DNA from: Candidatus Saccharimonadota bacterium
GTDB taxonomy: Bacteria; Pseudomonadota; Alphaproteobacteria; CAJXXZ01; 1604HC
NCBI RefSeq assembly: GCF_008189405.1
Contig: NZ_CP043316.1
Coordinates: 150,001-182,000 of the forward strand
Direction: 5' to 3'
DNA: 32,000 nucleotides
In this document: one piece after another, positions 1-32,000 of the stretch
How the letters are laid out: the number at the start of each line of letters is the position of its first letter
How positions within the stretch are numbered: the stretch's first letter is position 1
Program-made: the position numbers and the translations under genes
The notes under the pieces: generated by a model
Database searches by the model: none
Told to the model about the DNA's origin: nothing
Seen by the model: only the letters and a program-made list of their open reading frames with translations

Positions 1-206
1 TAAGTAATTTTTCTTAATATCAAATCAAATGCGCTAGCAAATAAGTTGAACTAAGTAATGATTAAGTAGTTTTGAGAGAGATGTTATGTTGGTGCAAGTA
101 GTTAAGTTAATAAAATAAAGTTAATAAATTTGCATTTAGGTTGTTTTTTTTATAATATATACTTATTCGCTGTTAAGCGTAAAAATTAAAGAGAGGATGT
201 ATTTAA

Positions 207-1082
207 ATGTACAGAAAAATCTTATTGACTGTGAGCGCTTTGATGATCACTGAATCTGCTCAGGGTAAAGTTAATAGCTGTTATAGCAAAAGAAGAGTCA
301 ATGCTGCTTTGTATGCTGGAGGAGGAGCAAGATTCCAAGGTTCTAAGGCTAAAGAAATAGAGACAAAATATACAGGTAAATTAGCTAATATTACATTGCC
401 TGTTAATAGCACTCAAGAATTTGATTTCGAGCAGAATGGAAAAGCTGGATATTTCTTTGGGCGATTGGGAGCTTTTGCTGTAATGCCTATTTCTTCATCA
501 TTCAAGGCTGGAATAGATGTGTTTGGTGATATTGGAAAAAGAAAATCTTACTTTAATAATGTGCATGAGTTAGTTAAGGGTAAATCTCCAGAAGTAGTGC
601 CTGCACCTGATCCTGATCCTAATCCTAATAACACTCCTCAAGCTATCCCTGTTACACAAGCAACAGGTGATATTGGATCTGATAAAGGAGAATCACTATT
701 AAGAATGACCCATATGTTCAGTGTTTACACAGGATTAAGAATGCATTACAGCTTCTCAGATTCTATGGACGCTCACATTGGGCTTGGTGGTATGATTTCT
801 GATGCTAAGTATAGAATCGAATCATTTGGATCTACTAAATATACAGAAACAAGTAGAAAATATGAATTTGGTGGTTACTTGAAAGCTGGAATTTTATGGA
901 CATTCGCTAATAAATTCTTTGTTGCTGGAGATATTATTGGTCAAATGAGAGCAAATAAAAAAATTGACATTAATGCATTCACTATAGCGGATAAGACAGA
1001 GGCTCATAATTTGAAATTCAAGAGAGCAGGTATGTTTGGAGTTAATGGTTCAATTACTGCTGGTATTCACTTGATCAAATAA
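207..1082 (+). CDS. Outer-membrane beta-barrel surface protein, paralog 1 of a four-member family in this window; carries a Pro-rich loop insertion
   Basis: SD-like GAGAGGA about 10 nt upstream of the ATG. N-terminal signal-like segment MYRKILLTVSALMITESAQG. Alternating amphipathic Gly/aromatic-rich strands (GYFFGRLGAFAV, FGGYLKAGILWTFANKFFVAGD). C-terminal block FGVNGSITAGIHLIK aligns with FNGSLGLGVNILG of ORF 18162..18830 and GASVGFTVNLMK of ORF 14322..14996. Confidence 0.6.
   Translation: MYRKILLTVSALMITESAQGKVNSCYSKRRVNAALYAGGGARFQGSKAKEIETKYTGKLANITLPVNSTQEFDFEQNGKAGYFFGRLGAFAVMPISSSFKAGIDVFGDIGKRKSYFNNVHELVKGKSPEVVPAPDPDPNPNNTPQAIPVTQATGDIGSDKGESLLRMTHMFSVYTGLRMHYSFSDSMDAHIGLGGMISDAKYRIESFGSTKYTETSRKYEFGGYLKAGILWTFANKFFVAGDIIGQMRANKKIDINAFTIADKTEAHNLKFKRAGMFGVNGSITAGIHLIK
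606..629 (+). repeat. In-frame hexanucleotide repeat CCTGAT CCTGAT CCTAAT CCTAAT (encodes PDPDPNPN) inside the surface-protein gene
   Basis: Read directly from the sequence. It lies in the Pro-rich segment SPEVVPAPDPDPNPNNTPQAIP, which the shorter paralog at 18162..18830 lacks. Confidence 0.9.
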
Positions 1083-1657
1083 TCTATAATTACTAACTAT
1101 AATTTTAGATTGTTCTGTTTTGTTATTCTATTCATCTGAAATTATATTGTATATTATTCCTAATAAATTATTCAATTTTCTATGAGTAATTAGAAATGAT
1201 TAATAATTGCTATTAAATCATATTAGTTCAAATGTTATAACAATTTTAAATTGTATATCGAAATTATAACTAAACAAATAGCATAAATCATAACAACTTT
1301 ATATATTATATAAGATTATGTTGAGCAATATAGCAAATAATCTTATCCTCTATATGAGGCATGTTCATAGATTGGTGATATTGAGTGCTACAACATCTTT
1401 ATTGTTTGTATACCATTAAAGTGACATGCGTATCTTAGGTTAGGGGGAGATGTATATTTGCCTTATATGTGAGAGATCATTATTTTGAATATAGTTATAT
1501 TAAACAAAAAATCTATATACGCAAATAAACAATTGTTTGAGTGTTTAATAGTTTATATTGATTCAGTGATTTATGCTGTGCCTTAATTATTTGTTATTAT
1601 ATTATTATTCAATTAAATGTTTTGTCATTAGATATATTGTTCATACAGAGCTTATAT

Positions 1658-2494
1658 CTATACTGTTTTTTTGTAATTTATATTTTCTGGGTTGATATAT
1701 TCCCTGCCATTCCATATTCTAATAAAAATGCTTCCAGAAGATTGCCCTATAGGCTCTCCTTGCTTTACAGTATCTCCTTTTTCTACAAATATAGAAGATA
1801 AATTACTGCATGTTATTAGCCAACTCAGATTTCCAACATCATGTTTTATATAAATTGAGTTGTTAGCTTTATCTACAAAAGCAATAGTTCCATCATATGG
1901 CGCTAGTACTTTCCCATGACTTAATATAAATACCCCATCTCGCCTTTTGCCATGTTTTTGAGAGAATGGTAATGATGTATCGATTGACCCATTCATAACA
2001 GGGAATAAAATTTTTACTTCTACAGATTTTGGCTGCTCTGATTGTTTTAATTGTTTTATAGCCTTTTGCTTTGCTTTGCTTTCTGCATTGTTTTTACTAT
2101 TTTGCCTACGCATAATCTCTTCAGACTTAATGCTTTGTTCATTTTTCTTAATCTCATCATCAAGCTCATTTTTGAGATCTTCATCAATCCCAACATTATC
2201 TATACTATTTATTTTATTTAAATTAAGTATATTATTCTGTTCTGCACCATTTTGCTCTTGATCAGATTGGTGTAAAATTTTAGAATTCACTTCGAATTCA
2301 GAAAACATTAATTTTTGTCCTGGTTTTAAAGAGTAGGGGTGTTTTAATTGATTCTTCTTGATTAAGTGCTTTGTATTAACATTATAATTTGCAGCAATTA
2401 TATCTAAAGTTTCATGCTCTTGAACAGTAATAAATTTTACTTTTTCTTCTTCACACCCTAGAAGAAGTAATGCAATTAAATATAAAAATTTCAT
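1658..2494 (-). CDS. nlpD: NlpD-like lipoprotein: lipobox + LysM domain + degenerate LytM (M23-like) domain
   Basis: Lipobox LLLGC at the N-terminus (MKFLYLIALLLLGCEEE). LysM-like ITVQEHETLDIIAANYNVNTKHLIKKNQLKHPYSLKPGQKL. C-terminal M23 fold pattern (VLAPYDGTIAFVD...IYIKHD...VEKGDTVKQGEPIGQSSG...IRIWNGREYINP) lacks the HxxxD and HxH metal ligands. Its start codon abuts the serS stop (TAAATG on the minus strand). Confidence 0.75.
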   Translation of the reverse strand: MKFLYLIALLLLGCEEEKVKFITVQEHETLDIIAANYNVNTKHLIKKNQLKHPYSLKPGQKLMFSEFEVNSKILHQSDQEQNGAEQNNILNLNKINSIDNVGIDEDLKNELDDEIKKNEQSIKSEEIMRRQNSKNNAESKAKQKAIKQLKQSEQPKSVEVKILFPVMNGSIDTSLPFSQKHGKRRDGVFILSHGKVLAPYDGTIAFVDKANNSIYIKHDVGNLSWLITCSNLSSIFVEKGDTVKQGEPIGQSSGSIFIRIWNGREYINPENINYKKTV

Positions 2495-3700
2495 TTATTT
2501 ATATTCCTCCATACCAACATATGATTGCAGAACATTTGGAATATGTAAAATATTATTCTCATCATCATAGTAATTTTCTAATATAGATGCCAAAGTTCTA
2601 CCAATTGCTAATGCAGAGCAATTTAGTGTGTGCACAAAATGCTTCTCTCCATCTTTAACATATCTAGCATTCATTCTTCTGGCTTGAAAATCTCTGCAAT
2701 TTGAACAGCTTGCTATTTCAACATATTTTCCTGCTCCAGCCATCCAAACTTCTATATCAAATTGCTTATGAGCTGTGAATCCTATATCTCCAGAGCAAAT
2801 CTCAACTATCCTGTATGGTAGATTTAATATTTGAAGAATACTTTCAGCATGTCTCAGCATGTTCATATGCTCAGTATCTGATGCATCTTTGTCAGTAATT
2901 GAAACAAGCTCAACCTTTTGAAACTGATGAAGTCTTATTAGCCCTTTTGTATCTTTACCCGCAGATCCAGCTTCTTTTCTGAAGCAGTGGCTTAAGGTGG
3001 TCATGCGAATGGGAAGTGTATCTAGCTTTAATATTTGGTTACTTGCAATGTTAATCAAAGGAACTTCTCCTGTAGGAATTAATGCCTTATCTTGTAACAT
3101 GAATAAATCTTCTTTGAATTTGGGCAATTGACCTGAGTTATAAAGAGCTGATTCTTTTGCAATAAATGGGACAGATATTTCTTTGAACCCATTTTGAGTA
3201 TTGAAATCTAGCATCCAATTGGCAATTGAGCGTTCTAATTTAGATAAAATTCCAGACATCATTGCGAATCTTGCCCCAGAAAGATCTGCAGAATTATGCC
3301 ATAAATCCATTTCATTCATTACTAAATCATGTGTTAATTTTTTTTGCTTAGGCACCCCCCATTTTTTTATCTCGACATTCTCGTGATCACTTTTCCCTAA
3401 TGGAGTATCAGAAGAAATAATATTAGGAAGCTCTGATAAGATATTGTAAAGTTCTTTATTAGCAAGTTGTTCCAATTTTTCTAATTCTTGAGCTTTTGCT
3501 TTTAGTCTTTTTCCTTCTTCAATATCACGATTTTTTGCAGCTACCTTAGACTGTTGGCGTACACTATTTAATTCGCCAATTAGATTCCTCCATTTCTTAT
3601 CTATATTTAATATTTCTTTTGATTTTGTGATCATTCCTCTGTCAAACAAATTCTTATCTAATTTGTCTGGGTTTTTTCTAATCCAATTCAAATCTAACAT
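2495..3700 (-). CDS. serS: Seryl-tRNA synthetase
   Basis: N-terminal MLDLNWIRKNPDKL and a coiled-coil arm. Class II motif 2 region CFRKEAGSAGKDTKGLIRLHQFQKVE. Motif 3 region ALAIGRTLASILENY. Confidence 0.95.
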   Translation of the reverse strand: MLDLNWIRKNPDKLDKNLFDRGMITKSKEILNIDKKWRNLIGELNSVRQQSKVAAKNRDIEEGKRLKAKAQELEKLEQLANKELYNILSELPNIISSDTPLGKSDHENVEIKKWGVPKQKKLTHDLVMNEMDLWHNSADLSGARFAMMSGILSKLERSIANWMLDFNTQNGFKEISVPFIAKESALYNSGQLPKFKEDLFMLQDKALIPTGEVPLINIASNQILKLDTLPIRMTTLSHCFRKEAGSAGKDTKGLIRLHQFQKVELVSITDKDASDTEHMNMLRHAESILQILNLPYRIVEICSGDIGFTAHKQFDIEVWMAGAGKYVEIASCSNCRDFQARRMNARYVKDGEKHFVHTLNCSALAIGRTLASILENYYDDENNILHIPNVLQSYVGMEEYK

Positions 3701-3706
3701 ATAGAT

Positions 3707-3735
3707 ATATTAGATCAAAAAGTGTATTAAATCAA
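3707..3735 (-). promoter_or_regulatory. Candidate sigma70-type promoter for serS (minus strand: TTGATT, 17 nt, TAATAT, then 6 nt to the ATG)
   Basis: Minus-strand reading is TTGATT-TAATACACTTTTTGATC-TAATAT-ATCTAT-ATG. There is no purine-rich SD before the ATG. In AT-rich DNA such hexamers arise by chance, so confidence is low. Confidence 0.3.
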
Positions 3736-3746
3736 AAATCTTATTA

Positions 3747-3775
3747 TTGACACATTTGCATATATATATCATAAT
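3747..3775 (+). promoter_or_regulatory. Candidate sigma70-type promoter for rplU-rpmA (TTGACA, 17 nt, CATAAT, then 6 nt to the ATG)
   Basis: Perfect -35 TTGACA at 3747-3752, 17-nt spacer, CATAAT at 3770-3775, rplU ATG at 3782. No SD lies between them. Confidence 0.4.
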
Positions 3776-3781
3776 TCGGAC

Positions 3782-4075
3782 ATGTTAAGTGCTGTTGTAC
3801 AATCAGGTGGACATCAATACATAGTCAGTGAAGGTTCGTTTATTAAGCATGCTACCTTAGATTCTGATATTGGGAGTTCAATAGAATTAAATAATTTAGG
3901 ATGTCTTGGTAAAAATGACCAAGCATGCGTAGTGAAGGCTGAAGTAATCAAGCATGGACGTGATAAAAAAGTTATTATTTTTAAGAAAATAAGAAGACAT
4001 AATCATAGAAAGTTTAATACCCATAGGCAAGGGTATACTCTTCTTCGAGTCACAAAGATAGAAACAAAGGAGTAA
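3782..4075 (+). CDS. rplU: 50S ribosomal protein L21
   Basis: MLSAVVQSGGHQYIVSEGSF matches the conserved L21 N-terminus (compare E. coli MYAVFQSGGKQHRVSEG). Followed 3 nt later by rpmA, the canonical operon order. Confidence 0.9.
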   Translation: MLSAVVQSGGHQYIVSEGSFIKHATLDSDIGSSIELNNLGCLGKNDQACVVKAEVIKHGRDKKVIIFKKIRRHNHRKFNTHRQGYTLLRVTKIETKE

Positions 4076-4078
4076 CAG

Positions 4079-4342
4079 ATGGCACAGAAAAAAGCTGGTG
4101 GTAGTACGCGAAACGGTAGAGATTCTGCTGGTAGAAGATTAGGCGTAAAAAAATACGGTAATGAAGTTGTGAAGGCTGGAAACATTATAGTTCGTCAAAG
4201 AGGGACTAAATTTCATCCTGGAACAAATGTTGGAATGGGTAGAGATCATACAATCTTTGCATTAAAGCCAGGATTCGTAAGCTTTGAATATAGATTAAAT
4301 AGAAAATTCATTTCTGTTAAATCTGATGATGAAAAAAACTAA
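4079..4342 (+). CDS. rpmA: 50S ribosomal protein L27
   Basis: [27 protein letters not shown]...[26 protein letters not shown] is the canonical L27 signature. SD AAGGAG lies in the 3' end of rplU. Confidence 0.95.
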
Positions 4343-5126
4343 TCTACATATTATCTTTATCCCCTAATTCATAATTTATTTATCTCAACTGAAATACTTA
4401 TTTAATACTAGGATTAGTAGCAAATGTCTATTGATGTTGAGTAGTTTATTGCAGAATGAATTGTAACTATTTAATGTGATTATTTTGTAATGTATTGGGG
4501 TTTTGCATATGTAAAATAGCTATGAGTGATTTGTAGTTGATAATTCAGAATACGAATATTGCTTTAATAAATTATTTCTTTTGAATTATAATATGTATAT
4601 ATATGTGTTGGCTATTACTTTGATCGTAGAATCATAATTGATTATAAATTACAATTTTTATTATAGTAATTCGTATTATAATTTCTGAGTTTATAGCTGT
4701 GCAATTAAGATACCATTGCAAAGTTTCTATGATTTCTGGTTGTATACAATCTTAATAGATTAGTAGAAGATATATAATTAAAAAGCAAAATATATAAAAA
4801 CAATAAGTTTGTCAAATAATAGTGAAAATATTATAAAAGTAATTATGATTTATATAGCAATACAAAATCTATAATATTGTATAGAAAATAATAAGATATG
4901 GTTAGTAAGTAATGATTTGCATAAATAGATGTGCAAATCCTATATTATCAAACATAGTGTTTGTATAATAAGGGTTTTATGAAGATTTTTAATATAAATT
5001 ATCAAGAAAAGTAGGTGATAATTATAAAAATGAATTATAATATTCTAGTTTTATGAAAAAAATTTAACATATATTAATAAAATTATATTATGTATAGTAA
5101 TAAATCATAATATATCTGTATAGGTT

Positions 5127-5615
5127 TTATATTTGTAAAAATCCATTGTTGTACAATAGGCTTAGTGCATTTCGTTTAGAGCCTGATTTTAGTATGATGC
5201 TTTGCCCTGATAATCTAAGAAAATTTTGATAATCCATTAATTTAGGAGCGAATATTTCCCTATCTTCATCACTCATACGCTTCACCATTATCCATTCTTC
5301 AGCAATTTTATGCTTCTGATTTGCTTTTTTAATGGCATAGTAGATTTTTGTACGCTTACCTTCTAATGTTTTTAATAATTCATATGCATCTTTTTCATTC
5401 GTTGGTGGAGCAAAATAGTTACGCCCATAAAACATAAAACTGATAAAAAAGTTGTCAGTTTCATTAGGAAAAGCTTGCCTGATTAGCTCATATGGATTTA
5501 ATTTGCTTTTATTTGTTAATTCAGGGCTCCATGTTTGTACTGAAATAGATGCTGAGTGTTTTTTAATTTGATCGGTTAAGAAAAAATCCCAAACTGGCAT
5601 ATGTATTGTATTCAT
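5127..5615 (-). CDS. Hypothetical protein (162 aa), no recognisable family
   Basis: Intact ORF with non-repetitive, balanced composition, flanked by long AT-rich spacers. I recognise no motif and see no signal peptide. Confidence 0.4.
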   Translation of the reverse strand: MNTIHMPVWDFFLTDQIKKHSASISVQTWSPELTNKSKLNPYELIRQAFPNETDNFFISFMFYGRNYFAPPTNEKDAYELLKTLEGKRTKIYYAIKKANQKHKIAEEWIMVKRMSDEDREIFAPKLMDYQNFLRLSGQSIILKSGSKRNALSLLYNNGFLQI

Positions 5616-5840
5616 ACAACTATTATGCTGTTCATTTTAGAAATTAGATAGATTAGTATGTGGTTTATTTCTGAGAATTAGATAGGTTAGTGATGTAATT
5701 AATAGTATATTTTTAGTGTTATTTGACTGATCATTCCTATTTTTTAAGATAAGGGTGATTAATGATCTTGCTGAATTTATTAAAGTATAATAAAAAGTTA
5801 TATTTTTATAATATATTTATTTCTTAATTTTATATATTGA

Positions 5841-6077
5841 TTATGTTGAGTTTTCTAATTTGTTTTTTATATCATTAAGCATGTTTTGTAAATCATCTGT
5901 TTCTAATTCTGTAATATTTTGAATGCTTTTGTTTTTTATGCAAAAATACCCATTGCATTTTGCCATCATTTCTTGAGCTTTTAATGCAACGCTGAGTAAG
6001 TTTTCTTTGATCGCTTTCTTATAGATAGTTTTTAAGTTTTGCATGAATTCTTCTTTCATATTTACCTCCAAATTCAT
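5841..6077 (-). CDS. Hypothetical small protein (78 aa)
   Basis: Intact ORF with GGAGG-like sequence upstream on the minus strand (GAATTTGGAGGTAAATATG internal Met option). Helical-looking, Lys/Asn-rich. No family assignable. Confidence 0.3.
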   Translation of the reverse strand: MNLEVNMKEEFMQNLKTIYKKAIKENLLSVALKAQEMMAKCNGYFCIKNKSIQNITELETDDLQNMLNDIKNKLENST

Positions 6078-6292
6078 TCTCTCATTACAAGGTTAATGAA
6101 TTCAAACTAAATATTTTATTATACAATATATTAAGAAAAATGCAATAATAAAATGTATACTTAATGACAATGAAATAAGTATTACACACCTCTAGCTAAC
6201 AACTAAAATACATCAAATTTACCAATAATTTACTATATATTTATTTTTTGTAAATGGTTTGTAGTTAAGATAAAAGAAATTAGGAGTAATAT

Positions 6293-8644
6293 ATGAATAA
6301 CAAATCACGTGTTTTACTGATATGTATGGCGTGTTCAATTAATAATGTTGAATCATCTTTTGAATCAGTGTTTAAAAATAATTGGAAACCAGTTCTAGAA
6401 GAAAATTTTGATAGATATTATGCAATTAAAAGAGCATCTTTAATGTTCGAAGGTGATATTGAAGTTGTTGCTAAATTAAAGAAATCAAAAAATGTATATT
6501 TGCCATTTGCATTTATCAATAATCATTTAATTCACTTAGATAATGGATTTGATTTTGAAATTGGTGCAGAAGCAAAACAAAGGATCGCAGATTCTACAAA
6601 TCATTTGTTAATAGAAAAAGCAGCTTTTTCTAAAAATTCTGAATATGTAGTACTAGAAGGTACTGCTGCATCAGCAAGTACAAAATATAAAAATTCTCAA
6701 GTACTGAAAAAAAGAATAGATCTTGATTCCGATAGAATCATAGATCTTACAGATCAAATCATAAAATTCTTAGATGAACAAGGATTTGAAAGAAAATTGG
6801 ATACTCAAAACCAGATTGATTTAGCTGATAACCTATCAATTATTAGCACTGGTAGCAAGCCACGCTCTAGATCTGCATCTATAGCATCGCTGAATTCTGG
6901 TCATAACACACCTAAATCTCCGTCTAGTCCAACATTAAGAAGTAGAACTAGTTCTGTAGCTTCTAATGCTTCATCTCCTAAAAGAAGCGTAGTGATCAAT
7001 GATAAAAATCTTGATGTAAAAGAAATGCCAGAGATAAGCCCTACAAATTCTTCAGGAAGCGCAGCAGAGCTAATCGTACAACAATTGAGTGCACAAAGTA
7101 GTCTTACAATTGAAACTGGAGATCAAAATACCACCCCTCCATCAATTTTGAGTTCAGAAACCAGTAATGCTAATACTTTTGATGTTATATCTGGAGAAAT
7201 AAGCCCAAGAAATGCAAATCAATTAGTTAATTCTGATTCTGGAGAAAGATTGGAAAGCTCAGACTCTACAGTGCAATCTGTTGTACAACAAATGGCAGAT
7301 AGTGATCAAGATATGCACAATCTATTACAAGGTAATGGAGAAGAATCTGTATTATCAATAGGTTCAGTAACTTCAGCGGCTTCAGCAGCTTCAAATCCTA
7401 ATGCATTAAGTTCGTTGATAAGGGGTGATCAAGCAGAAAATATGGAGCGTACTAATACACAAACAAACCCACAGATTGATACTGGTTTGCAGCAAATAAT
7501 TGACCAATTAGGAGTTCAAGGTAACGATGATAGTGTTGTTGAAGCAGGAGATAGATCTCCAAAAAGTAAGATGCTTGATCATGTTTCTATGAAGCTTGAA
7601 AGAGAGCATAGTTTGAGTGAAGAAGCCTTAAATAATGATAAAAAGTCCATCAATGATATTATTAGAGAGCAAAGAGCTCAAGCGAATGCAAATGGACAAA
7701 AGATTGCAGATTTATTTAATAAGGGTAATCAAAGCATGACAATAGAATCTAAAGTAAAATCTATTATGCAAGAAATTACAAATCACTCCTCAGTTAGTGA
7801 GTCTGCTGATATATTTCAAGATACAATGAACCTTTCTGATAAGACAATCACATATATAAAAGATAATGCTAAATTATTTGCAGATAAAAAATTACTTGCA
7901 GAATTTGTAGTAGGTCAAGAAAAATCTAATACATTATCTGGTGTATTGTTTAGAGATAGTCAAATAGGTAAGGGTAGGTATGGATTAGTTCACTACAATG
8001 CAGATGGATCTACCACATTGCAAGTTAAAGTTCCAAAAAACATTGATTCTACATTTGATTCAGCATTAAAAGCAATGAGCCATTCTTTACACTCAATGCT
8101 TACAATGAAAAAAGATAATGCAATCACATATATTTTGATTCATGTGAGAAAAGATAGCAGACATCTTAATAAGTTAATAGTGAAAGATAATCATGGAAAA
8201 ACTATGAATCCATTTATTAACCCTAATTTTAAATTATTGCTTAATGCTTATGACTCACAAAATGATGGTGTGGATTTCTTGCCTTGCATGATTCACGTAA
8301 CTGAAATGACACCAAGTTTTGCTGAAATTTCAGATATGACTAAATTCATGAATGGCGAAACTATCAATAACAAAGAGTTAAAGAAATCTATAAATGTGAA
8401 AGATTCGTTAAGAGTAAAAGATGATGTAAGATCTATTTATGAGTACATTTTAAAGAAATTGCCTAAATCTTATAAGAATAGTATATTAGTGCTTTCAGAT
8501 ATTGATAATAAGTTTCATTCATACCTTAAAAATGAATTTGGAATCAATGTTGCTGGAAATGATGGTGAATACAATTTCAGAGAAGTAAATACATTGCACA
8601 TTATGCATGAAATTTTGAAAGCTTCTAAAATTTATAAAGCATAA
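6293..8644 (+). CDS. Large orphan protein (783 aa): N-terminal domain, Ser/Thr/Pro/Arg-rich disordered core, structured C-terminal domain; candidate secreted or host-targeted effector
   Basis: SD AGGAG 8 nt upstream of the ATG. Long ORF in an AT-rich genome where random ORFs are short. Low-complexity core roughly 6845-7570 (SKPRSRSASIASLNSGHNTPKSPSSPTLRSRTSSVASNASSPKRS...). The C-terminal 300 aa are non-repetitive. Weakly signal-like N-terminus MNNKSRVLLICMACSINN. Confidence 0.6.
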   Translation: MNNKSRVLLICMACSINNVESSFESVFKNNWKPVLEENFDRYYAIKRASLMFEGDIEVVAKLKKSKNVYLPFAFINNHLIHLDNGFDFEIGAEAKQRIADSTNHLLIEKAAFSKNSEYVVLEGTAASASTKYKNSQVLKKRIDLDSDRIIDLTDQIIKFLDEQGFERKLDTQNQIDLADNLSIISTGSKPRSRSASIASLNSGHNTPKSPSSPTLRSRTSSVASNASSPKRSVVINDKNLDVKEMPEISPTNSSGSAAELIVQQLSAQSSLTIETGDQNTTPPSILSSETSNANTFDVISGEISPRNANQLVNSDSGERLESSDSTVQSVVQQMADSDQDMHNLLQGNGEESVLSIGSVTSAASAASNPNALSSLIRGDQAENMERTNTQTNPQIDTGLQQIIDQLGVQGNDDSVVEAGDRSPKSKMLDHVSMKLEREHSLSEEALNNDKKSINDIIREQRAQANANGQKIADLFNKGNQSMTIESKVKSIMQEITNHSSVSESADIFQDTMNLSDKTITYIKDNAKLFADKKLLAEFVVGQEKSNTLSGVLFRDSQIGKGRYGLVHYNADGSTTLQVKVPKNIDSTFDSALKAMSHSLHSMLTMKKDNAITYILIHVRKDSRHLNKLIVKDNHGKTMNPFINPNFKLLLNAYDSQNDGVDFLPCMIHVTEMTPSFAEISDMTKFMNGETINNKELKKSINVKDSLRVKDDVRSIYEYILKKLPKSYKNSILVLSDIDNKFHSYLKNEFGINVAGNDGEYNFREVNTLHIMHEILKASKIYKA

Positions 8645-8987
8645 ATAATCTTTGCAGATGATAAAATACCTGCAATATATATTACATAAAATCATTTGAT
8701 ATATTTATAAATTGAATTTACATGACAATTTGTTTTTATATAATATGATTTGTTTCCTATATGAAGCATGAGAATTATTACTTGTTTATATATAATATGA
8801 ATTATATCTTTATATAATTTTGCTTGTTATATTAATATCATTATTGTTTATATCATTCATGAATTATTCATAAAAATATTAGTAAAAAACTAATAATTAC
8901 TGTGTATTGTCAAATTATATAATAAAATCAATGTTTTTTTGATAAATCTATAGACTTTTTTGTCTTTTATATTAAAATATATTGGTG

Positions 8988-9060
8988 GCCTGGATAGCTC
9001 AGTCGGTAGAGCAGTAGATTGAAGATCTACGTGTCGCTGGTTCGATTCCAGCTCTAGGCA
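8988..9060 (+). tRNA. tRNA-Phe (anticodon GAA)
   Basis: Cloverleaf folded by hand. Acceptor GCCTGGA/TCTAGGC (one G-U pair). D arm GCTC-AGTCGGTA-GAGC. Anticodon arm GTAGA-TTGAAGA-TCTAC. T arm GCTGG-TTCGATT-CCAGC. Discriminator A. Near-identical in layout to E. coli tRNA-Phe. No encoded CCA. Confidence 0.95.
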
Positions 9061-9073
9061 AAGGGAGTTTTTG

Positions 9074-9235
9074 ATGGCAAAGAAAAATGATTTAGGTTTG
9101 ATTGCTTTAGTAGGTGATGGATATTTTGCTGTAAGAAAAAAAACTGGTGGAATGAAAGGGCTAAAGCTAGAATTAAAAAAGTATAGCCCTAAATTGAGGA
9201 AACACGTTATTGTAAAAGAAAAGAAGTTAAAATAA
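9074..9235 (+). CDS. rpmG: 50S ribosomal protein L33 (53 aa; below the ORF-track size cut-off)
   Basis: Hand translation: MAKKNDLGLIALVGDGYFAVRKKTGGMKGLKLELKKYSPKLRKHVIVKEKKLK. The C-terminal half aligns with E. coli L33 [32 protein letters not shown] at 9061-9067. No Cys residues (Zn-independent type). Confidence 0.85.
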   Translation: MAKKNDLGLIALVGDGYFAVRKKTGGMKGLKLELKKYSPKLRKHVIVKEKKLK

Positions 9236-10011
9236 TCATAGCTTCTATCTTATTATGATAGTTATATAAATTTTTCTCTTTTTTCATTATGGTGTATATT
9301 TAGTTGCTAGTTGTAGTATATGTGTTCTCCAATTATTTTATTCTATATAATATTTGAATAAAGTAATTTTGTATATTTGTATATAAATTATATTTACAGT
9401 TTAATTAAAAGGTGCATATATAAATATATTTAATATAATAGTTTTGATTATATAGTATGATTTCAGCATAATCATAGGTAATGTTTGCTAGTTTTTATTA
9501 GTATTGCAAGTGATTTTTCAATTTAAAATTGGTGTTATTCTGATAGATGGTTGATTTGATAGCAAAATATTATAGAAGTGTATTACATTAGAATTATATC
9601 AATCAGTATACAAGCTTATATCTTCAATGAAGGACATTGGATTTTTATGAGATAAATGTACATGTTATTTTCTTAATGGCTTGTGTTTCTAGTTTATTAT
9701 AATTTATAGGTATGTTTGGTTTGCTATTTATTATAAAATTTGTTGTTATTATATTTTCATATAAAATGCATTTGCAATTAATTGTATTGCATCTTCTATA
9801 AATAATTAATTTTACCTTACATCACTGTATTTTATTTTGCACTAAATTACTACACAGGATTATATATAAATAATTTTCATATTTCTCCATATTTTGATTT
9901 GTTATTATGGTGTTTTATTTATGATTTATTCTTTTCTAATGTTGTTATTATTTGAATTCATATTCTGTGTTGAATCACATCCTATATTCTTATATATGTA
10001 AATTTGTTAAT

Positions 10012-11652
10012 TTATATATTTTCAACAGGTTGAGTGTTTTGTATGTCTTCTATATCATCACTATCATCTGTATCTTCATTTTCGCCAATATCATTTTCAT
10101 CCACGTGCTCATTATTTTCATCATCTATATCTTCATCATCTCTATTAATTATGTATGATTCATCTTCCCAAGTGACTCTTCGAAAACTCATGATAATATC
10201 TTCAATTCTTCTGATATCACGTTTGCTAAACCTTTCATCAAAGAAATCCATCATCTCATCAGCACTTAAATTGGCCAAATCTTCGTCTGTCAAAATTCCA
10301 TTTTGTGCTAGTACTGAAACCTCTTCAATTAGAAGGTTATGATCAATATCAGAGCTAATTTCACTTCCTAGATCTTTCGCTATTTTTTGATGCTTTTTCA
10401 TATGCTGAGTATATGCTCTATCAATTATGCTTTGTATGCCTTCATAAGATAATGTAATGCCCTCAATTTCTTCAATATCACTAACTGTAGAGTTTTTGAT
10501 TACTTCTAATGAAGTAATTCCATTTTCTATGAATAATTCAATATTTTCTTCATCTAGCCCGAATTCTGTAAACTCTTTTCTTGCTTCTTCAGCAATACGT
10601 TTTGTTTCCTCAGCATGCTCAGTCTCAGATGAAATCTTCAACCTACACCTAGCTAGTTTTCTTGTTAATCTAACATTTTGACCATCACGACCAATTGCAA
10701 TGTGCATGTAATCATCCTTTACAATTAATTCAAGATCAGCATCCCCCTTAACAACAACTTTCACAACTTCTGCTGGGTATATAGAGTTCATTACTAAAGT
10801 CACAACATCTTCAGACCAATGGATAACATCAATCTTTTCATCGTTGATTTCTTGCATGATTGTTTTGATTCTAAGCCCACCTTTACCGATACATGATCCA
10901 ATTGGATCGATATCTTCATCAGTTGAGATTACAGCAACTTTTGCTTTGCTTCCTGGCTCTCTTGAAATTCCTTTTATGAAAATTGATTCATTGATTTCTG
11001 GGATAGTCTCTTCAAAAAGGCATTCTAAAAATCCTGGATGCTTTCTAGACAAAAAGATCTGAGGGCCTTTTTCATTATTTTTTACTTGATATATGTATGC
11101 TTTGATTTCTTGATGCATTTTGAAATGTTCTTCTGCAATTAATTCTGAGGATGGTAAGTATCCTTCTCCAATTTTCAAATCTAGAACTACATTACCAAAT
11201 TCAAACCTTTTGATTTTTGCAGATACAATTGTACCTTCTTTGTGTTCAAATGATGCAAATTCTCTTTCTTTTTCAAGTTGAGAAATTCTTATATGAACTG
11301 ATTTTCTTACAGCTGATGCTGCAGTCCTCATAAAAGGCATTGAAGTTAAGTTTCCAGATTCTAAAAGCTCTTTTACATGATCTCCGATTTGTGAATCAGG
11401 ATTCTGTTTTAATGCATCTTCTAATGAAATTTCATAAATATCTTCAGGATTTTCAGATACAGTTTTAATCGCGTAAGTAGATATGCATCCACTATCAGGG
11501 TGTATTTTTACATCTATTGGAATGTTTCCTTTGGATTTTCCAATAACTTCTTTAATAGCATCTTCAACTACTTGTAATAATAAACTTATATCTAGATTTT
11601 TTTCTCTTGATAATTCAAACAAACTATCGATTAATGCATCATTTTTAGACAT
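10012..11652 (-). CDS. nusA: Transcription termination/antitermination factor NusA with an acidic C-terminal tail
   Basis: N-terminal domain (ELSREKNLDISLLLQVVEDAIKEV), S1 domain (GTIVSAKIKRFEFGNVVLDL), two KH domains (DPIGSCIGKGGLRIKTIMQEI; IAIGRDGQNVRLTRKLA). The tail is DDEDIDDENNEHVDENDIGENEDTDDSDDIEDI. Confidence 0.95.
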   Translation of the reverse strand: MSKNDALIDSLFELSREKNLDISLLLQVVEDAIKEVIGKSKGNIPIDVKIHPDSGCISTYAIKTVSENPEDIYEISLEDALKQNPDSQIGDHVKELLESGNLTSMPFMRTAASAVRKSVHIRISQLEKEREFASFEHKEGTIVSAKIKRFEFGNVVLDLKIGEGYLPSSELIAEEHFKMHQEIKAYIYQVKNNEKGPQIFLSRKHPGFLECLFEETIPEINESIFIKGISREPGSKAKVAVISTDEDIDPIGSCIGKGGLRIKTIMQEINDEKIDVIHWSEDVVTLVMNSIYPAEVVKVVVKGDADLELIVKDDYMHIAIGRDGQNVRLTRKLARCRLKISSETEHAEETKRIAEEARKEFTEFGLDEENIELFIENGITSLEVIKNSTVSDIEEIEGITLSYEGIQSIIDRAYTQHMKKHQKIAKDLGSEISSDIDHNLLIEEVSVLAQNGILTDEDLANLSADEMMDFFDERFSKRDIRRIEDIIMSFRRVTWEDESYIINRDDEDIDDENNEHVDENDIGENEDTDDSDDIEDIQNTQPVENI

Positions 11653-12013
11653 CTTTTACCTTGGCTTTCTTATCTATTCATTGTAAGGTATAAATCAATT
11701 CTTAGAAAGTATAATATTTGCATGATATAAGAGAGATATTTCTTTGATTTTGATGATTTTCTCTTTGTTATATGCCTATGCAATATGCTTTATATTCATA
11801 TTTATTATAGTAGTATATTCAACAAATTCACAGCAAATTTATAAGCAAGTAGCTCATAGTAATTTAGCAATAAGTAATAAGATTAAATTATTCATTGTTT
11901 TTTATTGCATTTTATTGATTTGTTAAGAAAATTCGTATAATATCACATTAGGATTGATGTGTATTAGTGATCTTATCATTTTACATATTCAAAAATAAAA
12001 AGGGAGACATATT

Positions 12014-12451
12014 ATGAAATCATTTTTAACTTTAGGTTTAGTAGTATCTGCATTTTTACTTTCTGGTTGTGATAATCACGGTAAGTCATATTGTAGTAAG
12101 AAAGCCGCAGCTCATATGAAAAAAGAATCTGGTTGCTTTACAGTACATTTTGGTCATGATAAGAAAGATTTAAATCATGCAGCAAGACATGACTTGGATT
12201 CTTTGATTGTATGGATGAAGAAAAATCCAAAATCATCTATTTGCTTATCAGCTCATGCAAGTGCTGTTGGAAATGTAAATTACAACATGAGACTTTCACA
12301 AAAAAGATCTAATTCTGTTAAAGAATATTTGGTAAATCATGGAATTTCTGAATCAAGAATTGAAGGAAAAAGCTATGGTGAGTCCAAACTTCCTGCTGGA
12401 AAAGGTCATGCTTCTGACAACAGAGTTGTAATTATTACAAAATACTCTTGA
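12014..12451 (+). CDS. pal: Peptidoglycan-associated lipoprotein (OmpA-C-like domain)
   Basis: SD AGGGAG. Lipobox LLSGC. OmpA-like block ICLSAHASAVGNVNYNMRLSQKRSNSVKEYLVNHGISESRIEGKSYGESK aligns with E. coli Pal [31 protein letters not shown]. Ends with a TGA stop. Confidence 0.8.
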   Translation: MKSFLTLGLVVSAFLLSGCDNHGKSYCSKKAAAHMKKESGCFTVHFGHDKKDLNHAARHDLDSLIVWMKKNPKSSICLSAHASAVGNVNYNMRLSQKRSNSVKEYLVNHGISESRIEGKSYGESKLPAGKGHASDNRVVIITKYS

Positions 12452-12712
12452 AGTAACCAAAATAATTAAGTCATTCAATCGGATGATTTTTAATTTTCCA
12501 TAATATCTTTTATGGTTAATTTTTAATTTTTCATTAAATTTTTTGCTAAGTATATTTATGATGTTGAGTGCATATTGCTAGTAAATAATTTGCACTTATT
12601 GCATATGATTATTCACTTAAATAGATATGACATTTTTATTTACACATATGATAAATTATCAAAACTATTATAGTTTTTCAAAATATTTTTTATGATGTAG
12701 TATTATAATATA

Positions 12713-14038
12713 ATGAAGGTTGGGAAATTTGTTTGTAAGGAGTGTCAGGCTTTTTATGCAAAATGGATAGGTAAATGCGATGCTTGTGGTGCATGGAATA
12801 GTATAGTTGAAAATGCTACTCAAAATCGTGCAGTTAATATATTAGAATTAAGCTCTTTAACAGGAGATGCTCAGCCAGTAGAAAGATTCAAGACTAAAAT
12901 TTCAGAATTTGATTATGTATGTGGTGGTGGTATAGTACTTGGATCTGTGATTCTAATTGGTGGAGATCCAGGAATAGGAAAGTCTACGCTATTACTACAA
13001 ATTAGTGAAGCTTTTAAAAATCAAAATGTGATCTATGTATCTGGAGAAGAATCGATTGAGCAAATAAAAATACGTGCAGATAGGATGAAATTACAGTTAG
13101 ATAATCTGAAATGCGCTTATGGAACTAATTTGGAGCAGATTTTGTATACATTGGATAGTGTGAAAGCTGGAATTGTAATGATTGACTCCATTCAAACTAT
13201 GTATGATGCATCTTCTGATACAACACCTGGAAGTGTAGCGCAGGTTAGATTATGTGGGAACAAGTTGATTCAATGGGCGAAAAATAGTGGTGTTCCTTTG
13301 ATTATTATTAGTCATGTTAATAAAGATGGTATTATTGCAGGACCAAAAGTGCTTGAGCATATGGTTGATACAGTATTGTATTTTGAAGGTTCAGATTCTT
13401 TTAGGATTTTACGAGCAATCAAAAACAGGTTTGGATCTACGAATTCTATGGGTATATTTGAGATGCGTGATAAAGGTTTGGTACCTGTCGACAATGCATC
13501 TAAATCATTCCTGAAGAATAGATCGATTATTCATGGATCATGCATTTTTCCAGGAGTGGAGGGGAATAGGCCTCTCTTAGTTGAAATACAATCATTGATT
13601 TCAAATTCATATTTGCAAAATCCTAGACGTGCAGTTGTTGGTTGGGATGTACAGAGATTGGCTATGATTTCTGCAGTTTTGGAAAATCAATGTAAGATTA
13701 TTTTATCTGGAAAAGATATTTACTTAAATGTTGTTGGTGGAATTAGATTGCTTGAACCAGCATCAGATCTTGCAGTAGCTATTTCCTTATTATCATCTTG
13801 GTATAAGATTGCAGTACCAAATAATTGCATTGCGTTTGGAGAAATTGGATTGTCAGGTGAGATTAGACCTATTTCTCATGTGGACCAAAGGTTGAAAGAG
13901 GCAGATAAGCTTGGCTTTACTTCAGCTTGTATTCCAAAGGGATCTGAATTTTCTTATGATATGAAAGTATTGAAATTTGCACATATTAAGCAAGTACAGG
14001 CTTGGATGCGCGAACAAGCAACAATGGAAAACACATAA
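12713..14038 (+). CDS. radA: DNA repair protein RadA (Sms)
   Basis: N-terminal Zn finger CKECQAFYAKWIGKCDACGAW. Walker A GGDPGIGKST. RadA motif KNRFGSTN. C-terminal Lon-protease-like domain (GEIGLSGEIRPISHVDQRLKEADKLGF). Confidence 0.95.
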   Translation: MKVGKFVCKECQAFYAKWIGKCDACGAWNSIVENATQNRAVNILELSSLTGDAQPVERFKTKISEFDYVCGGGIVLGSVILIGGDPGIGKSTLLLQISEAFKNQNVIYVSGEESIEQIKIRADRMKLQLDNLKCAYGTNLEQILYTLDSVKAGIVMIDSIQTMYDASSDTTPGSVAQVRLCGNKLIQWAKNSGVPLIIISHVNKDGIIAGPKVLEHMVDTVLYFEGSDSFRILRAIKNRFGSTNSMGIFEMRDKGLVPVDNASKSFLKNRSIIHGSCIFPGVEGNRPLLVEIQSLISNSYLQNPRRAVVGWDVQRLAMISAVLENQCKIILSGKDIYLNVVGGIRLLEPASDLAVAISLLSSWYKIAVPNNCIAFGEIGLSGEIRPISHVDQRLKEADKLGFTSACIPKGSEFSYDMKVLKFAHIKQVQAWMREQATMENT

Positions 14039-14321
14039 TATACAAACTTGATTGAAAATAGCATTCTAATCTGTAAGTTTTGCTTGCAAAAATCCATTTT
14101 TATCTTCAGTGATTTATGATAGAAATTTATTAATATTACTTAACACTTATTACAAGAAAGTATAGATTTTCTAATTTTCATAAATTTCTGATATTAATAA
14201 ATTATGCTACGATTTATTTCCTGTAGTTTGTGTATATGCATACATATGGTTTGTATATTTGAATAAAACTTTCTACTAAGTGGTTGTATAAATTTTGGTG
14301 ATACTGCACTTAATTTATACC

Positions 14322-14996
14322 TTATTTCATTAAATTAACGGTGAATCCAACACTTGCTCCAAATTCTTTTGGTGGTGTGATCGATATTATTGCACTACCA
14401 GTTTTTAAGGAGATATTTGTATAGTATTTTATTTTTGCTTCACAAAACATACCAAATATGTCATTTTTTCTATAATGTAATCCTAAAGCTGATCCAAAAC
14501 CATTTGTCCAAATACCCTTTATATTACTATGCTTCGTGTAACCGTTATACCTTTTGAGATTTGAAAATAACTTTCCATATGCAGATAAGTTATTTTTTAT
14601 ATGAAATCTTAAAAATAACCCCATAGATAAATCTATGAATGATTTTAATTGAAACTGGCTCTTAGAAGAAGTGTTGCTAGCATCATCTGTCATGGTTAGA
14701 TCTTTATATTGGTCATGAACATCTACACCAATACATCCACCAATGTTTTTATTGGCCATTATAACACCTTCTAATGACATATGCATATTGCTCATGAATG
14801 CATCTTTATGATTTTTCATTGATATAATTGCTTTTTGTCCTAGTGCTGATACTTTCAAATCTGTAAGTCCTTGTGCTCCAACTCCTACCTTCAAATATGC
14901 ACGATCATATTTACCTGTACATGTAGCAGTATTTGTTTTGCTGTGATTAAATAATGCGCAAACCATTACTGCAATTGCTATTTTTTTATTATTCAT
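14322..14996 (-). CDS. Outer-membrane beta-barrel surface protein, paralog 2 (tandem pair member)
   Basis: Signal-like MNNKKIAIAVMVCALFNHS. Shares long collinear blocks with ORF 15239..15925 (HMSLEGVIMANKNIGG vs HLSLGSIIMATKHIGY; TNGFGSALGLHYRKN vs TNGFGAALGVHYKKN; ITPPKEFGASVGFTVNLMK vs ITPPKEFSTSIGFIVNMLK). Confidence 0.55.
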   Translation of the reverse strand: MNNKKIAIAVMVCALFNHSKTNTATCTGKYDRAYLKVGVGAQGLTDLKVSALGQKAIISMKNHKDAFMSNMHMSLEGVIMANKNIGGCIGVDVHDQYKDLTMTDDASNTSSKSQFQLKSFIDLSMGLFLRFHIKNNLSAYGKLFSNLKRYNGYTKHSNIKGIWTNGFGSALGLHYRKNDIFGMFCEAKIKYYTNISLKTGSAIISITPPKEFGASVGFTVNLMK

Positions 14997-15238
14997 GAAT
15001 GTACACTATGCAATAAAAGTTAATATGATATTAAATATAAAGCATAGAATTTATGTATAATCTCAATTATTTTTAGCAGGTAGAGATTAATCTTATGGAA
15101 GTATAATTCATGCTATTCAGAAGTTAATGGTTTATGTATTTCGGGTATGTTCATGTGGTGTATGTGCCTAATGTAGGTAAAAATATAATAAATTGCAGCT
15201 CATGTAGTATAAATAGTGTATGTAACTCAAGTATGAGA

Positions 15239-15925
15239 TCAATTGTGTTTCTTAAGCATATTTACTATAAACCCTATACTTGTTGAAAACTCTTTTGGAG
15301 GTGTGATTCTACTATTTTCTTCTCTATCCCATTCTAAAGGGATAAATTTCTTCATTTGCACTTCCCAGAAGATTCCACATTTCCTATTTTTTTTGTAATG
15401 TACTCCTAAAGCAGCGCCAAACCCATTTGTGCAGAAAGCAGAATTTGATATATTATTATGATCGTATCCTTTCAACACTTTCATTTCATATTTCTTGAAT
15501 GATAAGGATAGCTTTGTATATATGAACAAGTTGTGTTTTATATTGTGCTTAAGAAACAATCCATGAGATATGCAGATAAATGATTTTAAAAATGCTATAT
15601 TAGTTGGAGTATTTTTTTGTATAATCTCTCTTTTTTGATTGTGTATATTAGATTCAATATAATATCCAATATGTTTGGTAGCCATTATAATACTTCCAAG
15701 AGAAAGATGCACATTATTGCATATTGTATTTACCCTTTTCCTCATTTGTATATGACTTTGTGGAGAATCGAAAAATTGTTTAGGATGTGTTAGTCCATAC
15801 AATCCAATTCCAAATGTGCAGCAAACTCGATCTGATAGAGAATGAGAACTGTAATCAGAATCAGAATTAATGCTATAGTAACTGAATAAATATATTATTG
15901 ATGAGATGGCTATCACATGGTTCAT
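15239..15925 (-). CDS. Outer-membrane beta-barrel surface protein, paralog 3 (tandem pair member, more divergent; possibly decaying)
   Basis: Collinear similarity to ORF 14322..14996 (see that entry). The N-terminus MNHVIAISSIIYLFSYYS is a poor signal peptide with no basic n-region. Confidence 0.45.
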   Translation of the reverse strand: MNHVIAISSIIYLFSYYSINSDSDYSSHSLSDRVCCTFGIGLYGLTHPKQFFDSPQSHIQMRKRVNTICNNVHLSLGSIIMATKHIGYYIESNIHNQKREIIQKNTPTNIAFLKSFICISHGLFLKHNIKHNLFIYTKLSLSFKKYEMKVLKGYDHNNISNSAFCTNGFGAALGVHYKKNRKCGIFWEVQMKKFIPLEWDREENSRITPPKEFSTSIGFIVNMLKKHN

Positions 15926-16039
15926 GCCTTCGATTATATATAATATATAGGTATGTGTAAATTATAGGATATAATTTTCATTAACTTGATGTTAACATTA
16001 TACTGTTAGAATTATAATAAATTCAAAGAGGGTGAAAAA

Positions 16040-16582
16040 ATGTATTATAAATCTTTTGATTTTATCGTGTTGGTTGCAACATCTTACTTTGTTGTATCAG
16101 GGTTGATAAGAGGATTTTTCGGAGAAATAACAAAAATACTTTCAATTGGGATATCAATAGCTGTTTCTGTATTTGCAATGTTGAAATTTTGTATGTTGGG
16201 GAATAAATTAGGGAGCGTGGCATATTATTCATCTGTTTTTGGTGTTCCAATTATAATATTTCTAATTGTAGGTTATATACTGCTAGGTATCTCATCCAAA
16301 CTGAGCAATATGATTGGCAAAAGTCATTTCCGAAGTTTAGATAGATTTTTAGGAATAATATTAGGGTTAATAAAAATTTTTATATTAGTGGTTTTGTTTA
16401 TTAAAATATCTGATGAGTTTTATCCAGATTTTACTCAATATATAGAAAAATCCATTGTATATAAATGGGTATCTTCAAGCCATGTAATTGCTAAATATAT
16501 TAATAATATGCTTATGAATGCTTATGATTTTATAGGCACTTGTTTTGATAAATTAATATGTTGTTTTACAAAACAGAATTAA
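16040..16582 (+). CDS. cvpA: CvpA-family inner-membrane protein (colicin V production protein family)
   Basis: SD GAGGGTG. About 180 aa with four hydrophobic spans. N-terminus FDFIVLVATSYFVVSGLIRGFFGEITKILS fits the CvpA signature (D-x-I...G-x-x-R-G-F). Confidence 0.7.
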   Translation: MYYKSFDFIVLVATSYFVVSGLIRGFFGEITKILSIGISIAVSVFAMLKFCMLGNKLGSVAYYSSVFGVPIIIFLIVGYILLGISSKLSNMIGKSHFRSLDRFLGIILGLIKIFILVVLFIKISDEFYPDFTQYIEKSIVYKWVSSSHVIAKYINNMLMNAYDFIGTCFDKLICCFTKQN

Positions 16583-16693
16583 ATATAAATGGCATTAAAT
16601 CATAATTGTTATATTCATAATTACACTATCACTGAATATATTTGATTGTAATATGATTGTTGTGGAAATTCATGATATATATACAATATAGGT

Positions 16694-17419
16694 ATGGATC
16701 CAGTAGCTTTTACAGTCTTTTCTATCAAAGTACATTGGTATGGAATAGCATATTTTACTTCGTTTTTAATTGTTAATTACTTAACAATACGCAGATTGTC
16801 ATATATATATAGTGCAAAACATATAGAAAAAGCATTGTCTTTTGCATTTTTAGGAATGATTATAGGTGGAAGGTTAGGGTATATCATGCTATATGAGCCT
16901 AGCAAGTTATTAAATGTAATGGAGGCAATTGCAATATGGAATGGTGGAATGGCTGCTTATGGTGGGTTTATAGGTGGGATTAGTTTTCTATATTTTAAGT
17001 CTAAATTATATAAAATTAAGATAATTGATATGTTAAATACTTTGGCTTGCTATATGCCAATAGCATTGTTTTTTGGAAGAGTTGCAAATTGGATCAATAA
17101 TGAAATTCCTGGCAAAGTGCTATATGATAATGCTCAGAATATCATTTTTCATCATCCTGTGATTTTATACAGCATATTATTTGAGGGAGTTATTTTGTAT
17201 TTTCTAATTAATTTTAAAAATAACTTAAGACTGAATAGCATTACAGAGAGCAATTTATTTTTCATTTCATACGGGGTTATACGATTAGTATTAGATTATT
17301 TCAGAGCAGTAGAATCATCTATGTTTTACTGTTTAACGTATGGGCAGGTATTTTCCATTATGATGATTATATTTGCTGTGATTATGCATCATTATAAATC
17401 AAAACTATCTACAGATTAG
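16694..17419 (+). CDS. lgt: Prolipoprotein diacylglyceryl transferase
   Basis: Lgt signatures present: DPVAF...HWYGIAYF, IIGGRLGYIMLYEP, GGMAAYGGFIGG, FGRVANWINNEIPG. Confidence 0.9.
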   Translation: MDPVAFTVFSIKVHWYGIAYFTSFLIVNYLTIRRLSYIYSAKHIEKALSFAFLGMIIGGRLGYIMLYEPSKLLNVMEAIAIWNGGMAAYGGFIGGISFLYFKSKLYKIKIIDMLNTLACYMPIALFFGRVANWINNEIPGKVLYDNAQNIIFHHPVILYSILFEGVILYFLINFKNNLRLNSITESNLFFISYGVIRLVLDYFRAVESSMFYCLTYGQVFSIMMIIFAVIMHHYKSKLSTD

Positions 17420-17928
17420 ACAGTACTATATAAATTAATTTTGGTTATATATAGCTTAAGTTACAGAGGAGAAAAGTACTTATGTTGTTTGTGCAGAAAA
17501 ACTATACTATTTATACAATATATTTATGATATTAGTTTTGGAATATGTCGCATATACATTATATAGATTTTTATAGTCGATTAATTATTTTGCTGAAATT
17601 GTATTTAATGTTTGATAAGAAAAAAATCAATTGACTGTTAGCTTTTATATTGAACAATGTATTATTATGAATATTAGATTAAAACAGATTTATATAAGTT
17701 AAAAAAAGTTTTATTAAGGTTCATTATCAAGTAGTTATTTAATTAGGTGATTATGCTTTCTTACCAAAAATAAAACTATCCATAAAAGTAGAATATAATA
17801 CACAATAAATGTATGCATAAACAAGAGTAATAAAATAAGTAATAATTCGAAATGGAATATAATCACATAGCAATAAAATAATTGTGTTCACAAATTATAT
17901 ATTGTATAGTGATAATTAATAATTACAT

Positions 17929-17973
17929 AAAAAAATCCCAACAACCCAGTTTGAAAAACAAAATTGTTAGGAT
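17929..17973 (-). terminator. Rho-independent terminator-like hairpin, distal copy (inside repeat copy 1)
   Basis: Minus-strand RNA would be AUCCUAACAA-(19 nt loop)-UUGUUGGGAU followed by UUUUUUU. The 10-bp stem has one G-U on the minus strand, versus a C-A mismatch on the plus strand. The 19-nt loop is long for a terminator. Confidence 0.5.
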
Positions 17974-18061
17974 GAAAATTTAACTAAGAAAATAATCACA
18001 TAGCAATAAAATAATTGTGTTCACAAATTATATATTGTATAGTGATAATTAATAATTACAT

Positions 18062-18106
18062 AAAAAAATCCCAACAACCCAGTTTGAAAAACAAAATTGT
18101 TAGGAT
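18062..18106 (-). terminator. Rho-independent terminator-like hairpin, proximal copy, about 56 nt downstream of the surface-protein stop codon
   Basis: Same sequence as 17929..17973, shifted by 133 bp. It is correctly oriented and positioned to terminate the minus-strand gene 18162..18830. Confidence 0.55.
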
Positions 18107-18161
18107 GAAAATTTAACTAAGAAAATTTAAAGTTAAGTAAGTTACAAATTAAGTTAATAAA

Positions 18162-18830
18162 TTAACCTAAGATGTTAACTCCCAAACCTAAGCTTCCATT
18201 AAACTCAACAGATTTTTTAGCATCGAATTTAGTTTTAGCATCATTTTTAAATGAATTTTCTTTCTTCATGATGTAATCAACATTGAACTCACCAGATACG
18301 AATAGTCTTGCGTTGAAATGGTAGTTCAGACCTAAGTTTCCACCGAATCCCATGTAATGCTTTTTATCAGCATCAGCAGCATTGATAATAGAATCTGATG
18401 TAGCTGAGATTTTGATGTTTCTGTAAGCAAACAAAGCTGCAGCATGTACAGAAATTTTGTCATTCAATTTGTATTGAACAGCTGGTCCAGCATTGAAACC
18501 AAAGTTAGACTTTGAAGTAAATAATACTTTATCAGCATCATTTTTATGATTTTTCTTGTCAGAACCCAAGTCAGCAGAAACTTTAATTCCGAACTTGTTC
18601 ATGAATAGATTAGCTGTTGCTCTACCTGCAAAGTAAGAAGCATTTCCATCTTTTTTGAATTCACCACCGAATGATACATCTTTGTTTGCGTCTGCAGCAT
18701 CTTTAATACTACCTGAGATTTCTACATTTGTTTTTCTAACTACACCACCAGCAACAACTGAAGCAGTAACTTTAGCTGACACATGACTGGAAAGTGACAA
18801 TAGCGCTAAGAATAAGAATTTGTTATTCAT
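18162..18830 (-). CDS. Outer-membrane beta-barrel surface protein, paralog 4 (shortest, probably the prototype)
   Basis: The ORF extends to 18869. The internal start MNNKFLFLALLSLSSHVSAKV (ATG at 18830) gives a classic signal peptide and is preceded by AAGGGGA. Beta-strand pattern (GFNAGPAVQYKLNDKISVHAAALFAYR; GFGGNLGLNYHFNARLFVSGEFNVDY). Followed by terminator-like hairpins. Confidence 0.65.
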   Translation of the reverse strand: MNNKFLFLALLSLSSHVSAKVTASVVAGGVVRKTNVEISGSIKDAADANKDVSFGGEFKKDGNASYFAGRATANLFMNKFGIKVSADLGSDKKNHKNDADKVLFTSKSNFGFNAGPAVQYKLNDKISVHAAALFAYRNIKISATSDSIINAADADKKHYMGFGGNLGLNYHFNARLFVSGEFNVDYIMKKENSFKNDAKTKFDAKKSVEFNGSLGLGVNILG

Positions 18831-19058
18831 TATATTTAATTCCCCTTTCGAAAAGAACATACTCATCATACAAGAAAATATCTTAGATTAAAATAGGAAA
18901 AAGCAAAAAAATTGTAATAAATTGTGAAAAAATGAGCTTATTTACATATTTTTCTAAACGCTACCATTTAAACTGCTCAATTAATTCATTAAAAATTATC
19001 GAAAAATGCATGAAAATTACTTAATAATAAGTATATTGGAGGTGGGAAAATGGAAAAA

Positions 19059-20570
19059 TTAAATTTTGCTTAAGTAATTGCATACTAATCTTACACCAAA
19101 CCCAGTCGACTTATTGATATTAAGCATAGAATTTCTAGATGTATGTGCAACCCCCGCAATATCGATGTGTGCCCATTTGGTTTTTTTATCTATAAATCTT
19201 TGTAAGAATTGTGCAGCAGTGATACTTCCAGCACCAGCACCTGGTTTTGCAATATTACACATATCAGCAATATGGCAATTCATTAATTCATCATACTTAT
19301 CATTTAATGGTAACCTACAAACAGGTTCGTGAGTTTGATCTCCTGATTCGATCAATTGATTAGAGAGTTCTGTATCATTTGAAAACAAACCACCATATAA
19401 TTCTCCAAGTGCAACAACAACTGCACCAGTTAAAGTTGCAAAATCTATAATTTTACTTGCTTTATATCGTGTTTGCGCAATATACAGTGCATCTGCCAGG
19501 ATTAAGCGTCCTTCTGCATCAGTATTAAGTACTTCTATTGTTTTCCCAGATAAAGAAGTGATTACATCCCCTGGTTTAAGTGCATTTCCTGAAGGCATGT
19601 TTTCTACACAAGGAATAATGGCTATTAATTTTTGTTTTAATTTATTTGAAGCAGCAGCTTTCATTATTCCTAATACAGTGGCAGCTCCACCCATATCAAC
19701 TTTCATATCTTCCATACTTCTAGGTGGTTTTAGTGATAATCCACCAGAATCAAATGTTACGCCCTTACCAACTAATACAATTGGATTATGTTTATTATTT
19801 GGATTTGAAGAATTTGAAGCAGCAGAATTATTTATGATTTGTTCAGGAGGATTGGAGCCTTCTATATTGCTGTTATTATATGAAGTCCCATCCCATTCAC
19901 ATGTTATCAAAAGGGGAGGTTCACTACTTCCTTTTCCTACTTCCCAAATACCTCCTTCAGTAACTTTTTCTATAGTAACTTTAATTCCTGGTATGTTTTT
20001 TGCGTATTCAGCTAATTTGCTTGGTGTTAGTAAGTTGCTTGGCATTTCAACTAATTCTCTAGTTAAGAATGTAGAATCGATTAGATTATTAATTTTTTGT
20101 ATTTCTTCATGCATATTTTCTTGAAGATCTTCTGTGTGAGGAGTGTTTGTATTAACACTGTCTTTAAAGTATATATCTATAGAAATTTTATTTTTAGGCT
20201 TTTGATTGGTTTTATGCCCGGAATATTCCCAAATTCCTATAAGCAATCCTTCGTAGAATTTTAATAAATCATATTTATTGATATGACTACAATCAATGGT
20301 TAATTTATTTGTATTATTTAATCCATTATTTATATGATTATTTGTCCCTATGCTATTTTGTATGCTTTGTATATATTTCCCTATCTCAATTCCAAGTAGA
20401 ATATCATTTGGCTTTTTAGTGAAATATTTAATTTCTGTTTCATTATTATAAATTTTCTCTACATTATCAGATTGTATGATTTTTAATATTGTATGATTTT
20501 GATCTGATTGTTGAGCTAATTGATTGCTTAATCGAAATGTAAAATTTTTGAAAATAAAAGTATTTGTCAT
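19059..20570 (-). CDS. pepA: Leucyl (cytosol) aminopeptidase, M17 family, with an Asn/Ser-rich insertion
   Basis: M17 catalytic signatures VGKGVTFDSGGLSLKP and NTDAEGRLILADAL, plus HIDIAG near the C-terminus. Confidence 0.9.
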   Translation of the reverse strand: MTNTFIFKNFTFRLSNQLAQQSDQNHTILKIIQSDNVEKIYNNETEIKYFTKKPNDILLGIEIGKYIQSIQNSIGTNNHINNGLNNTNKLTIDCSHINKYDLLKFYEGLLIGIWEYSGHKTNQKPKNKISIDIYFKDSVNTNTPHTEDLQENMHEEIQKINNLIDSTFLTRELVEMPSNLLTPSKLAEYAKNIPGIKVTIEKVTEGGIWEVGKGSSEPPLLITCEWDGTSYNNSNIEGSNPPEQIINNSAASNSSNPNNKHNPIVLVGKGVTFDSGGLSLKPPRSMEDMKVDMGGAATVLGIMKAAASNKLKQKLIAIIPCVENMPSGNALKPGDVITSLSGKTIEVLNTDAEGRLILADALYIAQTRYKASKIIDFATLTGAVVVALGELYGGLFSNDTELSNQLIESGDQTHEPVCRLPLNDKYDELMNCHIADMCNIAKPGAGAGSITAAQFLQRFIDKKTKWAHIDIAGVAHTSRNSMLNINKSTGFGVRLVCNYLSKI

Positions 20571-20671
20571 GTAACTGCTTTCTTTGATTATTTCTATTTT
20601 GACGATTTTAAAAATTTAGTCAAATTATGTTTATTCCTTGAAGTGTTGTGCATCTGAACAGATTGTTTGAT

Positions 20672-22150
20672 TTAGTGATAATGATTTGTATTTTGCTCTA
20701 CTTTTTGTCTAGCTTGATATACGCTTTTTTCAAAACTTTTATTAATTACTTTTCTATTTCCAATCCTATTTGCTAATTCACCTCTCATATGCATTAGTTT
20801 AAAATATCCTTTGGTGGTTTTTTGGTATGCATCAATTGTTCTTGTATATGCATAAAGAACGCTATTCTCTGCCATAATTACATCATCTATAGAAATTCTT
20901 CGTTTGCCTGCTAAATCAATGTCATTAAGGAATAAGGATTTCTTGGATTTCAAAGCTGCTTCATGGTGATTTAAGGATTTGTTATGCATTTGTAATTCTT
21001 TTTTACTATTTTCCAAATTTGCAAACACATTATAACCAGCAGTAATAGTTTTTCTTACACTCTCTAAATATTTCAATTTAGCTGCATTAATATTTTGACC
21101 ACCTTCTATCATTTTTGACATGCTATCTAACCCTAAGTGGTGAGTTAAAGATAAATCTATAGATCCTTGCCATTTCGCTCCAGTCCTACCATGCGTAGCG
21201 CTGTATTCACCAGATTTTCTTGAATATGTTGTGTCTAAGTTAAAGCTAGGGAGCATGTTCATAATCCCAGATCCAGAAGAAGCAATTATATGCTTTTTAG
21301 AGTAATATTCTTTTTTCAAATCATGAGATCCAAATAATATTTTAGTTTTATTTGTATCCCAATTTCCATAATGAGGGATAGATCCAACTTGTTCAGGTAG
21401 CTTTGTGCCTGGAGACAATACCTCTAATTTATGCCTTAGTACTTTTTCTTGATTTTGATTAACAAATAATTCGATTTCACTGTTTGATAATTCAGCTTCA
21501 GCAGTATGCAAATCAGAAATATTCATTGTACCAGTTTGGATCCTAGCTTTGATTTGTTTGACTAAGTGTCTCCTAGATTGAACAATTCGGTTTTTTAAGT
21601 TTACAGTGGCTTTTTGGCAAATCCAGTCTATTAATGTTTCAACTACTTCTTCTAAGCAAAATTTTGACCAATTTGACCAATATTCCTCTAAATCAGCTTT
21701 TGATTTAATATTTGCAGCAGCAATATCAGTGATGATTGAATTTTTAATTTTTAATAGATGAACTTGAACCTGTTTATTGTGCCACTTTGCTCGGAACTTA
21801 TTATTTGGGATGCTTTTTCCATCGTACATAAACTTATGTTGGGTCGTAAGCTGTGAGTCAATAGAAGGTAAGAATGACAGAATGGATGAGGCATTCTTAG
21901 CTTTTGATGCTGACAATTGAGCTCTAATATATTTGACGTAATTATCAGATTGAATAACTTGAGAAGCCCATTCTTCAATTGCTGATATATCACCTGATGA
22001 AATGAAATTTAGTTCTTTATTATTATATTGCTTGTTTTTGGCTTTATAAGCATTGATTTTATTATTATTGTTGCTTTTGTTTGCAATTAGTGATGATGAA
22101 GCACACAATGTCAGTGCAAGAATACCATTGGAAATATATTTTATAGACAT
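20672..22150 (-). CDS. tolC: TolC-like outer-membrane efflux/secretion channel protein
   Basis: Signal peptide MSIKYISNGILALTLCASSSLIA. Two-repeat helical architecture typical of OEP-family proteins (AQLSASKAKNASSILSFLPSIDSQL; TGTMNISDLHTAEAELSNSEIEL). About 490 aa. The assignment rests on pattern rather than alignment. Confidence 0.65.
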   Translation of the reverse strand: MSIKYISNGILALTLCASSSLIANKSNNNNKINAYKAKNKQYNNKELNFISSGDISAIEEWASQVIQSDNYVKYIRAQLSASKAKNASSILSFLPSIDSQLTTQHKFMYDGKSIPNNKFRAKWHNKQVQVHLLKIKNSIITDIAAANIKSKADLEEYWSNWSKFCLEEVVETLIDWICQKATVNLKNRIVQSRRHLVKQIKARIQTGTMNISDLHTAEAELSNSEIELFVNQNQEKVLRHKLEVLSPGTKLPEQVGSIPHYGNWDTNKTKILFGSHDLKKEYYSKKHIIASSGSGIMNMLPSFNLDTTYSRKSGEYSATHGRTGAKWQGSIDLSLTHHLGLDSMSKMIEGGQNINAAKLKYLESVRKTITAGYNVFANLENSKKELQMHNKSLNHHEAALKSKKSLFLNDIDLAGKRRISIDDVIMAENSVLYAYTRTIDAYQKTTKGYFKLMHMRGELANRIGNRKVINKSFEKSVYQARQKVEQNTNHYH

Positions 22151-22293
22151 GGCTCAATTCTCACATATTTCATTCCAAAGATCTATTAGATCGTAAAAAT
22201 TCTATATTGTTTTTAAGGTGTTATTAATCTATTTTTCATGCATTATGAATATTTGTTTTTTTATGAATATTTATATGTGTTTTATAGTTTGAA

Positions 22294-24087
22294 TTAGTGA
22301 TGTTTTTTACGATTTGAAATTAATTGTATAGCGTAAGCTATAACTAATAATGTTAAAGTTTCTCCTAATGTATCTAGAACTCTATAATGTACAACAATAT
22401 CATTTACAGTAGTATTTGCAGGGTACTGTACAATTTTGGAAGGTATTTTGAAACATGAAATCAAACATATTGCTAGTAACATAGAGTGTAAAAATGAAAA
22501 TATGGATCCGGGAATGCTTTGCTTATTTACATTGAAATTTATTTTTGATTTGATGATAAGGTAAGTTATAATTATATCTACAATAATATTTGTAACAGCA
22601 ATATCAACACCTCCAAATTTAATGTACTCATTCGTCATATAAATACTAATTAATAATAATCCTGCTAATTTGGATGGAAGTCCTTTGTATAGAAGTAGGA
22701 AGCATCCAAATAGAAGTAAAAACAGAAAGTGCATTTCATTATAATTAAATTTAAAATGAGCAAGTAAATTATATAAGAATTGTGGGTTAAAGATTGCTAT
22801 ATTTAAAATGCCAAACAATAATAAATATATATATATAGTTTTTTTAACATTTTGCATACTTTGAGGAGCTGGAATTTTCCTGATATAGCCAATAATATTT
22901 GTGAAATTGAAATTCTTACATAATCTGTATTGTTGTAATATTGCATGAAGTAATAGTGCAATTAAGATATATAGTATCAAATAGCATATTTTAATTATGG
23001 TGATAGTGGATGGCAATAAAAATATAATACATGGGAAGAATATAATATGTTTTATTTGTAATTTTGTGAATTGTGTTTGATGCATTTGCTTGAATAATTT
23101 GAAGAATAATAAAATATTTGTAGATTTTACAAGTATGCTAGAAATCAAATGTACTTTCCCATACATATAAGTGATTTCAAAGCCGGGAATTCCACACATT
23201 GGAATTATGCATAAAAATAATAATGCAAAAGAAGAATATGATAATGTTTTAATATTTTCTATATTATAATTGCCATTTTCCTTGAATATTTCATCACAAA
23301 ATACAAACATAAATGATTTATATAATGCATGTGCAAATATGATATATTTTAGTGAATGCAGATCTGAATGGTTGTATAGTGCTGTTAATATACATAATGA
23401 TACGTGCATTTGTGAAGTTAGTGACACCAATATTTTTAAATTACTAGTTCGGAAATAAAAGCATGATTTTAATAATGTAATAAAACAAGAGATGCTTAAT
23501 ATATAATAGAGTAAGGTATTGTCTATTTGTGAATTATGAATTTGTAATATTAGATATAGTCCCATCTGTACAATTGTTGAAGAATGCAAATACGCACTTA
23601 CTAGAGATGAAGATTTTTCAGTTAACATAAGCCATGAGAATGGAAATTGCGATGATTTAGTAAGAATTGTAATGCATAATGCAATTGTTATTTGTAATAT
23701 TTCATTATGAGTAAATTGTGCATGCTGCAAGTCTATCCATAAAGTGCATTTTTGCATTAAAATGCATGCTGCCCATGCGAATGTAAGCCCTCCGATAATA
23801 TTATTTAATAAGATTGTTCTTGTCTGAGATTGATTATGCTCTGTTTTGAGCAATATATATGAAACCCATGTAATAAATTCCCATAATATAAATGATAATA
23901 AAATAGATTGAATGCTAAAAAATAGGTAAGATATAAAGCCAAATAATATAAATGCAAATGATGAAAATGAACTGTTTTTGGTTAATATTTTGTACAGCAG
24001 TATTTGAATTCCAAATATAGGCAATATGGAAATATAAGTATGCCTGAATAGGCAAAAATGCTCAAAAATGCTCAGACTGGAAAACAT
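22294..24087 (-). CDS. Highly divergent MrpA/NuoL-family (proton-antiporter-like) polytopic membrane protein with an MnhB-like C-terminal segment
   Basis: LSFILWEFITWVSYILL and FPFSWLMLTEKSSSLVSAYLHSSTIVQMGLYLILQI correspond to the PF00361-type blocks (FWE...SYLLI; PFH.WLP.AM..PTPVSALLHAATMV.AG.YL). The C-terminal VVHYRVLDTLGETLTLLVIAYAI resembles the MnhB block (DYRGFDTLGE). No other mrp or nuo genes are adjacent. Confidence 0.6.
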   Translation of the reverse strand: MFSSLSIFEHFCLFRHTYISILPIFGIQILLYKILTKNSSFSSFAFILFGFISYLFFSIQSILLSFILWEFITWVSYILLKTEHNQSQTRTILLNNIIGGLTFAWAACILMQKCTLWIDLQHAQFTHNEILQITIALCITILTKSSQFPFSWLMLTEKSSSLVSAYLHSSTIVQMGLYLILQIHNSQIDNTLLYYILSISCFITLLKSCFYFRTSNLKILVSLTSQMHVSLCILTALYNHSDLHSLKYIIFAHALYKSFMFVFCDEIFKENGNYNIENIKTLSYSSFALLFLCIIPMCGIPGFEITYMYGKVHLISSILVKSTNILLFFKLFKQMHQTQFTKLQIKHIIFFPCIIFLLPSTITIIKICYLILYILIALLLHAILQQYRLCKNFNFTNIIGYIRKIPAPQSMQNVKKTIYIYLLLFGILNIAIFNPQFLYNLLAHFKFNYNEMHFLFLLLFGCFLLLYKGLPSKLAGLLLISIYMTNEYIKFGGVDIAVTNIIVDIIITYLIIKSKINFNVNKQSIPGSIFSFLHSMLLAICLISCFKIPSKIVQYPANTTVNDIVVHYRVLDTLGETLTLLVIAYAIQLISNRKKHH

Positions 24088-24112
24088 GTTTATATAATTA
24101 CATATAAAATTG

Positions 24113-24164
24113 GAAGAGAATATATCTTACTTATAGTAGTAGAAGAGAGAATATCTTACTTATA
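24113..24164. repeat. Short imperfect direct repeat (23 nt, 21/23 identical) in the spacer upstream of the MrpA-like gene
   Basis: GAAGAGAATATATCTTACTTATA (24113-24135) versus GAAGAGAGAATATCTTACTTATA (24142-24164), followed by a duplicated CTTATAATAAAAA. Confidence 0.8.
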
Positions 24165-24219
24165 ATAAAAAAACTTATAATAAAAATAAAAATGCTTTGC
24201 AAATCAGGATGTTTGTTTA

Positions 24220-25482
24220 CTATCTTTGATTTTTGTATAACCTGAATGTAAATACAGAAGATAGTGCTAGTGGAATAATAACCATGTATGCCCAATTTGT
24301 AGCAAAAGATACAATCAATGAGCCTAAGAACATGCTTAAATTATATGCAATAATTGATGCTATAATATTTTCACCACACTGCTTAACCATGTTTTTTAAT
24401 CCATAATGCATCCCAAAGGCAATGCTAAGTTGGGAGAACAGCATTAATAGGACAATGCCAATTTTATTGGTCATAGATAATAAAACCAGACCTGTCCATA
24501 CAATTATAAAAATCCTATATATGTATAATATATTAGTATTGTATACAAAGTTGTTTGATGTGAGATTATTTAAATCATCATTATTTATAGGTTGATTAAA
24601 ATTTTCATTACTTATAGCATTTATCTTTCTTTTTTTATCCATTCTATCTAATATTTTGCCAATCACAGTTACAAACAAAATTGAAGAGCATAGCATGATT
24701 AACTTATACTTATGTATAAAATATAAATCTGTATATCCATGCTTTGCAAAGAATTGAGGGAAATATAGGTAATTCACGATTAAGAAGCTAGTAAATACCA
24801 TTATCAATACTGAATTAACTATTGGCTTGAAGCTTGATATGATACTAAATTCTGTAATGCTACGTTGTACTTGAGTTATTTTATTTGTGTTGAATGATCG
24901 CATTCTAAATAGTAGCAAACCAAACAATCCAGAAATCATAAAAGGAATTCGCCAATAATAAGATAAGATTTGCTCTTTTGAACAAAAATATAATAATGTC
25001 CATGATGATAAGCTAGCTAATATGGCTCCAACAGTTGTGCTAGAAATTACCATTCCAATTTTTGAGTTTTGGTTTTCATCATTATCAGATGCAATTTTAA
25101 TTGCTGAAGGAAATTCTACAGCATATGATACACTTTGCAGAAATCTTAATCCAATTAGCAAGCATGTTGCTGTGATTCCGATTGACGAATACGATGGCAT
25201 TAATGCAATCACTAATGTAGATACTGACATTAATAGCACAGATATTTTTAATATTTGCTCTTTTTGATTACTTAAAAGGCTGATTATAAAAATTCCTATA
25301 AATCTTGATGCATATCCAAGTGCAAAAATATAGAAAATAGAATTCATATTTTCTGGGAAGAATATTTTCGATATGAAATGTGCAAATTCCATAAAAAGTA
25401 TGTAATCGTAATATTCTAATAAAGTTCCTAAATAAGTAAAAATGGAAGATTTAGAATTCTTCTTGTAAAATAATTTCATCAT
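24220..25482 (-). CDS. MFS transporter, metabolite:H+ symporter (ProP-like) type
   Basis: N-terminal GTLLEYYDYILFMEFAHFISKIFFP matches the MHS/ProP block (iEwYDF..y......i...FFP). About 12 hydrophobic spans. Asn-rich insertion in the central loop. Confidence 0.75.
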   Translation of the reverse strand: MMKLFYKKNSKSSIFTYLGTLLEYYDYILFMEFAHFISKIFFPENMNSIFYIFALGYASRFIGIFIISLLSNQKEQILKISVLLMSVSTLVIALMPSYSSIGITATCLLIGLRFLQSVSYAVEFPSAIKIASDNDENQNSKIGMVISSTTVGAILASLSSWTLLYFCSKEQILSYYWRIPFMISGLFGLLLFRMRSFNTNKITQVQRSITEFSIISSFKPIVNSVLIMVFTSFLIVNYLYFPQFFAKHGYTDLYFIHKYKLIMLCSSILFVTVIGKILDRMDKKRKINAISNENFNQPINNDDLNNLTSNNFVYNTNILYIYRIFIIVWTGLVLLSMTNKIGIVLLMLFSQLSIAFGMHYGLKNMVKQCGENIIASIIAYNLSMFLGSLIVSFATNWAYMVIIPLALSSVFTFRLYKNQR

Positions 25483-25494
25483 TATATGTTAACA

Positions 25495-25568
25495 CAGGCG
25501 CTGTAGGAATCGAACCTACGACCAGCTGATTAAGAGTCAGATGCTCTACCGGACTGAGCTAAGCGCCC
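25495..25568 (-). tRNA. tRNA-Lys (anticodon CUU)
   Basis: Minus-strand cloverleaf: GGGCGCT-TA-GCTC-AGTCCGGTA-GAGC-A-TCTGA-CTCTTAA-TCAGC-TGGTC-GTAGG-TTCGATT-CCTAC-AGCGCCT-G. Layout parallels E. coli tRNA-Lys. The acceptor stem closes with a G1-U72 wobble. No encoded CCA. Confidence 0.9.
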
Positions 25569-25874
25569 CTGATGTAAAAAGTAGCATAAAATAATTGATA
25601 TTCAAATAGCTTATGCGATATATTTCAATGCTTATGCAATATATGTAAATTAAATTGTAAATTAGATCATACAATATATGCAAATGTTTTATGCTAATTA
25701 TTATTAGAATAGTTATATTAATTAAATTTAATAAGGCTATGTAAGTTTCTGAATAAACTTAGTATGAATGATTGAAATATAATTGAGTTCAGCAAAGAAG
25801 ATAATCGGGAAAATGTTTACAAAGATATTAATGTAGTATTTACAAAATCATATAATTTGTTAGAATTTTCCAGA

Positions 25875-25946
25875 GAGTGTATAGCTCAGCGGTAGAGCGC
25901 TACGTTGACATCGTAGAGGTCGTAGGTTCAAACCCTATTGCACTCA
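25875..25946 (+). tRNA. tRNA-Val (anticodon GAC)
   Basis: GAGTGTA-TA-GCTC-AGCGGTA-GAGC-G-CTACG-TTGACAT-CGTAG-AGGTC-GTAGG-TTCAAAC-CCTAT-TGCACTC-A. All stems pair, with two G-U pairs. No encoded CCA. Confidence 0.9.
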
Positions 25947-26075
25947 TTTAAATTCATGCGATATTATATCGTGTTATATTCAGAGAAATTTATATTTTGA
26001 TTCAAAATACTTACTGATCTATTTACTGATTATTAGTTTATCAAGTATTTTTTTATTGATTTGCCATATTATTTG

Positions 26076-27068
26076 CTACGCTGATTTAGTGTTATTGTGT
26101 GTATGCTGCAATCCTTTATTGTTTGACATTCTATATCGGCTATTAGCGCATGATCTTGATAGAAGCCCATCTCTCAATCCAGCATTTGACATGATTATTA
26201 CAGAAATATTAGGAATGAATGACATTGTCCTATCCATAAACATTGCACTTCCTCTTGTTGAAATATCTTTTTGATTGGTATTTTCATTTTTTTCTATATC
26301 ACTGACGATTTCTTTAAAAGCTTGTTTAACTTGTGGAACAGAAAGAATCTTACCATGAAGAATCTTAATATCTATATCTTTTAAAGAGTGAATATGGTTT
26401 GCTAGTGTACTCATGATTCCAGATTTAGCGATGATCATAGGGATGTTTTCTTTGTGTTTTAAATGATATTTGATGCATCTCTTAGTAAATTGTTTGATGA
26501 TGTTTTCACTATCTTGATCCATTGAATACATGCTATCATTTTCAAGAAATTTCAAAATACCTATAGGTAAGGAAATCCATTCTTTTAAATAAATAGAATT
26601 GTTGTGTTTTAAACACAATGCTATTTCTGTACTGCATCCACCCATATCAATTACATAAGAATATTTATATGGTATTATTTCTATACATCCTAATGAAGAT
26701 AAATATATCTCTTCATCTGGATCAATCATTCTAAAGTTTAGGCCAGTCTCATCTTTGATTCTTTTGATAAAATGGTTCTTATTAGATGCAAGCCTACATG
26801 CAGCAGTAACTACACATTCTATCTTTTTTACTTCATATTGCTTTGCAATCTGAGAACATTTTTGTAAAAATGATACAGTTCTATTAATAGATTCTTCTTG
26901 AATTAATCCAGTTTTATATACTTTATCCCCTAGTCTTACAGCATTTGCCATAGATTTTAATATAGAAAATCCAGATGTTTTGTTTTTATTTGCAAATCCG
27001 ATTAACATTCTACATAAATTTGATCCTAAATCTATACATGCAACTTTATTATTGTAATTAAATTTCAT
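26076..27068 (-). CDS. Ppx/GppA-family phosphatase (exopolyphosphatase / guanosine pentaphosphate phosphohydrolase family)
   Basis: ASKHA-fold signatures ACIDLGSNLCRMLIG and VIDMGGCSTEI, plus C-terminal SNAGLRDGLL. The ORF extends to 27125, but MKFNYNNKVACIDLGSN (ATG at 27068) fits the family N-terminus. Confidence 0.8.
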   Translation of the reverse strand: MKFNYNNKVACIDLGSNLCRMLIGFANKNKTSGFSILKSMANAVRLGDKVYKTGLIQEESINRTVSFLQKCSQIAKQYEVKKIECVVTAACRLASNKNHFIKRIKDETGLNFRMIDPDEEIYLSSLGCIEIIPYKYSYVIDMGGCSTEIALCLKHNNSIYLKEWISLPIGILKFLENDSMYSMDQDSENIIKQFTKRCIKYHLKHKENIPMIIAKSGIMSTLANHIHSLKDIDIKILHGKILSVPQVKQAFKEIVSDIEKNENTNQKDISTRGSAMFMDRTMSFIPNISVIIMSNAGLRDGLLSRSCANSRYRMSNNKGLQHTHNNTKSA

Positions 27069-27393
27069 TATTACACAAATTTTAACATACTTTTCCATTT
27101 TATAATAAATACATAATCTATACATGCAATTATTTGTTATATAAGAAATTATAGCTTTTTATTAAGTGTTTCGTGGATTAGTATTTGTTTGATTAAATCC
27201 ACTGATTCTTTCGGTGTTATATTATTTGATTTTTATATATTTATTTAATTCAATATTATCATAAATTTAAACTTCCATGTAATACGGGTGAAATTAAATG
27301 TGATTTTTGATTATATATGATGATTTTTAATATATGAAATGCAAAATTTACTTTAAGTCAGTAGAATAAAAGCTTAATTGGAGGAAATTGTTC

Positions 27394-27513
27394 ATGGTGA
27401 TTTTAGATTTTAGTTTTTATAAAAACTATAAGACAGTGTTAACCATTAGTGCTGATAAATATATTACTAAAAGAAGGGTGATTAGAAAAAGAGCAGTTGA
27501 TAAAAAATACTAA
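27394..27513 (+). CDS. Possible small basic protein (39 aa), speculative
   Basis: Consensus SD GGAGG at 27380-27384, 9 nt before the ATG. Translation: MVILDFSFYKNYKTVLTISADKYITKRRVIRKRAVDKKY. A weak hairpin plus T-run lies 35 nt downstream. No family recognised. Confidence 0.2.
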   Translation: MVILDFSFYKNYKTVLTISADKYITKRRVIRKRAVDKKY

Positions 27514-27546
27514 CAAAATAGAATAATTAGGAGAAAAATCTATTTA

Positions 27547-27570
27547 GGAGATCTCTTAATAGATCTTTTT
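27547..27570 (+). terminator. Weak terminator-like hairpin (GGAGATCT-CTTAAT-AGATCTTT then TT)
   Basis: Two AGATCT palindromes can pair (6 bp plus two G-U), with a 6-nt loop and a T-run at 27566-27570. The stem is short and AT-rich, so this is only suggestive. Confidence 0.2.
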
Positions 27571-27663
27571 AGAAAAGAGCTAATTATGATTAAGAATAAA
27601 ACATGTGCTGTTATATTTTAGCGAATCTTTTATAATTATTTGGTACATGCTAGAGTATAGTTT

Positions 27664-28248
27664 ATGAAATGTTCATTTAAAGCATTCAGTTTGTTAGAAA
27701 TTAGTTTCGTGCTTATTATTGCTAGTTTACTTATGTTTGGTGGTATGAAAGGAATGCAATTAGTAGAGAAAGCTCGTGTTTATAGAGCTGCATCTGAAAT
27801 GAGATTGTGTTTGACGGCTATAGAATCTTTTAAAATTGAATATGCTCAGCATCCTTGTATATCTAATAGGTTTAATGTAAATACAGTTGTTGGTAGTAGT
27901 AATGCAGGTCCCAATCAGGATCTACAAAAAGTACTTTGGAAGAATCTTCATAAATCTGGATTGATTAAAAGCAGTATAAACAGTGATAGACAATCTCCAT
28001 TGGGTGGATCTTACCATGTTCAATATAGTAAAGGATTTTTTAATATTATAGTAGGATCTGCGAATGATTTTTGTAATAAAGGAGTGTTAACAGGAAAGCA
28101 AGTGTTGTTAATGATTGAATACCTTGATCTAGATGAAGAAGAATATGAAATTGTTACTAAATTAGGAGGCAATTGCATTGTATTGCAAAGTTTATTTGCG
28201 GACTCTCAAGACAGGTACATGATTATCTTTAAAACAAAAGAACATTAA
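27664..28248 (+). CDS. Prepilin-type (type IV pilin / T2SS pseudopilin-like) protein with N-terminal cleavage/methylation motif
   Basis: MKCSFKA|FSLLEISFVLIIASLLMFGG: short basic leader, Phe at +1, Glu at +5, then a hydrophobic helix. Ala replaces the usual Gly at -1. Confidence 0.65.
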   Translation: MKCSFKAFSLLEISFVLIIASLLMFGGMKGMQLVEKARVYRAASEMRLCLTAIESFKIEYAQHPCISNRFNVNTVVGSSNAGPNQDLQKVLWKNLHKSGLIKSSINSDRQSPLGGSYHVQYSKGFFNIIVGSANDFCNKGVLTGKQVLLMIEYLDLDEEEYEIVTKLGGNCIVLQSLFADSQDRYMIIFKTKEH

Positions 28249-28473
28249 TTGAGAAGGTATTAAGGGTAAGGTTAATTTTATTATACAATGAATGTATTAG
28301 GGATGATAAAATATCAAATAATAAAACTAAAACGCAAAATAGAATTATGTGGAATGAAGTATAAAACACAAATCCCAAAGCTATTTATAAAATTAGATAC
28401 AATATTCAAATTCATTGTAATGGCTCTTAAGGTCATAAAACTCTATATTAGAAATAAAACTAAAAAGTTTTAT

Positions 28474-29814
28474 ATGCAGGGCTCCTATATTATATATATT
28501 CGAAAGCTAAAAATTATAAAATCTAAGGTTCTAAAACTAAAGTTATATGCGTTTAGTTTGGTAGAAGTTATTTTTGTGTTAATAGTATTTTCTATGTTAT
28601 CGACTGTTTTAGTTAAAACAAGCAATAGTATGATAAAAGCACACAGAGATAGGGTGACAAAAAATAATGTTGAAAAGATATATAGGGCAATAGGGCGCTT
28701 TGTTGCTATAAATGGATACCTGCCATTTCCTTATCATGGGTGTAATAAGTATATTTATGGATATGATAAAAATAGAAAGTGTGGACAAAACTGTACTCAT
28801 AGCTGTGATGATCCTTATGGTAGTTCAAGTTTTAAGTTAAGTGATATGAAAGAAATGTTAGATATTAATAAGCAAAATTCCGATAATATACCATATACAA
28901 ACCCAAGTAAATTAGGGGTAGGAATTGTGCCGTTTCTTACATTAGATTTACAAGAAAAAGATGTGAAAGATGGTAATGGTAATTATTTTACATATGCAAT
29001 GAATATTATATTAGGCCCAAGAGATGGATATATTTACTTGCCACAAGATCACCCTTGTATCAAACATAATACTGATTTAGTTGATCATGATTATTACGAA
29101 AGATATGAGCCACAATACGAAAAAAAACATGTAAATCAAATTTCTGGATTCTGTGATGTAAGATTTCATACAGATAATGTCAAGTTCTATCATATGATGC
29201 GCAATATGCTTGAACTAAGCACAAGAAATATATATAAGCGCTCTACTTTTTATCAGCATACTGGTATAGAATATAAAGCTGATTTGGCTGATTTAACATG
29301 TTGGATTAAAACAAATCTACATGTTATTAATAATCGTGGATATGATGTTTCAGAATCAATTGAAAAGATGCATTATCATATTAATATGACTATGCCTGCA
29401 GATAAGCTTTTTGATTTAGTGAAATCGTCAGATAAAGACAAGGCATACTTTAATGAAGTAGCAAAAAACATATATTATTTTGTTAGAAAGCAAGAGGATT
29501 TTCAGAAGATTTATAAGGTATGTAATACAATTGCATTTGTTTTGGTTAGTCATGGGCCTAATGGAGGATCTTTGGATAAAAGAATGAATTTTATGAAGAT
29601 TAATGATAAAGTGTCTTGCCCGCATAAAAAGGAGAATGCTACATGCTCAAATCATTTTTATCAAAGTGGAGATGTTGATAAAGGATTTGATGATCAGGTA
29701 TTTTACATATCCAAATTTTCACTTGCATCTGAATATGGTGGATTTCAGTGTAGGCCTTATGATTTGCCATTTTCTATGGAATTAATACATAATAATAAAT
29801 ATAGTTTAGCATGA
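28474..29814 (+). CDS. Very large Cys-rich prepilin-type protein (about 420 aa mature)
   Basis: ...KLKLYA|FSLVEVIFVLIVFSMLSTVLV is a second cleavage/methylation motif, with Phe+1 at 28552 and Glu+5. The ORF opens at 28288, but a class III signal peptide cannot sit 88 aa into a protein. The ATG at 28474 gives a 26-aa leader. At least 16 Cys in the globular part. VLVSHGPNGGS is faintly reminiscent of the GspG C-terminal S-x-G-x-DG motif. The stop overlaps the tadA start (ATGA). Confidence 0.55.
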   Translation: MQGSYIIYIRKLKIIKSKVLKLKLYAFSLVEVIFVLIVFSMLSTVLVKTSNSMIKAHRDRVTKNNVEKIYRAIGRFVAINGYLPFPYHGCNKYIYGYDKNRKCGQNCTHSCDDPYGSSSFKLSDMKEMLDINKQNSDNIPYTNPSKLGVGIVPFLTLDLQEKDVKDGNGNYFTYAMNIILGPRDGYIYLPQDHPCIKHNTDLVDHDYYERYEPQYEKKHVNQISGFCDVRFHTDNVKFYHMMRNMLELSTRNIYKRSTFYQHTGIEYKADLADLTCWIKTNLHVINNRGYDVSESIEKMHYHINMTMPADKLFDLVKSSDKDKAYFNEVAKNIYYFVRKQEDFQKIYKVCNTIAFVLVSHGPNGGSLDKRMNFMKINDKVSCPHKKENATCSNHFYQSGDVDKGFDDQVFYISKFSLASEYGGFQCRPYDLPFSMELIHNNKYSLA

Positions 29815-30242
29815 ATAATTATAGATATTTTATGAATATGGCCCTAAATATTGCTAAGCTAAGCTCTGATGAAGTGCCAGTTGGATGTGTAATTGTGCAT
29901 AATGAAGATATTATTGCTGAGAGTTGTAATAAGGTTGAAATATTACAGAACCCATTACTGCATGCAGAGATGATAGCAATTAATCAAGCACTAAAAGTTT
30001 TGAATAGTAAATTCTTAGAAAAATGTATACTGTTTTGCACTTTAGAACCTTGTAGAATGTGCATGGCAGCAATTCAATTAGTGCGGATGAAGCAAGTTGT
30101 ATTTGGAGCTTACAATGGAGCTTATAACAATGTATTTCATGATAAAGCTAATAAGACTGATAATAATATAGAAATTATAGGTGGGGTTTGTGAAACTGAA
30201 TGTTCAAGTATATTGCATTCTTTCTTTAAATCTAAGCGGTAA
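29811..30242 (+). CDS. tadA: tRNA-specific adenosine deaminase
   Basis: CDA zinc motifs HAEMIAINQA and TLEPCRMCMAAI. Size (143 aa) and VPVGCVIV block are typical of TadA. Confidence 0.9.
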   Translation: MNNYRYFMNMALNIAKLSSDEVPVGCVIVHNEDIIAESCNKVEILQNPLLHAEMIAINQALKVLNSKFLEKCILFCTLEPCRMCMAAIQLVRMKQVVFGAYNGAYNNVFHDKANKTDNNIEIIGGVCETECSSILHSFFKSKR

Positions 30243-30404
30243 AAAATAACAACTAATCTAAAATATATATAAGTAAAAATTCAATAATATTTGTAAGATT
30301 TTTAATTATTATTATAAAATTATTGTTTTTTATTGTTTTTTGCATAATATTTTGACGAAAACTTAAGTATATTGATCTTAAATAGAATCAAGAGAGGTTT
30401 GCAA

Positions 30405-32000
30405 ATGGGAGAAAGTATACAAAAATCACTATTAAGAGTTAGACCTCCTCGTGTACGTATAACTTACGATGTAGAAACAGGCGGAGCAGTTCAGAAAAAA
30501 GAACTTCCTTTTGTCTTGGGTATCATTTCTGATTTATATGGTCATCAAGAGGAGCGTGTGGACTTTAAAGATAGAAGATTCACTGTCATAGACAGAGATA
30601 ACTTCGAGCACGTTATGGAGTCAATTAATCCAAAATTGAATCTTTCAGTTAATAATGTGTTAGAAGCAAGTAAGGATGATAAGAAAAAGAAAGCTGAAGG
30701 TTCTAATATCGGCTTAGAATTATTTTTCAATACTATGGATGATTTTAATCCAGTTAATATTGTGAGAAAAGTTCCTGAATTAAATGCATTTCTTGAAGAT
30801 CATGAGTTATTAGTAGATTTAGCAACTAAATTAGATTCTAATAATGATTTGAATGATATGTTAGGTAAGGCAATAGCTGATAAAGGAATTGCATCTAAAA
30901 TTGTATCAGAGTCTAAAGATGTTACAAAAGCATCAGCAGAAATGGATAAGATCATTAAGGATAGTGGATTGTTTGTTCCAGATCCTGAAGATAAAGATTC
31001 AACTGAAATTGTAAAATATAGAAAAATGATTGCATCATTATTTAGAAATATGACAGCAGAAACAACAGAAGTTGCGCATCTATATCCATATATGATGGAT
31101 ATGATTGCTAAGATTGATGAGAAGATTTCTTTGCAATTGGATGAAGTGTTGCATCATGAAGATTTCCAAACATTAGAAGCATCCTGGAGAGGAATGCATT
31201 ACGTTGTAATGAATTCAGAAACAGGTACAAGTCTAAAAATCAGAATATTTGCTGCTACTAAAGATGAAGTACAACAAGATCTGGAACGTGCAATAGAGTT
31301 TGACCAAAGCGTATTATTTAGAAGAATTTATGAAGAAGAGTTTGGTACTCTAGGTGGTTCTCCATATTCTTGTTTATTAGGAGATTTCTACATTGGTAAA
31401 AAACCAACAGATGTTTCATTGATTAGAAAAATCAGTCAAGTAGCAGCTGCAGCACATACACCATTTTTGGCTGCTGCAAATCCTAATCTATTTGATTTGA
31501 ATTCTTATAATGAGTTGCATGTCCCAAGAGATTTAAAGAAAATATTTGAAAACTCAGAATTGACTGCATGGAATAGTTTCCGTGATATGGAAGATTCAAG
31601 ATATGTAAACTTATTCTTGCCAAGAGTATTGGTAAGATTACCATATGGTGAAGATACAATTCCAGTAAAGGGTTTCAACTATAATGAAGCTGTAGATGGA
31701 ATGGATAACTCAAAATTCTGTTGGGGTAACCCTGCATATGCAATGGCATTAAGAATCACAACTGCCTTTGCACAATATGGATGGACCGCAGCAATTAGAG
31801 GTATAGAAGGTGGTGGACTTGTTGAAAATCTACCAGCTTATACTTTTAAAACATCTTATGGTGATATTGCATTGAAGTGTCCAACTGAGGTTATGATTAC
31901 TGATAGGCGTGAAAAAGAGTTGAGTGATCTTGGATTTATATCTTTATGTCATAATAAAGGTACAGATAAAGCTGTTTTCTTTAGTGCACAAAGTACACAA
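30405..32000 (+). CDS. tssBC: Type VI secretion contractile sheath: TssB(VipA)-like residues 1 to about 179 and TssC(VipB)-like residues about 180 to 532+ in one uninterrupted ORF (3' partial, continues past the window)
   Basis: I translated it codon by codon from the ATG at 30405 (SD AGAGAGG at 30391-30397) to the end of the window and found no stop codon. TssB signature: LLRVRPPRVRITYDVETGGAVQKKELPFVLGIISDLYGH...FTVIDRDNFEHVM. TssC signatures: QLDEVLHHEDFQTLEASWRGMHYVV, EFDQSVLFRRIYEEEFGTLGGSPYSCLLGDF, AAAAHTPFLAAANP, DSRYVNLFLPRVLVRLPYG, WGNPAYAMALRITTAFAQYGWTAAIRGIEGGG, CPTEVMITDRREKELSDLGFISL. Confidence 0.85.
   Translation, partial: MGESIQKSLLRVRPPRVRITYDVETGGAVQKKELPFVLGIISDLYGHQEERVDFKDRRFTVIDRDNFEHVMESINPKLNLSVNNVLEASKDDKKKKAEGSNIGLELFFNTMDDFNPVNIVRKVPELNAFLEDHELLVDLATKLDSNNDLNDMLGKAIADKGIASKIVSESKDVTKASAEMDKIIKDSGLFVPDPEDKDSTEIVKYRKMIASLFRNMTAETTEVAHLYPYMMDMIAKIDEKISLQLDEVLHHEDFQTLEASWRGMHYVVMNSETGTSLKIRIFAATKDEVQQDLERAIEFDQSVLFRRIYEEEFGTLGGSPYSCLLGDFYIGKKPTDVSLIRKISQVAAAAHTPFLAAANPNLFDLNSYNELHVPRDLKKIFENSELTAWNSFRDMEDSRYVNLFLPRVLVRLPYGEDTIPVKGFNYNEAVDGMDNSKFCWGNPAYAMALRITTAFAQYGWTAAIRGIEGGGLVENLPAYTFKTSYGDIALKCPTEVMITDRREKELSDLGFISLCHNKGTDKAVFFSAQSTQ

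Follow-up and report, generated by a model that had tools for sequence, protein, structure and literature searches.

A five-member protein family of the Cytomitobacter clade with a Sec-type signal-like N-terminus, a variable Ser-rich linker and a conserved C-terminal domain

Introduction

The endosymbionts of diplonemids have genomes of about 620 kb, in which a large share of the genes is unexplained and assumed to mediate the interaction with the host. Few large unexplained genes keep their position throughout the five Cytomitobacter-clade genomes available; one that does is considered here, from the 622-kb genome of Ca. Cytomitobacter primus, a Holosporaceae endosymbiont of the diplonemid Diplonema japonicum. 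An initial annotation of a 32,000-bp stretch of this genome (hereafter, the window) described its 783-aa product as an orphan protein with a disordered Ser-rich core and, in the structured C-terminal part, a His-Asp-Gln-Cys arrangement reminiscent of CE-clan cysteine proteases, and proposed it as a host-targeted effector.

Genomic locus

The coding sequence maps to positions 6293..8644 of the window (+ strand, stop codon included) and starts with ATG. A Shine-Dalgarno sequence AGGAG, read off the sequence at 6282..6286 (+), lies 6 nt 5' of the start codon. The ORF listing bears out the reading frame as first described, the good ribosome-binding site is indeed there, and the isolation of the gene between long spacers agrees with the measured intergenic stretches of 215 bp on the 5' side and 343 bp on the 3' side, up to a tRNA-Phe gene at 8988-9060. 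The GC3 of the gene (0.19) falls inside the range of the adjacent genes, and only two tiny arrays of tandem-repeat DNA were detected within it. Scanning for promoters and terminators gave no useful signal in DNA this rich in AT: 24 promoter-like sites turned up where 25.9 were expected.

The gene is flanked by rpmG/tRNA-Phe on one side and by two small genes on the other, and tssBC is some 21 kb away. The nearer small gene, divergent from the target (5841..6077, - strand), encodes a 78-aa protein and keeps its position in 5/5 genomes; its product is 43-54% identical to the orthologues, and no family match was found for it. The second syntenic companion (5127..5615, - strand) encodes a 162-aa protein, 39-52% identical to its orthologues, and is known from the same four relatives only: a scan of genome contigs found copies solely in four Cytomitobacter-clade genomes. 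Kinship of the 783-aa protein with this adjacent family was rejected (hhalign probability of 0.2%), and a functional tie of either companion to the 783-aa protein is unproven. Many genes nearby encode envelope proteins (M23/LysM peptidase, Pal/OmpA, OMP barrel, TolC, Lgt), and N-termini with a weak likeness to pseudopilins are found at 27664 and 28288 of the window.

Protein family

Searched exhaustively with phmmer, a set of 1.84 billion proteins yielded four relatives besides the query (P0122-P0125, 718-974 aa); with the family cut-off set at E<=1e-3 among the 1.84e9 representatives, the family comprises exactly five proteins, query included. All four relatives are positional orthologues from other Cytomitobacter-clade genomes, annotated "hypothetical". 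The label of orphan therefore does not hold. It was an artefact of method, because the exhaustive search and synteny revealed four orthologues that a word-indexed search had missed; the latter, run with the whole protein, returned the query alone, its list of 8000 candidates being saturated by the low-complexity linker.

No relatives emerged from a scan of genome contigs with the single 783-aa protein or from a metagenome scan with the profile of the C-terminal domain (C-domain), and in the sister genus Nesciobacter the gene is missing at the syntenic site. The C-domain alignment profile also returned zero matches against a database of 5.8e9 sequences, a result that is uninformative since known members were missed too. 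Searches of Pfam, NCBIfam, PHROG and PDB sequences produced no family match, only noise, in keeping with the original statement that the protein cannot be placed in any family. The possibility that a housekeeping protein is hidden here (IF2, expected after nusA, or BamA, LptD, PilQ, PBP1, TolA or FtsK) was set aside by inference from strand, missing motifs and a fold predicted to be alpha/beta rather than barrel.

The NusA proteins of the five genomes are only 48-59% identical, and the 783-aa ORF is intact in all five. The homologue search in related endosymbiont genomes, which the initial annotation had called for, thus yielded four orthologues at the same locus and no frameshifted copies, and we conclude from this that the gene is not decaying. 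As judged from sequence comparison and synteny, the 783-aa protein is one of five that make up a family confined to the Cytomitobacter clade.

Domain architecture

One architecture is common to 5/5 proteins: a Sec-type signal-like N-terminus, an N-terminal domain, a linker rich in Ser/Pro/Thr/Ala and a C-terminal domain of about 300 aa. In C. primus, the predicted Sec-type signal peptide spans approximately residues 1-21 (6293..6355, + strand) and reads MNNKSR / VLLICMACSI / NNVES, up to a putative cleavage site. Specifically, all five proteins begin with MN[NKR]K, after which comes a hydrophobic stretch of 10 residues, each n-region contains two K/R, the mean Kyte-Doolittle hydropathy of the 10-aa core is 1.9-3.2, and the candidate c-regions are VSS/M, TNT/M, VSC/M, INA/A and VES/S. 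A second TM-like segment is absent in all five, with no 19-residue window exceeding a mean of 1.6. By heuristic scoring, these N-termini show the positively charged n-region, the h-region of 7-15 hydrophobic residues, the polar c-region with small residues at -3/-1 and the lack of a downstream TM segment that characterise type I signal peptides, and they resemble those of the OMP and Pal proteins from the same window. The N-terminus had been called ambiguously signal-like; signal-like it is, and the ambiguity disappears with the consistency of the feature across the five proteins. A lipoprotein was rejected: the lipobox [LVI][ASTVI][GAS]C finds no fit, as neither LLIC nor CMAC of C. primus conforms to it, and the Cys position varies among orthologues, the h-region Cys being absent from P0124 and P0125.

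The N-terminal domain (residues 22-184; 6356..6844, + strand), delimited from the alignments, ends in a semi-conserved helix, LxxxGFE. It evolves fast and can barely be aligned, with 13-32% identity and D145 as the sole invariant residue past the signal (alignments A1 and A4), and pairwise BLAST matches within it are marginal (E of 7e-4 to 1e-10 between some pairs).

The linker (residues 185-475; 6845..7717, + strand) was defined by its Ser/Thr/Pro/Asn/Gln/Ala-rich composition and by single-sequence AF2, which for the full protein gave an unusable model (pLDDT 35) with the linker as coil at pLDDT 24-30; residues ~185-369 are predicted as coil and ~370-475 as low-confidence helices. The low-complexity Ser-rich core first reported at about residues 185-425 is confirmed by composition, since this stretch contains 20% Ser, with S/T/P/N/Q/G making up 50-62% of each 40-aa window and low hydrophobicity, and the peptide quoted at the time is found at residues 188-232. 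In the orthologues the linker is 212-462 aa long, and its sequences cannot be aligned, while the composition is kept. The core had further been described as dense in RSxS and SP motifs. Their counts in C. primus do exceed those in the shuffled C. primus linker (P 0.001-0.006), yet RSxS occurs literally just once, next to five R[ST]x[ST] and eight [ST]P, and the word dense was an overstatement. Enrichment of basic-Ser motifs was not seen in the other four orthologues, RxRxx[ST] included, which is enriched in C. primus only. A conserved phosphorylation-type linear motif was accordingly rejected, the motifs resembling kinase substrates vary among orthologues, and the linker yielded no short linear motif of any type that is conserved. 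A single linker 8-mer is shared, SPSSPTLR / SPASPTLR, its P of about 0.01 being uncorrected for the 10 pairs.

The C-terminal domain (residues 476-783; 7718..8641, + strand), delimited by alignment and AF2, is 34-37% identical to the orthologues, with 35 invariant columns. AF2 on the five-sequence alignment returned a confident alpha/beta model (pLDDT 81.4, pTM 0.81), with, in this order, four N-terminal helices, four strands at 564-568, 574-579, 610-618 and 660-668 with helices between them, and a C-terminal helical region. Foldseek comparison of this model, a step that had been proposed at the outset together with the fold prediction, revealed no significant neighbour in either PDB or BFVD (no match at E<0.3, nor any at E<0.5 in PDB; TM<=0.18); the rows for gyrase/topoisomerase IV, APH(2''), ExoU, pilin and NTF2-like structures were rejected as chance.

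Four conserved motifs, all on the + strand, contain invariant residues: a glycine-rich loop GxG[RK]YGL at residues 559-565 (7967..7987; alignment A2); VxK[DN]S at residues 618-622 (8144..8158), at the end of strand 3, with V618, K620 and S622 invariant; NDG at residues 657-659 (8261..8269), just before strand 4, with D658 and G659 invariant; and FH-x8-INxAGxD at residues 741-757 (8513..8563), where F741, H742, I751, N752, A754, G755 and D757 are invariant. Compared by eye, the motifs of patatin (GGGxRG / GxSxG / DGA), SGNH, PLD-HKD, PD-(D/E)xK, SLT (ES...GLMQ...AYNxG), GHKL, Fic and ART appear to fit the invariant residues neither in their identity nor in their order or secondary-structure setting.

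In conclusion, the alignments indicate that the C-domain is the only part of the protein under clear sequence constraint, and therefore probably its functional module.

Export and cellular role

The T6SS component and the TolC-type channel first reported in this window are both present, as an ORF for a TssB-TssC sheath fusion (from ~30.35 kb up to where the window ends) and a TolC-type gene (20672-22150), and had been taken as plausible export routes. T6SS effectors carry marker or adaptor domains or are linked to vgrG, hcp or adaptor genes, and usually have no Sec signal. T1SS substrates are recognised by a secretion signal at the C-terminus, in many cases with RTX GGxGxD repeats, lack an N-terminal signal and are served by a cognate ABC/MFP pair. 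A Pfam search detected none of the T6SS effector markers PAAR, MIX, FIX, Rhs or VgrG/Hcp fusion in the 783-aa protein which, lacking a marker domain, lying at the above distance from tssBC and bearing a Sec-type signal, does not appear to be a T6SS effector. There was likewise no RTX or HlyA-type Pfam match, and the signal is N-terminal. Both proposed routes are thus a misfit with the conserved N-terminal Sec-type signal. Among these diplonemid symbionts, a T1SS has been reported for Sneabacter only, and their genomes encode many hypothetical putative secreted proteins together with a reduced T2SS/T4P (George et al. 2020, bioRxiv 10.1101/719211).

On balance, we lean towards a Sec-exported protein, displayed at the surface or secreted, that is specific to the Cytomitobacter clade, a fast-evolving group of Holosporaceae living in diplonemids, and whose selected module would be the C-terminal domain. 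The ORF is intact in five genomes, the signal is found in 5/5 proteins, the linker composition is kept and the C-domain has its 35 invariant columns, all of which speaks for this reading. The N-terminal signal would take the protein across the inner membrane, its motif being present in the sequence and its function predicted from it. The mature protein would then consist of the fast-diverging N-domain and a disordered Ser/Pro/Thr/Ala-rich spacer of 200-460 aa, which seems to keep its composition and not its sequence and to shift in length by duplication and slippage, followed by the alpha/beta domain of ~300 aa that would end the protein as its functional module. Within the latter, the glycine-rich loop and the invariant K620, S622, D658, H742, N752, D757 and E764 may form a ligand-binding or catalytic site. 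Action would most likely take place at the bacterial surface or, after release, in the host cytoplasm, which the protein might reach by way of the reduced T2SS/T4P-like machinery; the spacer would serve as a flexible tether. Sec export as such reaches the periplasm only; crossing of the outer membrane is an assumption, and this weighs against the surface or secreted reading.

With 34-36% identity, the C-domain has diverged about as much as ordinary envelope proteins of the region, namely the OMP barrel (36-43%), CvpA (37-48%) and M23/LysM (40-45%). Its fast evolution therefore does not mark the C-domain as host-facing. Of the original proposal of a host-targeted effector, the disordered Ser-rich core and the structured C-terminal part stand, while the catalytic site falls, the export routes do not fit and the motifs vary among orthologues; such a role is possible but unsupported.

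Alternative explanations

The strongest competitor makes the protein a structural component of the periplasm or envelope instead of a host effector. Its linker would span the periplasm so that the two end domains touch different envelope layers, in functional likeness to TolA, TonB, LpoB or FtsN-type proteins with their long flexible linkers. The Sec-type signal, a neighbourhood with the envelope genes listed above, a divergence on a par with other envelope proteins, a linker free to vary in length, and the lack of any host-like domain or conserved eukaryotic-type motif would all suit such a protein. However, it shows no similarity to known envelope families, and its 200-460-residue linker far exceeds what spanning the periplasm needs. 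In addition, the single-sequence search found no relative beyond one small clade and none occurs at the Nesciobacter syntenic site, which is unexpected for a core component, although an orthologue could be hidden by extreme divergence. We consider this explanation less probable, though a serious contender.

A bolder version of the effector proposal holds that the C-domain represents a fold or enzyme family not seen before, which arose in the Cytomitobacter lineage or diverged there past recognition. It would be exported to the host cytoplasm to act on targets of the host or its mitochondria, and host kinases would modify the Ser/Pro-rich linker. This we regard as doubtful; if true, the protein would be a clade-defining host-manipulation factor of symbionts associated with diplonemid mitochondria.

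Could the C-domain instead be a highly divergent nucleotide-binding or kinase-like enzyme, in which a GxGxYGxV loop and a QVKV strand mimic the G-loop and the beta3 Lys? The invariant G559-x-G561-[RK]-Y563-G564-L565 directly precedes a beta-hairpin and has the lowest pLDDT of the C-domain, as in flexible G-loops. It also drives the sole PDB sequence match of the family profile, a weak one to the N-lobe G-loop of the kinase BMPR1B (GKGRYGEV...VAVKV), and many of the sub-threshold Foldseek rows listed are kinase-fold chains of APH(2'')-Ia. These matches are, however, insignificant (E=0.43 for BMPR1B; E 2.7-5.4, prob 0.01-0.02 and TM 0.11 for Foldseek), although the PDB is rich in kinase structures, and Pfam gave neither a Pkinase nor an APH match. 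Moreover, the column of the supposed beta3 Lys reads K,K,K,R,H, the invariant columns contain no HRD/HxDxxxxN catalytic loop and no DFG or DxG, and D661 is unconserved. A kinase-like enzyme is therefore very unlikely.

Lower still stands the CE-clan-like (Ulp1/ChlaDub/YopJ) cysteine protease or deubiquitinase, with His617-Asp632-(Gln656)-Cys665 as catalytic residues and delivery to the host by T6SS or TolC. H617 (8141-8143), D632 (8186-8188) and C665 (8285-8287) are where they were first placed, and Q656, initially given without nucleotides, maps to 8258-8260. In favour of this proposal, the H-D-Q-C order is present in C. primus, C665 is Cys in 3/5 orthologues, and the T6SS sheath gene and tolC lie inside the window. 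Nevertheless, no column of the four is invariant in alignment A1, which reads H,Y,N,N,H at H617, D,N,D,D,L at D632, Q,N,E,T,K at Q656 and C,C,S,S,C at C665, and the two orthologues with Ser in place of C665 carry Asn in place of H617. The nucleophile Cys of CE or papain-like folds sits at a helix N-terminus; C665 instead lies inside beta-strand 660-668 of the pLDDT-81 model. Pfam searches with the full protein and the five C-domains gave no Peptidase_C48, C55, C57 or C79 at E<=10, the family profile found no member among PDB sequences, Foldseek against PDB no CE-clan neighbour, and hhalign against E. coli ElaD a probability of 0.1%; the Pfam and PDB check originally suggested for a CE-clan relationship is hence negative. 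As for delivery, the conserved Sec-type signal is atypical of T6SS and T1SS substrates, and no T1SS is reported for Cytomitobacter. The likeness to the CE clan (Ulp1/SENP C48, YopJ C55, ChlaDub/SseL/ElaD C79) is confined to the succession His...Asp...Gln...Cys along the C. primus protein; the triad is unconserved, the Cys lies in a strand, and profile, fold and hhalign matches are absent. The proposal as a whole is barely credible, the catalytic arrangement does not survive, and we conclude that the 783-aa protein is not a CE-clan cysteine protease. Attractive as it is, the deubiquitinase-like reading should not be propagated, and this negative is the most useful outcome of the analysis.

Finally, that the ORF is decaying or without function, or that it was wrongly annotated in an AT-rich genome, is just as implausible: the family is undetected outside its clade and half of the protein shows low complexity or hardly any conservation, but 783 open codons at ~29% genome GC are wildly improbable by chance, four frameshift-free orthologues of 718-974 aa occupy the same locus, the start region and the Shine-Dalgarno sequence are conserved, and the 35 invariant C-domain columns come with a coevolution signal sufficient for a confident AF2 fold.

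With its domain boundaries, confident C-domain model and list of invariant residues, the protein is a tractable candidate for localisation and biochemistry. Its general importance is limited, as intracellular bacteria commonly have secreted proteins that are specific to their lineage and contain disordered linkers.

Comparison with known systems

As far as we found, no earlier description exists of the 783-aa family, its three-part architecture, its conserved locus or its C-domain model. Hypothetical and putative secreted proteins of diplonemid endosymbionts have been described for the same organisms (George et al. 2020, 10.1101/719211), and the orthologues identified here are annotated as "hypothetical protein".

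A first general likeness is with TRP32, TRP47 and TRP120 of Ehrlichia (Anaplasmataceae). These have Ser-rich, acidic, fast-evolving disordered regions with repeat expansion and are candidates for modification by host enzymes, and both groups come from obligate intracellular alphaproteobacteria. Unlike the 783-aa protein, the TRPs are T1SS substrates without a Sec signal and without a conserved 300-aa globular C-domain. Exhaustive phmmer found no sequence similarity between them and the 783-aa protein, whose RSRS and SP patches are unconserved among orthologues.

A closer counterpart in taxonomy is offered by Holospora obtusa, whose 89-kDa and 63-kDa periplasmic proteins are translocated during infection, according to the statements in PMC11909080 that cite Iwatani 2005 and Abamo 2008. 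The exhaustive search revealed no sequence relationship with them, no infectious form of Cytomitobacter has been described, and a functional analogy is speculative. What the systems would share is a set of features: proteins of Holosporaceae that are large, Sec-exported, devoid of known domains and released towards the host.

Results

Candidatus Cytomitobacter primus, of the Holosporaceae, is a cytoplasmic endosymbiont of the marine diplonemid Diplonema japonicum (PMC13598402; PMC11909080), and each of two 622,378-bp assemblies (one being OX638200.1, GCA_951805245.1) carries a single copy of the 783-aa protein. The open reading frame (6293–8644, plus strand) starts with an ATG preceded, 6 nt upstream, by the Shine-Dalgarno sequence AGGAG (6282–6286), as the initial annotation described; its GC3 of 0.19 is native, and the GC content of the window is about 29%.

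Sequence searches of Pfam, NCBIfam, PHROGs and the PDB gave matches at noise level only, in line with the earlier note that the protein could not be placed in any family. The label of orphan had to be abandoned, since four orthologues were recovered at the same genomic position in other Cytomitobacter-clade genomes. Specifically, a first, word-indexed search with the whole protein returned the query alone and missed all four, because words from the low-complexity linker (residues 185–475; 6845–7717) filled the candidate list, and a word-indexed search with a profile of the C-terminal domain (residues 476–783) gave zero matches. The orthologous loci were reached through the neighbouring NusA, by finding its closest relatives and fetching their loci. 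In all four genomes, a large unannotated gene is flanked by rpmG/nusA on one side and, on the other, by two divergently transcribed small genes (67–88 aa and 155–165 aa), with the M23 peptidase gene and serS adjacent. The product of the Ca. C. indipagum gene (CP043315; 14667–17591, minus strand, of the fetched locus) has 974 aa; those of OZ247489 and OZ247501, records of about 620 kb that both carry the title "MAG: Rickettsiales bacterium", have 718 and 817 aa, and that of CP060235 (558 kb) has 739 aa. When 1.84 billion representative proteins were searched exhaustively with phmmer, independently of the synteny route, the same four alone came back (E 6e-53 to 6e-29). The two orthologues with a source name are annotated as "hypothetical protein", the others having no name. 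No relatives emerged when metagenomes were scanned with the C-domain profile, and the window and the fetched loci contain no paralogue. In Ca. Nesciobacter abundans, nusA is directly followed by radA, with no similar gene at that site; the NusA of this species shares only 33% identity with the C. primus protein, which makes a hidden orthologue elsewhere in its genome conceivable. In conclusion, the gene is real, and lineage-restricted rather than orphan; for proteins with low-complexity regions, an indexed search alone is an inadequate basis for orphan calls.

Near the gene in the window lie serS with the M23/LysM peptidase gene, rplU-rpmA and, beside it on the minus strand, two small unannotated genes encoding 162 aa (5127–5615) and 78 aa (5841–6077). 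These are transcribed divergently from the target and, with 39–54% identity, sit at one and the same position in each of the five Cytomitobacter-clade genomes. Neither has a Pfam, NCBIfam or PHROG match, the 162-aa family was limited to this clade in a genome scan, and the three genes together may form a clade-specific block. The target is followed by tRNA-Phe and rpmG; nusA (minus strand) is followed by pal/ompA, radA, cvpA, lgt, an OMP barrel gene, pepA and tolC; and an MnhA-like antiporter, an MFS transporter, ppx, two proteins with weak pseudopilin-like N-termini and tadA are also encoded. A frame running past the window end (about 30350–32000, plus strand; at least 551 aa), beginning ...LLRVRPPRVRITYDVETGG, looks like a fused TssB-TssC (VipA-VipB) T6SS sheath protein; in C. 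indipagum, a 663-aa gene with VipA, VipB and VipB_2 Pfam matches adjoins the deaminase gene.

Several other features of the window were recorded. The C-terminal end of NusA (10012–10180, minus strand) is a long, highly acidic Asp/Glu/Asn-rich tail (...DDEDIDDENNEHVDENDIGENEDTDDSDDIEDIQ...), and the PF14520 HhH domain, listed for nearly all other alphaproteobacterial matches, is absent from Cytomitobacter-clade NusA. A 291-aa frame (207–1082, plus strand) has no Pfam or NCBIfam match. Two minus-strand frames, of 224 aa (14322–14996, signal-like N-terminus) and 228 aa (15239–15925, less clearly so), matched nothing in Pfam, nor anything by tblastn at the syntenic loci of the four relatives, and are more truly species-specific than the target; between radA and pal, the relatives have different genes, unannotated or weakly OMP-barrel-like.

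The family architecture was read from alignments of the five proteins. In all five N-termini, MN[NKR]K leads into a hydrophobic segment of 10 residues and then a polar part containing small residues (VSS|MP, TNT|MP and VES|SF among them); the proteins have no further TM-like segment and no conserved lipobox. These N-termini resemble those of exported proteins encoded in the window, the OMP barrel (MNNKFLFLALLSLSSHVSA) being one, and by a heuristic call we read them as a putative cleavable Sec signal. The probable start of the OMP barrel frame (18162–18869, minus strand) is an internal Met (MNNKFLFLALLSLSSHVSA...) 13 codons 3' of the first ATG, which would give it a canonical signal peptide. 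The N-domain that follows in the family (about 160–210 aa) is barely alignable (13–32% identity) and ends in a semi-conserved LxxxGFE helix.

The linker (212–462 aa) is unalignable among orthologues; in all five, Ser is abundant (14–24%), as are Pro, Thr and Ala, hydrophobic residues are scarce and the net charge is acidic. The low-complexity core reported for C. primus was confirmed (20% Ser in residues 185–425; in 40-residue windows, 50–62% S/T/P/N/Q/G and only 15–25% hydrophobic residues). The description of it as dense in RSxS was overstated, given one literal RSxS, although R[ST]x[ST] (5), RxRxx[ST] (2) and [ST]P (8) were also counted and the linker motifs do exceed composition-preserving shuffles (P = 0.001–0.006). 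Three of the five linkers show enrichment of [ST]P, and that of C. primus alone shows enrichment of the basophilic RxRxx[ST]. Ten pairwise comparisons yielded a single shared 8-mer above local-shuffle expectation (SPSSPTLR/SPASPTLR, P about 0.01 uncorrected). With no conserved motif set, the kinase-substrate appearance is compositional and species-specific. The 462-aa C. indipagum linker contains obvious internal protein repeats (SDEEILVDPQTEEEKLDSSDKEILIDSQTGEERLDSSDEETLVE, NTLRSTNAKSAPL.../NVLRSTNAEPAPL..., IAESLAEIKDANPIAESLAEARNANPIAE) and seems to grow by tandem duplication.

The C-domain (about 300 aa) shows 34–37% identity to its orthologues and 35 invariant columns. Its motifs are the invariant GxG[RK]YGL (559–565) and the conserved VxK[DN]S (618–622), NDG (657–659) and FH-x8-INxAGxD (741–757); E485, Q577, N609, Y613, N643, Y718, E764 and Y781 are also invariant. 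AlphaFold2 was uninformative on the full protein alone (pLDDT 35); with the five-sequence C-domain alignment its prediction was confident and consistent, reaching pLDDT 81.4 and pTM 0.81 (five models, 77.5–81.4). The predicted fold has four N-terminal helices, four strands (564–568, 574–579, 610–618 and 660–668) with helices between them, and a C-terminal third that is helical. Foldseek found no match with E<0.5 or TM>0.17 among 350,542 PDB chains, a set expected to include CE-clan protease structures, and none with E<0.3 in BFVD. The C-domain is thus without detectable relative in the resources searched (Pfam, NCBIfam, PHROGs, PDB, BFVD). By-eye comparison with the signatures of patatin, SGNH, HKD, PD-(D/E)xK, SLT, GHKL, Fic and ART gave no consistent fit. 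In the model, invariant Gly and polar residues fall mostly in strand-end loops and in the loop between two C-terminal helices, a placement that would be typical of a binding or catalytic site.

Discussion

The protein is built as a signal, a variable N-domain, a disordered spacer and a conserved C-domain, and is probably exported. The conserved Sec-type signal counts against the T6SS and TolC/T1SS routes that had been suggested, as substrates of these systems normally have no N-terminal signal; the gene shows no marker of T6SS effectors, and tssBC is about 21 kb away. A T1SS has been reported for Sneabacter only, Cytomitobacter and Nesciobacter having a reduced T2SS/T4P (George et al., 10.1101/719211). 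The realistic options are that the protein simply stays in the periplasm, is displayed at the surface, or passes from Sec to a T2SS-like step. Two plus-strand proteins of the window, of 194 aa (27664–28248) and 508 aa (28288–29814, an unusual size for a pseudopilin), have weak prepilin/GspG-type N-terminal matches (E 0.01–0.09) and no Pfam match, and may be remnants of this reduced T2SS/T4P.

A host-facing role, the general idea of the initial annotation, is plausible; its enzymatic part was not borne out. An envelope-structural role is a serious rival. By orthologue identity, no other conserved protein of the region is as divergent as the C-domain (RadA 81–86%, SerRS 53–78%, NusA 48–59%), which lies near other envelope proteins (OMP barrel 36–43%, CvpA 37–48%, M23/LysM 40–45%).

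A kinase-like or nucleotide-binding C-domain has a low probability. The glycine-rich loop is the sole sequence-level hint; the best PDB match of the family profile is the BMPR1B kinase N-lobe (GKGRYGEV...VAVKV), and many Foldseek rows are APH(2'')-Ia (TM 0.11), but these are sub-threshold (E = 0.43 and E 2.7–5.4, respectively), the column that would hold the beta3 lysine has K,K,K,R,H, and the C-domain contains no counterpart of HRD or DFG.

The CE-clan cysteine protease proposed from His617 (8141–8143), Asp632 (8186–8188), Gln656 (8258–8260, for which no nucleotide position had been given) and Cys665 (8285–8287) is not supported, although His617, Asp632 and Cys665 were confirmed at the nucleotides stated in the initial annotation. 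Across the five proteins these columns read H, Y, N, N, H; D, N, D, D, L; Q, N, E, T, K; and C, C, S, S, C, a non-conservation that by itself, in the spirit of the initial annotation's own terms of refutation, sets the proposal aside. No Cys is invariant anywhere in the C-domain, and the model places Cys665 inside strand 660–668, the fourth, unlike the helix-capping nucleophiles of CE and papain-like enzymes. No family member matches a Pfam peptidase family, even at E<=10, and ElaD, a CE-clan protease of E. coli, matched the family profile with only 0.1% probability in hhalign.

A decaying gene or artefact is ruled out by intact frames of 718–974 codons in five AT-rich genomes. All together, the protein fits an already-known kind, the lineage-specific exported proteins of intracellular bacteria.

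What the first reader, a model, noticed from the sequence alone, without database searches (positions are those of the whole stretch)
30405..32000. T6SS sheath subunits TssB and TssC encoded as a single continuous ORF (absent from the supplied ORF track)
Hand translation from ATG 30405 gives a canonical TssB/VipA N-terminus (RPPRVRITYDVETGG...ELPFVLGIISDL...IDRDNF). With no intervening stop or frameshift, it runs straight into a canonical TssC/VipB sequence. The FQ.LEASWRG block starts near residue 244. That is about where it would fall if a full TssB of roughly 170-180 aa were fused to a full TssC. The likely ancestral TssC start (MDKIIKDSGL, ATG at 30942, residue 180) is in frame and has no SD-like sequence in front of it. 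That argues for a true fusion rather than two coupled genes. In all characterised systems I know (VipA/VipB, TssB1/TssC1, IglA/IglB) these are two polypeptides. Phage and pyocin sheaths, by contrast, are single chains equivalent to TssB plus TssC, so a covalent fusion is structurally plausible. It would also bury the TssC N-terminal helix that ClpV normally recognises, raising the question of how this sheath is recycled. A canonical T6SS in such a reduced, AT-rich genome is notable in itself. The locus is cut by the window edge.
Basis: partly seen in the sequence, partly recalled or inferred. Interest (0 to 1): 0.85.

Follow-up and report, generated by a model that had tools for sequence, protein, structure and literature searches.

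The report
Fused TssB–TssC T6SS sheath gene

Summary
From ATG 30405 one stop-free frame runs to the window end and carries a complete TssB/VipA module followed by TssC/VipB. The window comes from Ca. Cytomitobacter primus. The full protein is 656 aa and identical in two independent assemblies.

The fusion is not an error. It is conserved at 46–78% identity in other Cytomitobacter-like genomes, Nesciobacter, NHP-B, 'Caedibacter' and many Holosporaceae MAGs, and I confirmed a stop-free frame at DNA level in 22 loci.

It is not unique. Of the 150 best representatives (50%-identity clusters) among 1.84 billion proteins, 121 carry both modules. Fusion arose at least three times, including a recent one in a Pseudomonas aeruginosa cluster.

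The join is end to end (TssB ~1–165, TssC ~166–656). Met180 is not an ancestral start; it lies inside the retained ClpV-binding-type helix of TssC. AlphaFold2 models the junction confidently as continuous helices.

The published gene list for C. primus has no clpV, so how the sheath is recycled remains open. I found no paper that mentions the fusion.

Bonus: the unannotated ORF just downstream is a divergent Hcp, the tube protein reported as missing in this group.

Verdict: real, a new variant of a known kind, moderate interest.

The parts
30391..30397 (+). Shine-Dalgarno-like AGAGAGG, 7 nt upstream of the start codon of the fused gene
   Evidence: Read directly from the sequence. The promoter scan of the upstream spacer was no better than shuffled sequence.
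30405..30899 (+). TssB/VipA module (about residues 1-165) of the fused sheath gene, including the conserved N-terminal RVRPPRV.ITYDVE segment
   Evidence: PF05591 at residues 11-169, E 8.9e-43. TIGR03358 at 7-171, 147 bits. PDB TssB chains 9n4v_B (E 3.6e-37) and 4uqz_B match. Foldseek hits TssB chain 5n8n_A with target-normalised TM 0.73.
30666..30704 (+). Lys-rich variable loop inside TssB (about residues 88-100); its length varies among relatives
   Evidence: Conservation 0.09 and 65% gaps in the 120-sequence alignment. Large insertions here in P0005, P0047 and P0084. pLDDT 59.
30900..31001 (+). Junction (about residues 166-199): former TssB tail and TssC leader, the retained ClpV-binding-type helix, and an indel-rich loop (188-199)
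   Evidence: TssC residue 1 maps to about residue 166, because query 228 aligns with chain residue 63 of 9n4v_A. AF2 secondary structure gives helix 160-169, loop, helix 178-187, loop 188-199. Gaps are frequent at 191-200.
30936..30965 (+). Helix 178-187 (AEMDKIIKDS), equivalent to the N-terminal ClpV-binding helix of free-standing TssC. It contains ATG 30942 (Met180), which is not a conserved start.
   Evidence: It aligns with the (L)LDxII motif of unfused TssC N-termini and with the EAEC TssC2 peptide 15-29, ATDDCLEEIINNTRA (PMC5048182). Met180 is replaced by I, L or T in six of eight relatives aligned. No SD-like motif upstream.
30900..32000 (+). TssC/VipB module (about residues 166-532 within the window). 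The gene continues 372 nt beyond the window to residue 656 plus the stop.
   Evidence: PF05943 at residues 232-532, E 1.4e-128. TIGR03355, 464 bits. The full-length P0001 also carries PF18945. PDB TssC chains 9n4v_A (E 5.9e-180) and 5n8n_B (E 2.5e-142) match.

Best explanation
The window ends inside a genuine single gene, tssBC, of Candidatus Cytomitobacter primus. It encodes a 656-aa single-chain T6SS sheath protomer: TssB (about residues 1-165) joined end to end to TssC (about 166-656). It most likely arose when the tssB stop codon and the short spacer before tssC were lost, with trimming of the TssB tail and the TssC leader. The join falls in the surface-exposed helical region where the TssB C-terminal helices and TssC N-terminal helices already pack together, so the fused chain should fold and polymerise like a VipA/VipB heterodimer. 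It would assemble around an Hcp tube and contract, with 1:1 stoichiometry fixed by the fusion. Shown here: the open frame, both modules, conservation of the fusion across a deep endosymbiont clade, and a confident fold through the junction. Inferred: that one polypeptide is made, that it forms a contractile sheath, and how or whether that sheath is recycled. Recycling may involve ClpB, or there may be none, because no clpV is listed for this genome even though the ClpV-binding-type helix is retained.
For: The frame is continuous and both family models score above their curated cutoffs. The 656-aa protein is identical in two assemblies. The fusion is conserved at 46-78% identity in Cytomitobacter-like genomes, Nesciobacter, NHP-B, Holosporaceae and 'Caedibacter' MAGs, and a stop-free frame was verified under table 11 in 22 loci. 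There are 93 invariant columns spread over both modules among 76 fused proteins, which argues for purifying selection on both halves. No internal Met is conserved and there is no SD before ATG 30942. The AF2 model has mean pLDDT 82.4 and pTM 0.76, with pLDDT above 90 over residues 101-190. It is low only at 1-3, 15-30, 462-468 and 639-656. From general knowledge of sheath structures, segments 15-30 and 639-656 correspond to the strands that order only between protomers. Foldseek matches both TssC chains (E 1.9e-37 to 5.7e-26) and TssB chains of solved sheaths. Other T6SS genes are present: TssF and TssG lie 3.4-6.2 kb downstream, a divergent Hcp lies directly downstream, and tssA, E, F, G, K, L, M, vgrG and PAAR are listed in George et al. 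Table S3.
Against: There is no protein-level evidence that a single product of about 74 kDa is made. Proteolytic cleavage in the variable loop 188-199, or non-canonical internal initiation, cannot be excluded. No experiment shows that any natural fused sheath contracts. No clpV/tssH is listed for C. primus, and I could not scan the whole genome myself. The tree indicating several origins is neighbour-joining without bootstrap. Unfused lineages sit inside the endosymbiont clade, so the direction of change (fusion or fission) is unresolved.
Confidence: 0.8

Rival explanations
1. Sequencing or assembly artefact: a missed stop codon or indel falsely joins two ordinary genes, tssB and tssC.
For: In unfused relatives only a stop and a 6-60 nt spacer separate the genes, so a single error could mimic a fusion. 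AT-rich, low-coverage symbiont assemblies do contain frameshifts; for example, the neighbours of tssBC in L002 are split.
Against: Two independent assemblies give the identical 656-aa protein, including the error-prone L002 contig. The same fusion occurs in dozens of divergent lineages with different junction sequences. The junction holds no relic of a stop, SD and ATG, unlike the P. aeruginosa case.
Confidence: 0.02
2. One ORF but two proteins: the fused precursor is cleaved, or TssC is also made from an internal start, so the working sheath is still a TssB/TssC heterodimer.
For: Loop 188-199 is variable, indel-rich and less confidently modelled, with pLDDT about 75. It could in principle be a processing site.
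Against: Neither an internal Met nor an SD is conserved. Cutting at 188-199 would leave the TssC N-terminal helix on the TssB fragment, which is not the canonical division. The true TssB/TssC boundary (about 166-177) is short and confidently modelled. No + strand promoter-like site was found between 30405 and 30942 (weak evidence).
Confidence: 0.1
3. Decaying relic: the T6SS of this 0.6-Mb genome is being lost and the fusion is a neutral or harmful step towards a pseudogene.
For: The genome is highly reduced. The T6SS genes are dispersed. clpV and tssJ are not listed, and Hcp was reported missing. In P. aeruginosa the fusion is a strain-level frameshift of unknown consequence.
Against: Both modules stay strongly conserved across the clade, with 93 invariant columns and TssC cores 54-65% identical to the query in the fused loci, including the P. 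aeruginosa one. The reportedly missing Hcp is in fact present directly downstream. The review PMC11909080 notes that the T6SS is retained in almost all sequenced Holosporales genomes, including the smallest.
Confidence: 0.06

Closest known systems
Two-chain T6SS sheaths with solved structures: Azotobacter vinelandii TssB/TssC (PDB 9n4v), P. aeruginosa TssB1/TssC1 (5n8n), V. cholerae VipA/VipB (3j9g, 5mxn), M. xanthus (5urw/5urx), Francisella IglA/IglB (3j9o)
   Same: Both modules are present at full length and in the same order. TssC sequence matches reach E 5.9e-180, with Foldseek alignment identity to the solved TssC chains of 29-55%. The fold matches both chains. The conserved N-terminal TssB and C-terminal TssC segments and the ClpV-binding-type helix are retained.
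   Different: One polypeptide instead of two. The TssB C-terminal tail is shorter: 9n4v_B is 187 aa, but only about 165 residues precede the TssC part here. The gene is not embedded in a full T6SS cluster, and no clpV lies nearby or is listed for the genome.
Fused TssBC of other Holosporales-type endosymbionts (Ca. Nesciobacter abundans, Cytomitobacter-like genomes, bacterium NHP-B, 'Caedibacter' sp. 37-49 and 38-128, Holosporaceae MAGs)
   Same: Same architecture, the same end-to-end junction with a DKII-type helix, and the same downstream divergent-Hcp gene.
   Different: Only the lengths of the Lys/Ala-rich loop in TssB and of the post-helix loop differ, giving 640-760 aa overall. These proteins are annotated only as 'contractile sheath large subunit'.
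P. aeruginosa PA99-type fused sheath protein (683 aa), in a cluster whose gene order matches H3-T6SS (the H3 assignment is from memory)
   Same: TssB and TssC form one ORF, 49% identical to the query.
   Different: This fusion is recent and independent. The DNA still shows an out-of-frame TGA, a GGAG SD and the tssC ATG inside the linker. It nests among unfused Pseudomonas species and sits in a complete cluster with hcp, tssE, tssF, tssG and clpV.
Single-chain contractile sheaths of phages, pyocins and extracellular or cytoplasmic CIS (T4 gp18, R-pyocin 3j9q, PVC 9qgl, Streptomyces CIS 9gtp/8bky)
   Same: One polypeptide per sheath protomer, with a distantly related core fold (Foldseek E 1e-4 to 3e-2).
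   Different: Only remote similarity: query-normalised TM about 0.2, 9-13% identity. The single chain here is a secondary fusion of T6SS-type TssB and TssC, not an ancestral phage-like sheath.

Membership tests
TssB/VipA, T6SS sheath small subunit (PF05591, TIGR03358) | Score above the curated HMM cutoff over essentially the whole model | tested here: met
   TIGR03358 scores 147.3 bits against a cutoff of 97.25, covering model positions 2-158 of 160. PF05591 scores 146.2 bits against a cutoff of 24.
TssC/VipB, T6SS sheath large subunit (PF05943 + PF18945, TIGR03355) | Score above the curated HMM cutoff, with both the N-terminal and the gpW/gp25-like C-terminal domains | tested here: met
   TIGR03355 scores 464 bits against a cutoff of 271.5 on the truncated window ORF. 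PF05943 matches model positions 2-301 of 301. The full-length P0001 also carries PF18945.
Canonical T6SS sheath (VipA/VipB type) | The protomer is a heterodimer of two separately encoded polypeptides | tested here: not met
   A single stop-free frame, with no conserved internal start. Whether one protein is actually made was not testable here.
Canonical T6SS sheath (VipA/VipB type) | Conserved terminal segments (TssB N-terminus, TssC C-terminus) that link protomers in the polymer | tested here: met
   RVRPPRV.ITYDVE and PHFQLEEL.VS.RLVA are invariant or nearly so in 76 fused proteins. They are the low-pLDDT segments of the monomer model, as expected for strands that order only in the polymer. 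That last point is inference from published sheath structures.
Canonical T6SS sheath (VipA/VipB type) | An N-terminal TssC helix recognised by a cognate ClpV ATPase | tested here: inconclusive
   The helix motif is retained internally at residues 178-187. However, no tssH/clpV is listed for C. primus in George et al. Table S3, and none lies within 10 kb. The whole genome could not be scanned with these tools.
Type VI secretion system (functional machine) | Presence of the partner core genes: tube Hcp, baseplate TssE/F/G/K, membrane complex TssL/M, and the VgrG/PAAR spike | tested here: inconclusive
   TssF and TssG lie 3.4-6.2 kb downstream. A divergent Hcp lies directly downstream (hhalign probability 97.6%; PDB Hcp hits). 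The other genes are taken only from the published list. TssJ and ClpV are not listed there.
Single-chain phage, pyocin or CIS sheath proteins | Close sequence or fold relationship to gp18, Cis2 or PVC sheath families | tested here: not met
   Only remote Foldseek matches: E 1e-4 to 3e-2, query-normalised TM about 0.2, 9-13% identity. No sequence hit to these chains in the PDB search.

The most novel reading that the evidence does not exclude
The fused single-chain sheath is one hallmark of a distinct endosymbiont T6SS type found in Holosporales and their relatives. The other hallmarks are dispersed genes, a highly divergent Hcp, no TssJ, and often no ClpV. In this type the fusion would be adaptive: it could guarantee 1:1 subunit supply from one promoter in a reduced genome, and/or go with a different recycling regime, either ClpB-dependent or single-use. 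Naturally fused sheaths would then be a tractable model for how covalent linkage in the recycling domain affects contraction and disassembly.
Probability: 0.25. Interest if true: 0.6.

Novelty: new variant of a known kind. Interest (0 to 1): 0.4.

Why it matters
Every T6SS sheath with a solved structure found here is a TssB/TssC heterodimer, and reviews treat two chains as the rule. Natural single-chain versions are in fact abundant. They show that the split is not mechanistically required and that the TssB C-terminus and TssC N-terminus can be tethered. This gives ready-made constructs for structural and engineering work.

The fusion also raises a testable question about recycling. The ClpV-docking helix is internal, and in at least some of these genomes no clpV is listed.

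For annotation, these proteins are named only 'large subunit', so gene-presence tables list tssB and tssC without noting that they are one gene. The same locus also shows that the 'missing inner tube' of Holosporales T6SS is probably a divergent Hcp that profile libraries fail to detect. That weakens the published idea of a tube-less, modified T6SS.

Tried and rejected
1. In-frame, single-stop idea. All 64 unfused loci from the genome scan had tssB and tssC in the same frame, many separated by a single stop. That hinted at conserved phasing or programmed read-through. An unbiased sample of five loci, chosen by TssB similarity alone, gave tssC offsets of 635, 496, 578, 579 and 534 nt, so only 2 of 5 are in frame, which is chance level. 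The earlier pattern is a tblastn ranking artefact. Rejected.

2. TssB-only homology search. It returned only free-standing TssBs and not even the query's own protein, because of the word-index candidate step. It says nothing about how common fusion is. I used the hits only as an unfused comparison set.

3. NJ tree of the TssB module. With 142 columns it is too weak; I replaced it with a TssC tree, which itself has no bootstrap.

4. The search for related loci with a 20-sequence alignment failed for lack of a conserved stretch. I reran it with 9 sequences.

5. Structure of the Hcp candidate. The permitted 3-sequence alignment gave pLDDT 31, which is unusable.

6. The promoter and terminator scan around the gene found 10 sites against 9.6 expected in shuffles. 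Uninformative.

7. Six literature searches for any description of a TssB–TssC fusion found nothing relevant (passages read). The library covers open-access papers only.

8. The upstream window ORFs 27664-28248 and 28288-29814 are not T6SS parts. They show only faint pseudopilin-like matches, and 29811-30242 is TadA.

9. The listing of cluster members gave almost no organism names for the distant fused representatives.
Full report
**1. What is in the window**

Translating 30405-32000 on the + strand gives 532 codons with no stop.
- Pfam places T6SS_VipA (PF05591) at residues 11-169 (E 8.9e-43) and VipB (PF05943) at residues 232-532 (E 1.4e-128).
- NCBIfam places the TssB equivalog TIGR03358 at 7-171 (model positions 2-158 of 160) and the TssC equivalog TIGR03355 at 198-532 (model positions 17-352 of 473). 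Both score well above their curated cutoffs.
- An SD-like AGAGAGG lies 7 nt before ATG 30405. Nothing SD-like precedes the in-frame ATG 30942, which is codon 180.
- The window is about 30% GC, so an open frame this long cannot be chance.
- The ORF is absent from an ORF list only because it runs off the window end (and the tool description).

One detail of the finding is off: FQTLEASWRG starts at residue 254, not about 244.

**2. Source and published context**

The best database hit is 100% identical. It is 656 aa and comes from Candidatus Cytomitobacter primus, where it is named 'type VI secretion system contractile sheath large subunit'. The same protein is encoded on a 622-kb NCBI chromosome and on an independent ENA contig. 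The ENA contig has frameshifted neighbours but an intact tssBC.

The rest of the window carries housekeeping genes (SerRS, NusA, RadA-like, Lgt, PepA, Ppx, TadA) and transporters. This fits a reduced endosymbiont chromosome.

The T6SS of this organism is already published as a 'modified' system (bioRxiv 10.1101/719211; review PMC11909080). Table S3 of that paper lists tssABCEFGIKLM, vgrG and PAAR for C. primus, with tssB and tssC listed like any other genes and no tssH/clpV. The passages I could read do not mention the fusion.

**3. Is the fusion real and conserved?**

Yes. All 120 best hits (640-760 aa, plus two truncated ones) carry PF05591 and PF05943, and 118 also carry PF18945. They include other Cytomitobacter-like genomes (74-75% identity), Ca. 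Nesciobacter abundans (63%), bacterium NHP-B, and Holosporaceae and Alphaproteobacteria MAGs.

I translated the DNA of every fetched locus under table 11. One stop-free frame spans both modules in 22 loci (L001-L011, L017, L021, L023, L028, L031, L040, L044, L053, L055, L061, L062).

Among 76 fused proteins, 93 columns are invariant, and they are spread over both modules. That argues for selection on both halves.

The residue aligned with Met180 is M, I, I, L, T, T, L, M and T in nine representatives. No internal start is conserved.

**4. How common is it?**

An exhaustive HMMER search of 1.84 billion representatives (50%-identity clusters) found 2240 proteins at E ≤ 1e-30. Re-scanning the top 150 with the two halves of the query shows 121 with both modules and 29 with TssC only. 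The ranking favours fused proteins, because the query contains both modules, so this is not a frequency. It does show well over a hundred deeply divergent fused lineages (36-70% identity).

Among 80 species-representative genomes from GTDB, 16 are fused:
- Holosporales, Holosporaceae, 'Caedibacter' and alphaproteobacterial MAGs
- a 'Thiotrichales' MAG
- a Pseudomonadota MAG
- a rumen proteobacterium MAG
- the isolate Thalassomonas sp. RHCl1

An NJ tree of the TssC part (420 columns, no bootstrap) shows:
- one large endosymbiont clade that mixes fused lineages with unfused sub-clades (for example Paracaedibacteraceae L027 and Holosporales MAG L065)
- a separate fused pair, L040 and Thalassomonas
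- fused P. aeruginosa PA99 nested among unfused Pseudomonas species

So fusion arose at least three times.

The P. aeruginosa case is instructive. The 683-aa protein occurs on at least 24 contigs, in a complete cluster containing a sigma-54 activator, tssA, tssM, tssL, tssK, tssBC, hcp, tssE, tssF, tssG and clpV. The H3-T6SS assignment is from my memory of that gene order. Its linker DNA still contains an out-of-frame TGA, a GGAG SD and the tssC ATG. It is therefore a recent frameshift fusion.

**5. Anatomy of the junction**

In unfused relatives TssB ends in a low-complexity tail, followed by a stop, a 6-60 nt spacer containing the SD, and the TssC ATG. TssC then begins with 10-25 variable residues before a conserved (L)LDxII..G+M motif.

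That motif corresponds to the N-terminal TssC helix that docks into the ClpV N-domain. For EAEC TssC2 the peptide is residues 15-29, ATDDCLEEIINNTRA (PMC5048182).

In C. primus the motif is AEMDKIIKDSGLF (about residues 178-190). Met180 therefore sits inside that helix and is not an ancestral start.

Mapping against A. vinelandii TssC (query residue 228 aligns with chain residue 63 of 9n4v_A) puts TssC residue 1 at about residue 166. TssB of the same structure aligns to residues 1-160.

The fusion is thus end to end with essentially no added linker: about 165 + about 491 = 656 aa. The tail and the leader have been trimmed.

The conservation profile agrees. It is high in TssB (1-80, 101-150), low at 151-180, moderate over the DKII helix, indel-rich at 191-200, and high from about 240 onward.

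**6. Structure**

AlphaFold2 with the 76-sequence alignment gives mean pLDDT 82.4 and pTM 0.76. Residues 101-190 have pLDDT above 90. They form helices 124-145, 147-158, 160-169 and 178-187, then a loop (188-199, pLDDT about 75), then helices 200-214, 226-249 and 252-270.

The low-confidence segments are 1-3, 15-30, 462-468 and 639-656. From what is known of sheath structures (my knowledge, not tested here), 15-30 and 639-656 correspond to strands that become ordered only between protomers.

Foldseek against the PDB matches:
- TssC chains of P. aeruginosa, A. vinelandii, M. xanthus, V. cholerae and Francisella (E 1.9e-37 to 5.7e-26)
- TssB chains (5n8n_A E 2.4e-5, target-normalised TM 0.73)
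- single-chain phage, pyocin, PVC and CIS sheaths only remotely (E 1e-4 to 3e-2, 9-13% identity)

The protein is therefore a T6SS-type sheath that became single-chain secondarily. It is not a phage-like sheath.

**7. Genomic context and function**

In free-living bacteria with unfused genes, the pair sits in the canonical cluster of tssB, tssC, hcp, tssE, tssF, tssG and clpV.

In the endosymbiont-type loci, whether fused or not, P. aeruginosa probes find almost none of these genes within 6-10 kb. In C. primus, TssG and TssF lie 3.4-6.2 kb downstream, beyond a DNA ligase gene. The system is dispersed.

A sheath needs a tube, and the literature says Hcp is missing. However, an unannotated ORF of 181-204 aa follows the sheath gene directly in C. 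primus (L001:11982-12527, starting 11 nt after the tssBC stop), NHP-B, 'Caedibacter', Paracaedibacteraceae and many MAGs.
- An 18-sequence alignment of this family matches an Hcp alignment with hhalign probability 97.6% and E 3.4e-12 over 153 columns.
- Its profile hits PDB Hcp chains over nearly their full length: 3v4h E 1.4e-6, 9qpe E 3.9e-5, 5xhh/5xeu E about 9e-3.

This supports a working sheath-tube machine, and it suggests the 'missing tube' is a detection failure.

**8. Mechanism and what remains open**

The best-supported reading is a single-chain sheath protomer that assembles and contracts like VipA/VipB. Stoichiometry is fixed by the fusion, which is tolerated because the join lies where the two chains' termini already meet.

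Recycling is the open point. The docking helix is retained, though now internal, and the published gene list has no clpV for C. primus. ClpB-mediated disassembly, or none at all, are both possible; this is inference. I could not scan the whole genome for clpV or clpB with the tools available.

**9. Verdict**

The interpretation as a true fusion is supported.

I found no paper that describes natural TssB–TssC fusions, although the search covers open-access text only. I therefore rate it a new variant of a known kind that is hiding in plain sight in the databases, with moderate interest (0.4).

Noticed in passing
L001:11982-12527 (+), starting 11 nt after the tssBC stop and about 380 nt beyond the window end. 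Equivalents: L005:4445-5017, L006:12038-12610, L008:3279-3860, L055:7951-8532 and others.: A conserved unannotated family of 181-204 aa proteins lies directly downstream of the sheath gene in Holosporales-type loci. It is a divergent Hcp/TssD: hhalign against an Hcp alignment gives probability 97.6% and E 3.4e-12 over 153 columns, and its profile hits PDB Hcp chains 3v4h (E 1.4e-6) and 9qpe (E 3.9e-5). Published work states that the inner tube is missing in these bacteria.
   Followed up: yes
L003:10500-10570 (P. aeruginosa PA99, CP042967.1) and L004: Some P. aeruginosa strains (at least 24 contigs) carry a 683-aa fused TssB-TssC in a complete cluster whose gene order matches H3-T6SS (that assignment is from memory). 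The linker still contains an out-of-frame TGA, a GGAG SD and the tssC ATG, so this is a recent frameshift fusion. Related Pseudomonas species are unfused. Whether the cluster still works in these strains is unknown.
   Followed up: partly
Proteins P0249, P0281, P0295, P0300, P0304, P0308, P0329, P0337, P0365, P0376, P0383 and others (metagenomic representatives): Thirty-eight of the 121 fused representatives have an extra N-terminal extension of about 290 to more than 800 aa before the TssB module, with no Pfam hit at E ≤ 1e-4 (checked for three of them: P0249, P0281, P0295). P0249 and P0281 share a conserved N-terminal region by eye, so at least that part looks like a real domain rather than a mis-called start. 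P0285 (2151 aa, containing TPR repeats, a kinase domain and a TssK fragment) looks like merged genes.
   Followed up: partly
Loci L012-L086 compared with L087-L091: All 64 unfused loci returned by the genome scan had tssB and tssC in the same frame, many with only one stop codon between them. An unbiased sample showed only 2 of 5 in frame. The pattern is a tblastn ranking artefact, not biology. This is worth knowing when using that tool.
   Followed up: yes
window 27664-28248 (+) and 28288-29814 (+): Two ORFs (194 and 508 aa) just upstream of tadA and tssBC have no Pfam family. They show only faint N-terminal similarity to pseudopilins or minor pilins (GspG E 0.0095, ComGE E 0.0078). They may be remnants of the reduced T2SS/T4P reported for this organism.
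   Followed up: partly
window 6293-8644 (+), 783 aa; also 207-1082, 5127-5615, 14322-14996 and 15239-15925: Several sizeable ORFs have no Pfam hit, and the 783-aa one has no NCBIfam hit either. In a 0.6-Mb endosymbiont genome these could be candidate effectors or lineage-specific proteins.
   Followed up: no
L002 (ENA contig ctg123403, 9840 bp): In this independent low-coverage assembly of the same locus, the tadA-like gene is split into 57 + 90 aa and the Hcp-like ORF into 149 + 48 aa, while tssBC is intact. These are probably assembly frameshifts.
   Followed up: no
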